Positions 1 through 20,000 of a stretch of 20,000 bases of DNA are shown in pieces (positions within the stretch are counted from its first letter, which is position 1; every line of letters starts with the position of its first letter). The translations under genes were made by a program, and so were the position numbers. Below the pieces are notes generated by a model, which saw nothing but the letters and a program-made list of their open reading frames with translations, was not told the origin of the DNA and made no database searches. Source of the DNA: an uncultured virus (IMG/VR IMGVR_UViG_3300007754_000006) (taxonomy: Duplodnaviria > Heunggongvirae > Uroviricota > Caudoviricetes); IMG/VR virus record IMGVR_UViG_3300007754_000006. One strand, given 5' to 3'.

Positions 1-510
1 AGGCTTGGGATTCCCCATATCCAGACCGGCCAGATCTTCCGCACCCTCTCTGGTGTTCCCGAAGACATCCAAGAGAGGGTCCGGGGATACATGGACCGGA
101 ACGAGTTCGTCCCTGATGACCTAACCCAGCGGGTGGTCCAGGCTCGTCTCAGCCTACCGGACTGTGCTGAGGGGTGGATCCTCGACGGCTACCCGAGGAC
201 TGTCCCCCAAGCGCGGTTGTTCCGGTCCGCCTACTCGATGGATCCGGACCCTGTGCGAATCGTCCACCTGCTCCTCTCCGGGGATCCCGGGCTGGTCCAG
301 GAGCGCCTCAAGGCTCGTCTGTTGGGGCGTGCTCGGGGTCCCGATGATCACGAGACGGCCATCCGAAAGCGGGTCTCTGACTACGAGGCCAAGACCCTAC
401 CCGCGATCTGGTTCCTCCAGGCTCGATTCCTCTTTGCCTCGAACGTCCTGGCCAATGAGAAGATTCCGGTGGTCCATCAGAGGCTCCTCTCGGTTCTCTG
501 CTTGCCTTGA
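1..510 (+). CDS. adk: Adenylate kinase, short-LID type (5' end outside the window)
   Basis: Frame 1 reads RLGIPHIQTGQIFR (cf. GIPHISTGDIFR), then FVPDD, GWILDGYPRT and GPDDHETAIRKRVSDYEAKT; stop TGA at 508-510. Confidence 0.92.
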   Translation, partial: RLGIPHIQTGQIFRTLSGVPEDIQERVRGYMDRNEFVPDDLTQRVVQARLSLPDCAEGWILDGYPRTVPQARLFRSAYSMDPDPVRIVHLLLSGDPGLVQERLKARLLGRARGPDDHETAIRKRVSDYEAKTLPAIWFLQARFLFASNVLANEKIPVVHQRLLSVLCLP

Positions 511-773
511 TCCTTTCAGGTTGGCCACACCCGTTGGATCTCCCGACCGAGCTCGACGGGAACATCATCTACGAGGGTCCGATCGAGCATCCCCGGTTCG
601 GAGAGGTCGAGGCCGTAGAGGCTCTCCTACGTGCCCGTAAGTCCCTCGTGGAAGCGGGTGCCTACGACGCAGCAGACGAGCTTCGAGTACGGCTACAGGA
701 CTCCCACGGAGTTACTGTAGTCGATGAGGGCTCCCGGGAGGACCGCTACACAAGGTGGCGCTTCCGGTCCTGA
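507..773 (+). CDS. Small protein resembling the C-terminal anticodon-binding domain of cysteinyl-tRNA synthetase
   Basis: TTG start overlaps the adk stop. EALLRARKSLVEAGAYDAADELRVRLQDSHGVTVVDEG...TRWR matches the CysRS C-terminal pattern (R..AR..KD...AD..R..L...GI.LED....T.W). Confidence 0.6.
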   Translation: MILSGWPHPLDLPTELDGNIIYEGPIEHPRFGEVEAVEALLRARKSLVEAGAYDAADELRVRLQDSHGVTVVDEGSREDRYTRWRFRS

Positions 774-826
774 CGAGCCATTCCGGGTTTCGCGGTTATG
801 CTATCCGTGATAGCCCGGAGGACCCC

Positions 827-1450
827 ATGACCACATTCGTACCCACAGCGGTGCTGGTCCTCAACATCGACTTCACCCCGTTGAACGTCATCTCCTGGCG
901 TGGGGCCATGGAGAAGCTCCTGTCGGGGAAGGTCCAGTTGGTTCAGGACTACGCAGGTCGCACTCTCAGCTCCGCGACCGAGAGCTTCCCGTATCCCGCT
1001 GTGGTTCGGGTCATCTCTCGGTACGTGAAGCGGAAGGTGCGTCTCAACCGGCAGAACGTCCTGGCTCGGGATGACTACACCTGCCAGTACTGCGGAGCCA
1101 AGCCTCGGAACAAGAGCGGGAAGCCTCGCCTCGAGGATCTGACGATCGACCACGTCATTCCGCGTGCTCAGGCCAAGGACGGACACGTCAAGGTTCCTGG
1201 GGTCAAGCGGAAGTGCAGGGTCACCAGCTGGCGGAACCTCGCCACGGCCTGCTACGGATGCAACTCCACCAAGGGTCCGCAGACGCCTCGCCAGGCAGGG
1301 ATGAAGCTCCTGAAGAAGCCGTGGGTTCCCACCACGGTGGACGTCGCTCGGATGACGATCTTCAAGTATCGGATCCCGGACGAGTGGTCCTTCTATCTGC
1401 CCGAGGGCAGCCCCTGGCGCAGCTACTGGACTGCTGAGCTCATCGACTAA
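827..1450 (+). CDS. HNH endonuclease (McrA-like)
   Basis: GGAGG at 817-821 and ATG at 827; motifs VLVLN, RDDYTCQYCG, LTIDHVIPR, SWRNLATACYGCNSTKG. Confidence 0.93.
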   Translation: MTTFVPTAVLVLNIDFTPLNVISWRGAMEKLLSGKVQLVQDYAGRTLSSATESFPYPAVVRVISRYVKRKVRLNRQNVLARDDYTCQYCGAKPRNKSGKPRLEDLTIDHVIPRAQAKDGHVKVPGVKRKCRVTSWRNLATACYGCNSTKGPQTPRQAGMKLLKKPWVPTTVDVARMTIFKYRIPDEWSFYLPEGSPWRSYWTAELID

Positions 1451-2103
1451 AGGAAGCCTGCCAAGGGCTTCCTGCTGACGACGCCATCCTTGGTCTTCTG
1501 GACCATCCACCGCACCCCCCGTGGATCGTGGGGGTCGTGGTGGGAGGTCACGTGGATGAACTTGCGGGTCTTGATGTCAAAGCCCAGTCTATGGGCGATG
1601 TAGATGGGACCTCTGTTCGTGAACTTGATCTCTCCCAAGGCCCAGAGGACGAACAGGAGGGAGGAGCTCGCCAGGCTGCCGAATAGCCAGCGAGAGGCCT
1701 CCTGAACGAGCTCGTCGCCGAACTGCTCTTCCAGAGCGTCGGCGAGGTCCTCGTCCATATCGATGTGCTCTACCTGCAGTTGGTAGGGGTCCCTCTTCAG
1801 GCCGTTCCGGTAGGCGTTGGAATGGAAGCACGCCTCGTTTGCGGCGAGGGCTTCGATGAGGAGCAGAACCACGACCTTCTTGTCCGGATCTTCGATCGCC
1901 TGGACCAACTGGATGTAGTTCTCGGCCAGCTTCTCCAACACCTTCTTGTATCTGCGGAGGTAGCGCATCGCCTCCTTCCGAGTCCGTAGAACCCGGTCTT
2001 CAGGAAGGAGGATCGCTCTGATCTCCGGCTCCGAGCCGTCTTTCTTCGACTCGTCAGGGGTGGTGGCGCCTGTCGGGAGGTCTGGGAGAAGGGATTGAAG
2101 CAT
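1447..2103 (-). CDS. Hypothetical protein, probably leaderless
   Basis: Protein-like part of ORF 1447..2526 starts at MLQSLLPDL (ATG 2103). The upstream part is the antisense shadow of the 2159 gene. Confidence 0.65.
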   Translation of the reverse strand: MLQSLLPDLPTGATTPDESKKDGSEPEIRAILLPEDRVLRTRKEAMRYLRRYKKVLEKLAENYIQLVQAIEDPDKKVVVLLLIEALAANEACFHSNAYRNGLKRDPYQLQVEHIDMDEDLADALEEQFGDELVQEASRWLFGSLASSSLLFVLWALGEIKFTNRGPIYIAHRLGFDIKTRKFIHVTSHHDPHDPRGVRWMVQKTKDGVVSRKPLAGFL

Positions 2104-2158
2104 GCCGGTTAGATACCGTATCCAGGGGCCTCCGGGTATCTCTTCCCCGGAGGTTGTC

Positions 2159-2542
2159 ATGTCTGACCAGAACATTCTCGACGAGGCCGTGGACAAGACG
2201 GAGGAGTTCGTCATCGATGCTCTGGATGGCGTCCTGGAAGAGGGTCTGGATGACCTGACCGATGACATGATCCGGGTGGTGGACGAAAACTTCGACCACC
2301 TCACAGGGAACGAGAGGGCGGACCTCGTGGCCTCTGCTGCCGCTACCTGGCTCACCACCCAAGGGGTCGCCTGGGTAGATGAGCATGAGGAGCAGGCCAA
2401 GGCATGGATCCTCTCTCGCGTCTCCATGCGGTTCGACCAGCTTCGCGAGAAGATCGATGAATGGCGAGAGGGCCGTCCCGAACGGGTCGCTTCTCGGCGG
2501 AAGAAGAGGGCTGAGCGCAAGGCCAAGCGCCGCTCCCGCTGA
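2159..2542 (+). CDS. Hypothetical protein with acidic N-terminus and basic C-terminal tail
   Basis: GGAGG at 2149-2153, ATG at 2159; MSDQNILDEAVDK...RRKKRAERKAKRRSR. Confidence 0.75.
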   Translation: MSDQNILDEAVDKTEEFVIDALDGVLEEGLDDLTDDMIRVVDENFDHLTGNERADLVASAAATWLTTQGVAWVDEHEEQAKAWILSRVSMRFDQLREKIDEWREGRPERVASRRKKRAERKAKRRSR

Positions 2543-2917
2543 CTACAGGTCGAGCTCCCTGCGGAGCTCCCTGATTGCCTTGTTCAGCTTCTTGGGGGCG
2601 TTCTCCTGGGGGGCAAAGAACACGGTTCGCTCGGCTCTATGTCCGAAAGATCTTGGGGTCCGCCAACGCATCGTCAAGTGGATGAAGAAGCCCCCCTTGG
2701 TCTCCCCCGCTTCCCCGTTGAGGTAGTAGCGGGCCCTCTGTCCGTTGGGTCTCCGGACATTGACATAAGACCAGATAGCTCGAGGGACTCGGTGGGAGAG
2801 AACCTGGAAGGAGCTCTGGTAGCCTCCGATGTGCTTCGGGTTGGCTCCGTCTATCCAACGGATGTTCCTCTCCCTGGTGAACTGGATCTCCATCCATTCC
2901 TTGGTGGTCATAGGCAT
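2543..2917 (-). CDS. Hypothetical protein
   Basis: 124-aa ORF with protein-like composition, converging on the 2542 stop. Confidence 0.65.
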   Translation of the reverse strand: MPMTTKEWMEIQFTRERNIRWIDGANPKHIGGYQSSFQVLSHRVPRAIWSYVNVRRPNGQRARYYLNGEAGETKGGFFIHLTMRWRTPRSFGHRAERTVFFAPQENAPKKLNKAIRELRRELDL

Positions 2918-3027
2918 GAGTGGATATCCATCACCACCAAGAGGGAAAGAACCAACACTGCCCCAACCAAGAGGGCCTGGAAGACGGATTCAGGCAGACG
3001 TCGGAAGATAAGGCACTCCGGGACGGA

Positions 3028-3050
3028 GGCACCTCCTGCAGGACTCGAAC
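3028..3050 (-). pseudogene. Orphan tRNA 3' fragment (T-loop plus 3' acceptor strand)
   Basis: Minus strand GTTCGAGT-CCTGC-AGGAGGT-G-CC. AGGAGGT pairs with GCCTCCT of the orphan 5' half at 3885-3891. Confidence 0.6.
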
Positions 3051-3095
3051 ACAGCCCTGGCAGGAGGCGAGCCTGCGCTCTATGAAGGAGAGGAA

Positions 3096-3173
3096 TGGCG
3101 CCTCGACCAGGACTCGAACCTGGGACCGACAGCTTAGAAGGCTGGTGTTCTAATCCAACTGAACTACCGAGGC
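3096..3173 (-). tRNA. tRNA-Arg(UCU)
   Basis: GCCTCGG TA GTTC AGTTGGATTA GAAC A CCAGC CT TCT AA GCTGT CGGTC CCAGG TTCGAGT CCTGG TCGAGGC G CCA: full cloverleaf with encoded CCA and one mismatch at the top of the anticodon stem. Confidence 0.93.
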
Positions 3174-3186
3174 ACAAAGAGGTCTC

Positions 3187-3819
3187 TCAGACAAGAGATT
3201 TTACTCTCGAGACTGTTTCCTCACTGAACGCCTTTGGGTAGTGTACTTCCAAAACCGTCCACCCTCCCTCAATCAGGAGGAGGTGACGGTTCCGATAGTA
3301 CCGCTTCAAGCGTCCAGGCTGAGTGTTGTTCGGCACCACTTCGTAGTGCTGGTTACCGTTCACCTCAATCGCGACCTTCTTGCTTGGGAAGGCAATGTCG
3401 AGAGAGAAGAACCGGTCTTTGAACGGCATGTACTCTTCCTCAAAGGTGAGCCCTTCTTCCCGGAGCCGCCTTTTGAGGTGCTCGCAGGGCACACTCACGA
3501 ACTTGTCTTTTCTTCGCCACGGGTGTTTGTCCGGGTTCTCCCGCAACCATCGAAGACGGGCGGCTGAGACCTTGTCCCGACTTTCCTGTGTCCAAACCCG
3601 GTTCCTGTTGGCTTCGGCAAGGACTTTCTTGACACTGTCCGGACACTCTGTGAGAGTTCCTGCTGTGTAGCCGTTGCGGAAGTTCTTCTTCGCGGCTCTC
3701 GCCGCCCTCAAGTTCTCGACGTACACCGAACGCTTGGGGTTTTCCGAGCACCACCGGACATGGCTTGAGAACGCCCGAGAGCGAACTCCCGGATCTTTCC
3801 TGCAATGTGGACAGAGCAT
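3187..3819 (-). CDS. Putative free-standing homing endonuclease (Zn-finger and NUMOD3-like N-terminus, Vsr/DUF559-like PD-(D/E)XK domain)
   Basis: ATG 3819 after GGAGG; CPHC...HVRWC; WTQESRDKVSAA (NUMOD3-like); FSLDIAFPSKKVAIEVNGNQHY...RHLLLIEGGWTVLEV. Confidence 0.8.
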   Translation of the reverse strand: MLCPHCRKDPGVRSRAFSSHVRWCSENPKRSVYVENLRAARAAKKNFRNGYTAGTLTECPDSVKKVLAEANRNRVWTQESRDKVSAARLRWLRENPDKHPWRRKDKFVSVPCEHLKRRLREEGLTFEEEYMPFKDRFFSLDIAFPSKKVAIEVNGNQHYEVVPNNTQPGRLKRYYRNRHLLLIEGGWTVLEVHYPKAFSEETVSRVKSLV

Positions 3820-3856
3820 TGGGCCTCCGTACCCGCAGCGAGGCATAGGGTATCTA

Positions 3857-3891
3857 AAGGCCGTTGCTCTATCCAACTGAGCTAAGGAGGC
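3857..3891 (-). pseudogene. 5' half of an argU-like tRNA-Arg, broken in the anticodon loop
   Basis: GCCTCCT TA GCTC AGTTGGATA GAGC A ACGGC CT T, with no 3' anticodon strand (GCCGT) or T-arm following. Confidence 0.8.
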
Positions 3892-3965
3892 GTGTGGTGA
3901 CGGATTCCGTTACCGTTTCAATCTTCGCCTTTGAAGCATCGGGATCTCCCTTCCGATAAGTCCTG

Positions 3966-4322
3966 CTAACCTGCCCTGCGTCGCTGAGCTCGCCATTGCT
4001 TGGGTGTAAGACCCCCGAGCTCCGGAAGGCACCACTCGCCTTGGCCTCCGAAGGTCCTCCGGCGCAGCACCTTCCCGTTGTTCCAGAGCCCCTGGAGGAC
4101 GACGTTGATCCCGGCTATCTGGCCTGTGATCTCCATCATCATTTCGGCAATGCGGTCCTCTCGGTAGGGCCAGTCCTCGTGTTGGGTCTCCCCGCTGGAG
4201 ACGTCCTGCGCGATGCCCTCTGAATAGCTGTCCTGGAGCTTCCGCCAGACACAGGCGTTGGTCCAGGCTACGTTGGGGTCTGATTGCAGGACAGCGAGGA
4301 CCAGCTCAGGAGAGGGTGTCAT
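3966..4322 (-). CDS. Hypothetical protein
   Basis: 118-aa ORF with AGGAG upstream. Confidence 0.65.
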   Translation of the reverse strand: MTPSPELVLAVLQSDPNVAWTNACVWRKLQDSYSEGIAQDVSSGETQHEDWPYREDRIAEMMMEITGQIAGINVVLQGLWNNGKVLRRRTFGGQGEWCLPELGGLTPKQWRAQRRRAG

Positions 4323-4364
4323 CAGCAGGTGCTCCTCGTAGGAGGAACAGACCCCATATCCAGG

Positions 4365-4955
4365 CTATTCCAGAGCGAGGGCTTCCTTGTAGATCCCCAC
4401 CACGGCAGCCCAGGCGTCCTTCCCGATGGAGTTCTCTGCGAGAGCAGAGAAGGCGTCCATTACCAGCAGGCTTGCGTGTCCCAGGTTCTTCCGGGTGTGG
4501 ATAATGGGAGCCTTCGGCTTGTGCATCCCTGCGTCCTGGATGTCCTGAAGCTTCTTCTCAAGGTCGGTCAGAGCTACCGGGATGTTGTTCACCGCCCGGC
4601 CAACCATCGTGGTCTCGTGGGGAGTCAGGTCCTCGAGCTCCAGGAGAGTCCCCAGGTATGTCTCAGACTTTTGGAGAAAGAGGATCCCTCGAGCTCTCTC
4701 GATCTCGATGCTCCCTCTGGTTCCAATCAGAAGAGGAACCAGAGGCGCCAGGAACTCCTGCCGGAGCGCATCCCCGGTAGGACCCAGCCCCATGTAGTCG
4801 TTCATGGAGACCCCGATGTTCGACAGTATCCAGCAGGCGCATTGGGGATAATGGGAGTGAGGCTCTCCTGCCAAGAGAGCTACAGCCTCCATGAAGCAGT
4901 ACTCCTTTTCTTGGGGGGCGTGCCCCCCAGCCTTCAGCTGGGGGATCTGGGTCAT
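4365..4955 (-). CDS. Conserved phage-type hypothetical protein (C.MEAVA..AGEPHS..P.CAC pattern)
   Basis: ATG 4955 after GGAGG and overlapping the upstream stop. LKAGGH...CFMEAVALLAGEPHSHYPQCAC...MND...LVPLLIGTR is a pattern I recall from phage/prophage proteins of unknown function. Confidence 0.75.
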   Translation of the reverse strand: MTQIPQLKAGGHAPQEKEYCFMEAVALLAGEPHSHYPQCACWILSNIGVSMNDYMGLGPTGDALRQEFLAPLVPLLIGTRGSIEIERARGILFLQKSETYLGTLLELEDLTPHETTMVGRAVNNIPVALTDLEKKLQDIQDAGMHKPKAPIIHTRKNLGHASLLVMDAFSALAENSIGKDAWAAVVGIYKEALALE

Positions 4956-5326
4956 GAGAGCCTCCGCAGAACATGACGGGAGACTCGGAGGAGGTTGTAG
5001 TCTGCAGCGGCAAGGACACCCCTCTCCACCTTGGGGTTCTCCTTCCGGAAGGTGTGGGTGCCTCCCTGGGGTGCCAGGCAGATGCCTCCCGCATGGCGAA
5101 GGATCAGGGAAGCCGCTGCGATGTCCCACTCCGAAAGGGTGGGGCGGAGGACGATGTAGAGATCCCCCTCCTTCATACGGTCGATCAGGGTGGACATGTA
5201 CGGCTCCGTGAAGAGTTCCTGCCGATCGGAGGTGCTCCAAGGCTTCCGGAGCTTCTCCTCGACCTCTCGGAAGATACGGCCCCAAGGTTCCGGGGCTGAG
5301 TGCTTGTCGTGGCTCAGGACTCCCAC
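4952..5326 (-). CDS. Hypothetical protein
   Basis: 124-aa ORF coupled to the next gene by an ATGA overlap; start uncertain. Confidence 0.6.
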   Translation of the reverse strand: MGVLSHDKHSAPEPWGRIFREVEEKLRKPWSTSDRQELFTEPYMSTLIDRMKEGDLYIVLRPTLSEWDIAAASLILRHAGGICLAPQGGTHTFRKENPKVERGVLAAADYNLLRVSRHVLRRLS

Positions 5327-5386
5327 GTACAGGACGTTCCGGATGTCCCAGAGGAACTGGGCCTCTCTCCAGAGGATTCCCGAACC

Positions 5387-5632
5387 TCATGGGGACTTCC
5401 GAATCTGACAGGCCCCACAGAGCTTGGCGATGGGCTTGTCGTTCTGGAAGAGCTGGATCTGCGTCCGGGTCTCGTAGGAACCCACAGTCACCTCGCGAGC
5501 TACAAGAGGTCCGATAGGAACCGTTTCCGCTCCTCGGGTGTGTCCACACTCTGGGTTGGCGTGGATGCTGGGCCGGTGACCTCGTCGCATTTGCTTGAGG
5601 GCGTGCTGGGTGGCGTAGTAGGTTCCGGACAT
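5387..5632 (-). CDS. Hypothetical protein with His/Cys residues (H...CGH...CGAC)
   Basis: ATG at 5632 after AGAGGG; 81 aa. Confidence 0.5.
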   Translation of the reverse strand: MSGTYYATQHALKQMRRGHRPSIHANPECGHTRGAETVPIGPLVAREVTVGSYETRTQIQLFQNDKPIAKLCGACQIRKSP

Positions 5633-5835
5633 GGGGAGCCCTCTTTGTCTTTCCAGTCTTCTTCCCGTGCTGCCGGACACAGAGGTGGGTCTATCCGGCC
5701 CTCCCAGTAGGCAGCCTCGTGGCGGGAATCGCACAGAGGACACCACCCGCTCTCTTCGAATACCTTGCGGATTGCCGCATAGGCGGAATCCAGTTCCGCT
5801 TGAAGCTGGTAGACCTCAGGAGTTCCGTGGGGCAT
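5500..5835 (-). CDS. Hypothetical protein with CPLC motif
   Basis: ATG after AAGGAAG; the low-complexity C-terminus overlaps the 5632 gene. Confidence 0.55.
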   Translation of the reverse strand: MPHGTPEVYQLQAELDSAYAAIRKVFEESGWCPLCDSRHEAAYWEGRIDPPLCPAAREEDWKDKEGSPCPEPTTPPSTPSSKCDEVTGPASTPTQSVDTPEERKRFLSDLL

Positions 5836-5838
5836 GTC

Positions 5839-6141
5839 TCAGGCTTCCTTGATCGGAACAGTGAGGATGACCCGAGATATCGGCCAGGAGGCAGGATCGC
5901 ATGATTTGTTGAGCATGCCGACCAGGTTGGGACGCCCTGTGGAGGGTTCAACCTGATGGACCAGGACTTCCCGATCGCCCCAAATCTCGCACTCTTCGAG
6001 CTCCCGAGCTTTCTGGCGGGCGGTCGAGAGGGCAGCATCCCGATCCGCCACCCACTCGTAGCACCCAAGGTAGGATTCCGGGGGAGTGTTGGCGACTTGA
6101 GGGGTCTGTACGCAGTAGATGTGGGGGTCGTAGGTGTTCAC
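5839..6141 (-). CDS. Hypothetical protein
   Basis: GGAGG then GTG at 6141, overlapping the upstream TGA; 100 aa. Confidence 0.7.
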   Translation of the reverse strand: MNTYDPHIYCVQTPQVANTPPESYLGCYEWVADRDAALSTARQKARELEECEIWGDREVLVHQVEPSTGRPNLVGMLNKSCDPASWPISRVILTVPIKEA

Positions 6142-6464
6142 CTTTCCTCCGCGTTGGCCTTGAGCGCGCGCCACTTCCGGACCCAGCTCATCCCCAGGTA
6201 GATTACGAGGATTCCACACAAGGCAACCAAGAGAGGCGCATCTCGGGTGAGAACCCCGGCGACGGTGGCTCCAGCGCAGAGGAGGAGCACGCTCATCTTG
6301 TAGCTGAACCAGTAGCGGCTGCCCGGGGAACCGGTGGGCAGGAACACGTAGATGCCCACGACCCCCGTGGAGACAAGGGTCTCCACCTTGAGGTTCAGTC
6401 CCATGAGCTCCCGAAGGAAGGGAACCCCAAGGACGAGAGCTACGACCACCGAGTAGACGGCCAC
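6138..6464 (-). CDS. Small membrane protein (about 4 TM segments)
   Basis: Four hydrophobic stretches; start uncertain (see finding at 6464-6525). Confidence 0.7.
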   Translation of the reverse strand: MAVYSVVVALVLGVPFLRELMGLNLKVETLVSTGVVGIYVFLPTGSPGSRYWFSYKMSVLLLCAGATVAGVLTRDAPLLVALCGILVIYLGMSWVRKWRALKANAEER

Positions 6465-6499
6465 TCGGCGCGGAGGGGTGGGTTGTTCTGGGCGTACAT

Positions 6500-6525
6500 G
6501 GTAACTCCGGATATCCGGAGTTACC
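6500..6525. repeat. Perfect 26-bp palindrome covering a GGAG RBS
   Basis: GGTAACTCCGGAT|ATCCGGAGTTACC equals its own reverse complement. Confidence 0.95.
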
Positions 6526-6536
6526 TTTTGGGGAGC

Positions 6537-7163
6537 CTACCTTCCCAAGAACACTGTCGGGTCGCGCTCCGCGGTCACGACCACCGCAGGCTTCCCGAAG
6601 AGGGAGCCTGTTTGAACCAGAGCTTCCCCCATCTGGTTGGAAGATCCCCACCGACCTTCGGAGAGGAGGGTGCTCACCAGAGCGGGGTGTTCACGCCCTC
6701 CGATGGATTTCGTTCCTCGGATGTTGCCCAGATGAGTCCTGACGGCCTCGTACGCTTCGGGATGGGCCGCGCGAAGACCTGACAGATGGCCTCGGGCCGA
6801 CTCCCAGAGCCTTGAGAACACGGCCTCTGTGGAAGGGAGGGGGACAATCTTTCCCTTGACCTTTTCCCACCTCTCAGGACCGTACTCCTTGACCCCCCCT
6901 CCAGGATACGGCTTGAGAGCGCGATCCATGTCTTGGATGCCTCTCCTCTCCGTCATCCGAAGGGCTTCAGCATGGCTCATCGGAGTAGGCCACAGGAAGA
7001 AGGTAGCTCCCCGTGCCCTCATCCCGAACCCGGGAAGGAAGTTGCGAGCCAGCGCGATCTGGACAGCACGAGGGCCCTTGGCGAACACGCCCACCGTCCA
7101 TTCCCCATCAAAGGTATTTCCGGCGATCAGCCCTTCAGAGGCCAATATTTTCTTCAGAGACAT
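6537..7163 (-). CDS. Hypothetical protein with MSLKKILASEG leader (possible virion internal protein)
   Basis: AGGAGG RBS; N-terminus nearly identical to that of the 18848 gene. Confidence 0.8.
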   Translation of the reverse strand: MSLKKILASEGLIAGNTFDGEWTVGVFAKGPRAVQIALARNFLPGFGMRARGATFFLWPTPMSHAEALRMTERRGIQDMDRALKPYPGGGVKEYGPERWEKVKGKIVPLPSTEAVFSRLWESARGHLSGLRAAHPEAYEAVRTHLGNIRGTKSIGGREHPALVSTLLSEGRWGSSNQMGEALVQTGSLFGKPAVVVTAERDPTVFLGR

Positions 7164-7191
7164 TATCTGATCCTCCTACAGGGAGAAAATG

Positions 7192-7794
7192 CTATATAGG
7201 TGAAGTATTGGCCATCCGGACCTGGGAGTTGTGCGTGAGCTGGAAGCTCCGCTTGGTCCCATCGCGAAGGAAGTGCTGCGCTTCGTTGGCGATGTGCGCT
7301 CCCACGATGGAGTGGAACGGGAGATTCTCCCCGTCCTCGCAGGTCGGTACGTCCCCGGCCGGCTCGGTGTGTGGCGTGAAGTGCTCCGTCCACATGACCC
7401 GGGCGAAGTCCCCAGCTACCGCCAGGCCGCCATGGAGACAGGGGATCCCGTTCTCCGTGCAGAAGCCCTGGATCAGCTGCCGGGCCGCGATGTTGTCCGT
7501 GCAGTCGATGACCAGAGCGGCGCCCGCGAGCAGCTGCTGAACGTTGGCGTCCGTGAGCTTGTGGGGAACGGCCTTGACCCTCAGCCCCCACATGCCCTGG
7601 AGGATCTGGGCCATCGACTGGGCCTTGTTCCGCCGGAGGGCCTGGCGCCCGTAGGCTTGGGCCTGCGTGTTCTTGTTCTCCACGCGATCGAAGTCGATGA
7701 GGACGAGGTCGGCATCCCAGTTCCGCGCGTTCACTGCGACGGGGGATCCGATGGCACCGAGTCCGACGAGGACAACCTTGGGGCGGCGGGTCAT
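7192..7794 (-). CDS. ThiF/MoeB/E1-like adenylyltransferase
   Basis: KVVLVGLGAIGS, LIDFDRVENKN, RNKA, LVIDCTDN, a candidate catalytic Cys in PTCE; GGAG RBS. Confidence 0.9.
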   Translation of the reverse strand: MTRRPKVVLVGLGAIGSPVAVNARNWDADLVLIDFDRVENKNTQAQAYGRQALRRNKAQSMAQILQGMWGLRVKAVPHKLTDANVQQLLAGAALVIDCTDNIAARQLIQGFCTENGIPCLHGGLAVAGDFARVMWTEHFTPHTEPAGDVPTCEDGENLPFHSIVGAHIANEAQHFLRDGTKRSFQLTHNSQVRMANTSPI

Positions 7795-7826
7795 GGGTAA
7801 CTCCGAGGTTCTTCGGATGCCTCGGA

Positions 7827-8513
7827 TTACCGTGTATGACTCCACAACGTTGGGGATTCCAACTCCCGGCCCACTCCTGCTTCCATGAAGTCCTGGGTCA
7901 GGAATGTAGGGGCTGCGATGTTCTTCAGGGGCTCTCCAGGAGCCCAGCACACCTTCACCGCACGACCCCAGCTATCAAGCTCTGCAGATAGCTGTCCAAA
8001 CCCGTGGAAGAACAAGCCGACAAATGGGCGTCTGTTTATCTGGTGGCGCAGACTTCCGTAGGCGGCGACCAGGGCCCAAACCCCCAGGATGTGCCCCGGA
8101 CGGGGATTGTCCCATCGAGGCCCGTCGTCGATGGAGACTGAATGAACGATGACTGTCTCGGCCTCGTTCATGTCGAACCTACAGGTGGCTCGACCGTTCT
8201 CGTAGGGTCGACCGTACATCTGCGTTGCCTTGCGGAACCAGTTGGGGTCTCCGTCCTTCCCCGCGATCTCCTCGCCGTCTACCAAGGTCTTCCAATCACA
8301 TGTGCTGTGATGCGCCTTGAGGTAGTAGGTCCAGGAAATGGATTCCTGATGTGCGGCCTCTCCCCCCTCTCTCAGGGTGGGGTGGGAAAGGGCACTGAGC
8401 TCGAACCGGATGGCCTTGGTGGGAGTGTGCACTCGAGCGACCATTGTCCTCGGGGCGATGCCCACAAAGAAGTCTACAGCCCAATCCACTCGGCGGACAC
8501 ACACGGGGTTCAT
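7827..8513 (-). CDS. Hypothetical protein
   Basis: ATG at 8513 after GAGG; 228 aa. Confidence 0.65.
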   Translation of the reverse strand: MNPVCVRRVDWAVDFFVGIAPRTMVARVHTPTKAIRFELSALSHPTLREGGEAAHQESISWTYYLKAHHSTCDWKTLVDGEEIAGKDGDPNWFRKATQMYGRPYENGRATCRFDMNEAETVIVHSVSIDDGPRWDNPRPGHILGVWALVAAYGSLRHQINRRPFVGLFFHGFGQLSAELDSWGRAVKVCWAPGEPLKNIAAPTFLTQDFMEAGVGRELESPTLWSHTR

Positions 8514-8520
8514 GGAAGCC

Positions 8521-8724
8521 TCAGAGGTGTCGGCCCCGACAAGCATTCCGGCTCTTTTCCCGCCGTCGGTTCTTGGACACGGTGTGGATCCCTCTCCAAG
8601 AGGCGAGGGTGCCTCCCGATGCGAAATGTCGGGAGCGTTCGATCCCCCGACGGGCTGCGGAAGCCCTCATGGCCTCGGCCGCAGCAGGGTCCTTCTTCTT
8701 GGAACGACGAATCTTGCGGGCCAT
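8521..8724 (-). CDS. Small basic hypothetical protein
   Basis: AAGGAG RBS; 67 aa, Arg/Lys rich, ends KSRNACRGRHL. Confidence 0.7.
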   Translation of the reverse strand: MARKIRRSKKKDPAAAEAMRASAARRGIERSRHFASGGTLASWRGIHTVSKNRRREKSRNACRGRHL

Positions 8725-8778
8725 GGCGGTTCTCCTTGCTCATAGAGATTACGCCCCGTTGGCCCTGTCGGAAACCCA

Positions 8779-9330
8779 TTACCCTGACGGACAATTGGCG
8801 AGATACTGGTTCACGGCCCAAGAGGCTCCATCCAGCTTGAAGCTATGGAGCTCCCACGACTTGGCCTCGAGCTCTATCACGATGGTGTCCGACCTGTCCC
8901 TCTCTGCGAGATCCTTCAGGATAGTTGGGACTTCTTGGGGAGCTGGGAAGTCCAGGTACATCCGGTTCGTGGAGATCCCCATCTGCAGATCCTGAACCAC
9001 GTTGCTGTGGTTCAACTTGATGGGGAATGTGCTCCCCGAGCCGGGGATTGCGTTCAGGTGGGCGATCCGAGCCCACGGTTCCTTCTCCGCATGACATCCG
9101 AACGACAGATAGATGGGAGCTCCCTCGAGGGGAGTGCTGGTGGCCACTACCGTGGTGTGCTCCAGACCCTCATCCTTCTCGTAGGAGAACCGCCAGATTC
9201 CCTTCTCCTTGTCGATCCGGACCGGCTCCTCCTTCTCTACTTCGAGCACGGGAGCCGGCTCGGGCAGGGCGGGGACAGGCGGGGCTGCGTCCTGGGATGT
9301 TCCGAAGCAAGCGAGCAGGAGCAGGATCAT
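8779..9330 (-). CDS. Putative lipoprotein
   Basis: MILLLLAC minimal lipobox followed by a Pro/Ala linker; in frame with an upstream ORF that starts at 9609. Confidence 0.65.
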   Translation of the reverse strand: MILLLLACFGTSQDAAPPVPALPEPAPVLEVEKEEPVRIDKEKGIWRFSYEKDEGLEHTTVVATSTPLEGAPIYLSFGCHAEKEPWARIAHLNAIPGSGSTFPIKLNHSNVVQDLQMGISTNRMYLDFPAPQEVPTILKDLAERDRSDTIVIELEAKSWELHSFKLDGASWAVNQYLANCPSG

Positions 9331-9363
9331 AGGGGCTCGGAGGCCCCTATGATCCTGCTCCTG
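9316..9363. repeat. Perfect 21-bp inverted repeat with 6-nt loop
   Basis: CAGGAGCAGGATCATAGGGGC tcggag GCCCCTATGATCCTGCTCCTG. Confidence 0.95.
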
Positions 9364-9609
9364 GTCCTCTCCGGAGGCTTGCGGGCTCTCGAAGACCTTC
9401 TGGGCCAGACCCTTCGCGGGTGCTCCGGACGCAAGCTGGTATAGGGCTTCCTCGATGTTCTCCATGGTCCCCGATACGTTCAGGCCATGAGACCCCGTGT
9501 CCCCCCGACACTCCGAACAGCTACACCAAGCGATCAACCAAGAGAAGTCATCGACCAATACATCACGAAGGTCCTTCAGGCTGATGCGTGCGTCCCCGGG
9601 AGAGCTCAT
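9331..9609 (-). CDS. Hypothetical protein segment that runs in frame into the lipoprotein ORF
   Basis: ATG 9609 overlaps the pyrF TGA; CSCSEC motif; no stop before 9330. Confidence 0.5.
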
Positions 9610-10433
9610 GCGGTGACTTCTTTGGCGAAGTTGGAGGCTCGGTGGTGGACATTGGAGGCCCACTTGTCGCTGGAGGCGAAGTATTCGCTCTCGTTCCGGG
9701 GGAAGAGGATCGAGCGAGAGGCGGTGGCGATGGCTCCCCGGTATCCCTTCAGAGACACCAGGAGACGACGGAACTCCACCACGCCGGCTCCCTGCGCTCC
9801 GATCCCAGGGGCCAACAGGAGGGAGGTTCCCATCTTCTGCCGGATCTCCAGAACCTCTTCCTCGGGGAGGGTAGCGCCGACGACTGCCTGGAGGTTCTCC
9901 TGGCAGATGAAGTCCATGAGGTCATCCCGAACTGGAGACTGCCAAGAATGCGCTCCGGAGTTGGTGGTGCGGAGAAGGACGAAGATGCCCTTCCCCTTGT
10001 TGGCCCACTCGATGTAGGGGGTCAGGGACTCCGGACCCAGGAATGGGTTGACGGTGACCGCGTCCGCCCCGTAGACCTCAAAGGAGGCCCTGGCGTATGC
10101 CTCGGCGGTGGATCCGATATCCCCACGCTTCCCATCCAGGATGACCATGAATCCTCTGGACTTGGCGTACAGGCAGATCATTTTCAGGGCTGCCATGCCC
10201 TCCGGCCCGAACGCCTCGAAGAAGGCGGACTGGGGTTTGATGGCCGGCACGAGGTGATAGAGGGCGTCGATCACGTCACAGCCCCACCGGGCCAATCCGG
10301 AGGTGATCCCATCCAGCGCTATCCGGCGTTGAATATTCCGAGGAAGGAGATGGGCATGTGGGTCCAGGCCGACGCAGCAGGGGTTGCCGTACTCGCGGAC
10401 CTTTGCGTGCCAGAGGGACTTGAAGAGGGGCAT
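9606..10433 (-). CDS. pyrF: Orotidine 5'-phosphate decarboxylase (subfamily 2)
   Basis: CVGLDP, KPQSAFFE, DGKRGDIGST, VNPFLG, LRTTN, VVGAT, LLAPGIGAQG, SRSI. Confidence 0.97.
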   Translation of the reverse strand: MPLFKSLWHAKVREYGNPCCVGLDPHAHLLPRNIQRRIALDGITSGLARWGCDVIDALYHLVPAIKPQSAFFEAFGPEGMAALKMICLYAKSRGFMVILDGKRGDIGSTAEAYARASFEVYGADAVTVNPFLGPESLTPYIEWANKGKGIFVLLRTTNSGAHSWQSPVRDDLMDFICQENLQAVVGATLPEEEVLEIRQKMGTSLLLAPGIGAQGAGVVEFRRLLVSLKGYRGAIATASRSILFPRNESEYFASSDKWASNVHHRASNFAKEVTA

Positions 10434-10469
10434 TTGGTTTCCTTGAATCGAAGAAGACGGCGAACCATC

Positions 10470-11399
10470 CTATACAGAGAGGACACCGTCTGCAGGGTCC
10501 GGAGAGTGCTCGGATCTCCAATAGGGTGTCCGAGGATCCGAGCGGTAGAAGTGGTAGACGCGCCCGTTGATCTCCAGACGCAGACGCCAACTCGGCGAGT
10601 CCAACTCCCTGAGGTAGCGGAAGCTGGAGATCTGGAAGCCTGTCTCGGCGCGGTCCAAAGCTTCCGCCAAGGTGCGCATCTCTGCGAACCCCTCCTGGTA
10701 GTTCCGAATCGTATCGGGATCTATGACCAGGGGGTAGTGGCGACCGATGACGCTTGAGAGTGTCGAGGTGCTGAAAGAGTCTGGGCAGTCCTTCCGCCAG
10801 ACCAGCATGAGGGCGAGCTCGTCCTCATCTTCCACGACGCGAATCCCTCCGGCGTTGGGGTCTCTTCGGAGAGCGATGCGCACCAGGTGCTTCATCCTCC
10901 GAAGGGTCCGCTGATGGTCCCAGGACTGTTGCTCCCGGAGCCTACAGAGGGTTGCCCAACGGGCCCTCTCCGTTGCCTTGAGGGACTCTCTCTGGGTCAG
11001 GCTCCGGGGTCCGTTCAGGGGGTCGTGAACGATGAGAGGGAGTCCGTCTCCGTCCAGGACCTCTACGAGATCCTCGGCGGGAAGAACCTGAAGGGCAGCA
11101 GGTGCCGCGACCAGGGCGGTCAGAAAGCTACGTCGGCTGGCGCTCATTTTCGTTCTCCCCGAGAGGCTTGGTGATCGCCACCACAGGAGGCAAGCGGTCA
11201 CCTCTACATCCCATTGGGTCGGGGTGTAGAAGTAGTTGTGGTCCCAAGACCTTTCCATCATCTCCAGGCGCTCTCGCATCGCCGTGCCCAGAATCTGTTG
11301 GAGCCTCCCAGGGGAACTACGGTCGAGCCGCCCCTTGCGGACGGTGATCTTGGTCGTGACTGTAGCGGTAATCTCGACTTCGGCGTATGTCTCAGACAT
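10470..11399 (-). CDS. Hypothetical protein, possibly two genes (internal start at 11147 with a Tat-like signal)
   Basis: 309-aa ORF; internal GGAG...ATG at 11147 gives MSASRRSFLTALVAAPAA. Confidence 0.6.
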   Translation of the reverse strand: MSETYAEVEITATVTTKITVRKGRLDRSSPGRLQQILGTAMRERLEMMERSWDHNYFYTPTQWDVEVTACLLWWRSPSLSGRTKMSASRRSFLTALVAAPAALQVLPAEDLVEVLDGDGLPLIVHDPLNGPRSLTQRESLKATERARWATLCRLREQQSWDHQRTLRRMKHLVRIALRRDPNAGGIRVVEDEDELALMLVWRKDCPDSFSTSTLSSVIGRHYPLVIDPDTIRNYQEGFAEMRTLAEALDRAETGFQISSFRYLRELDSPSWRLRLEINGRVYHFYRSDPRTPYWRSEHSPDPADGVLSV

Positions 11400-11946
11400 C
11401 TTGAACCTTCGCGACCGTGTACTTGGTGTCCTCGGGGAGATGACCCTTGACGTGCTTCTCGAGGAACTCCCTGGCTTCCTCCTCGGATTCCCCCGTCATG
11501 ATTGGCCAGGTGAACCCATCAAGAGTGCCGTGGACGACCCAGGGACGGCTCCAGAAGAACTTCTCTCCACACTCGAAGCAGCCGTAGGTCACGGTCTCCT
11601 TGCATGAGCAGTCCGGATGCTTCCTCTGGCGGAGGGTGGATCCAATCTGAGCTGTCCGATGCCAAGGGACGCTGGCGCTGCTCCGATTAGAAAGCCAGCC
11701 CACAGGGAACAGGCCCTTCTCAGTCCCGACGTAGATGGGCTGGTTCCCCCAGGGGTGGTCGCAGAACCGCTTGGGAGTGCGTCCTGGCTCGTTCTTCCGG
11801 ATGACCAGGATGTGCCGACCGGCTTCATTCACTGCGACTACGGTGGCCACGTGAAGCCAGTCGATGGACATCGTTTGTCCTCGTACTTGCGGAGTGGGGA
11901 AACACCGAGGGTTGTATCGGAAGCCGGTCGCAGGAAGATGATTCAT
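11392..11946 (-). CDS. Hypothetical protein (start uncertain: 11946 or 11871)
   Basis: Open frame with a CFEC motif, coupled to both neighbours. Confidence 0.55.
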   Translation of the reverse strand: MNHLPATGFRYNPRCFPTPQVRGQTMSIDWLHVATVVAVNEAGRHILVIRKNEPGRTPKRFCDHPWGNQPIYVGTEKGLFPVGWLSNRSSASVPWHRTAQIGSTLRQRKHPDCSCKETVTYGCFECGEKFFWSRPWVVHGTLDGFTWPIMTGESEEEAREFLEKHVKGHLPEDTKYTVAKVQDV

Positions 11947-12455
11947 GGGTCCCTCAACGGGGCTGCTGTGCTCTTCAGATCCAGACCCACGGCGCGAGCC
12001 CACTCCCCGAGAGAGAAGCTACCTTGGTGCTCTCGACGATAGCCGAAGCTGGGTAGATTGGGATTGATTCCGTAGCCAATCTCCCGGCCAACAGACCCTT
12101 CGGGGGCTTGGGCCTGGGCTTGCCACTGGACGAGGTCTACGTCCTCAGGAGCGGCGACCCGAGCTTCCAGAACGAACGTGAGGACTCGGCCATCGGTCCT
12201 CGAGCGGGGGAGACTCCAACCTCGGTCCTGTTGCGTCTGCGCGACCCCTTCCATCATCTCCAGAACCCAGGCCCCCGACCATTTTCGGGCCTCGGGGGGC
12301 GCGGGGATCAGGACCTCATGCATCCCATCTCGGATGGCAGACCTGATGTAGTGGTCGAAGTAGGCCAGGGTCTCCTGGTCTGCCCCGATACCTGACTGGA
12401 TGGCCAGCCCCTGGGCTTCCGAGAGGGTCAGGGGCGCGTACTGAAGTTGTCCCAA
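11943..12455 (-). CDS. Hypothetical protein
   Basis: TTG start after AGGAG; 170 aa. Confidence 0.7.
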   Translation of the reverse strand: MGQLQYAPLTLSEAQGLAIQSGIGADQETLAYFDHYIRSAIRDGMHEVLIPAPPEARKWSGAWVLEMMEGVAQTQQDRGWSLPRSRTDGRVLTFVLEARVAAPEDVDLVQWQAQAQAPEGSVGREIGYGINPNLPSFGYRREHQGSFSLGEWARAVGLDLKSTAAPLRDP

Positions 12456-12476
12456 TATGGTCTCCTGCCCCAGCGG

Positions 12477-12956
12477 TTACCGCGAGCAGAGGACCCTACC
12501 GGACCGAACAGTCTGCGTCCTCGAGGGCTCGATGGCCTGGGCCAGCTGGATGCCGCTCTCGCCCGCGCCGTCGCCGACGAAGATCATGAGAGCGTCCTCG
12601 CCCTCCTGGCGCCTCTCCCACTTCTTCGGACGAGCCTTGGGTAGCCCTACCAGAGGAGGAACCAGATGGCCGTCCTCGTTCCTCTCACGGTCCTCTACGC
12701 GAACGAGGTAGCCCCGCTCGAACACCACGACCACGTTGATCAGGAAATCACAGGAATCGCAGCAGTAGACGCCAAGGTCCTTGAGATACGGGGCGGGGGG
12801 AAGTCCTGGGGCCAGAGAGCCCAAAGGGATCCTCCGGGCCTCGGGTGTGTAGTTCCCGATGAAGAACTTGAACTGGACCTCCGCTCCGTCAGGGGGATGC
12901 GCTGCCCCGCACTCTGGGCAGTCCATCTTCACGTAGGTGGAATCTACCAAACCCAT
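12477..12956 (-). CDS. Zinc-ribbon hypothetical protein
   Basis: CPEC and CDSC pairs; GGAG RBS. Confidence 0.75.
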   Translation of the reverse strand: MGLVDSTYVKMDCPECGAAHPPDGAEVQFKFFIGNYTPEARRIPLGSLAPGLPPAPYLKDLGVYCCDSCDFLINVVVVFERGYLVRVEDRERNEDGHLVPPLVGLPKARPKKWERRQEGEDALMIFVGDGAGESGIQLAQAIEPSRTQTVRSGRVLCSR

Positions 12957-12977
12957 GTCTATCTCCCAACGAAACAG

Positions 12978-13040
12978 GCCGCTCTACAACGGTCCCGTCT
13001 CCTAATGCTCGATTCTTGGAGACGGGACCGTTGGAGCGGC
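12978..13040. repeat. Long inverted repeat (16-bp perfect stem plus 7 bp)
   Basis: CAACGGTCCCGTCTCC (12987-13002) pairs with GGAGACGGGACCGTTG (13018-13033), flanked by GCCGCTC/GAGCGGC. Confidence 0.9.
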
Positions 13041-13051
13041 TTGTGAGAGGG

Positions 13052-13193
13052 TTCCACAACCGGGCGAGTTGGTCAGCGAGGTTACGGCTTGCGCCGGCAC
13101 TCGGATTTGAACCGAGGACATTCCGCTTACGAGGCAGATGATCTATCCAACTGATCTATGCTTGTAGGCTGTACCAGGGGCTCGGTTGTGGAA
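13052..13193 (-). ncRNA. tRNA-Thr(CGU)-like core (13092-13165) with a broken acceptor stem, enclosed by the conserved module
   Basis: Intact D arm (GATC/GATC), anticodon arm TCTGC CT CGT AA GCGGA and T arm CTCGG TTCAAAT CCGAG. Acceptor ACAAGCA/TGCCGGC has 3 mismatches and no CCA. Ends pair TTCCACAACCGAGC/GCCCGGTTGTGGAA. Confidence 0.8.
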
Positions 13194-13198
13194 AATCG

Positions 13199-13429
13199 TC
13201 AGGCTTCGATGACCCAGGGATTCCCGGAGCTTCCTGCTCCGACGGACTCGACCTGGTAGACACCGTTGACATCCCGCGCCTGGTAGTGGGCCTTGCGGAA
13301 CGTGATCCAGAGCCACGCACGCTTCAGCCAGTGGAGCTCTTCCCACCGTTGGCCGCGCACCTCGATCTTGTCGCCGGCCTGGAGGGAAGTTCCGTCTACG
13401 GTATCGGGGATGTCTTCGGAGATGATCAT
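13199..13429 (-). CDS. Hypothetical protein
   Basis: ATG at 13429 after AAGG; 76 aa. Confidence 0.6.
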   Translation of the reverse strand: MIISEDIPDTVDGTSLQAGDKIEVRGQRWEELHWLKRAWLWITFRKAHYQARDVNGVYQVESVGAGSSGNPWVIEA

Positions 13430-13502
13430 TTGACCTTTGGGGTTCCGATTCCCGTTACCGGGTTCACATCTCAATAGCTACGGATTCCGTGGAAGGAAAG
13501 GT

Positions 13503-14222
13503 CTACCTTCTGGTAATGATCGCCACCAAAGCCCCTACAGGGAAGGCCAAAGTGAACAGGATATGTATGTGGAACGCGGCTACCGCAGTGACGGTAGCTA
13601 AGACTCCGATTGCCCCCCAAGACTTGTGATCGGAACCCAGGGTACTGAGGAAGGACAGCTCCAGGAGGTTCGAGTGGGTCATTACAGCACCCGCCGCTCC
13701 CATGAACACGTACAGGGGGAACTCTGACCGAGGACCCTTGTTGCTTCTGCTGAGGCTCTTCGTGATTAGGGTTGCGTCGACCAGAATGAGGGGAATCGTC
13801 ACCAGAACTCCCAGAGAGGCCACCGGGGGGAGGAGAGTCACCGTAGGGACCGCGACCCCCAAGATGAAGAGCTTCCCCCACTCCCCATTCAGAGCCATAA
13901 AGAGAGCCTCTTTTGCCATGGCCAAGGCCATACTTGCCAGGACAGGGATTGAGACCCCTGTGATCAGGACAGCGGCTCCCGGGGGGATGAACATGAATAT
14001 GAAGAAGACAGGAGTGAGGAAAACCAGAGCCACGCCTACGATGAGAACGTGGTGTACTTCTACTTCGTGGTTCTCTACCGCCATGAGCAGACCTACTGCG
14101 GTCGCCCCCATCCACCACAAGGACCCAAGGAACATGAAGATTCCCAGAGACCAGAAGGGGAACTCCAGAGGGGAGAACTCAACCCAAGCTCGCGCGAGAG
14201 CAATCAGGAGTTCCATTCCCAC
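13503..14222 (-). CDS. Polytopic membrane protein
   Basis: Many hydrophobic segments; GGAGG RBS. Confidence 0.75.
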   Translation of the reverse strand: MGMELLIALARAWVEFSPLEFPFWSLGIFMFLGSLWWMGATAVGLLMAVENHEVEVHHVLIVGVALVFLTPVFFIFMFIPPGAAVLITGVSIPVLASMALAMAKEALFMALNGEWGKLFILGVAVPTVTLLPPVASLGVLVTIPLILVDATLITKSLSRSNKGPRSEFPLYVFMGAAGAVMTHSNLLELSFLSTLGSDHKSWGAIGVLATVTAVAAFHIHILFTLAFPVGALVAIITRR

Positions 14223-14244
14223 CTCCGCTGCCTGTTACCTCTCC

Positions 14245-14279
14245 GAAAACGACGAAGCCCCGCTCGGAGGCGGGGCTTC
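14245..14279 (-). terminator. Probable intrinsic terminator of the RNA cluster
   Basis: GAAGCCCCGC CTCCGA GCGGGGCTTC (10-bp stem) followed by GTCGTTTTC, 8 nt after the last CCA. Confidence 0.7.
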
Positions 14280-14287
14280 AAAGTAGA

Positions 14288-14432
14288 TGGCGGGGAAGAG
14301 AGGAGTCGAACCTCTAAGCATGTAGGCTGGTGTCGGGGGCTGGCCTGGACAGGCCAGCGAGGGACTCAGCGAGAAGAGACTTTCGTCCCGGATTAATAGT
14401 CCGGTGGCAGATCCACACTGCCATTCTTCCCC
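14288..14432 (-). ncRNA. 145-nt tRNA-like RNA, anticodon ATT, 6-bp D stem, 72-nt variable region
   Basis: GGGGAAG/CTTCCCC-G-CCA; TGGCAG/CTGCCA; CCGGA CT ATT AA TCCGG; AGAGG TTCGACT CCTCT; insert at 14316-14387. Confidence 0.88.
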
Positions 14433-14520
14433 AGGGGGCGCTCGTCTCTCCGAGCCGTCACGTCTTTTGCTCTCCTTGAAGTGGGAGCAGGGAAGTACGA
14501 CGTTCCCCGGCCAGCCCCCT
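14433..14520 (-). ncRNA. manA-motif-like structured RNA
   Basis: Closing stem AGGGGGC/GCCCCCT, GCCGG, ACGTC/GACGT pseudoknot, CCACTT and GTGACGGCTCGGAGAGACGAGC. The manA resemblance is from memory, not from a covariance-model search. Confidence 0.55.
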
Positions 14521-14685
14521 AATCCACGCTACTGAGTTCGTGGGTAGTCGGGTGGGGCTTCACCTTGAGGGTCCGCTTCTCCGGCGAAACGCGCGGAGCG
14601 GGACAAGAGGACTCAGCCTCTCTTATCTCCCGAAGGAGACGTAGGGTTTGGACGTGCGAGTGGGGGAGCGAGAAACAACGCCTGT

Positions 14686-14761
14686 TGGCGCAAAAAACGG
14701 GAATCGAACCCGCGACATTTTGGGTGTGAACCAAATGCTCTTCCAACTGAGCTATTTTCGC
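14686..14761 (-). tRNA. tRNA-Val(CAC), flanked by the conserved module (full unit 14648-14795)
   Basis: GCGAAAA TA GCTC AGTTGGAA GAGC A TTTGG TT CAC AC CCAAA ATGTC GCGGG TTCGATT CCCGT TTTTTGC G CCA; 76 nt. Confidence 0.88.
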
Positions 14762-14957
14762 AGTGCTTGTAGGCTCCGTCCGGAGGCGCGTCCAAGAAGA
14801 AGGAGAGCACAGGGTTCGATACCTGCTGTTTGCTCACACCCCGAAGGGTGGACCCCCATCGCGCCGAGGGTGGGCACTCTCCATAGTCCCACCAGGTGCT
14901 CCGTGGCGGGTTCAACCATTGAGGAACGAACCGGCTGGAGCTACCTGGGGGATTATA

Positions 14958-15105
14958 TGGTGGGGAAGGAAGGACTCGAACCTTCAAGCGTGTAGGCTGA
15001 TGCCGGAGCTACCTGGGTTGATTCAGATAGCGAGTGGCGCAGCGAGAAGAGTCTTGCGACCCGGTTCCCAAAACCGGTGGCGGATCCATACCGCCATTCT
15101 TCCCC
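14958..15105 (-). ncRNA. 148-nt tRNA-like RNA, anticodon TGG (Pro), 6-bp D stem, 75-nt variable region
   Basis: GGGGAAG/CTTCCCC-A-CCA; TGGCGG/CCGCCA; CCGGT TT TGG GA ACCGG; GAAGG TTCGAGT CCTTC; insert at 14986-15060. Confidence 0.88.
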
Positions 15106-15184
15106 AAAGTGTTTTGAAAGAGCGTCGGGGCGTTTCCCGACTGACAAGAACTAATACCGGTTCTCGTCTGGAAAACCCCTCTTT

Positions 15185-15418
15185 TCAAGAAAGAGCGGCT
15201 TGGACGTAGCTGATGACGTCCCCAACTGTGAACAGGTTCTCGGCGTCCTCGTCCGAGATCTGGATCTTGAACTCGGTCTCGAGATTGATCGCCAGGTCAA
15301 CTCGGTCCAGGCTGTCCGCTCCAAGATCATCCACGAGATCCGCCCCTGGGGCTGCCTCCTCGGGGGCGACTCGGAGCAGGTGGGTGATCAGCTCTACGAC
15401 GCGGGACTCAATCTTCAC
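15185..15418 (-). CDS. acpP: Acyl carrier protein
   Basis: GTG at 15418 after GAGGGG; DDLGADSLD phosphopantetheine site, LETEFKIQISDEDAE, TVGDVISYV. Confidence 0.93.
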   Translation of the reverse strand: MKIESRVVELITHLLRVAPEEAAPGADLVDDLGADSLDRVDLAINLETEFKIQISDEDAENLFTVGDVISYVQAALS

Positions 15419-15854
15419 GGGGATTCCCCTCACAGGAGACGGCCGGAGGGCCAATGAAGAATCCCCGACCGCCGGACAGTTGGATGTGTGTGTTGGAAAC
15501 GGGGGTCTGGGCAAAGCGAACCAGGAGCCCATCCCCACCGTTCTCCCGGAGCTTGTCGTTGGTGCACCGAGTCTCCTCTCTGAAAGGGCAGTCACCGCAG
15601 ACCAGGATGAACTTGCCCGGACCTCCGCGAGACCACTGCACCTTCCTGTAGAGGCGCTCGTGCTCTGTGATGACGGGTTCACACTTCCGACACAGGAGGA
15701 CTACAGGAGCCCTGTCTGGGAAGGAGTCATCCTCATCCGCCTCGGCCCACATGTTCATTGAGCAGATGTCGTCCTTCTCTACACCGCACGCCTGGCAGAG
15801 AAGAAAGCTGTTGTCAGGGATTGGGTACGGGAGGTCTTCCGTCAGTCTTCGCAT
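15408..15854 (-). CDS. Cys-rich hypothetical protein
   Basis: CQAC, CRKC and CGDC motifs; AGGA RBS. Confidence 0.7.
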   Translation of the reverse strand: MRRLTEDLPYPIPDNSFLLCQACGVEKDDICSMNMWAEADEDDSFPDRAPVVLLCRKCEPVITEHERLYRKVQWSRGGPGKFILVCGDCPFREETRCTNDKLRENGGDGLLVRFAQTPVSNTHIQLSGGRGFFIGPPAVSCEGNPRED

Positions 15855-16056
15855 CGTGGTTCCTGTCCTTCCAGAACTTCTCCCCCGTTCTTACCTCCCT
15901 TCGGTCCTCCCAGGAGGCACTACTGGGCTCCATAGAGGCCCCCAGACAGCCTGTTACTCGGGAGCACCCGCAGGTCTGCCCGCAGATCAGTGGGCGCTGT
16001 AGGAGGGGCGCCAGGGCCCTCCCCAGGGAGGTGTGCCAGAAGGTCGGCTCTCTCAC
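15814..16056 (-). CDS. Hypothetical protein
   Basis: GTG overlaps the dNK stop; GGAGG RBS; CGQTCGC. Confidence 0.5.
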   Translation of the reverse strand: MREPTFWHTSLGRALAPLLQRPLICGQTCGCSRVTGCLGASMEPSSASWEDRREVRTGEKFWKDRNHDAKTDGRPPVPNP

Positions 16057-16781
16057 AGCCCCCTCCGATGTAGATCGAGGAATCCAGGATGGGGGGTCGC
16101 CATGTTCCGGACTCGAGAAGCCAGGGCTTCGACGGCGCTTCGCCGGGACTCCGGGGTTCCCTTGTCATCATCCCACGGAACATCCAGTATGGCCACCCCC
16201 CGCTTGCTCAGGACTCCGACCATGTGGTCGATCTCCCGCTCCAGTCCCTTGAGATACTCGAGGTCGATGGCCTGTTCGCACTTCCGGCCGGTCTCGAGCT
16301 CCATCCGTCGTCGGATCCGCTCGTTGCAGATCTCCGGGCGGGTCAGGATCCGCAAGCAGATGGTAGGCACCTTCACGAAAGCAGTCATGATGTCGTAGAG
16401 GTCTGCGTAGGAAGCGAACTCCCGCTCTTCCATGAGCCCCATCTGCAGCTGGAGGTGTGCGAAGGCTGTGTCTCCATAGAAGCTGCGGTCCAGGACTGCG
16501 TGACCCAAGCCTTGCATCACGAAGCTCTGGGCGTGGAGATGCATCCGGAACCGGGCCGTGAGCTGATGGGTCTGCAGGGTGTACGCCCATCGAGCGGGAT
16601 CCTCGTAGTAGTCTGCCAGGTACGGGTTCCCCCCTCCCTGGTCAGTCCCTCCCTTCTCGTCCGGCTCGAAGAGGGTCAGAGTGGTGGGGCCGAGCGCCTC
16701 CCCAAGTTCGCGTGCTAACGTGGTCTTCCCTGAGCCAATCAGACCCTCGACGATCACGACCTTGTTTTGGGAGTGCTGCAT
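16053..16781 (-). CDS. Deoxynucleoside kinase
   Basis: VEGLIGSGKTT P-loop, FEP, YEDPARWAY, LDRSFYGD, ERIRRR....GRKCE, LEYLKGL. Confidence 0.93.
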   Translation of the reverse strand: MQHSQNKVVIVEGLIGSGKTTLARELGEALGPTTLTLFEPDEKGGTDQGGGNPYLADYYEDPARWAYTLQTHQLTARFRMHLHAQSFVMQGLGHAVLDRSFYGDTAFAHLQLQMGLMEEREFASYADLYDIMTAFVKVPTICLRILTRPEICNERIRRRMELETGRKCEQAIDLEYLKGLEREIDHMVGVLSKRGVAILDVPWDDDKGTPESRRSAVEALASRVRNMATPHPGFLDLHRRGL

Positions 16782-18042
16782 GCTGTGGTTCCTTCTTCCG
16801 GACTTCGGGGTGTGGGATCTTGTTGCGGAGACAATACCTGCGAAGACGGTGCGCCAGTAGTCTTCGGTTCTCTTCGGTTGGGTCCATCCCCTTCTTGGTA
16901 CATACCTCAGCCCAACTCAGCCCCTGGCTACGGAGGGTCCACAGATCAGAGGCGTCCATCCGACCGTAGTCGTAGTGGGACCGGGCGCTCCATCCTCTCT
17001 TCTTCCATGCTGTGTATAGGGCGCTGGTGACAACCCCGAACTCAGCCGCGAGGTCCTCGGTCTTCTCCCCTTCCAAGCGTCGTCGCCAGGTATCTGCAAC
17101 ATCCTTGGGGGTCAGGATACCTTGGATACGGGGAATGTCAGTGATCAGGCCTTGGGCTCCCCATTGAGCACGGAGAGCATTGGGCGACACACCGAACTCG
17201 GCAGCCAAGTCACAGGTCTTCTCCCCTGCCTCTCTCCGGCGCCGGGATTCCTTGAGCTCCTTCATGGTCCATTGGCGACCCGGCGTGCGATTGTCTGGTC
17301 TCTTCCCGAGTAGGCGCTTCCAGGCATGGAGGAGTGCTCCAGAACTGGTTCCAAGTTCGGCCGCCAGACTCGCGGAGCTCTCCCCCTCTTGGTATCTGTC
17401 CCAAGTGGTCTGAGCCTCCTCCATGGTCCATCTCCGCTGGCCTCCCGTCTGCTTTCCCAAGTAGCGGAGCCAGGCACTGCGGAGGCTCTCGGGAGACACT
17501 CCAAGCTCCCGAGCCATATCGGAGCAGGCCTCTCCGTTCTCCCAGCGGGCCCAAGTGGTCTCGCATATCTCCAGGGACCAGGAGTACTGGTTATCTGGGC
17601 TCTTCCCCAGGTGGTACTTCCACGCAGAGCGCATGCTCTTCTGACAGACCCCGAGATCCCGCGCGATATGGCTGGACTTCTCCCCGGACACATACCGATC
17701 CCAGGTCTCCCGGGCGAGCTTCTTGGTCCAGCTGGACCACTTGATGGTGTTCTTTCCAAGGACCCGTTTCCAGGCCCTGCGGAGGGAATCAGGTGTCTCT
17801 CCGATCTCGGATGCCAACTCTGCGGGGCTCTCCCCCTTTTCGTGACGCTTCCAGAGCTCCAGACACCTTTCCTTGTTCCAGAACTTCTTGGGAAGCCCCC
17901 CGAACTCCTTCCTCCACCAGTAGTAGAGGGTCGTCACCTTCATGCCGGCTTCTCCCGCCAGCTCTTTGGTTGATTCTCGAGCTTCCCGGCGCCGATAGAG
18001 ATCCTGTAGGAACTCTCGGCTGGGCCTTGGTTTTTTGGCCAA
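16642..18042 (-). CDS. Tandem helix-turn-helix repeat protein (7-8 repeats of about 50 aa)
   Basis: Repeats W.......W.R...GE....LA.ELG.S..SLR.AW...LGK; TTG start after GGGGAG; C-terminal tail overlaps the dNK gene. Confidence 0.85.
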   Translation of the reverse strand: MAKKPRPSREFLQDLYRRREARESTKELAGEAGMKVTTLYYWWRKEFGGLPKKFWNKERCLELWKRHEKGESPAELASEIGETPDSLRRAWKRVLGKNTIKWSSWTKKLARETWDRYVSGEKSSHIARDLGVCQKSMRSAWKYHLGKSPDNQYSWSLEICETTWARWENGEACSDMARELGVSPESLRSAWLRYLGKQTGGQRRWTMEEAQTTWDRYQEGESSASLAAELGTSSGALLHAWKRLLGKRPDNRTPGRQWTMKELKESRRRREAGEKTCDLAAEFGVSPNALRAQWGAQGLITDIPRIQGILTPKDVADTWRRRLEGEKTEDLAAEFGVVTSALYTAWKKRGWSARSHYDYGRMDASDLWTLRSQGLSWAEVCTKKGMDPTEENRRLLAHRLRRYCLRNKIPHPEVRKKEPQHAALPKQGRDRRGSDWLREDHVSTRTWGGARPHHSDPLRAGREGRD

Positions 18043-18059
18043 CTCTCCCCCCGAAGAGG

Positions 18060-18773
18060 CTACTGATTTTCGAAGCGTGGGTCCTTGGGTCCCTCTACCT
18101 CAGTGACCTCGATGCCTTGGTCCGTCAGGTAGTCGGCTCCATCCTTCCCGCCCAGATAACCGTCGCCGACCACGAACACCCGGGAGATCCCCGCGTGGTG
18201 TATCAGCTTGGCGCACATCATACAGGGCTCGGCCAAGACGATAAGCCAAGCACCCGTGGTCTTTATCCCCCCTGCCGCTGCGTTGCAGATGACGTTCATC
18301 TCGGCGTGGTGGCAGCCACGTTCCATCCGGGTTCCGGACTCGATGGGCGGGTGCTGTGCCACGAACTCCTGGGCCCACTCCTCCGCCTTCCTCTTGGCGT
18401 GGCCTGGCTCGAGCTTCTCGGTGATGTTGTGGAGGCTTTCCCAGTGGAGAGCCTCGCTATCCGGTACTCCCTCTGGCGACTTCGGGAACACACCCATCCC
18501 CTTTACGCTGTGCGTTCCTCCTCCTCGGAGAGGAGGGTAGGTCCAGGAAACCCGGATCTCGAGGTCGTCCATTGTGACCCCGTCCCGCTCACACCAGAAA
18601 CCTCGACAGAGCGTTCCATTGGCTCCCCGAGGACCTCCGTTGTACCCGTCGGCGAGGATCACGTTCCTCTTGGGATCCAGGAGGAGGGCTGCCAGCTTGC
18701 GACGGGGGCAATGAGAGGCGCCAGCCAAGGCCAGGCACTGCTGTATCCGGATCTCGATATGTCGTTGTTTCAT
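18060..18773 (-). CDS. dCMP deaminase with an internal insertion
   Basis: SHCPRR, GYNG, HAEMN, PCMMCAKLI. Confidence 0.93.
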   Translation of the reverse strand: MKQRHIEIRIQQCLALAGASHCPRRKLAALLLDPKRNVILADGYNGGPRGANGTLCRGFWCERDGVTMDDLEIRVSWTYPPLRGGGTHSVKGMGVFPKSPEGVPDSEALHWESLHNITEKLEPGHAKRKAEEWAQEFVAQHPPIESGTRMERGCHHAEMNVICNAAAGGIKTTGAWLIVLAEPCMMCAKLIHHAGISRVFVVGDGYLGGKDGADYLTDQGIEVTEVEGPKDPRFENQ

Positions 18774-18847
18774 GCAGGCAACATACCGTGTGGGGATTGA
18801 AACGGTAACCGGGCTATCTGTGGGCCTGGCTGAATCCGGAGTTCTCG

Positions 18848-19174
18848 ATGAGTCTCAAGACGATCCTGGCCAGCGAAGGAATCTCCAAGGAATCCTATCG
18901 ACGCCGCTCCTACGTGAATCTCGGCGAGGTGGAGACCCCTCGGGCGGGCCTTCTCGCGGATGTCGAGATCGAGGGATTCATCTTTGAAGCGGGTCGGGAC
19001 AGTGAGTTCGACATCACCACCATCGACTTCGTGGACGAGGCGGAGAACCAGCGCTCGATGAGGGAGCGTGAGTTCCTGCGCTTCACAGGTCTCCGTGAGG
19101 CGCAGATCATGGAGATGATCTGGGACGAGTTCCAGGCGCAGAATGAGGCCCGCTACGAGGACATGTACCGGTAG
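18848..19174 (+). CDS. Hypothetical acidic protein with MSLKTILASEG leader
   Basis: GGAG RBS; N-terminus shared with the 7163 gene. Confidence 0.8.
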   Translation: MSLKTILASEGISKESYRRRSYVNLGEVETPRAGLLADVEIEGFIFEAGRDSEFDITTIDFVDEAENQRSMREREFLRFTGLREAQIMEMIWDEFQAQNEARYEDMYR

Positions 19175-19273
19175 CGGGACTATTCCCCGTAGACCGGTAG
19201 CGGGACTATTCCCCGTAGACCGGTAGCGGGACTATTCCCCGTAGACCGGTAGCGGGACTATTCCCCGTAGACC
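19167..19273 (+). repeat. Tandem repeat, 26 bp x 4 (plus 3 nt)
   Basis: ACCGGTAGCGGGACTATTCCCCGTAG at 19167, 19193, 19219 and 19245, with no spacers. Confidence 0.97.
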
Positions 19274-19276
19274 TGC

Positions 19277-19360
19277 ACCGAGGTTCTCATGTCCCGCTCC
19301 ATCCTATCCTCCCAAGACCGAGGTTCTCATGTCCCGCTCCATCCTATCCTCCCAAGACCG
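19277..19360 (+). repeat. Tandem duplication, 40 bp x 2 (plus 4 nt), of the RBS, ATG and first codons
   Basis: ACCGAGGTTCTCATGTCCCGCTCCATCCTATCCTCCCAAG at 19277 and 19317. Confidence 0.97.
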
Positions 19361-19751
19361 TGGCTCCCTCATTCGTCTCGCTCGGAGTCTCCCGGCGGGC
19401 GACGAGACCCGACGCGCTGTCCTCGCCGGGATGTGGAAGAACCAGGAGAAGGAGCAAGCAGCTCTCCAGGTGGTTCTGAGTGACATCTTTCGAGGTCCTC
19501 TGAACCACGGAGCGATGACCCGGCTGGAGAGGCTGGCCAAGGATGCCCCCGCCTACATGATCCTCGAGGGGATCAAGTCGTGGTCGGACGATGAGGACAA
19601 CCTGGAGGATTACCCCCAAGCTCGGGTAGTGGCCCAGGCCATCTCCGTAGCGGAGCGTTCGGTAGGTCGTATCCCTTCAGGGTCTGTGTACCGGCTCGAA
19701 GGAGAGGCGCGGATGACGGCCAATCTCCTGGATGAGATCTTCGGGGAGTGA
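19329..19751 (+). CDS. Hypothetical protein
   Basis: GAGG RBS; 140 aa starting MSRSILSSQDRGSLIRLARSLPAG. Confidence 0.8.
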   Translation: MSRSILSSQDRGSLIRLARSLPAGDETRRAVLAGMWKNQEKEQAALQVVLSDIFRGPLNHGAMTRLERLAKDAPAYMILEGIKSWSDDEDNLEDYPQARVVAQAISVAERSVGRIPSGSVYRLEGEARMTANLLDEIFGE

Positions 19752-19753
19752 GT

Positions 19754-19937
19754 TCAGCAGCCCAGTAAGGCAGCCCCGACCACCATCGGATCGTGTCCTG
19801 AGCTCTCGAGGATCTCCAGGTCCTCCATCTTCCGACGGACCCACGGGTATCCGATGGCGTCTTCGAGAAGGACGTCGAACTCCTTGCCAGGGGTTCCAGG
19901 TATGCTCGGTCCACTCGATTCCGGTTGTATCACCCAT
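19754..19937 (-). pseudogene. Truncated DUF5131 (phage Gp37/Gp68-like) gene joined out of frame to the 3' end of another gene
   Basis: GGAGG RBS and MGDTTGIEWTEHTWNPWQG, but the expected C..VS.GC..CYA does not follow. A second frame reads EFDVLLEDAIGYPW...AALLGC-stop. Confidence 0.7.
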
Positions 19938-20000
19938 CTTCGTTGACCTCCAGACCCGAGGTTACCGGGCCTTCCAAGACCTGGTTGAGTTCTTCCAGGA

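Follow-up and report, generated by a model that had tools for sequence, protein, structure and literature searches.

Here, we describe a phage tRNA-Arg(UCU) gene that is split in its anticodon loop, with a nuclease gene and a second, complete tRNA-Arg(UCU) gene of different sequence lying between the two remaining pieces. The locus lies on the minus strand of a 20,000-nucleotide stretch of DNA from an uncultured virus; we refer to this whole stretch as the window and number positions from its first letter (Table 1). A first-pass annotation made from the letters alone had listed four elements in transcript order, namely the 5' half of a tRNA gene ending in the anticodon loop, an endonuclease reading frame, an intact tRNA-Arg gene, and an orphan T-loop with an acceptor strand. 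Sequence, reading frame, ARAGORN and Rfam together recover all four where that annotation had put them.

Table 1. Features of the split tRNA-Arg(UCU) locus, in transcript order (positions of the window)
Feature	Position	Strand	Basis
Resident tRNA-Arg(UCU) 5' half, 35 nt	3891-3857	minus	Rfam tRNA 3'-truncated match; comparison with L110
Cassette left end and nuclease gene leader	3820..3856	minus	Read from sequence; tRNA similarity stops at 3857
Homing-endonuclease-like gene, 210 aa + stop	3187..3819	minus	ORF; start from homologue P0001
Spacer from nuclease stop codon to cassette tRNA, 13 nt	3174..3186	minus	Sequence, ARAGORN, ORF
Cassette-borne intact tRNA-Arg(UCU), CCA encoded	3096..3173	minus	ARAGORN (tct); Rfam 62.6 bits
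Possible resident variable loop (AGAGC) and T-stem 5' strand (GCAGG)	3072..3081	minus	Inference
22-nt imperfect inverted copy of the orphan's 3' strands	3050..3071	minus	Sequence and folding
Resident tRNA-Arg(UCU) 3' orphan	3030..3049	minus	Pairing with 5' half; compensatory changes against L110
Long stable hairpin around the 3' orphan	3023..3078	minus	-35.9 kcal/mol, z -4.08

Several lines of evidence indicate what the two outer pieces are. First, the 5' half comprises the acceptor strand GCCTCCT, the D arm, the 5' strand of the anticodon stem and CUU, i.e., tRNA positions 1-34; cut at 3857, it gives a 3'-truncated match to the Rfam tRNA model that covers positions 1-33 (19.1 bits, E 0.051), and likeness to tRNA stops after CCTT (3860-3857), i.e., after U34. 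Second, this half is identical to the uninterrupted tRNA-Arg(UCU) gene of another phage (locus L110) at 32 of 34 aligned positions, with one indel in the D-loop. Third, the 3' orphan consists of a T-loop, the T-stem 3' strand CCTGC, the acceptor strand AGGAGGT and the discriminator G; by itself (cut at 3052), it gives no tRNA match in Rfam, being too short to score. As the first reading had noticed, its AGGAGGT is complementary to the 5' half and not to the intact copy: it pairs at all seven positions (one G-U) with GCCTCCT and not with GCCTCGG of the intact gene. Relative to L110, moreover, pairs 3-70 and 4-69 are both changed in a compensatory manner. Because of the complete acceptor pairing and these two compensatory changes, the sequences indicate that the fragments were formerly one gene. 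The 5' half is now dead, and at least tRNA positions 35-43 are absent from the two fragments.

We can add to the first reading of the orphan that it forms the right arm of a long hairpin, the stability of which was equaled by none of 200 shuffles (3078-3023). The left arm is the 22-nt stretch at 3050..3071, which splits the T arm of the relic. GCAGG at 3076-3072 is the exact complement of CCTGC in the orphan and, judging from this match, may be its displaced T-stem 5' strand. If 3072..3081 is a resident remnant, the right boundary of the insert lies at 3082/3081, as in L066, a locus of the same layout that is described below; the geometry of the right end agrees with that seen when L066 is compared with L110. 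The right junction of the window is nevertheless ambiguous between 3051/3050 and 3082/3081.

Between the fragments, the nuclease gene is the sole ORF of an 806-nt insert. For this reason, and with the fragments being two parts of a single gene, its 5' half and its 3' end, and not att repeats, we rejected an integrase island. The composition of the insert is foreign, with a GC content of 0.562 against 0.605 for the window, a value as low as this occurring in 3 of 699 equal-sized windows elsewhere. The frame of the nuclease gene is open from 3187 to 3876. An alternative ATG lies at 3846; the ATG at 3819 is likely the start because a Shine-Dalgarno-like GGAGG (3828-3824) lies 4 nt upstream and because P0001, a homologue with 90% identity, starts there. 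Judging from its C-terminal residues, the frame of P0001 may also run into the same tRNA 5' end. Scanning 2800-4200, we found no promoter-like site and one terminator-like site (2976-2960), which is within chance expectation.

The first-pass annotation had named this reading frame an endonuclease, and the predicted structure is in keeping with this. The protein has an N-terminal C2HC zinc finger, a helical middle and a C-terminal Vsr-like domain (residues about 107-210). In its AlphaFold model (pLDDT 90.4), the best structural match is 3r3p, the catalytic domain of the homing endonuclease I-Bth0305I (Foldseek E 9.4e-4, probability 1.00; Z 11.6, rmsd 3.8, 91 residues aligned), followed by the DUF559 protein 3hrl (Z 11.2, rmsd 1.8) and Vsr itself (1cw0, Z 9.4). 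Going by the model, the nuclease domain has a Vsr-like fold that is closest to I-Bth0305I. Among 59 family sequences, D141, E152, N154, G155, H158 and Y159 are invariant, and an EVNGNQHY motif together with the zinc finger is typical of the family. In Pfam searches at E 1 or below, the protein of the window matched no family, including DUF559, RAP and MTES_1575. Among 10 aligned family members, by contrast, RAP (PF08373) was matched by nine, DUF559 (PF04480) by six and MTES_1575 (PF18741) by five, with best E-values of 1.2e-5 to 1.6e-4; NUMOD3 was matched by four of the 10 and not by the protein of the window. No GIY-YIG family was matched in Pfam by this protein or its relatives, and a profile of the protein and nine relatives gave nothing relevant among PDB sequences at E 10 or below.

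This layout is also present at loci L030, L066, L068 and L108, the nucleases of which are only 33-44% identical to that of the window. Among 13 candidates for a 5' half under strict criteria, seven have an orphan that pairs at 6 or more of 7 positions, and five of these seven, the window and the four loci just named, enclose a nuclease gene and a tRNA-Arg(tct) gene. Of the 19 loci in which tRNA-Arg lies just downstream of the nuclease gene, 14 have no flanking halves, as judged by the strict criteria and with some of the contigs being too short. Two comparisons delimit the mobile block. In the first, L030 and L066 align over 818 nt with 88% identity; the alignment begins exactly with the 5' half and ends exactly with the orphan, and the flanks do not align. 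In the second, L110 comes from a relative of the L066 phage (one flank protein is 95% identical); its alignment with L066 breaks off where the 5' half ends and resumes at the orphan, and in place of the block L110 has one intact tRNA-Arg(tct) gene and no nuclease homologue. By this alignment, L066 and L110 appear as the occupied and the empty allele for a sister cassette, with the tRNA gene included in the inserted block.

The uninterrupted relative that the first-pass annotation had called for thus exists for a sister cassette, L110 being unbroken at exactly the site occupied in L066; for the phage of the window itself, no nuclease-free relative was found in searches of viral and metagenome contigs. 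In the viral contig collection, we found neither the 35-nt 5' half nor relatives of the flanking proteins (3966-4322, 2543-2917 and the ThiF protein at 7192-7950); the gapped pattern of both halves was found in neither the viral nor the metagenome contig collections, and in the 'phages' collection only the tRNA matched. Because no related genome of its phage was found, insertion at the locus of the window is concluded by analogy with L066 and L110.

Altogether, these findings make it probable that the anticodon loop of a phage tRNA-Arg(UCU) gene houses a composite mobile cassette, made up of a Vsr-like free-standing homing-endonuclease gene plus a tRNA-Arg(UCU) gene of its own. On this reading, the carrier is a marine phage, the original arginine tRNA gene of which was broken by the insertion, and the intact tRNA-Arg(UCU) gene is the substitute brought by the cassette. 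That such a cassette destroys the tRNA gene it enters had been proposed from the sequence alone, and the four further loci, the block shared by L030 and L066 in unrelated flanks, and the comparison of L066 with L110 support this proposal.

For the workings of the cassette, we infer cleavage, the position of the cut, the route of repair, the resistance of the linked tRNA and current activity as follows. In co-infection, the nuclease would cut the common, or resident-type, tRNA-Arg(UCU) gene of a cassette-free phage near the anticodon loop. The break would be repaired from the cassette-bearing genome, with the two ends of the tRNA gene and the flanking DNA providing homology, and the nuclease gene would be copied, along with its linked tRNA gene, into the interval that runs from position 34 to the variable loop or T arm. 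Of the old gene, a 5' half, now dead, and a 3' relic would remain, while decoding of AGA would be kept by the incoming tRNA. Because its D arm and anticodon stem are unlike those of the target type, the incoming gene presumably escapes cutting. Translation of the nuclease probably starts, at a ribosome-binding site of its own, on transcripts that read through the old tRNA gene. A resident-type motif in the D arm and anticodon stem, which we defined after seeing the broken halves, is present in L110 and in 6 of the 10 candidates for a broken 5' half; it occurs in none of 38 intact tRNA-Arg(UCU) genes adjacent to the nuclease, is likewise lacking from the 3096-3173 gene of the window, and occurs in none of nine other tRNA-Arg(tct) genes of these loci. 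The cleavage-resistant substitute proposed in the first-pass annotation gains indirect support from the absence of this motif from the 38 genes.

Among the alternatives, the one that survives best, though we consider it unlikely, shares this origin and places the entry far back, with a nuclease that is inactive or has run out of targets and a locus that is now inherited vertically. The Asp of the 'RHD' stretch of the family is Leu in the protein of the window and Arg in P0001 and P0003 (the latter 53% identical), its two closest homologues; because this Asp is replaced, the activity of the window nuclease is not certain. Remodeling of the 3' relic by the 22-nt inverted-copy insert also suits an old entry, as does the absence of the empty-site form, i.e., of a joint from 3857 to about 3050-3080, from the contigs of the four runs used below to check the assembly, contigs being a form in which rare variants are dropped. 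(Five listed joints that skip 719-737 nt, with sides of 21-28 nt, proved to be intact tRNA-Arg genes of other organisms that match both pieces.) However, the frame of 210 codons is open, the invariant residues D141, E152, N154 and H158 are kept, the homologue with 90% identity lies on another contig, and the 5' half still has its 32 of 34 identities to a working tRNA.

That no composite element exists, and that two tRNA-Arg(UCU) genes, unrelated rearrangements and a separate nuclease insertion came to be nested by chance, is very unlikely. Tandem tRNA-Arg(tct) genes adjoining such nucleases do exist (L018 and L088), and the nuclease family and tRNA-Arg occur together in many other layouts. Yet, the inner tRNA gene sits between the two halves of the outer one, the same nesting recurs with the left break after CCTT in four of the five loci of this layout, the tRNA lies inside the inserted block when L066 is compared with L110, and L030 and L066 have the whole block in common in unrelated flanks.

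It is highly improbable that the halves are joined as RNA, either as the exons of a group I intron carrying the nuclease ORF or by trans-joining of a split tRNA. The break does fall in the anticodon loop, and tRNA genes are among those known to have been entered by group I introns, as described in the portion of PMC3984707 available to us. Against this, no match to Intron_gpI was found at E 10 or below within 2700-4200, at the gathering score in the window, or in 18 related loci; the joined pieces would have neither the last two bases of the anticodon nor the 3' strand of the anticodon stem; and a complete tRNA gene lies inside. Other ribozymes, too, gave no match in 2700-4200 (E 10 or below) or in the window (gathering score). 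With a nuclease ORF that has its own start and ribosome-binding site, the intronless character assigned to the element by the first-pass annotation holds.

Finally, in contigs from four of four runs (two studies, which may be the source samples), 2300-3887 and 3858-4600 are present without a single difference. Because these Logan contigs break in all four runs at 3858-3887, inside the 5' half and in words common to tRNA-Arg genes of other organisms, one might suspect a chimera in which the 5' half and its upstream flank were joined from another genome via shared tRNA words, but this is improbable in the extreme: the depths of the two contigs match in every run (41.4/42.3, 18.4/17.9, 11.2/9.06 and 15.5/14.5), the upstream contig alone carries the first four acceptor-strand bases, which nonetheless pair with the orphan on the other contig, and the break after CCTT falls within the nuclease-side contig.

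As a rule, needed genes are open to homing endonucleases only under cover of a self-splicing intron or an intein. By contrast, the composite cassette proposed here brings a spare copy of the gene that it destroys, in that way invading a needed gene without a self-splicing intron. According to the part of the source available to us, fungal mitochondria provide documented examples of this spare-copy route among their protein genes (PMC3630166); the literature searched gave no account of it at tRNA genes or in phages. In the fungal cases, mobile ORFs (mORFs) form gene hybrids in atp6, atp9, cox2 and nad3 of Glomus and in atp6 of Allomyces macrogynus (PMC3630166). As far as that account goes, the likeness is an intronless entry into a needed gene, with a foreign copy of the displaced part and the native part left as a relic. 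The mORFs, however, replace only the C-terminal coding part, encode LAGLIDADG or GIY-YIG enzymes and are mitochondrial, whereas the phage cassette supplies a complete RNA gene and leaves both old ends dead. Thus, the cassette works like an mORF, combining an ORF, a foreign copy and a native relic; the likeness is one of working and not of common descent.

The first-pass annotation had compared the gene with SegB of phage T4, and this comparison stands as an analogy, both being free-standing nuclease genes among phage tRNA genes; it does not extend to the fold, which is Vsr-like here and not GIY-YIG. In the portion of PMC2330249 available, SegB is a free-standing GIY-YIG homing endonuclease encoded in the tRNA gene cluster. 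In mixed infection, its gene is preferentially inherited and neighboring tRNA genes are co-converted (PMC2330249). SegB recognizes a T-loop motif and cuts the 3' end of many tRNA genes, so that its target, too, lies inside tRNA genes, and its own gene sits between genes (PMC2330249). The gene described here, unlike what that portion says of SegB, is associated with tRNA-Arg, lies inside a tRNA anticodon loop and comes with a whole substitute tRNA.

I-Bth0305I, of the 'EDxHD' family, has a C-terminal Vsr-like nuclease domain behind an N-terminal DNA-binding part, and free-standing members of the family are mentioned in the portion available (PMC3239194). It resembles our protein in being phage-borne, in its C-terminal Vsr-like domain and in contributing the best structural match; it differs, by the same source, in residing in a group I intron of recA, and the family of the window nuclease has no match to it at the sequence level. 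No confident mapping of the EDxHD residues onto the window nuclease was obtained; its family has the C2HC zinc finger and EVNGNQHY. Group I introns of tRNA anticodon loops, some of which carry homing endonuclease ORFs, share, on the available text (PMC3984707), the place of insertion and the use of a homing nuclease. Here, by contrast, no ribozyme was detected, the exons cannot make a tRNA, and it is a second gene, not splicing, that restores function. PMC13060386 and PMC3670811, considered as descriptions of the present design, proved unrelated in the portions available.

A bolder reading of the cassette, which we hold to be quite doubtful, is that the element is a world-wide, ribozyme-free 'replace what you break' swapper of tRNA-Arg(UCU) alleles. 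The allele that it spreads would escape its own nuclease and possibly host tRNA-cutting defenses, the dead halves would be retained to provide homology arms and a leader for expression, and the 3' relic with its hairpin cap would act as an RNA end or processing signal. If this were true, the nuclease would drive the exchange of useful tRNA alleles between phages. For annotation, the composite cassette implies that tRNA 'fragments' beside small nuclease genes are scars of such events and not noise. In addition, the nuclease family would offer a natural target that is long, conserved and easily assayed.

The family is found in 29 viral loci and 221 metagenome matches, in tRNA arrays of large phages and in many habitats. 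Since it is common in such arrays, it could explain much of the turnover, duplication and debris of tRNA-Arg genes there. Among genomes of 185,579 species, there were nine family matches; because all nine loci are on contigs of metagenome-assembled genomes and phage-like tRNA arrays are present in six of the seven scanned, we make no claim that the family resides in cells. A tRNA-Arg gene adjoins the nuclease gene in 45 of 91 non-redundant loci, lying just upstream on the same strand in 26, just downstream in 17 and on both sides in two; in a further nine of the 91 loci, tRNA-Arg lies nearby in another geometry.

The first-pass annotation had proposed that, in the window, a tRNA 5' half is followed by a nuclease ORF, 13 nt, an intact tRNA-Arg(UCU) and an orphan 3' piece, and each of these elements was recovered on the minus strand in this order (see table). 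Beyond the last base of the 5' half, i.e., 3' of 3857 on the minus strand, its tRNA similarity ends completely, and the search stretch ending at 3857 scored as a 3'-truncated tRNA covering model positions 1-33 (19.1 bits, E 0.051); the orphan searched alone is too short for a tRNA score. The cassette, i.e., the nuclease gene plus the intact inner tRNA, has a GC content of 0.562 vs 0.605 for the window, and just three of 699 other equal-sized windows are equally low.

Features of the split tRNA-Arg locus in the window and of differently arranged loci on other contigs
Feature	Coordinates	Strand	Description
Resident tRNA-Arg 5' half, 35 nt	3891-3857	minus	acceptor strand GCCTCCT (7 nt), U8, full D arm, 5-nt anticodon-stem strand, CUU
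Nuclease open frame	ends 3187	minus	follows 5' half
Spacer, 13 nt		minus	between nuclease frame and inner tRNA
Complete tRNA-Arg(UCU), CCA encoded	3173-3096	minus	ARAGORN; Rfam 62.6 bits
Orphan	3049-3030	minus	T-loop, T-stem 3' strand, AGGAGGT, discriminator; 46 nt beyond inner tRNA
L091	308-1510		5' piece, intact tRNA-Arg, nuclease, matching 3' orphan
L075	2703-3710		nuclease alone between variable loop and T arm of tRNA-Arg
L072	2676-2990		tRNA-Arg-like halves, 7/7 acceptor pairing, about 250 nt apart, no intervening ORF
L094	2678-2985		as L072

Sequence comparison shows in three ways that the 5' half and the orphan are halves of a single former tRNA gene. First, their acceptor strands pair at 7/7 positions (one G-U), while neither piece pairs with the inner tRNA; this bears out the earlier observation that AGGAGGT complements the GCCTCCT half and not the intact copy. 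Second, the 5' half matches the uninterrupted tRNA-Arg(UCU) of L110, a nuclease-free contig of a phage unrelated to that of the window, at 32 of 34 aligned positions, with one D-loop indel in addition. Third, for each of the sole two mismatches to L110 (positions 3 and 4), the orphan, 800 nt away, has a complementary change (positions 70 and 69).

Contig alignments show both an occupied/empty pair of sites (L066 and L110) and the same block in unrelated flanks (L030 and L066). The L030 and L066 loci are 88% identical across 818 aligned nt. This identity sets in immediately ahead of the tRNA 5' end and stops precisely where the orphan ends, and the flanks do not align. Their halves differ by a compensatory A7-T66 vs T7-A66 pair, indicating that each block resides in its own resident gene. 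L110, in turn, has a flank protein 95% identical to that of L066; the two contigs align as far as the final base of the 5' half (76%), and the alignment resumes at the orphan's variable loop (71%). Where L066 has its cassette, L110 carries a single intact tRNA-Arg(tct) and lacks a nuclease homologue. In L066, therefore, tRNA positions 35-43 are replaced by a 743-nt block of nuclease and tRNA. The dead 5' half of L066 carries a later change that breaks pair 3-70. The uninterrupted tRNA in a nuclease-free relative, which the first-pass annotation had named as a check, was thus found for L066 but not for the window, for whose phage a search of phage and viral contig collections returned no related records.

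The nuclease has relatives at 29 viral loci; metagenomes gave 221 matches, 80 of which were kept, and among one genome per species (185,579 species) there were nine matches, every one on metagenome-assembled-genome (MAG) contigs. Once 19 loci whose nuclease DNA was identical had been dropped, 91 loci, window included, were compared. A tRNA-Arg lies at most 250 nt upstream on the same strand at 26 of the 91 loci, at most 40 nt downstream of the nuclease at 17, both upstream and downstream at two, and nearby in another geometry at nine. At 18 loci a different tRNA is adjacent, and at 19, several of them on short contigs, no tRNA was called within 250 nt. The anticodon is UCU in 38 of the tRNA-Arg genes adjoining nucleases. 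In many relatives, among them L074, L095, L108 and L022, the nuclease frame enters the downstream tRNA by 9-14 nt and stops on its U8-A9-G10 (TAG) or just after. In the window itself the two are 13 nt apart; the C-terminal residues of P0001, a homologue 90% identical to the window protein, fit a frame that ends within a tRNA whose 5' end is the same as in the window.

Orphan 5' halves were sought by strict criteria (G10, 4-bp D stem, A14, GG and U33, excluding any stretch called as a tRNA), which gave 13 candidates upstream of nucleases; seven of these are followed downstream by an orphan with acceptor-strand pairing at 6/7 positions at least. In five (the window, L030, L066, L068 and L108), the halves enclose a nuclease gene together with an intact tRNA-Arg(tct). 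The 5' half stops after CCTT in four of these nested loci and three bases later in L068, and the nucleases of the other nested loci are only 33-44% identical to that of the window. Of the 19 loci that have a tRNA-Arg downstream of the nuclease, the other 14 show no halves by the strict criteria; some of their contigs end too early. In L072 and L094, the halves lie just upstream of the nuclease gene, and no Rfam group I intron was detected at gathering score.

One D-arm/anticodon-stem type is common to the broken halves in the window, L030, L066, L108, L044 and L048, and the unbroken tRNA-Arg of L110 is of the same type. This motif, which was defined after inspection of the halves, occurs in none of the 38 intact nuclease-adjacent tRNA-Arg(tct) genes and in none of nine further tRNA-Arg(tct) genes at these loci. 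Such a distribution is as expected if the nuclease targets this motif and the tRNAs linked to it are immune alleles; it supports this idea but does not prove it.

The start codon of the nuclease is likely the ATG at 3819, giving 210 aa, because GGAGG lies 4 nt upstream and P0001 begins there. The protein matched no Pfam family, and its PHROGs matches are weak; among 10 aligned family members, weak Pfam matches were to RAP (nine), DUF559 (six), MTES_1575 (five) and NUMOD3 (four). In a structure model built from 59 sequences (pLDDT 90.4), residues 107-210 best match the catalytic domain of I-Bth0305I, a homing endonuclease (Foldseek E 9.4e-4, Z 11.6), followed by a DUF559 protein (Z 11.2), RAP domains (Z about 10-11) and Vsr (Z 9.4). 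An N-terminal Cys-x2-Cys...His-x3-Cys pattern and residues D141, E152, N154, G155, H158 and Y159 are invariant in the family. The model shows a predicted homing-endonuclease-like fold with conserved residues. The closest fold is that of the EDxHD family (PMC3239194); a profile search of PDB sequences with the nuclease family gave no match, and this link is therefore one of fold only.

From what is established for free-standing homing endonucleases of phages, e.g., SegB (PMC2330249), we suggest a mechanism in four steps. The nuclease would cut near the anticodon loop of a resident-type tRNA-Arg(UCU) gene; repair off a cassette-bearing genome would bring in nuclease and tRNA; the incoming tRNA would retain AGA decoding and stay uncut; and the transcript of the old tRNA would express the nuclease. 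SegB demonstrates that phage nucleases can target tRNA genes; however, SegB lies between genes, whereas the window nuclease lies inside one. The closest logic is that of fungal mitochondrial mORFs, which carry a replacement for the displaced part (PMC3630166). Full-text searches outside subscription journals found no description of a tRNA gene that harbours a nuclease gene along with an entire substitute tRNA. As a rival reading, the locus may be a fossil of the same cassette origin.

The 3' relic is more than a simple remnant: the 76 nt past the inner tRNA form a long, very stable hairpin (3023-3078, minus strand; -35.9 kcal/mol, z -4.08). Its right arm is the orphan and its left arm (3071-3050) an imperfect inverted orphan copy, and GCAGG at 3076-3072, just ahead of the left arm, is exactly complementary to the T-stem strand of the orphan. 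We read the resident variable loop and T arm as probably beginning at about 3081, with the right boundary as in L066 and a 22-nt inverted-copy insert in the T-loop; alternatively, the right boundary of the cassette is between 3051 and 3050. In L030 and L066, too, a strand able to pair with the orphan's acceptor strand precedes the orphan. The hairpin may be a scar left by repair, or an RNA end under selection.

Specific results contradict both a chance juxtaposition of two tRNA genes and an intron or split tRNA. The same holds for an assembly chimera: the first four acceptor bases are on the upstream contig only, but their pairing partner, the orphan, is on the other contig. The stretch is present in six marine/seawater runs of two studies, which may be the window's source samples. 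Contigs from four runs cover 2300-3887 and 3858-4600 with zero differences and matching depths; in all four, these public unitig-type contigs break inside the 5' half, at 3858-3887, because tRNA-Arg(UCU) genes of other organisms share those words. In these other genes, CCTT is followed by the anticodon-loop and stem bases missing from the window gene, a continuation that shows what the broken gene formerly looked like. Split-tRNA loci of this kind can be expected to end up fragmented or missing in many assemblies.

The window has a G+C content of about 60%, scattered tRNA genes, and genes for dCMP deaminase, deoxynucleoside kinase and OMP decarboxylase (nucleotide metabolism), a ThiF-like protein, acyl carrier protein and an HNH nuclease; this make-up is that of a large phage. 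The ThiF-like (7192-7950), OMP decarboxylase (9606-10433) and acyl carrier protein (15185-15682) genes, all on the minus strand, are auxiliary metabolic genes in a phage-like context. The HNH endonuclease gene (755-1450) is on the plus strand, and every other ORF with a family match is on the minus strand. The gene at 16642-18042 (minus) is flanked by those for deoxynucleoside kinase and dCMP deaminase; it encodes a 466-aa protein made up of many helix-turn-helix repeats, with weak PHROG matches to "HNH endonuclease" and transposase-type HTH, and may be another selfish insert. In the dCMP deaminase-like ORF (18060-18773, minus), the Pfam match is confined to residues 148-201, leaving the first ~145 residues unexplained.

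Follow-up and report, generated by a model that had tools for sequence, protein, structure and literature searches.

A conserved structured module inside and around tRNA genes of marine phage-like genomes closes the acceptor of a tRNA-Thr-like unit

The elements that close a tRNA-Thr-like unit (the Thr unit, positions 13052-13193) in the window, which is the whole 20,000-nucleotide stretch of uncultured-virus DNA analysed here, correspond to a conserved structured module of ~60 nt, split into two halves. This covarying module is without a match in Rfam, recurs in tRNA genes of large marine phages, and can be turned inside out around a tRNA. The Thr unit is interpreted here as a conserved capped tRNA-like RNA and the module as a cut-out or processing signal, a reading to which an even chance is given. 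There is a real chance that the module represents a new processing system among the intervening and capping RNA elements that are found on tRNAs.

From position 12528 to its end, the window is identical to IMG/VR record G001 (window 12528 corresponds to G001 15667), which is 56.5 kb in size, has an estimated completeness of 31% (CheckV) and carries ~20 tRNA genes, all on one strand. Genes in the window include those for adenylate kinase, ThiF, OMP decarboxylase, deoxynucleoside kinase, dCMP deaminase, acyl carrier protein, and HNH and HTH proteins. The DNA runs that contain the stretch are labelled marine or seawater metagenome; no RNA run was listed among those containing it, and the one metatranscriptome searched gave nothing that aligned to it. 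Among cultured phages only distant relatives were found, and BLAST searches of these phages with the region returned tRNA-level matches only.

The Thr unit lies on the minus strand and is composed of the following features, given from its 5' to its 3' end together with the hairpin that follows it.

13180..13193, minus strand: 5' arm of the closing helix H, pairing with 13052-13065; equivalents of different sequence are present in 6/6 wrapped units
13168..13176, minus strand: 3' strand of helix Pa (TGGT-A-CAGC, with a bulged A), pairing with 13070-13077 in the fold and equivalent to the covarying helix 1 of covariance model R1
13160..13171, minus strand: motif U (CAGCCTACAAGC), present in 4 copies in the window and here directly abutting tRNA position 8
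13092..13165, minus strand: tRNA-Thr(CGT)-like body (Rfam tRNA, 46.1 bits; ARAGORN, tRNA-Thr(cgt))
13085..13096, minus strand: hairpin P0 (CGGC-GCAA-GCCG), from the minimum-energy fold
13066..13080, minus strand: motif Dn, made up of CTC, the 5' strand of Pa (GCTGACCA) and ACTC, from the repeat family and regex matches
13052..13065, minus strand: 3' arm of H, from the fold, the inverted repeat and comparison of wrapped units
12978..13040, minus strand: large hairpin with a stem of ~23 bp, 3' of the Thr unit, from two inverted repeats, before a start codon at 12956

ARAGORN calls a tRNA-Thr(cgt) at 13091-13165 on the minus strand, and the Rfam tRNA model (RF00005) matches 13092-13165 of the same strand with 46.1 bits (gathering score 29); both programs label the unit a tRNA, not a pseudogene. 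The D, anticodon (CGT), and T arms are intact and the conserved loop bases of a canonical tRNA are in place (RF00005), while the acceptor is only partly paired; the intact arms and the broken acceptor are as the original prediction had described from the sequence. The arms follow one another in the natural order D-anticodon-T, with a 7-nt anticodon loop, and the Rfam alignment covers model positions 1-71. On the minus strand, the acceptor strands read 5' ACAAGCA and 3' TGCCGGC, which leaves the contiguous pairs GCA/TGC and an isolated C2-G71, or 4 of 7 pairs, with pairs 1, 3, and 4 non-standard in the Rfam alignment. CCA is not encoded, and the 7-bp acceptor stem of a canonical tRNA is absent, as is, by prediction, its free 3' end. 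The last bases of motif U together with the next A (GCA) replace the missing 5' acceptor strand, and the GNRA hairpin CGGC-GCAA-GCCG, which had been proposed to stand in the place of CCA, is formed at 13096-13085 in the minimum-energy fold, where it takes up the 3' acceptor strand. Judged from these features, the Thr unit is very unlikely to be aminoacylatable. A separately encoded 5' acceptor strand was looked for on the tRNA strand, where GCCGGCA occurs once, inside an ORF and at chance frequency.

The 142-nt Thr unit (13052-13193) folds with -53.0 kcal/mol, compared with -37.1 +/- 3.6 kcal/mol for shuffled sequences (z -4.36), and 0 of 200 shuffles folded as well. The terminal helix that had been predicted from the letters was recovered both in the fold and as an inverted repeat: H joins 13180-13193 to 13052-13065 over 14 nt, with 93% complementarity and a single A-C mismatch. 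The fold also contains an additional inner helix, 13176-13168 with 13077-13070, of which the earlier description made no mention. Taken alone, the 14-bp helix is not beyond chance in 20 kb: with arms 20-150 nt apart, inverted repeats this good occur at 3 distinct places in the window, and 20 shuffled windows gave a mean of 2.8 hits with a range of 0-10. Its significance comes from its position and its conservation. Among 21 tRNA or tRNA-like loci in G001, the duplex between leader and trailer is strongest for the Thr unit (-32.5 kcal/mol), with tRNA-Val second (-27.7 kcal/mol). The large hairpin downstream of the unit lies in a 241-nt region that folds with a z of -7.34; a strong hairpin is likewise found 3' of the counterpart of the Thr unit in a second phage record, G002.

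Repeat analysis places 4 copies of motif U and 3 copies of motif Dn between positions 13050 and 15100, the regex matches to Dn being confined to the tRNA strand, where they adjoin modules. Three neighbouring units on the minus strand carry these elements.

14648..14795, minus strand: wrapped tRNA-Val(CAC) unit, consisting of the H 5' arm, U (GAGCCTACAAGC), a tRNA with CCA (14761-14686), P0, Dn, and the H 3' arm
14288..14432, minus strand: unit B, tRNA-Asn(ATT)-like, with a complete module at 14318-14394 between anticodon stem and T stem (R1, 73.2 bits)
14958..15095, minus strand: unit A, tRNA-Pro(TGG)-like, with a complete module at 14988-15067 (R1, 62.2 bits)

The flanks of the Thr and Val units are homologous. 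Both carry AGCCTACAAGC upstream, which is followed by ACT and the acceptor strand in the Val unit and leads straight into tRNA position 8 in the Thr unit. On the 3' side of both comes a small hairpin, followed by CTCGCT-N6-CTCGC and by the 3' arm of a closing helix that has a different sequence in each. Helix Pa of the Val unit has GCTC/GAGC in place of GCTG/CAGC, which is a compensatory change. The GNRA hairpin and the closing helix are parts of a repeated module that is shared with neighbouring tRNA genes, and the view that a rearrangement private to the Thr gene had produced them does not hold.

Units A and B were overlooked by both ARAGORN and Rfam and were spotted on reading the strand. 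Each has a 7-bp acceptor stem, D, anticodon, and T arms, and a 3' end that reads CCA in A and GCCA in B. Between the anticodon stem and the T stem, both carry an insert of ~75 nt composed of a GNRA hairpin P0, Dn, a hairpin H, and U. The order of elements within a tRNA is thus Dn-H-U, and around a tRNA it is H 5' arm, U, tRNA, P0, Dn, H 3' arm. Small P0-like hairpins, mostly with GNRA loops, occupy the same place in most copies of the module, with no obvious one in class II units; the insert measures ~50-60 nt from the 5' strand of Pa to U and ~75 nt with the P0 region. When the module is removed in silico, ARAGORN again recognises a tRNA in 10 of 11 units. Over 578 trial boundaries, unit A was called Pro(tgg) in 204 and unit B Asn(att) in 220, a test that leaves the borders of the module unfixed because of the tolerance of ARAGORN. 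A terminator-like site is present 3' of unit B, at 14280-14253. All elements of the module are present in the Thr unit in the wrapped order, of which the linear model R1 catches the U-side half only (9.5 bits, E 0.5); this weak score is as expected of a copy that is permuted relative to a linear model. The Val unit likewise gives an R1 half-match (19.7 bits, 14765-14832). An Rfam search at E values up to 10 returned two tRNAs and noise, with no family, group I included, for the module, and a search of the literature found no description of it.

Two helices, Pa and H, are supported by an alignment of 22 inserts. Pa consists of four outer pairs (GCTG/CAGC) and three inner pairs (3-4 in R1) across a bulge of 1-2 nt. 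In the first covariation test, which used a hand-checked MAFFT alignment of the 22 modules, 89.9% of cells were paired compared with 77.4% in shuffled alignments (0/500 as high), the covariation score was 0.408 against 0.175 (0/500), and controls in which the helices were slid had 33-57% of cells paired. The covariance model R1 gave 33 matches, 29 of them distinct, in 521 kb of sequence; they lie in four phage records and eight further metagenome loci. In the alignment fitted to R1, which is biased towards the model's own structure, 92.8% of cells were paired compared with 74.5% after shuffling, 12 of 13 pairs had changed on both sides, and the covariation score was 0.534 against 0.178 (0/500). 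Between the helices, CACTC and CTACAAGC are nearly invariant.

The module is present in four IMG/VR records, namely G001, G002 (288 kb, 79% complete), G003 (115 kb), and G004 (10 kb), all of which are partial (6-79% complete by CheckV). Full copies detected by R1 number 3 in G001, where there is in addition one weak half-match, 7 in G002, 2 in G003, and 3 in G004. Scans with exact patterns, the matches to which were sorted by eye, yielded true copies at 1 of 31 loci, 0 of 2, 4 of 19, 14 of 68, 0 of 48, and 1 of 3. The 14 of 68 are metagenome loci, five of which repeat G002-G004 while L139 repeats L101, and the 48 pattern matches without a true copy come from cellular genomes (185,579 bacterial and archaeal species, one genome each).

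G001, G002, and G003 share an array of four units upstream of a common VWA-domain gene, which starts with an interrupted tRNA, continues with a complete tRNA that is wrapped and a second interrupted tRNA, and closes with a wrapped tRNA body; in G001 this last unit is the Thr unit. The two interrupted units of G003 are divergent and were identified by eye below the R1 threshold. Each of the three records has exactly two wrapped units, and all six have Pa and H, the latter with 7-14 bp and six different sequences. The amino-acid identity between G001 and G002 is 71% for deoxynucleoside kinase and 59% for dCMP deaminase. In the fourth unit of all three phages, U ends in AAGCA and leads into the D arm either directly or after 2 nt (AT in G003), so that motif U abuts tRNA position 8 in the G002 counterpart as well, and the 3' strand starts with TGC followed by a hairpin with a GCAA, TTCG, or 6-nt loop. 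The D and T stems are intact and their sequences differ between the phages by compensatory changes, while the anticodons are CGT, CAT, and GAA. By sequence comparison, the fourth unit in each phage is a tRNA body that lacks a 5' acceptor strand of its own and has been kept by compensatory change.

These comparisons bear on the simplest explanation of the Thr unit, in which ~9 nt were recently lost from the 5' end of a tRNA-Thr and chance produced the flanking helix. Set beside the tRNA-Val unit, the junction can indeed be described as a deletion of 9 nt, and a 14-bp inverted repeat is by itself no rarity in 20 kb. The check proposed with the original prediction, a search for relatives that have a normal acceptor and no flanking helix, was run on the counterpart in G002, which instead keeps the same junction, the sequestering hairpin, and a flanking helix of different sequence. 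In all three phages, intact body arms are accompanied by a hairpin on the 3' strand and by helix H, with sequences that differ from phage to phage. The flanks, too, are homologous to a module that is supported by covariation. The transfer of one dead copy between phages is argued against by sequence differences in every arm. Arms that are kept by compensatory change over such divergence are unlike those of a dead gene; recent decay is therefore rejected, being hardly credible as an explanation, and the same design in three diverged phages bears out the contention that a conserved tRNA-like RNA with its acceptor closed, not a recent wreck, is encoded here.

The module could also be a selfish element at the level of DNA, either a hairpin-forming mobile sequence or a site linked to GIY-YIG endonucleases, that breaks tRNA genes and has left the Thr unit as a dead by-product. 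In favor of such an element, the module is repeated and confined to phage-like records, and multiple copies of GIY-YIG/NUMOD3 homing endonuclease genes lie beside the module-bearing tRNA genes of all four records, with five in the 10 kb of G004. Every copy of the module, however, is on the tRNA strand; in G002, 8 copies of motif U are found on this strand and 0 on the other. U-G pairs are frequent in the helices; since C-A mismatches would take their place on the opposite strand, the fold belongs to the tRNA strand only, and this speaks for RNA and not for duplex DNA. Moreover, the halves of interrupted tRNAs are still complementary and foldable, and the arms of the unit without a 5' strand have been kept by compensatory changes at 59-71% protein identity. 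A DNA-level element is accordingly considered improbable. The GIY-YIG genes alternate with the interrupted tRNA genes, an interleaving that is the pattern expected of intervening sequences that split homing sites.

The main rival to excision is retention of the module, in which it would form a functional rod on a tRNA-shaped handle, giving chimeric non-coding RNAs, comparable to Y RNAs, in which the conserved loops of the rod would recruit a protein, the Thr unit being one of them. Several observations are consistent with retention or tell against excision. Conservation is strong in the single-stranded motifs of the rod, at its base and internal loop, whereas the helices covary, and the wrapped units resemble Y RNAs, as far as these are described in the available part of PMC4201824, in that their ends are paired in a bulged stem beside a tRNA-like domain. 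The distance from U to the downstream part of the tRNA varies from ~0 to 10 nt, and a cut at a fixed distance would thus give non-uniform junctions. Several host tRNA bodies are unusual, with D stems of 5-6 bp, AA at positions 8-9, or an 8-nt anticodon loop, and may therefore not be working tRNAs. Splicing enzymes were also not found in the phage records. Pfam searches of 74 G002 ORFs near the tRNA region recognised no RNA ligase or RNA nuclease; G001-G004, all partial, gave no match to a tRNA splicing endonuclease (tRNA_int_endo) or to a Thg1-like enzyme for 5' repair; and the one RtcB-like sequence, a 43-residue N-terminal fragment in G002, is not counted as support. Nor was an allele without the module found for one interrupted tRNA family, or a variant lacking it among the DNA contigs that cover the stretch.

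Against retention stand the hosts of other copies. The position of the insert varies, being mostly between the anticodon stem and either the T stem or the variable arm, and in one case, in G002, an insert of ~75 nt lies in the anticodon loop of a canonical tRNA-Met(CAT) with CCA, where it should abolish decoding; further copies reside within tRNA-Phe and tRNA-Leu bodies that are likewise canonical. The H hairpin can exchange its sequence freely, since entirely different ones are carried by two copies that are nearly identical elsewhere, and searches of the four partial records, G001-G004, gave no match to a Ro60/TROVE gene. Retention is on this evidence thought unlikely, albeit a serious contender. 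Excision is favored because some host tRNAs are canonical, one of them with its insert in the anticodon loop, because the GIY-YIG/NUMOD3 genes alternate with interrupted tRNA genes, and because the use of one motif in two topologies parallels that of the archaeal bulge-helix-bulge (BHB) motif.

The module contains Pa, a bulged helix between Dn (CTC-GCTG...ACTC) and U. Within many phage tRNA genes it is closed by a hairpin in place of the open helix H, and opened at H it wraps whole tRNAs such as tRNA-Val. Under excision, it would be cut at both bases, by some nuclease or by itself. A module inside a tRNA would then behave as a small intron, the exons of which could be rejoined by an RtcB-type ligase, and a module around an RNA would release the RNA that it encloses. 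In the Thr unit, the body without a 5' strand would have its acceptor closed by the module, through the U stub (GCA/TGC), P0 on the rest of the 3' strand, Dn, Pa, and H. The product, or the uncut RNA, may be a stable, non-chargeable, tRNA-shaped RNA. Proteins that recognise the elbow and anticodon of tRNAs could bind this RNA as a ligand or be misled by it as a decoy. A more specific proposal, which is put forward tentatively and is more doubtful than probable, is that bacterial viruses possess a hitherto undescribed class of small (~60 nt) RNA processing element, self-cleaving or a substrate of nuclease and ligase, that serves as a mini-intron in tRNA genes and as an inside-out cassette that excises, and perhaps circularises, the enclosed RNA. 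In this proposal, the array's last unit would yield an end-less or 5'-truncated, non-chargeable, tRNA-shaped RNA with an anticodon that depends on the phage, a candidate decoy for anticodon nucleases or other tRNA-targeting host defences.

Archaea employ the BHB in both of these topologies, within tRNAs as well as around RNAs, which together with a gene for a PTH2-type peptidyl-tRNA hydrolase in G002 could suggest a virus of an archaeon, the module being a BHB intron or processing stem that is cut by the splicing endonuclease of the host. The strict BHB motif, however, is present at plausible junctions in 3 of 12 units, with one candidate each, which is not above the frequency in shuffled sequences (0.19-0.55 per unit), and tRNA_int_endo is without a match in the four partial phage records. 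Features of the records are of bacterial type, including an L7/L12 C-terminal domain, acyl carrier protein, Seg-like endonucleases, and CCA in many tRNA genes. An archaeal-type system is thus very improbable.

Other identities of the elements were considered and rejected. Ribozymes of the hammerhead, hairpin, twister, and HDV-like types were dismissed on inspection by eye, as were an 11-nt GNRA receptor, a CRISPR repeat with an 8-nt handle, a retron msr, group II domain V, and a phage promoter. Inserts of ~50-60 nt (~75 nt with P0) without an Rfam match do not represent a group I intron. A permuted tRNA gene was dismissed given that the 3' part does not lie upstream of the 5' part and the Rfam alignment is in natural order.

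Short tRNA introns and processing stems formed by leader and trailer are regarded as a speciality of archaea and eukaryotes, and, to our knowledge, the only introns recognised in bacteria and their viruses are the self-splicing ones of group I (and group II). If the module is excised, it would represent a new RNA processing pathway in the bacterial world and would account for the gaps that scanners leave in phage tRNA sets, with two missed genes in the window alone. Were it retained, the outcome would be a new family of phage non-coding RNAs scaffolded on tRNA.

Several known systems invite comparison. Archaeal BHB motifs, which are defined by two 3-nt bulges separated by a 4-bp helix at exon-intron borders, are found as introns at many tRNA positions and, in open form, as processing stems that enclose rRNAs and permuted tRNAs. 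They share with the module the use of one small motif that is either closed within tRNA genes or open, formed from the leader and trailer of an enclosed RNA. They differ in that BHB geometry is not enriched here, that U and Dn are without a BHB counterpart, and that the module belongs to a tailed-phage-like genome with bacterial-type genes, in which no splicing endonuclease was found. Circularly permuted tRNA genes, known from the red alga Cyanidioschyzon and from Thermofilum, resemble the wrapped units in that leader and trailer pair into a processing helix around tRNA sequence, whereas here the tRNA is in its natural order and it is the module that is opened and wrapped.

Group I introns are found in bacterial and phage tRNA genes, where ORF-less introns may be accompanied by free-standing homing endonucleases ('collaborative homing'). 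Both systems thus place intervening sequences in tRNA genes with homing endonuclease genes alongside. The group I core, however, comprises ~200 nt or more with helices P1-P9, so that the module is far smaller, and most of its inserts lie outside the anticodon loop. Lak megaphages, with ~26% GC and analysed with tRNAscan in eukaryote mode, are described in the available part of PMC6784885 as having 'enigmatic' short, highly conserved inserts in tRNA genes, the splicing mechanism of which is unknown. A shared module, a wrapped form, and a unit without a 5' strand are not described for Lak in that part of PMC6784885, the comparison being one of descriptions and not of sequences.

YrlA, to which the original prediction had likened the Thr unit, adjoins Ro60, runs from the T arm through an acceptor stem-loop to the D arm, and bears a Ro-binding stem instead of an anticodon arm; YrlA-type RNAs are reported in phages too (both from the available part of PMC4201824). 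With YrlA and bacterial Y RNAs, as they are presented there, the Thr unit has in common a probably non-chargeable tRNA-like domain, a closed acceptor, and a stem formed from the ends of the RNA (PMC4201824). The likeness stands for this closed, very unlikely chargeable acceptor and fails as kinship, since, set against what that part of the source describes, the Thr unit has the natural arm order with an anticodon arm, no Ro60/TROVE gene nearby in the four partial records, and no Rfam match beyond tRNA and noise. Membership of the YrlA family is rejected. By analogy, the nearest parallels to the Thr unit are the logic of the archaeal BHB and the closed acceptor of YrlA.

The interrupted tRNA-like genes, in which a covarying RNA module of about 60 nt (motif Dn, helix Pa, hairpin H and motif U) lies within the tRNA body, have a common acceptor stem, GGGGAAG/CTTCCCC, in many cases, including the Pro(TGG) and Asn(ATT) genes of the window (units A and B) and several units of the 288-kb partial phage record G002 and of metagenomes. 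The anticodons of the genes that share this stem differ (TGG, ATT, ACG, GTT, GAA and others), and a few interrupted genes with a TTG or TTT anticodon carry CTTCTCC instead, giving a G3-U70 pair. The use of one acceptor stem across so many anticodons would be unusual should each gene depend on a different synthetase for charging. A further interrupted gene of G002 has an unusual anticodon loop.

G002 271782-271863 region (locus L064): interrupted tRNA whose anticodon loop has 8 nt

When the module is removed from this gene in silico, ARAGORN reports a four-base anticodon, ggaa, which could reflect quadruplet decoding or frameshifting, or else the gene may yield no working tRNA.

Two interrupted genes from the pattern scans (L097 549-601 and L111 573-627) are near-identical and differ solely in the module's H hairpin, where one sequence has been swapped wholesale for another; in its behaviour H resembles an exchangeable cassette. 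Repeats involving H are found at units A and B of the window. The sequence CCCAGGTAGCTCC is present in the H arm of unit A and again approximately 60 nt downstream of the unit (window 15002-15014(-) and 14890-14947(-)), where it forms a hairpin of 11 bp with one bulge, enclosing a T-loop-like sequence, that may be the leftover of another unit. At unit B, repeat analysis identified the following pair.

Window 14322-14348 with 14506-14532: inverted repeat of 27 nt, 78% complementary

Here, a segment about 75 nt upstream of the unit complements the 3' arm of H and motif U, and could represent either an alternative pairing or a relic of the wrapped form, in which a module opened at H encloses the tRNA body. 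Weak tRNA matches (22-26 bits) were also obtained outside the window, in the near-identical record G001.

G001 48441-48496: weak tRNA match
G001 42025-42093: weak tRNA match
G001 46638-46704: weak tRNA match

One of the three lacks the acceptor stem, since it covers only model positions 8-63, and all three may be additional non-canonical tRNA-like units.

Comparison with G001, together with matches to protein families, distinguished three further features.

Window 12528-12572: site of a length difference from G001, within ORF 12477-12956(-)
Window 16642-18042(-): 466-aa protein with many helix-turn-helix repeats
G002 239009-239140(-) (L164 1471-2067): 198-aa ORF, C-terminal 43 residues RtcB-like (28-30 bits)

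The ORF containing this site is a shortened counterpart of a VWA-domain gene of 630-650 aa in G002 and the 115-kb record G003. At the site, G001 is longer by 343 bases, a number not divisible by three, with 11 mismatches further to the left, and contigs from three DNA runs either end there or omit 40 bases, marking either a variable or repeat-prone spot or an assembly breakpoint. The RtcB-like residues correspond to the N-terminus of RtcB, and no RtcB-like sequence was found downstream of the ORF. At a distance of about 5 kb, the tRNA array is close to this ORF, which may represent a ligase gene that is broken, split or has diverged strongly. The 466-aa protein, whose gene adjoins that of a deoxynucleoside kinase, matches several Pfam helix-turn-helix families, and its PHROG matches are HNH-associated DNA-binding regions. 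Homing endonucleases of the GIY-YIG/NUMOD3 type form a multi-copy family (phrog_314, E 1e-27 to 1e-42) whose genes alternate with module-bearing tRNA genes near the modules of G001, G002 and G003 and throughout the 10-kb record G004, which holds five copies; these enzymes are Seg-like.

Follow-up and report, generated by a model that had tools for sequence, protein, structure and literature searches.

The virus from which this DNA comes (IMG/VR IMGVR_UViG_3300007754_000006, Caudoviricetes) encodes a 145-nt RNA that folds as a tRNA cloverleaf with a long insert between its anticodon arm and its T arm, and the question raised by this locus is what becomes of that insert. A sequence-only reading of the window, i.e., the whole stretch of 20,000 nt analysed here, had offered two answers: either the RNA is a non-translating mimic, or it is an Asn tRNA whose anticodon evades anticodon nucleases and whose insert must be removed or tolerated. 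The reading that best accounts for what is described below (the structure, how it is conserved and covaries, the layout of the permuted genes and the products obtained in silico) is that the insert is a splicing-type processing signal in an Asn-type phage tRNA gene, to which we assign a probability of about 0.55.

Structure of the giant-arm tRNA-like gene

The 145-nt gene is referred to as copy 1. Its parts, and the hairpin that follows it, are:

14288..14432 (-): whole gene, cloverleaf plus insert, ending in G73-CCA (fold, z -4.14; same letters in 4 assemblies)
14426..14432 (-): acceptor 5' strand GGGGAAG (7/7 pairs with 14292-14298)
14405..14423 (-): D arm, 6-bp stem UGGCAG/CUGCCA and loop UGUGGAU (fold)
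14388..14404 (-): anticodon arm CCGGA-CUAUUAA-UCCGG, with A34, U35 and U36 at 14397, 14396 and 14395 (sequence and fold)
14378..14387 (-): hairpin GAC-GAAA-GUC (fold; covaries in paralogues, GUC-GCAA-GAC and GAC-UAAC-GUC)
14320..14377 (-): predicted 58-nt intervening element (7-nt / helix / 6-nt geometry as in three permuted genes; boundaries putative)
14371..14377 (-): 5' flank of the insert, UCUUCUC, 7 nt, G-poor
14326..14370 (-): module arm in three tiers, GCUG/CAGC, a 1x2 loop, GUC/GAC, an internal loop of CCUC against CCCC, and the hairpin GCUGGCCU-GUCC-AGGCCAGC
14359..14361 (-): box A, CUC, in the internal loop
14320..14325 (-): 3' flank of the insert, CUACAU, 6 nt
14318..14325 (-): box B, CUACAUGC; family consensus CUACAAGC, with invariant CTACA-GC
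14299..14315 (-): T arm AGAGG-UUCGACU-CCUCU (fold)
14288..14298 (-): acceptor 3' strand CUUCCCC, G73 and CCA (sequence and fold; G73-CCA at 14291-14288)
14253..14280 (-): terminator-like hairpin, 11 pairs and a T-rich tail, 7 nt past the CCA

Every feature previously listed for this locus (7-bp acceptor stem, G73 and CCA, T arm, 6-bp D stem, 72-nt region and ATT anticodon) was recovered within 14288-14432 (-). The acceptor stem GGGGAAG/CUUCCCC pairs at 7/7 positions and the 7-nt D loop contains GG. In the minimum free energy structure, A8 forms an eighth acceptor pair with U, giving an 8/4 instead of a 7/5 branch, with 7/5 equally compatible; other members of the family have U8 and a plain 7/5 branch. 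The fold of -61.6 kcal/mol corresponds to z = -4.14, and none of 200 shuffled sequences folded as well. As encoded, copy 1 receives no tRNA call from ARAGORN and scores 14.1 bits on the Rfam tRNA model against a gathering score of 29. Three relatives with the same insert exceed that gathering score (46.2, 43.5 and 42.5 bits), and a fourth reaches 33.7 bits on tRNA-Sec, under the tRNA-Sec cut-off.

The 72 nt between the anticodon arm and the T arm (14387-14316) comprise two separate structured parts, the first of which is the hairpin GAC-GAAA-GUC, and in this they are unlike the single hairpin of a class II tRNA; natural class II arms have about 10-25 nt. Copy 1 likewise falls outside the size of class I, at 145 nt vs about 76 nt with a variable loop of 4-5 nt. 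Its anticodon loop CUAUUAA has U33 and A37 and is accompanied by G73 and CCA, and position 34 is A (14397) rather than the G of the bacterial tRNA-Asn anticodon GUU. The Asn identity base at position 34 is not A. Contigs from all four assembled runs (two studies), which may include the source sample, cover 14200-15200 with no differing letter and no gap; all four read ATT and none GTT, and the ATT of copy 1 is thus no one-off assembly error. An Asn ancestry for the gene is borne out by its relatives: five carry the loop CUGUUAA, one of them with the acceptor sequence GGGGAAG, and copy 1 retains G73, its sole departure being G34 to A.

A conserved module inside and around tRNA genes

The insert of copy 1 belongs to a family of at least 40 members found in metagenomes and on large contigs of phages, up to 529 kb long: 22 copies come from nine IMG/VR records, with complete 436-kb and 529-kb genomes among them, and a further 18 from metagenome contigs. 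Two paralogues lie in the same phage record as copy 1, and one of these is within the window:

14958..15105 (-): copy 2, 148 nt, same body and insert, loop UUUGGGA (UGG), A73-CCA

The family insert consists of seven G-poor nucleotides, a helix of two or three tiers whose internal loop bears CUC, and then CUACAAGC. Because the metagenome members were chosen by patterns with CTCG, CTACANGC and a T loop and filtered for 7/7 acceptor pairs, the conservation of these motifs and of acceptor pairing is partly built in, and part of the box B members were likewise found with patterns that contain box B. In the unfiltered viral copies, acceptor stems are intact in 21/22. In constrained minimum free energy structures, 34/40 members share one tiered arm, which stops 0-1 nt from box B. 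The arms differ in sequence, with 18 or more versions of the outer helix and 20 or more of the middle helix, and the upper hairpin has compensatory changes at all six predicted pairs in an RNAalifold analysis of 27 of 32 arms, from which the five longest were left out. These statistics are drawn from per-sequence folds and RNAalifold; MAFFT alignments of the full genes were too poor in the 5' half. The pattern CTACANGC-N2-12-GGTTCRA gave 11 matches in five large genomes, on one strand only per genome, and the reversed-pattern control gave none in the same five genomes. Neither the internal loop nor box B, both conserved in sequence, has a partner within the molecule, and no other invariant stretch that could pair with box B was present among the aligned members. 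A literature search with the box B sequence returned only unrelated primer and siRNA matches.

The element occurs in four settings, i.e., within tRNA genes (for the most part in the variable region, in one case in the anticodon loop), around permuted tRNA genes, as short forms in the spacers between tRNA genes, and in the leader of a tRNA-Val gene. Genes with a box A-like motif after them and a box B motif before them were seen only within these clusters. Split in two, the element flanks three circularly permuted tRNA genes: Thr(CGU) in the window, 1.1 kb from copy 1, Met(CAU) in G007 and Phe(GAA) in G002. The window features concerned are:

14765..14772 (-): box B CUACAAGC in a leader, ending 3 nt before an ordinary tRNA-Val(CAC) (14686-14761)
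13162..13206 (-): tRNA-Thr leader, module 3' half CCACAACCGAG-CCCC-UGG-UA-CAGC, then CUACAA (13167-13162)
13092..13161 (-): permuted tRNA-Thr(CGU), downstream exon, tRNA nt 5-73, starting with the GCA that ends box B
13085..13088 (-): tRNA nt 1-4 of the same gene, GCCG, 3 nt past the discriminator
13040..13084 (-): tRNA-Thr trailer, UAACCUC (7 nt), then module 5' half GCUG-A-CCA-ACUC-GCCCGGUUGUGG

In all three permuted genes, nt 5-7 of the tRNA are the GCA of box B, and nt 1-4 are located 3 (Thr), 11 (Met) or 5 (Phe) nt past the discriminator. When the exons are rejoined, each gene shows 7/7 acceptor pairs with nt 1-4 differing by gene (GCCG in Thr, GCGG in Met, GAGA in Phe), and ARAGORN calls all three; for tRNA-Thr, GCCG plus GCA pairs 7/7 with UGCCGGC and the 74-nt cloverleaf is called as tRNA-Thr. 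Each trailer begins with exactly seven unpaired nucleotides and each leader ends in CUACAA. Leader and trailer rebuild the module as a duplex, with energies of -33.7 (Thr), -26.3 (Met) and -28.1 (Phe) kcal/mol and z values of -5.85, -5.0 and -5.5, respectively; none of 500 shuffles did as well, and in a 3x3 table of all leader and trailer combinations the cognate pairs were best. Copy 1 shares this geometry of 7 nt before and 6 nt after the helix, and a 5' cut placed by it lands exactly at the end of the hairpin GAC-GAAA-GUC.

Two further genes depart from this geometry. In G007, deleting a 76-nt module-bearing insert from the anticodon loop of L234 (1456-1607, minus strand) leaves a perfect 76-nt canonical tRNA(CAU), and this case misfits the 7/6 rule, with flanks of 15 nt needed on both sides. 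A permuted tRNA-Trp in G010 has box-like motifs only, in a different arrangement. The intron mode of ARAGORN forced introns into the anticodon loop, and was useful only in pointing to L234, L205 and L210.

Predicted excision and competing explanations

Applying the 7/6 rule in silico, we obtained full-length tRNA calls from ARAGORN for 27/40 members, compared with 0/40 before excision; 13/40 go uncalled after it, and ARAGORN might respond in the same way to any deletion making the arm shorter. Copy 1 is then called as an 87-nt 'tRNA-Asn(att)', predicted to carry a short GAAA-capped variable hairpin, anticodon AUU, G73 and CCA, with GAC-GAAA-GUC left as a short class-II-like variable arm. At 14 nt with a 3-bp stem, this predicted variable region has the dimensions of a class II arm, and its sequence GACGAAAGUCGCUU resembles GAGUGAAAGCUCUAU of the ordinary 85-nt tRNA-Asn(GUU) of the same phage.

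In the mechanism that we propose, copy 1 would be an Asn-type phage tRNA gene with a G34-to-A change, its variable region interrupted by about 58 nt of an undescribed class. The putative element would consist of 7 unpaired G-poor nt, a basal helix, a small loop with a second helix, an internal loop of pyrimidines and A only whose 5' side ends in CUC, and a capping hairpin; the single strand CUACAA would follow directly after the basal helix, and then GC. Its fold would hold both exon ends side by side, cleavage would fall in the two single-stranded flanks, and ligation would follow, possibly by an RtcB-type ligase of the phage or the host. The stretch was looked for in RNA runs and none contains it, so that we infer excision, the exact cut sites, cleavage and ligation, and the enzyme or ribozyme behind them. 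A full-length RtcB is encoded by G005 (415.8 bits); G006 and G007 have partial matches, and G008, G010 and the fragmentary records G001-G004 and G009, the window's own included, have none; no candidate for the endonuclease was found. Since the same element flanks permuted genes that could not work without cutting and joining, the earlier suggestion that the insert is removed finds good, if indirect, support. The companion idea, that the 72 nt form a permanent giant variable arm, is unsupported.

A wider proposal is put forward more tentatively, at somewhat less than even odds: that these phages possess tRNA splicing of their own, neither group I nor bulge-helix-bulge (BHB), in which the module (CUC loop, basal helix and CUACAAGC) directs cutting and rejoining. 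Such a system would allow introns in the variable region and anticodon loop as well as permuted tRNAs, including those broken in the acceptor stem; its catalyst may be an undiscovered phage endonuclease acting with RtcB, or the module itself, and the loops with A34 or lacking U33 would be deliberate and could evade host anticodon nucleases or Tgt.

The strongest competitor, which we nevertheless consider unlikely, is a permanent tRNA-shaped scaffold, in which the 145-nt RNA would be the mature form, its loop non-decoding and its module bound to a protein or RNA, perhaps as a nuclease decoy; the tRNA frame would stabilise it and allow it to be processed by RNase P and RNase Z and to receive CCA. 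The mimic suggested earlier is still a rival because 22/40 relatives have no canonical anticodon loop, while acceptor stems persist in nearly all unfiltered copies. U33 is present in only 23/40 members and three have 8-nt loops, one of which, AAGGAAAA, is kept in two phages. GUN-type loops frequently have A34 or a base other than U33: all five GUA-type loops lack U33, and A34 replaces G34 in AUU, AUG (two members), AUC and AUA. Discriminators ignore identity rules, and anticodons shift among apparent orthologues (UUG in copy 3, UUU in L076). These odd loop features fit better with a non-decoding role than with an intron in working tRNAs, and the missing canonical loops in 22/40 members are explained by no reading. 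An internal loop and a box B conserved with no intramolecular partner are as expected of a binding site, and the stable 139-nt species 1 RNA of T4, with its T arm and its place in a tRNA cluster beside a GIY-YIG gene, offers a precedent. The scaffold, however, leaves unexplained the split element at permuted genes whose exons rejoin perfectly, the interruption of a canonical tRNA(CAU) in its anticodon loop, the element in spacers and in the leader of an intact tRNA-Val, and the flawless Asn loops of all five GUU-type members.

An improbable alternative retains cleavage and dispenses with ligation, such that the element would cut neighbouring tRNAs free from a polycistronic transcript and, within a tRNA frame, would yield a split tRNA, its two parts kept together by the acceptor stem, or inactivate it. 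The short elements between tRNA genes and 3 nt upstream of tRNA-Val, the restriction of tRNA genes flanked by both box motifs to these clusters, and the several genomes with no detected ligase all favour it, whereas the break between nt 4 and 5 of the acceptor stem in permuted genes needs joining for a chargeable tRNA, and at least one family genome encodes RtcB. Still less probable is that the insert is mobile DNA debris, a repeat spread by homing endonucleases of the tRNA region with giant and permuted genes as non-functional products: GIY-YIG genes do adjoin copies in G001 (copy 3), G004, G007 and G002, and in the copy at 6299 in G004 a T-loop segment is duplicated and the acceptor stem is broken, but the helices covary and use G-U pairs, which are A-C mismatches on the opposite strand, the motif is strand-specific, acceptor stems are kept in all but one of the 22 unfiltered copies, and three phages share the permuted layout, with exon changes that preserve pairing.

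Engineered tRNAs tolerate long variable arms and hairpin tags, as reported in PMC7590224, and the acceptor stem, G73-CCA, T arm, D-loop GG, U33 and A37 of copy 1 are all in place, yet the idea that the full 145-nt RNA is charged by AsnRS or a long-arm-reading enzyme and reads AAU with its arm tolerated is very improbable in view of a 72-nt arm far beyond natural class II arms, an A34 that is the wrong base for Asn by identity rules, an ordinary tRNA-Asn(GUU) in the same phage that reads AAU already, the rarity of that codon (35 AAT vs 158 AAC in 26 long phage ORFs) and the family evidence for excision, which applies to copy 1 also. The rarity of AAU and the presence of that tRNA-Asn(GUU) count against the splicing reading as well. 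The only deaminase-like ORF in the window (18063-18773, -) matches dCMP deaminase families, and it was rejected as a TadA-like A34-to-I editing enzyme.

Relation to known disrupted tRNA genes and structured RNAs

To our knowledge, tRNA genes of bacteria and their viruses, group I introns apart, are held to be continuous, and a tRNA gene with an ectopic intron or a permuted order is taken as a hallmark of archaea and a few algae and is linked to the BHB endonuclease. Most likely, the insert marks a site of cutting and rejoining, which would represent a kind of tRNA splicing undescribed for viruses of bacteria. If so, disrupted tRNA genes would have had an independent origin and a new RNA endonuclease or ribozyme would be indicated; some of the oversized tRNA-like genes of huge phages that gene finders miss (0/40 called before excision) would be explained, and a simple rule for re-annotating them would be at hand. 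The 'enigmatic' tRNA introns of megaphages would become a testable puzzle, and a new question would arise, namely whether tRNAs are encoded in pieces to hide or regulate them, for example from host defences that cleave tRNAs.

The closest parallel is the BHB-dependent system of disrupted tRNA genes (ectopic introns, split and permuted genes) described for Archaea and for algae such as Cyanidioschyzon merolae (PMC3978253, PMC3728597, PMC3218864). As in that system, one signal serves introns at several tRNA positions and flanks permuted genes, a leader and trailer pair rebuilds the signal, the predicted chemistry is an endonuclease with an RtcB-type ligase, and RNase P and RNase Z are needed to open the acceptor end that is joined in permuted forms. 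The phage element would thus do the job of the archaeal and algal BHB with a different structure. In place of two 3-nt bulges around a 4-bp helix, flanks of 7 nt and 6 nt adjoin a helix of 3-8 bp, as judged by eye, and a BHB motif could not be drawn by eye at any junction, L234 included. The phage element also differs in having conserved boxes (CUC and CUACAAGC), in the break within the acceptor stem at nt 4/5, in that EndA (PF01974) was matched in 0/5 large family genomes while the control search registered it in four archaea, and in carriers that look like phages of bacteria, with terminator-like hairpins, a peptidoglycan-binding domain and Seg-like GIY-YIG and HNH genes.

Group I introns occur in bacterial and phage genes, tRNA anticodon loops included, and resemble the insert in being intervening RNA in bacterial tRNA genes associated with homing endonuclease genes. 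They have a P3-P9 core, are usually longer than 200 nt and sit in the anticodon loop, in contrast to an arm of 47-60 nt, about 58 nt in all, placed mostly in the variable region; the insert is too short by far to hold a group I core. The species 1 RNA of T4 (rnaC, 139 nt; NC_000866, with species 2, rnaD) is similar to copy 1 in size, T arm and position at the end of a tRNA cluster with the GIY-YIG gene segB, but has no full cloverleaf, box A, box B or module. For Lak megaphages, 'enigmatic introns' in tRNAs have been reported (Devoto et al., 2019; PMC6784885), which gives the splicing reading a precedent. Like the genes studied here, these belong to large phages of bacteria and are oversized tRNA genes that become normal once a non-group-I insert is removed. 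Unlike those of the window phage, the Lak inserts were assigned to the anticodon loop under eukaryote settings, in genomes of 26% G+C; the consulted passages of that paper describe no shared structural motif, variable-region inserts or permuted genes, and CTACAAGC has 0 occurrences in its supplementary files.

Class II tRNAs, tRNA-Sec and allo-tRNAs with 8/4 or 9/3 acceptor/T branches (PMC5389517) resemble the family in their G73, their long extra arm and the variety of their anticodons, and many family members have a long D stem with a short loop; an 8/4 branch is one possible reading of copy 1, and 8/4 tRNAs have been reported in phages. The extra length of the phage genes differs in being one conserved module that exists also outside tRNA frames. 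HDV-like theta ribozymes lie near phage tRNAs and were proposed to process tRNA ends (PMC10879173); they too are small structured RNAs in phage tRNA clusters, located 3' of tRNAs and folded as an HDV-like double pseudoknot, whereas the phage module is a simple nested arm.

Searches with other RNA models and motifs gave the following. At gathering scores, Rfam models matched three ordinary tRNAs only in the whole window; at E up to 10 within 14150-14700, matches were at chance level, with no group I intron or self-cleaving ribozyme, and in five related loci, searched at E up to 1, the giant genes drew only tRNA and tRNA-Sec-like matches. Covariance models for hammerhead, HDV-like, twister, pistol and hatchet ribozymes had no match at copy 1 or at the five related loci. 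An HDV-like ribozyme, considered for a CCUCGCUGG likeness, was rejected since the module is nested, with no pseudoknot topology and no Rfam match, and hammerhead core motifs are by eye unconserved among copies. Box B was rejected as a promoter, given a spacing to box A that ranges from about 10 to 35 nt, across helices that covary; no sigma-70-like site was found in 12900-15400, where a phage-specific promoter is possible. The likeness of the reverse strand to an integron attC site is superficial. As for the genes beside the copies, the megaphage subgroup has as its conserved neighbour a ThiF/MoeB-like E1 protein, scoring under every equivalog cut-off, and in the window's subgroup the neighbours are GIY-YIG endonucleases.

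Sequence and genomic setting of copy 1

The 145-nt tRNA-like gene, copy 1, folds at –61.6 kcal/mol (z –4.14; 0/200 shuffles fold equally well), and sequence and fold bear out in every point the stems, loops, G73, CCA and ATT anticodon that the sequence-only reading had described. It was not called by ARAGORN and is below the Rfam gathering score. A terminator-like hairpin starts 7 nt 3' of it.

Parts of copy 1 (fold; all on the minus strand)
14288-14432: 145-nt cloverleaf
Acceptor stem: GGGGAAG/CUUCCCC
D stem: 6 bp, loop contains GG
Anticodon arm: CCGGA-CUAUUAA-UCCGG, anticodon AUU
Hairpin 1: GAC-GAAA-GUC, then a further structured stretch
T arm: AGAGG-UUCGACU-CCUCU
3' end: G73 and CCA

The 1001 bases around copy 1 are present with zero differences in contigs of four runs from two studies (marine and seawater metagenomes, possibly with the source sample among the runs). 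The ATT anticodon can thus not be put down to an error in one assembly, the possibility raised earlier against it. The AUU anticodon is real at the DNA level, and it is derived: the anticodon loop CUGUUAA occurs in five relatives, one of which has an acceptor stem identical to that of copy 1, and AUU is best read from this comparison as a probable G34-to-A change in an Asn-type gene. Among the sequencing runs that contain the stretch, a search found no RNA run.

Apart from a 329-bp indel, the window is 99.9% identical to the 56.6-kb IMG/VR virus record G001 (60% G+C; CheckV completeness 31%). The indel consists of about 329 bases that G001 has in excess, at G001:15329-15657, opposite window about 12518-12531. 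A further record, G003, overlaps G001 and extends beyond it. G001 carries 19 ordinary tRNA genes on one common strand, Asn(GUU), Pro(UGG) and Gln(UUG) among them, and also encodes many GIY-YIG and HNH endonucleases, an RNA-repair-type HAD domain, a ThiF-like gene and a dCMP deaminase. Giant ORFs with no Pfam match are found in G003 (L038:2666-13558(-), 3631 aa) and in record G002 (L031:1731-12713(+), 3661 aa).

A conserved RNA element in large phages

Copy 1 does have homologues, with which a comparison of anticodons had been suggested: 40 members were compiled from IMG/VR (22 viral) and metagenomes (18, among the matches listed and preselected for a fully paired acceptor stem). By pattern scanning, more copies were recovered from IMG/VR records that span 10 to 529 kb and include two complete genomes. 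One such scan matched 64 loci, of which 11 loci with 16 copies were judged by eye to be true members, the remainder being one ordinary tRNA and apparently chance matches in coding sequence. In metagenome contigs at least 98 stretches matched; 80 loci were inspected and the rest, viewed through ARAGORN only, gave two more members. Several members exceed the Rfam tRNA cut-off despite the insert.

Paralogues of copy 1
Window 14958-15105: copy 2, anticodon loop UUUGGGA
G001, outside the window: copy 3, anticodon loop AUUUGGA

A common arm architecture was recovered by constrained folding in 34 of the 40 members, followed after 0-1 nt past the basal helix by a conserved single strand, box B (CUACAAGC).

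Parts of the arm
Basal helix, 2-8 bp
Small asymmetric loop
Second helix, 2-5 bp
G-free internal loop, its 5' side ending in CUC
Capping hairpin, often with a GNRA or UNCG-type loop

The helices vary in sequence between members with pairing kept, and RNAalifold on 27 of 32 arms (the five longest omitted) showed compensatory changes at all six upper-hairpin pairs. Because the arms contain G-U pairs, the tRNA-sense strand is the folding strand. The motif is strand-specific: CCTACANGC was counted 9 times forward and never in reverse in G002, and in G004 all 4 occurrences were reverse and none forward; box B combined with the T loop matched 11 times in five large genomes, the reversed control 0 times. 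The ‘giant arm’ is one instance of an RNA element that is conserved in large phages and had not been annotated before.

Neighboring genes also recur. Seg-like GIY-YIG paralogues (up to 54% identical) adjoin giant tRNA genes in four records (L040 of G004, L003, L105 of G007, L032 of G002), and in four megaphage records the gene immediately upstream of the giant tRNA genes is a ThiF/MoeB-like E1 gene, with 60-64% mutual identity.

ThiF/MoeB-like E1 genes
L115:680-1273(+), L109:1-741(+) and L108:1888-2532(-): megaphage loci
Window 7195-7950(-)
L033:18436-19005(+): G002

The 88-aa ORF preceding the E1 gene is conserved in G008. In the giant gene at about 6299 in G004, beside a Seg-like gene, the acceptor stem is broken and a segment of the T loop is duplicated. 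The 171-kb complete phage G012 and relatives (L241, L244, L256) have a distinct giant gene of tRNA-Leu-like type, which is low in G+C, has an insert of about 110 nt and also shows CUACAAGC shortly 5' of the T arm. The tRNA-Pro(UGG) of a 119-kb marine phage contig (L252, L255) has an 8-bp extra arm with 5' strand CCUACAAG. In ordinary long arms, words resembling box B may arise by chance (21 matches versus about 22 roughly estimated).

Permuted and interrupted tRNA genes

Box B also occurs outside the giant genes. In the window it lies 3 nt upstream of an ordinary tRNA-Val(CAC), and it directly adjoins the D arm of tRNA-Thr(CGU), annotated at 13091-13165, whose annotated acceptor stem pairs at just 4/7 positions. 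Nucleotides 1-4 (GCCG) are encoded 3 nt past the discriminator, box B supplies nucleotides 5-7 as its GCA, and the rejoined exons form a perfect 74-nt cloverleaf; the annotated gene is circularly permuted inside the acceptor stem.

Disrupted tRNA genes
Window 13085-13206 (-): permuted tRNA-Thr(CGU); order nt 5-73, loop CAA, nt 1-4; module halves on both sides
L262 (G010:117000-123000), offsets 2555-2760, reverse: permuted tRNA-Trp(CCA); order 3' half, CCUGGA, 5' half
L234:1456-1607 (-), G007: interrupted tRNA(CAU); insert at the 3' side of the anticodon loop

The same layout was found in tRNA-Met(CAU) of G007 (GCGG+GCA) and tRNA-Phe(GAA) of G002 (GAGA+GCA). Exon sequences differ between the three genes, yet match within each, and ARAGORN accepted all three rejoined products. 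Each trailer begins with exactly 7 unpaired nt before the 5' half of the module, and each leader holds the 3' half, ending in CUACAA. Leader and trailer form duplexes of –26 to –34 kcal/mol (z about –5 to –6; 0/500 shuffles as good), and each trailer's best pairing partner is its own leader. The three loci are circularly permuted tRNA genes, from which a tRNA can arise only through cleavage of the RNA at the module and joining of the exon ends. Further support for cutting and joining comes from two other arrangements: in G010, a complete 392-kb phage genome, tRNA-Trp(CCA) is permuted at the anticodon loop, and in G007 the removal of a 76-nt module-bearing insert from the anticodon loop turns a 152-nt gene into a textbook 76-nt tRNA(CAU), the boundary being ambiguous by 2 nt (AA repeat). 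In G010, past a spacer with box-like motifs, there is a second ‘3' half-loop-5' half’ unit, ACUCCCC-U-GUUUGU-GGGGAGU.

The insert of copy 1 matches the permuted genes in geometry: hairpin 1 is followed by exactly 7 G-poor nt (UCUUCUC), the arm (14370-14326), CUACAU, and GCUU plus the T stem. Removing the arm in silico together with these 7-nt 5' and 6-nt 3' flanks gives an 87-nt RNA called tRNA-Asn(att) by ARAGORN; across the family, full-length tRNA calls rose from 0/40 to 27/40 at this one cut position tried. In its predicted variable region, the product is similar to the ordinary 85-nt tRNA-Asn(GUU) of the phage. We consider the element most likely, with a probability of roughly 0.55, to be a cut-and-join signal for disrupted tRNA genes.

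An extra hairpin of class-II-like type, GAG-UGAAAG-CUC, is found in that ordinary tRNA-Asn(GUU) (L008:5895-5979 (-), G001). G002 also encodes comparably long forms: a tRNA-Phe of 89 nt, a tRNA-Pro of 87 nt and a call of 98 nt whose anticodon has four letters. An 89-nt element shaped like a tRNA occupies window about 14795-14883 (-), between copy 2 and tRNA-Val. Its acceptor-like stem has 7 bp (GGAGAGU/GCUCUCC), its T-arm-like hairpin has the loop UAUCGAA, and an internal hairpin is capped by UUCG; it has neither discriminator nor CCA, and after it come the 7 nt UUCUUCU, then a hairpin, then box B. Small minihelix-like elements of acceptor stem plus T arm occur at two sites: one immediately follows tRNA-Arg(UCU), and the other, which ends CAGAGGC-G-CCA, immediately precedes copy 3 (window about 3005-3095 (-); L003 about 1635-1700 (-)).

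Decoding capacity, processing enzymes and known systems

A serious rival is that the full giant RNA is kept as a scaffold or decoy, a tRNA shape that does not decode. U33 is present in 23/40 members and a fully canonical anticodon loop in 18/40; family-wide, none of the five GUA loops has U at position 33, and the five GUU loops are all canonical. A34 occurs in seven members (AUU, AUG in two, AUC, AUA, AAG, ACC), and of the 37 seven-nt loops 15 follow the G/A-U-N pattern (Asn, Tyr, His, Asp), a skew that may be linked to queuosine insertion or to anticodon nucleases. Discriminators do not correlate with anticodons, and the phage seldom uses the codon AAU. Many products may therefore not be ordinary decoders even if the insert is excised, which keeps the scaffold or decoy a serious rival to cut-and-join.

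Further results weigh against the cut-and-join signal. The anticodon-loop insert of G007 requires 15-nt flanks on both sides, versus 7 and 6 in the rule. A search for a candidate endonuclease found none, EndA matching in 0/5 genomes, and the ligase RtcB is full-length in one of the five large genomes, partial in two and absent in two; a profile search found none in the fragmentary records. The partial matches cover the C-terminal 89 profile positions in G006 (L264, G006:116020-116316) and the N-terminal 46 in G007 (L265, G007:239009-239140), matches that may reflect split, interrupted or degraded RtcB genes.

In archaea and algae, disrupted tRNA genes depend on the bulge-helix-bulge (BHB) splicing signal (PMC3978253, PMC3728597, PMC3218864). 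The phage element follows the same logic, but it lacks BHB geometry, and its carriers lack EndA and look like bacterial phages. T4 species 1 RNA shares its size, T arm and setting with copy 1, but not the module. No paper on permuted tRNA genes in bacteriophages was found in the literature on phage permuted tRNAs and jumbo or megaphage tRNA introns. Devoto et al., 2019 reported ‘enigmatic introns’ in Lak megaphage tRNAs and, in the available part of the paper, stated that phage tRNA introns had not previously been reported (PMC6784885); the inserts given in that part lack the motif of the present element. The 93-nt ‘intron’ of a Lak tRNA-Tyr (Table S6) contains a T-loop-like ggttcgaatcc, a hint that Lak inserts may also conceal tRNA parts.

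What the first reader, a model, noticed from the sequence alone, without database searches (positions are those of the whole stretch)
14648..14795. tRNA-Val(CAC) clamped by leader-trailer pairing, with a hairpin that can bury its CCA
Seen: leader TTGGACGCGC pairs with trailer GCACGTCCAA (mismatch at the third pair from the internal loop, as in the Thr unit), and GGAGC pairs with GCTCC. The acceptor stem is weak (GCGAAAA/TTTTTGC), the discriminator is G rather than the Val-typical A73, and GCGCC-AACA-GGCGT can fold over the CCA. Inference: a switchable or intermediate form between a processable tRNA and the closed Thr-type RNA.
Basis: partly seen in the sequence, partly recalled or inferred. 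Interest (0 to 1): 0.72.

Follow-up and report, generated by a model that had tools for sequence, protein, structure and literature searches.

The report
Conserved RNA cassette framing phage tRNAs
The paired flanks around this phage valine tRNA are real and belong to a conserved folded RNA cassette that, in related large marine phages, either frames a tRNA or interrupts it like an intron, by a mechanism that is still unknown.

Summary
tRNA-Val(CAC) lies on the minus strand (14761..14686). Its leader (14795..14786) pairs with its trailer (14657..14648), GAGC pairs with GCTC, and a hairpin covers G71-C75.

These flanks are not private to Val. They are the two halves of a conserved cassette: Pa hairpin, CUC, P2 (4 bp), P2.1 (3 bp), ACUC loop, Pb helix, P2', then invariant CUACAAGC.

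In 28 aligned cases from uncultured phage contigs, and two further CM hits in G002, the cassette is contiguous. It sits inside a tRNA gene, mostly in the variable region and once in the anticodon loop of a tRNA-Gly. Two of these 28 flank Val in this window.

In six cases, including Val and the neighbouring Thr unit, it is circularly permuted. Pb is then built from leader and trailer, and the tRNA closes the other end.

Covariation supports every helix in both forms. Rfam has no matching family. None of 10 pattern hits in cellular genomes is real.

Best reading (about 0.5): a phage-specific excision or processing cassette that is intron-like when inserted and an end-processing clamp around Val. 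No cleavage, ligation or catalyst was shown.

The parts
14786..14795 (-). Val unit: leader strand of helix Pb (TTGGACGCGC)
14777..14785 (-). Val unit: joining strand J (CTCCGGACG). Its positions -5..-3 pair with x2-x4 of the trailer (P2.1); here 2 of 3 pair.
14773..14776 (-). Val unit: P2 3' strand (GAGC)
14765..14772 (-). Val unit: invariant single-stranded motif CTACAAGC, followed by a 3-nt spacer ACT (14764..14762)
14686..14761 (-). tRNA-Val(CAC), 76 nt, with G3:U70, G73 and encoded CCA
14678..14691 (-). Val unit: Pa hairpin GCGCC-AACA-GGCGT, which pairs G71-C75 (overlaps the tRNA 3' end)
   Evidence: equivalent hairpins
14658..14677 (-). Val unit: linker TGTTT, CTC, P2 5' strand GCTC (14669..14666), x = CCCCA, CTC
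14648..14657 (-). Val unit: trailer strand of helix Pb (GCACGTCCAA)
14958..15105 (-). Interrupted tRNA (anticodon loop UUUGGGA, Pro UGG). Pa is 15060..15051, hairpin core 15043..14996, CTACACGC 14995..14988 and the T arm/acceptor/CCA 14985..14958. The cassette lies between the anticodon and T arms.
   Evidence: (CM 53.3 bits in G001 copy)
14288..14432 (-). Interrupted tRNA (anticodon loop CUAUUAA, 'AUU'). Pa is 14387..14378, core 14370..14326, CTACATGC 14325..14318 and the 3' part 14315..14288.
   Evidence: (64.4 bits)
13054..13191 (-). Thr(CGU) 'stub' unit. Leader Pb strand is 13191..13180, CAGC+CTACAAGC 13171..13160, body with 3-bp acceptor stub 13159..13097, Pa 13096..13085, CTC-GCTG-ACCAA-CTC 13080..13066 and trailer Pb strand 13065..13054.
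   Evidence: (z = -4.21, 0 of 200 shuffles)

Best explanation
tRNA-Val(CAC) is a genuine tRNA gene of a large, uncultured, tRNA-rich bacteriophage. It is embedded in a conserved, phage-specific structured RNA cassette.

Anatomy of the cassette:
- A small hairpin, Pa.
- A C/U-rich linker ending mostly in CUC.
- A long irregular hairpin: P2 (4 bp), a 1x2 loop, P2.1 (3 bp), an internal loop whose 5' strand is an almost invariant ACUC, then Pb of variable sequence and length.
- An invariant single-stranded CUACA(A)GC right after P2'.

Two topologies:
- Usually the cassette is contiguous and lies inside a tRNA gene. It sits between the anticodon and T arms, 5' of the long variable arm of class II tRNAs, or once inside the anticodon loop of a tRNA-Gly.
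- Around Val, Thr and four other units it is circularly permuted. Pb is open and made from leader and trailer, and the tRNA closes the other end.

Proposed mechanism:
- The cassette is a cis-acting excision and processing signal. The transcript is cut on both sides of it.
- The 3' cut falls about 0-4 nt after CUACAAGC. In all four full-acceptor units this place is exactly the tRNA 5' end.
- The other cut falls on the 5' side of the cassette, near Pa.
- Inserted cassettes are thereby removed and the tRNA halves re-joined, as for an intron.
- Around Val the same cuts release the tRNA from a long transcript. RNase P and 3' trimming would then finish the ends.
- Until the cut, Pa holds G71-C75 (including CCA) in a hairpin and competes with the weak A-U/G.U acceptor stem.

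Shown versus inferred:
- Shown: the structure, its conservation, its topologies, and that one insertion site is incompatible with decoding.
- Inferred: that cutting and joining happen at all, and where.
- Catalyst unknown. I lean towards a protein endonuclease plus an RNA ligase (about 60:40) over self-cleavage.
For: 1. The motif AGCCTACANGCW occurs 4 times on the minus strand within 2 kb. The four units share the same ordered motifs.
2. Twenty-eight distinct contiguous cassettes were aligned in A1. 91.2% of 364 cells pair, against 75.3% in shuffles (0 of 500). Slid controls give 31-55%. Eleven of 13 pairs change on both sides. P2 variants are GC/AU, CG/UA and UA/AU; P2.1 variants are GC/CG/UA (read directly).
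3. The same helices hold when they are made from leader and trailer: six units, 89.2% paired, 0 of 500 shuffles. The G002 homologue of the Val unit differs from it by two compensatory Pb pairs and keeps the A.C mismatch.
4. A covariance model of the cassette finds 14 strong hits (E <= 4.4e-10) in four viral records. All lie on the strand of the tRNA genes. I read the flanks of 13 and found tRNA parts on both sides. The remaining one, in G003, was read only through its identical copy in L046.
5. In G002 the cassette lies in the anticodon loop of a tRNA-Gly. ARAGORN calls it Gly(ccc) with a 76-nt intron. Its acceptor GCGGGAA../..TTCCCGC-T-CCA and the loop end CCAA match the phage's other Gly tRNAs. 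It must be removed for decoding.
6. Removing the hairpin core in silico turns 24 of 27 interrupted genes into ARAGORN-detectable tRNAs with 7-bp acceptor stems. With the cassette in place ARAGORN misses or miscalls them.
7. The spacer from CUACAAGC to tRNA position 1 is 3, 3, 3 and 4 nt in the four full-acceptor units. The inferred exon 2 starts 0-3 nt after the motif in the Gly, Leu and Phe-like genes.
8. G.U pairs in the helices fit RNA of the tRNA strand.
9. The element is phage-restricted. Zero of 10 pattern hits in 185,579 species genomes have tRNA flanks. This compares with 4 of 4 in viral contigs and 14 of 37 in metagenome contigs.
Against: - No RNA data. No listed sequencing run is on record as RNA, so neither cleavage nor joining has been seen.
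- The 5' boundary is not at a fixed distance from the cassette: 14-24 nt in the six genes where it can be inferred. A simple 'measure from the hairpin' enzyme therefore does not explain both cuts.
- In the commonest form (long D stem, only 1-3 nt between CUACAAGC and the T stem), removing Pa plus the hairpin would leave almost no variable loop. Either Pa stays as a variable arm or these RNAs are not spliced as I propose.
- Three of four full-acceptor units have the anticodon arm capped by a 4-nt loop, or possibly so. The 'stub' units have no free acceptor end. Processing into a decoding tRNA cannot be their purpose.
- Most cassette-bearing tRNAs duplicate anticodons that the same phage also has as ordinary tRNAs.
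- No splicing endonuclease, RNase III, Rnl1 or Rnl2 family was found in the four incomplete viral records. The RtcB match covers only 45 N-terminal positions.
Confidence: 0.5

Rival explanations
1. The cassette, alone or together with the tRNA-like body, is itself the working RNA. It would be a stable protein-binding or decoy RNA. The tRNA part would serve as a scaffold or processing handle, as in bacterial Y RNA (YrlA) or herpesvirus tRNA-miRNA chimeras. Around Val, RNase P and 3' processing would then leave a two-piece cassette held together by Pb, P2.1 and P2.
For: - The single-stranded CUACAAGC and ACUC are invariant or nearly so across 28 + 6 units. This is more conservation than a cut site usually needs.
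- The full-acceptor units in G002 and L050, and possibly L071, have the anticodon arm turned into a capped hairpin. They keep canonical D and T arms.
- Stub units without a free acceptor end are conserved in three records.
- Cassette-bearing tRNAs are mostly redundant with ordinary ones in the same phage.
Against: - The cassette interrupts the anticodon loop of an otherwise canonical tRNA-Gly(NCC), and the variable region of canonical Leu and Phe-like tRNAs. This makes sense only if it is removed.
- No Y RNA or other Rfam family matches, even at E <= 5.
- Sequences complementary to CUACAAGC are not enriched on the transcribed strand. There are 2 in G001 and 1 in 50 kb of G002, against about 0.8 expected.
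- This reading does not exclude excision. It may be true in addition to it.
Confidence: 0.25
2. This is an ordinary leader-trailer processing stem. The roughly 17-19 bp irregular duplex around tRNA-Val would simply be a host RNase III site, as around rRNAs in bacterial operons and in phage T7 early RNAs. It would separate the tRNA from neighbouring mRNAs.
For: - The duplex of Pb (10 bp) + P2.1 + P2 with internal loops resembles RNase III substrates. This resemblance is recalled from memory and was not tested.
- tRNAs in this phage are interspersed with genes on the same strand.
Against: - RNase III needs no invariant single-stranded CUACAAGC or ACUC.
- The same element lies inside tRNA genes, where a double-strand cut would split the tRNA.
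- The other 18 ARAGORN tRNAs of G001 have no such stem.
Confidence: 0.1
3. The element acts at the DNA level. It would be a small mobile insertion, or a recombination or replacement scar linked to the homing endonucleases of the tRNA region. The pairing of the flanks would be an inverted repeat of DNA with no role in RNA.
For: - GIY-YIG or HNH endonuclease genes lie next to several units.
- The cassette sits at several different sites in tRNA genes.
- tRNA fragments occur elsewhere in the window.
- Earlier notes of this scan describe tRNA genes nested in broken tRNA genes with palindromic stems.
Against: - Helices are kept by compensatory changes while their sequences diverge completely.
- They contain G.U pairs, which are mismatches on the other strand.
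- No tRNA halves flank the Val or Thr units.
- Units in distant contigs keep the same RNA architecture.
Confidence: 0.07
4. The flanks pair by chance and have no function.
For: For the single Val sequence the fold is not better than shuffles at the usual level: z = -1.83, with 7 of 200 shuffles as good.
Against: Six of six split units and 28 of 28 contiguous cassettes keep the helices with covariation.
Confidence: 0.02

Closest known systems
Archaeal bulge-helix-bulge (BHB) elements: tRNA introns at canonical and non-canonical sites, leader-trailer BHB stems around rRNAs, and permuted tRNA genes processed through circular intermediates (reviews PMC4090602 and PMC3978253, seen as search listings and abstracts only; details recalled)
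   Same: One structural signal is used both inside tRNAs at several positions and between leader and trailer. The element works independently of its position. The central helix is 4 bp (P2).
   Different: - There are no two 3-nt bulges flanking the 4-bp helix. One side has a 1x2 loop and the other has long single strands.
- The 3' boundary inferred from the tRNA-Gly lies 2-3 nt after CUACAAGC, not in a bulge next to P2.
- The host is bacterial by tRNA-Tyr type.
- No EndA family was found in four viral records.
Group I introns in bacterial and phage tRNA genes
   Same: An intervening sequence in the anticodon loop of a tRNA. The same phage lineage has a 255-nt insert of that kind of size in tRNA-Arg(TCG).
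   Different: The cassette core is only 56-69 nt. It matches no Rfam intron family. It occurs mostly outside the anticodon loop and also in a split form around whole tRNAs.
'Enigmatic' introns in tRNAs of Lak megaphages (Devoto et al., bioRxiv 10.1101/356790; passages read)
   Same: Huge phages with many tRNAs, some interrupted by conserved inserts of unknown type that Rfam does not classify.
   Different: - Those are low-GC gut phages of Prevotella.
- No structure, shared cassette or leader/trailer form is described in the passages I read.
- I did not compare sequences, because the preprint's supplementary table was not available to me.
RNase III leader-trailer stems of rRNA operons and phage T7 processing sites (recalled)
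   Same: Pairing of 5' and 3' flanks around a stable RNA, with a duplex interrupted by internal loops.
   Different: This element has invariant single-stranded motifs. The same element also occurs within tRNAs, and it is restricted to a phage group.
Bacterial Y RNA / YrlA (tRNA-like domain closed by a stem of the 5' and 3' ends; recalled)
   Same: The Thr-type 'stub' units look like this. They have D, anticodon and T arms, no free acceptor end, and the RNA ends paired in a long stem with conserved loops.
   Different: No Rfam match. No Ro/Rsr gene was looked for. The same cassette also interrupts ordinary tRNAs.

Membership tests
tRNA (Rfam RF00005) | Cloverleaf with conserved D and T loop residues, scored by the covariance model | tested here: met
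   68.7 bits against a gathering score of 29, over positions 1-71 of 71. ARAGORN calls Val(cac).
Archaeal-type BHB intron / processing stem | Two 3-nt bulges on opposite strands separated by a 4-bp helix | tested here: not met
   P2 is 4 bp. Its flanks are a 1x2 internal loop on one side and a CUC linker plus the 8-nt CUACAAGC on the other.
Archaeal-type BHB intron / processing stem | Splicing endonuclease (EndA, PF01974) available in host or virus | tested here: not met
   Zero of 4 viral records match; these records are incomplete. The tRNA-Tyr genes are 84-87 nt (class II), which is the bacterial type (the rule itself is recalled). The host genome is unknown.
Group I intron | Conserved P3-P9 catalytic core, length of about 200 nt or more, match to Rfam intron models | tested here: not met
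   The cassette is 56-69 nt. No intron family matches at gathering score or at E <= 5.
Known small self-cleaving ribozymes (hammerhead, twister, twister-sister, pistol, hatchet, HDV) | Match to the family covariance model | tested here: not met
   The cmscan of 12800-15300 at E <= 5 lists none of them. Permuted or very divergent forms could be missed.
RNase III processing stem | Cleavage by RNase III in a duplex of about two helical turns | not testable with these tools
   The duplex length of about 17-19 bp with loops is compatible. Cleavage cannot be tested here.
Y RNA / YrlA | Ro-binding helix and match to the Rfam model | tested here: not met
   No such match. The Ro (TROVE) gene was not searched.
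Circularly permuted tRNA gene | The 3' half is encoded upstream of the 5' half | tested here: not met
   Val reads 5' to 3' in normal order. It is the cassette that is permuted, not the tRNA.

The most novel reading that the evidence does not exclude
This may be a new RNA excision system of bacterial viruses. A self-contained cassette of about 60 nt, possibly a ribozyme, removes itself from tRNAs at arbitrary positions. In its permuted form it seals or circularises tRNAs and tRNA-like RNAs. The cassette-bearing genes would be a second, latent, nuclease-proof tRNA set. They would become active only when an RNA repair ligase such as RtcB joins the cut ends, for example during a host anticodon-nuclease defence.
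Probability: 0.2. Interest if true: 0.95.

Novelty: new variant of a known kind. Interest (0 to 1): 0.8.

Why it matters
In bacteria and their phages, the only established tRNA introns are self-splicing group I introns in the anticodon loop. Structure-defined introns at many positions, and leader-trailer versions of the same signal, are regarded as archaeal and eukaryotic.

Here a short, well-defined RNA structure with strong covariation shows that behaviour in phages whose tRNA-Tyr genes are of the bacterial type. It matches no described RNA family.

If it is excised, there must be an unknown endonuclease and ligase pathway, or a new ribozyme, acting on phage tRNAs. The 'enigmatic' tRNA introns reported for huge phages would then become experimentally tractable with a defined 60-nt substrate.

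It also matters for annotation. Standard tRNA finders miss or miscall these genes, so the tRNA repertoires of huge phages are undercounted.

Tried and rejected
- RNA evidence. The look-up of sequencing runs listed no RNA holder: six DNA rows hold the stretch and one transcriptome row holds next to none of its words.
- Split-form pattern in viral contigs: 5 loci, none with a tRNA.
- First contiguous pattern: 1 locus, which is real.
- Cellular genomes: 10 loci, none real.
- Intron-less orthologue of the interrupted tRNA-Gly: 3 loci, all a coding region.
- Literature:
  - The motif strings gave only primer-like hits.
  - Searches for phage tRNA introns gave only the Lak megaphage preprint as relevant.
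  - I found no description of this cassette, but subscription journals are not covered.
- BHB, hammerhead and group I readings were checked by eye and by Rfam, and rejected.
- Trans-target idea: there is no excess of sites complementary to CUACAAGC or CACUCGC.
- Conserved neighbour gene:
  - The ORFs next to the window's units have no Pfam or PHROG family.
  - They have no counterpart beside units elsewhere. The only tblastn hit is a 37-aa stretch in L092.
  - The 239-aa ORF 13506-14222 looks like a multi-pass membrane protein from its sequence.
- Candidate enzymes in G001-G004:
  - RtcB matches only 45 N-terminal positions, in G002.
  - Rnl2, EndA and RNase III are not found.
  - Rnl1 is not found either, but that control rang nowhere.
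  - A CCA-adding-type nucleotidyltransferase is present in G002.
- The promoter and terminator scan was not different from shuffles.
- ARAGORN on in-silico spliced genes accepts many boundaries, so it does not fix the splice sites.
- Nearest phages: blastn against 50,697 phage records hit only tRNA bodies. The virus has no close isolate.
Full report
**What is at the coordinates**

The finding sits on the minus strand. ARAGORN finds three tRNAs in the window, all on the minus strand: Arg(tct) 3096-3173, Thr(cgt) 13091-13165 and Val(cac) 14686-14761. Rfam's tRNA model scores them 62.6, 46.1 and 68.7 bits.

- The leader TTGGACGCGC (14795..14786) pairs with the trailer GCACGTCCAA (14657..14648), with one C.A mismatch at the third pair from the inside.
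- GGAGC (14777..14773) pairs with GCTCC (14669..14665).
- The acceptor stem GCGAAAA/TTTTTGC is A-U rich and has G3:U70. The discriminator is G, and CCA is encoded.
- GCGCC-AACA-GGCGT (14691..14678) can pair G71-C75.

The minimum-energy fold of 14798..14645 contains the clamp, the GGAGC/GCTCC helix and the CCA-covering hairpin, but not the acceptor stem. It is only weakly better than shuffles: z = -1.83, with 7 of 200 as good. The Thr unit folds far better than shuffles: z = -4.21, with 0 of 200.

**The surroundings**

The window is viral. A 56.5-kb IMG/VR record (G001, estimated 31% complete) shares all of the window's sampled 31-letter words, although my script did not find the window as one exact stretch in it.

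Recognisable genes are:
- adenylate kinase, HNH endonucleases, ThiF and OMP decarboxylase;
- an acyl carrier protein, deoxynucleoside kinase and dCMP deaminase.

G001 carries 20 ARAGORN tRNAs, all on one strand. A related 288-kb record (G002, 79% complete) has at least 39 tRNAs in about 23 kb.

The tRNA-Tyr genes of these records are 84-87 nt, which means they have a long variable arm. By textbook knowledge this is the bacterial type, so I treat the host as a bacterium. No close isolate exists: blastn against 50,697 phage records hit only tRNA bodies.

**The flanks are a shared cassette**

The 12-mer AGCCTACAAGCA upstream of Val recurs upstream of Thr. With two mismatches it also occurs at 14328 and 14998.

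Laying the four units side by side showed that the two extra copies lie inside tRNA genes that ARAGORN had missed.
- The gene at 15105..14958 has anticodon loop UUUGGGA.
- The gene at 14432..14288 has anticodon loop CUAUUAA.
- Each has an intact 7-bp acceptor stem GGGGAAG/CTTCCCC and CCA.
- Each is interrupted between the anticodon stem and the T stem by about 75 nt.

The insert reads, in order:
1. a small hairpin, Pa (GTC-GCAA-GAC or GAC-GAAA-GTC);
2. a linker ending in CTC;
3. GCTG;
4. five nucleotides, then CTC;
5. a hairpin, Pb;
6. eight or nine nucleotides;
7. CAGC;
8. CTACANGC.

In Val and Thr the same motifs are present, but split. CAGC/GAGC plus CTACAAGC lie in the leader. Pa, CTC, GCTG/GCTC, N5 and CTC lie in the trailer. 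The leader-trailer helix takes the place of hairpin Pb.

The 'clamp' is therefore helix Pb of a circularly permuted cassette. The 'CCA-burying hairpin' is Pa.

**How widespread it is**

Pattern scans gave these results.
- Viral contigs: 4 of 4 loci real.
- Metagenome contigs: 14 of 37 loci real. The other 23 have no tRNA features.
- One genome for each of 185,579 prokaryote species: 0 of 10 loci real.

Reading the fetched loci and records G001-G004 gave 28 distinct contiguous cassettes and six complete split ones.

A covariance model built from the 28 finds 14 hits with E <= 4.4e-10 in G001-G004, all on the tRNA strand. I read the flanks of 13 and found tRNA parts on both sides. The G003 hit was read only through its identical copy in L046.

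**Structure and covariation**

On the MAFFT alignment of the 28 cassettes, the proposed helices P2, P2.1 and the first six pairs of Pb gave:

| Measure | Result |
|---|---|
| Cells paired | 91.2% of 364 |
| Paired in shuffles | 75.3% (0 of 500 reach the observed value) |
| Paired with partners slid by 1-3 columns | 31-55% |
| Pairs with changes on both sides | 11 of 13 |

P2 occurs as GCUG/CAGC, ACUG/CAGU, GCUA/UAGC, GCAG/CUGC, GUUG/CAAC and GCUC/GAGC. P2.1 occurs as GCC/GGC, GUC/GAC, UCC/GGA, CCC/GGG, CGC/GCG and GAC/GUC. Eight of the 28 have a C.A at the third P2.1 pair, or else a register slipped by one.

For the six split units, the same pairs plus ten Pb pairs gave:

| Measure | Result |
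|---|---|
| Cells paired | 89.2% of 102 |
| Paired in shuffles | 74.4% (0 of 500) |
| Paired with partners slid | 31-41% |
| Pairs with changes on both sides | 11 of 17 |

The Thr row is out of register by one column in Pb, which lowers these numbers.

The G002 unit at about 246,070-245,900 is the closest relative of the Val unit. Its Pb is CTGAACGCGC/GCACGTTCAG, which differs by two compensatory pair changes and keeps the same A.C mismatch.

G.U pairs occur in P2 and Pb. This fits RNA of the tRNA strand rather than a DNA repeat.

Invariant or nearly invariant nucleotides are the CUC before Pb, CUACA-GC after P2', and, less strictly, the CUC before P2.

**Where the cassette sits**

*Form 1: between the anticodon and T arms.* This is the commonest form. 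It is usually found in a family of paralogous tRNAs with near-identical acceptor stems (GGGGAAG in 15 of 30 parsed), unusually long D stems and many different anticodons. After the core is removed in silico, ARAGORN calls Pro, Gln, Asn, Gly, Phe, Tyr, Lys, Glu, Met, Ile and Arg.

*Form 2: 5' of the natural long variable arm of class II tRNAs.* Examples are Leu(CAA) in G002 and a second case in G004.

*Form 3: inside the anticodon loop of a tRNA-Gly in G002.*
- ARAGORN itself calls this gene Gly(ccc) with a 76-nt intron.
- The acceptor stem, U73, CCA and the loop end CCAA match the two ordinary Gly tRNAs of that phage.
- In this position the insert is incompatible with decoding.

*Form 4: split around a complete tRNA or tRNA-like body with full acceptor stem and CCA or CC.* Examples are Val here, and units in G002, L050 and L071.
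- CUACAAGC is followed by 3, 3, 3 or 4 nt and then position 1 of the tRNA.
- Pa always overlaps nucleotides 69-75 of the acceptor 3' end (71-75 in Val).

*Form 5: split around a body whose acceptor stem is only a 3-bp stub.* Examples are Thr here, and units in L071 and G002.
- The stub is made with the GC of CUACAAGC and covaries: GCA/UGC against GCG/CGC.
- It is continued coaxially by Pa, so the RNA has no free acceptor end.

**What it most likely does**

A structure that keeps its own architecture while its point of attachment changes behaves like a self-contained signal. The attachment points seen are the variable region, the anticodon loop and the acceptor ends.

The anticodon-loop case shows that the cassette has to come out at least there. 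Removing the core in silico restores a detectable tRNA in 24 of 27 genes.

Comparison with ordinary Leu, Phe and Gly tRNAs of the same phages places the start of the downstream exon 0-3 nt after CUACAAGC. This is the same place as the tRNA 5' end in the four full-acceptor split units.

My preferred reading (about 0.5) has these parts.
- The cassette marks the RNA for cutting on both sides.
- Inserted copies are excised and the halves re-joined.
- Around Val the same cuts free the tRNA from a polycistronic transcript.
- Pa keeps the CCA end and the top of the weak acceptor stem occupied until then.

What is shown is the anatomy, its conservation and the need for removal in one case. Cutting, joining, the enzymes and the order of events are inferred.

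**Difficulties for this reading**

I do not hide the following points.
- The upstream boundary is 14-24 nt from P2 in the six genes where it can be inferred, so it is not measured from the hairpin.
- In the long-D-stem family only 1-3 nt separate CUACAAGC from the T stem. Pa would then have to remain as a variable arm.
- Three of the four full-acceptor units have capped, or possibly capped, anticodon arms. The stub units cannot be charged.
- Most cassette-bearing tRNAs duplicate ordinary ones.

These points feed the main rival (0.25): that the cassette, with or without its tRNA-like body, is itself a working RNA. That rival is compatible with excision.

**Lesser rivals**

- A plain RNase III stem (0.1) does not explain the invariant single strands or the internal copies.
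- A DNA-level scar or mobile insert (0.07) does not explain the compensatory changes and G.U pairs.
- Chance (0.02) is excluded by the comparisons.

**Comparison with what is known**

- The logic is closest to the archaeal BHB system. That system uses one signal for introns at many positions and for leader-trailer stems. The defining two 3-nt bulges are absent here, the host looks bacterial, and no EndA was found.
- The cassette is far too small for a group I intron, and no Rfam family matches at E <= 5.
- The only literature I found on non-classified phage tRNA introns is the Lak megaphage preprint (10.1101/356790). The passages read call them enigmatic and give no structure. Its supplementary table was not available to me.
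That is an analogous idea in another system, and I did not test it.

**Verdict**

It is a new, well-supported RNA structure of huge phages that frames or interrupts tRNAs.

I rate it a new variant of a known kind, namely tRNA intervening and processing signals. There is a real chance (about 0.2) that it is a categorically new excision system.

Noticed in passing
window 14686-14761 (-); also L012:10567-10627, L088:13348-13411, L058:546-605, L065:398-459: tRNA-Val(CAC) has a G3:U70 pair and G73. G3:U70 is the main alanine identity mark in bacteria (recalled). The same G3:U70 occurs in 4 of the 30 parsed cassette-bearing tRNAs, with Gln- and Lys-type anticodons (a fifth 'GT' row there is a mis-parse). 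Possible Ala charging was not examined.
   Followed up: partly
window 14288-14432 (-): This interrupted tRNA has anticodon loop CUAUUAA. ARAGORN calls it Asn(att) after the core is removed. An A34 anticodon of this kind is very unusual in bacteria.
   Followed up: no
window 14802-14882 (-): Between the Pro-like gene and the Val leader lies an 81-nt tRNA-like element. GGAGAGT...GCTCTCC could form a 7-bp acceptor stem, there is a T-arm-like CAGG-TATCGAAC-CCTG, and a CACCC-TTCG-GGGTG hairpin. No tool calls it. Seen by eye only.
   Followed up: no
window 3028-3062 and 3850-3891 (-): A tRNA 5' part (GCCTCCT acceptor, normal D arm, loop CTTTAGA) and a matching 3' acceptor/T-arm fragment lie about 800 nt apart. 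Between them are an HNH-like ORF (3190-3876) and the complete tRNA-Arg(TCT). G001 differs from the window by about 343 bp between this region and the Thr unit. This may be a tRNA gene disrupted by an endonuclease insertion.
   Followed up: partly
window 19141-19296 and 19277-19356 (+): Tandem repeats: about five copies of a 26-nt unit (ACCGGTAGCGGGACTATTCCCCGTAG), followed by two perfect copies of a 40-nt unit.
   Followed up: no
G001:41034-41381 (-), outside the window: tRNA-Arg(TCG) carries a 255-nt insert in the anticodon loop, which is the size of a group I intron. It was not scanned with Rfam.
   Followed up: no
L089:1779-1843 and L091:7450-7511 regions (-): Two cassette-bearing tRNAs in different phages (G002, G004) share an 8-nt loop AAGGAAAA in place of a normal anticodon loop. 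ARAGORN reports a 4-base anticodon 'ggaa'.
   Followed up: no
L050:50-205 (+), L092:7890-8050 (-), L071:798-950 (-): These full-acceptor split units have the anticodon arm as a long hairpin capped by 4 nt (GCAA, UCUC, possibly CCCA). They keep canonical D and T arms and CCA or CC. They are tRNA-like RNAs that cannot decode.
   Followed up: partly
L046, L049, L088:11171-11815: GIY-YIG (SegE-like) homing endonuclease genes lie directly downstream of, or among, cassette-bearing tRNA genes.
   Followed up: no
L089:4738-5352 (-) and G002:82170-82616 (-): G002 encodes a PTH2-type peptidyl-tRNA hydrolase, which is the archaeal/eukaryotic type (recalled). It also encodes a CCA-adding-type nucleotidyltransferase inside a 927-aa frame.
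   Followed up: no

Follow-up and report, generated by a model that had tools for sequence, protein, structure and literature searches.

The window analysed here is a 20,000-nt stretch of a 56.6-kb viral contig (bases 3141-23140; CheckV completeness 31%), and it is a fragment of a large phage. The public runs containing the sequence are marine, and in the neighbouring reading frames there are matches to phage families for acyl carrier protein, deoxynucleoside kinase, dCMP deaminase, and HNH endonuclease. ARAGORN called three ordinary tRNAs in the window and 19, all on one strand, on the whole contig; the ordinary tRNAs of the contig include tRNA-Pro(UGG), tRNA-Pro(GGG), tRNA-Gln(UUG), and an 85-nt tRNA-Asn(GUU). 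Not among the three calls is a 148-nt tRNA-like gene with a giant arm at 14958..15105 on the minus strand (copy B), which has the anticodon UGG (Pro), A73, and an encoded CCA and scores 181.6 bits with R1, a covariance model built from this gene and its paralogue. The paralogue (copy A, 14288..14432, minus strand) is 145 nt long, with the anticodon loop CUAUUAA (AUU, Asn-type, with A34), G73, and CCA. An ordinary tRNA-Val(CAC) (14686..14761, minus strand; ARAGORN; Rfam 68.7 bits) lies between the two.

Directly after copy A, a terminator-like hairpin of 11 bp followed by a U-rich run (14253..14280, minus strand) likely marks the end of a transcript covering copy B, tRNA-Val, and copy A. No sigma-70-like promoter was found in 14150-15350, and the two long spacers flanking tRNA-Val gave no tRNA-like fold (z of -2.7 and -1.3). 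In the public run listings, no RNA cover of 14200-15250 was found; one metatranscriptome-labelled run and three DNA runs led to identical DNA contigs only, from which the sequence may derive. A partial arm module outside any giant tRNA was observed immediately upstream of tRNA-Val. The tail motif of the arm was also considered as a general pre-tRNA leader, and this was rejected as it precedes only one of the 19 tRNAs in the contig and, in a complete related phage (G007, below), is confined to giant tRNAs and three unrelated sites.

Copy B forms a cloverleaf with seven acceptor and five T-stem pairs (7/5). The acceptor 5' strand GGGGAAG (15099..15105) pairs with CUUCCCC (14962-14968), which gives G1-C72, and is followed by A8 and A9, the former in place of U8. 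The D arm (15078..15096) has a 6-bp stem, UGGCGG/CCGCCA, and the loop UAUGGAU, and the anticodon arm (15061..15077) reads CCGGU-UUUGGGA-ACCGG, with UGG at 15068-15070 and with U33, G37, and A38. The variable region of 75 nt opens with a small hairpin, GUC-GCAA-GAC (15051..15060), and continues through the linker UCUUCUC and a 48-nt long arm (14996..15043) to a single-stranded 10-nt tail, CUACACGCUU (14986..14995). The long arm is made of an outer helix GCUG/CAGC, a second helix GCC/GGC, and an inner 8-bp hairpin, and its internal loop holds the conserved CUCGC (15030-15034). The T arm GAAGG-UUCGAGU-CCUUC (14969..14985) and the discriminator A73 with the encoded CCA (14958..14961) complete the gene, all parts of which are on the minus strand. 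The minimum free energy structure from RNAfold is the cloverleaf plus two extra hairpins (-61.6 kcal/mol; the centroid is the same), with a z of -3.7 and one of 200 shuffles folding equally well, and the insert folds independently of the tRNA body. Pairing of the linker UCUUCUC with the acceptor 5' strand was rejected because the linker is constant across relatives with different acceptor stems.

An earlier note, made from the letters of this DNA, had described the two copies as sharing an identical acceptor stem and differing by compensatory swaps in four other arms. These differences were all recovered in a two-sequence alignment, in which 33/33 scored pairs are standard in both copies; six of these pairs have both partners changed, and no pair has just one partner altered. 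Sliding the partner by 1-3 columns left 0-1 double changes and 36-55% pairing. The acceptor stems are indeed identical. From copy A to copy B, one A-U pair becomes G-C in the D stem and one becomes U-A in the anticodon stem, two pairs of the T stem are exchanged, and the middle pair of the small hairpin turns from A-U into U-A. A sixth compensatory pair, beyond those listed earlier, is C-G in the long arm of copy A and U-A in that of copy B; the inner hairpin of this arm measures 8 bp in both copies but is wholly rebuilt. The D loop, T loop, and 10-nt tail differ by one position each, and the anticodon loop differs at five of seven positions. The loop UUUGGGA with G37 and the A73 described for copy B are also as the letters have it; copy A has CUAUUAA and G73. 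Copy A additionally permits an 8/4 acceptor/T alternative in RNAfold.

A third copy (copy C) is present in the same phage outside the window and matches R1 at 98.9 bits. It carries compensatory changes throughout, the loop AUUUGGA, a small hairpin capped by UAAC, and no encoded CCA. A claim that the small hairpin needs a GNRA loop is therefore unsupported, since copy C has UAAC at that place.

Homologues were collected by pattern scans with the conserved unpaired motifs, followed by checks with R1 and a descriptor script. The tail CUACAnGC served as the search anchor and is therefore in all members by construction. Two scans of viral contigs gave 5 and 42 loci, a scan of a genome collection gave 19, and a metagenome scan gave at least 106; the descriptor script returned at least 108 distinct strings. 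Filtering for 120-165 nt and seven acceptor pairs with at least six Watson-Crick left 55 candidates among the matches listed, of which 51 gave an anticodon arm of 5 bp and 7 nt and form the parsed set; four did not, at least one of them having an 8-nt loop. The filter left out copy C, which has two G-U pairs, and a relative whose acceptor stem is poor, as well as all short matches; these last are ordinary tRNAs and include two class II tRNA-Leu. Members were parsed by the descriptor because a MAFFT alignment of 16 members was structurally unusable at the 5' end and R1-fitted alignments misplace distant members. An R1 search of huge-phage records missed members that were found by cmsearch on the loci. 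As the set was gathered with the conserved motifs themselves and holds close relatives, the family counts given below are not independent events.

The family comprises at least 51 distinct homologues of 127-153 nt from huge-phage contigs and metagenomes. Members were found at 1/5 and 7/42 of the viral loci, at 38/106 of the metagenome loci among the matches listed, and at 2/19 of the genome-collection loci, both on contigs of metagenome-assembled genomes. Besides contigs of 115, 147, 200, 363, and 529 kb, the carriers include G007, a complete 436-kb phage that has terminal repeats and encodes 49 ordinary and five giant-armed tRNAs. Four of the five (Phe GAA, Asn GUU, Gly UCC, and Tyr AUA) stand in tandem within its main tRNA array, and the fifth (CAU) sits away from it; giant-armed genes are found within tRNA arrays both in the phage of the window and in G007. 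The motif YCUACAAGC occurs eight times in G007, five times in the giant tRNAs and three times without the surrounding module. The arm module is not a dispersed free element, since the complete genome has the full module in giant tRNAs only. A first scan of viral contigs with both long-arm motifs at full stringency returned no contigs, and none of 19 viral loci near acyl-carrier-protein genes held a family member. When copy B was compared with GenBank phages by blastn, the matches were confined to its T arm and acceptor end, in ordinary tRNAs; the stretch from copy A through tRNA-Val to copy B was matched over tRNA-Val alone, and nothing matched the four tandem copies of G007.

Across the family, the variable region measures 58-81 nt. 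The long arm, with its outer helix and internal loop, is present in all members, and CUCGC stands in that loop in 50/51. The inner hairpin begins with G-C and C-G and is freely variable beyond; a strict perfect-stem parse caught it in 32/51 members, with 23 different 5' strands among the 32, and it is often capped by a GNRA or UUCG-type loop. The tail consensus is YCUACAnGC, at a distance of 2 to ~12 nt from the T stem, and some subfamilies lack the small first hairpin. All 51 members fit the 7/5 descriptor, with which they were also collected, and CCA is encoded in 23/51. The anticodon loop is kept at 7 nt, with a purine at position 37 in 48/51. Position 8, which as U pairs with A14 in the core of canonical tRNAs, is A in 28/51, copies A and B having A8, and U in 19/51. 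U33 is present in 31/51 members and replaced in 20/51, with none of the six Tyr-type members having it, and A34 occurs in 11/51 (as AUU, AUA, AUG, ACC, and AAG).

For 27 homologues aligned to R1, a fit that favours the structure of R1, 95.7% of the cells are standard pairs and 30/33 pairs show double changes. The covariation score of this alignment is 0.711, compared with 0.08-0.12 when slid, and none of 500 shuffles reached 0.711. All acceptor and T-stem pairs either covary or are invariant G-C in the 27 homologues; in terms of copy B, 7/7 acceptor pairs and 3/3 pairs of the small hairpin covary in the family. The fold of copy B and of the family is under structural selection. That these are decayed tRNA genes or a selfish DNA insertion giving an RNA without a role has next to no probability in our estimate. 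tRNA finders do overlook the genes, the partial module upstream of tRNA-Val lies outside the giant tRNAs, and one relative has a poor acceptor stem, but every helix covaries, the insert included, the family extends across many phage contigs with conserved unpaired motifs, and the module diverges along with its tRNA body and shows no scatter across a complete genome. The earlier contention that copy B is not a decayed pseudogene is supported by covariation in every helix, including those of the insert.

The tRNA nature of the family is largely hidden from standard tools. At the gathering score, copies A and B had no match in Rfam, and no tRNA-clan family matched at E<=10. ARAGORN called none of the 51 unmodified members; with the insert cut in silico to its last 5 nt it called 44/51, with the anticodon in agreement with the parse in 39/44, and trimmed copies B and A became tRNA-Pro(tgg) and tRNA-Asn(att). 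With looser filters, the Rfam tRNA model RF00005 matched three relatives end to end at 59.7, 42.5, and 40.5 bits (cut-off 29), and three other relatives gave weak tRNA-Sec matches at 33-34 bits (cut-off 47). Copy B has the canonical 7-bp acceptor stem, 5-bp T stem, and T loop UUCRANY, and a canonical anticodon arm of 5 bp and 7 nt with U33 and purine 37. It departs from the canon in A8 and in the size of the variable region, 75 nt, compared with 4-5 nt (class I) or a single arm of at least 10 nt (class II) in passages of PMC7609411.

The success of in silico trimming (44/51 called as ordinary tRNAs) is also what would be expected if the 75 nt were excised and the halves joined into an ordinary tRNA-Pro of ~75 nt. 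A gene for the ligase RtcB would suit such splicing; among five phage records it is present in G007 and partial in G008, but it is absent from G009, which is 92% complete. The tRNA-intron endonuclease domain (tRNA_int_endo) was found in none of the five records, three of them at least 90% complete, with a positive control in four archaea, and the insert matched no intron or ribozyme family in Rfam. The insert also folds apart from the exons, and a gap of 2 to ~12 nt between tail and T stem is ill-suited to a fixed cut site. Excision is accordingly considered improbable, and retention of the arm is favoured because the arm folds apart, its distance to the T stem varies, and intron or ribozyme matches and the endonuclease were not found; an engineered tRNA that stays active with a Spinach aptamer (PMC5397188) also speaks for it. 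The same five records contained no gene for Ro60 (TROVE), which a host might supply, and none for a CCA-adding enzyme.

The discriminator was compared with the anticodon throughout the parsed set, with expected bacterial discriminators that were, for the most part, checked against Table 1 of PMC9976931. Independent variation of the two among homologues had been named in advance as the outcome that would speak against the loop identity being read. Instead they are coupled: 34/51 members fit the expectation, compared with a shuffle mean of 15.8 (sd 3.1) and with none of 10,000 shuffles reaching that number. The discriminators are A in 18, U in 14, G in 13, and C in 6 members. Gly-type members have U73 in 8/8 cases across seven different acceptor stems, Tyr-type A73 in 5/6, Asp-type G73 in 2/2, Asn-type G73 in 5/7, and members with AUG (His-type) C73 in 4/5. 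G at position -1 is found in 6/6 members with C73 and in 2/45 others; the table of PMC9976931 gives the combination of G-1 and C73 as the mark of histidine identity in bacteria.

The remaining 17/51 members are misfits to the bacterial table. Five of these are Gln-type members with A or C at 73, which should not be judged by the E. coli rule because the ordinary tRNA-Gln of the phages carry A73 (G007) or U73 (this phage). When giant and ordinary tRNAs with matching anticodons were compared within a genome, they shared the discriminator in 3/3 cases in this phage and 3/3 in G007. In this phage, the Pro pair has A73 in common and agrees in the loop UUUGGGA at 7/7 positions, the Asn pair has G73 and 6/7, and the Gln pair U73 and 6/7. 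On shared acceptor scaffolds, GGGGAAG (this window) has both anticodon and discriminator changed as expected, as has GCCGGAC (Gly with U73 and Asn with G73); GGCGGAT went from a Gly to an Arg anticodon with U73 retained, and GGCGAAG from His to Gln with C73 and G-1 retained. The proposal of the earlier note that one scaffold was retargeted to different amino-acid identities is supported by the covariation, by discriminators and G-1 that are linked to the anticodon, and by loops that match those of the ordinary tRNAs of the phage.

These discriminators also bear on whether the arm might recruit a class II-type synthetase, such as SerRS, so that the RNAs would insert the wrong amino acid at Pro codons, in the manner of allo-tRNAs. 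Allo-tRNAs with a long variable arm and many anticodons are known, some in phage tRNA clusters, from passages of PMC5389517, and the weak tRNA-Sec matches of three relatives point the same way. Recoding is nevertheless regarded as very unlikely: the discriminators (A 18, U 14, G 13, C 6) track the anticodon and are not a fixed G or U, G-1 with C73 and the Gly-type U73 indicate cognate enzymes, and the acceptor/T layout is 7/5, neither 8/4 nor 9/3. The anticodons of the family mostly belong to class I amino acids (Pro, Asn, Gln, Gly, His, Asp, Met, and Trp).

Copy B, the only UGG member among the 51 parsed, agrees with the bacterial tRNA-Pro set of Table 1 of PMC9976931 in A73, G35, G36, and G37, and its anticodon loop is identical to that of the ordinary tRNA-Pro(UGG) of the phage. 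It has G1-C72 and not C1-G72, as had been pointed out, and both ordinary tRNA-Pro genes of the phage have C1-G72. The same table gives G72 as a bacterial proline determinant and G1-C72, G2-C71, G3-C70, and A73 as the archaeal proline set. As copy B has C72, its predicted charging by a bacterial-type ProRS is uncertain.

The best explanation, to which we assign a probability of about 55%, is that copy B is a chargeable tRNA-Pro paralogue of a new structural class in which the arm is kept; expression, charging, and decoding are predictions from sequence. Copy B would share a minus-strand transcript with tRNA-Val and copy A and be released from it as any other tRNA is, and the mature RNA would retain the arm. 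It would be charged with proline by way of A73 and G35-G36-G37 and would read CCN codons beside the ordinary tRNA-Pro(UGG) of the phage. The family would grow by duplication, after which copies with a common scaffold would change in anticodon loop and discriminator, the variable region having presumably become a conserved module of 58-81 nt with an optional small hairpin, a two-helix arm with CUCGC, and the CUACAnGC tail.

Plain codon supply does not explain the giant tRNAs, because they duplicate anticodons already covered by the ordinary tRNAs of the phage. This redundancy, together with the odd loops (A34 and non-U33), leads us to propose, as a guess, that the arm serves a second tRNA set that is unseen by host tRNA-cutting defences or can be told apart by a partner from phage or host. 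In a stronger form, which we put forward tentatively, very large phages may carry a parallel, third-class tRNA set in which the arm, with its CUCGC loop and CUACAAGC tail, is a handle for a dedicated partner of phage or host origin. Such a handle could secure for the phage a stock of charged tRNAs that is private and proof against defences, with the wobble position (A34) and position 33 deliberately altered.

The same redundancy would fit RNAs that do not decode at all, the main rival to a decoding set, in which the tRNA shape binds tRNA enzymes or host nucleases off the ribosome as a decoy, sponge, or regulator. Non-U33 loops in 20/51 members, including all six Tyr-type, and A8 in 28/51 are in keeping with this, and host defences that cut tRNA-Tyr in its variable loop, as well as phage tRNAs countering them, are reported in passages of PMC13096335 and PMC11555353. 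The 7-nt loop, the purine at 37 (48/51), the matched discriminators, and G-1 are, however, needs of charging and decoding, and the loop of copy B is fully ordinary for Pro, with U33 and G37. We therefore hold a non-decoding role to be unlikely, and a decoding tRNA-Pro with its arm retained remains the preferred reading of copy B.

Several known RNAs resemble the family in part. Class II tRNAs (bacterial Leu, Ser, and Tyr) and tRNA-Sec also have an additional helical arm that sits between the anticodon arm and the T arm, and tRNA-Sec likewise has a D arm with a long stem and small loop; its acceptor branch is 13 bp, whereas the giant-armed family is 7/5. Class II arms are single hairpins of at least 10 nt in passages of PMC7609411, in contrast to the 58-81 nt, two or three helices, and unpaired motifs of the giant arm. 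The allo-tRNAs of Mukai et al. are likewise non-canonical, metagenomic, and in some cases located in phage tRNA clusters, and they too place many anticodons on one scaffold; according to passages of PMC5389517, they are 8/4 or 9/3 and mostly have G73 or U73, read as serine identity, whereas the present family is 7/5, has discriminators that follow the anticodon, and bears a far larger arm. The V-Spinach tRNA of Masuda et al. also carries a large folded RNA but is engineered, whereas the natural giant arm is conserved in a sequence of its own and is not known to bind a ligand. Passages of PMC5397188 report that an E. coli tRNA with the Spinach aptamer still works in protein synthesis in live cells, the active fusion being, by the section titles, the V-loop one.

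Species 1 RNA of T4 (rnaC) is a stable 139-nt RNA from the T4 tRNA cluster with a tRNA-like T arm, and we know of no function for it. Membership of rnaC in the family was rejected: it matches R1 over part of its length at 12.9 bits, less than T4 tRNA-Ser (23.1) and tRNA-Leu (19.2), whereas the listed family members score at least 31 bits. Its predicted fold is also without an anticodon arm. Identity with YrlA/Y RNA was rejected as well, the matches (23.6-26.2 bits, cut-off 69) all lying over ordinary tRNAs. Nearest in possible purpose are phage tRNAs that escape nucleases by altered loop or variable-loop features, proposed or shown to resist defences in passages of PMC10264068, PMC11555353, and PMC13096335. 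The redundancy, A34, and non-U33 of the giant family run parallel to these, but the nuclease-escaping tRNAs are of normal size and no giant arm is described for them in those passages. A full-text literature search, at the level of abstracts and passages of main texts, returned no account of tRNAs with such an arm in phages, and the giant-armed tRNAs are apparently a sizeable undescribed class in very large phages.

If these RNAs work, natural tRNAs reach about twice the textbook size with a whole extra folded domain, and ARAGORN and the Rfam cut-offs then undercount the tRNAs of large phages. The arm would then be a ready natural site for tagging or for orthogonal tRNA design. The family offers a natural example in which a single tRNA body has been redirected to many amino acids, with anticodon, discriminator, and G-1 moving together, so that the evolution of tRNA identity can be tested directly. 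Both the redundancy with the ordinary set and the loops with A34 or without U33 bear on why phages carry tRNAs and on how they may escape defences that cut them.

Position 33 was compared by anticodon among the 51 parsed members of the giant-armed phage tRNA-like family that were listed. U33 was absent from all six Tyr-type members (anticodon GUA or AUA; loci L048, L053, L069, L178, L199, and L046), in which A, C, or G was found instead, and was kept in 7/7 Asn-type and 2/2 Asp-type members. The Tyr-type members without U33 sit on six different acceptor stems. From this sequence pattern, the loss of U33 in Tyr-type giant tRNAs looks selected. In G007, the complete 436-kb phage genome, the sole Tyr-type gene is a giant tRNA with anticodon AUA, and neither tRNA-Trp nor tRNA-Tyr was called by ARAGORN across the complete genome. 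Two adjacent tRNAs with UCA anticodons (139122-139296) were labelled SeC by the same program, and reassignment of UGA in this phage is possible.

At two metagenome loci, L133 and L125, G-1 and C73, both histidine marks, occur together with the Gln anticodon UUG; the L133 member differs from its AUG relatives by the single wobble base. These members may be charged with histidine and read Gln codons; alternatively, their loops may be in transit.

The tail motif of the family, CCUACAAGC, was located immediately before the 5' end of the tRNA-Val(CAC) gene (window 14765-14773, minus strand) and was found upstream of just 1 of the 19 tRNAs on the phage contig. Shortly downstream of the same gene (window ~14640-14672, minus strand), the string UCUCGCU...CACUCGC resembles the arm's 5' half. 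Judged by their sequence, the module-like pieces flanking tRNA-Val(CAC) may be what is left of a giant tRNA that recombined or decayed. This tRNA-Val is itself ordinary; the motif lies 3 nt upstream of it and is preceded by a small hairpin. A 16-nt repeat just 3' of copy B, the giant-arm tRNA-Pro(UGG)-like gene, at window 14934-14949 has 94% identity to the 3' strand of copy B's inner arm hairpin and is possibly a duplication trace.

Elsewhere in the window, tRNA-Thr(CGU) (13091-13165, minus strand) scored no more than 46.1 bits against Rfam's tRNA model, and several of its acceptor pairs were flagged as non-standard. Outside the window, at locus L007 of the same phage, positions 3102-3356 (minus strand) matched Rfam RF00028, the group I intron family, at 57.9 bits (cut-off 50). 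L007 also carries an 85-nt tRNA-Asn(GUU) at 7895-7979 (minus strand), the variable region of which holds a hairpin, an unusual feature in tRNA-Asn. With R1, the covariance model built from copy B and its paralogue copy A, this gene gave the top score among ordinary tRNAs (27.5 bits), and it may represent an intermediate form linking ordinary tRNAs with giant-armed ones.
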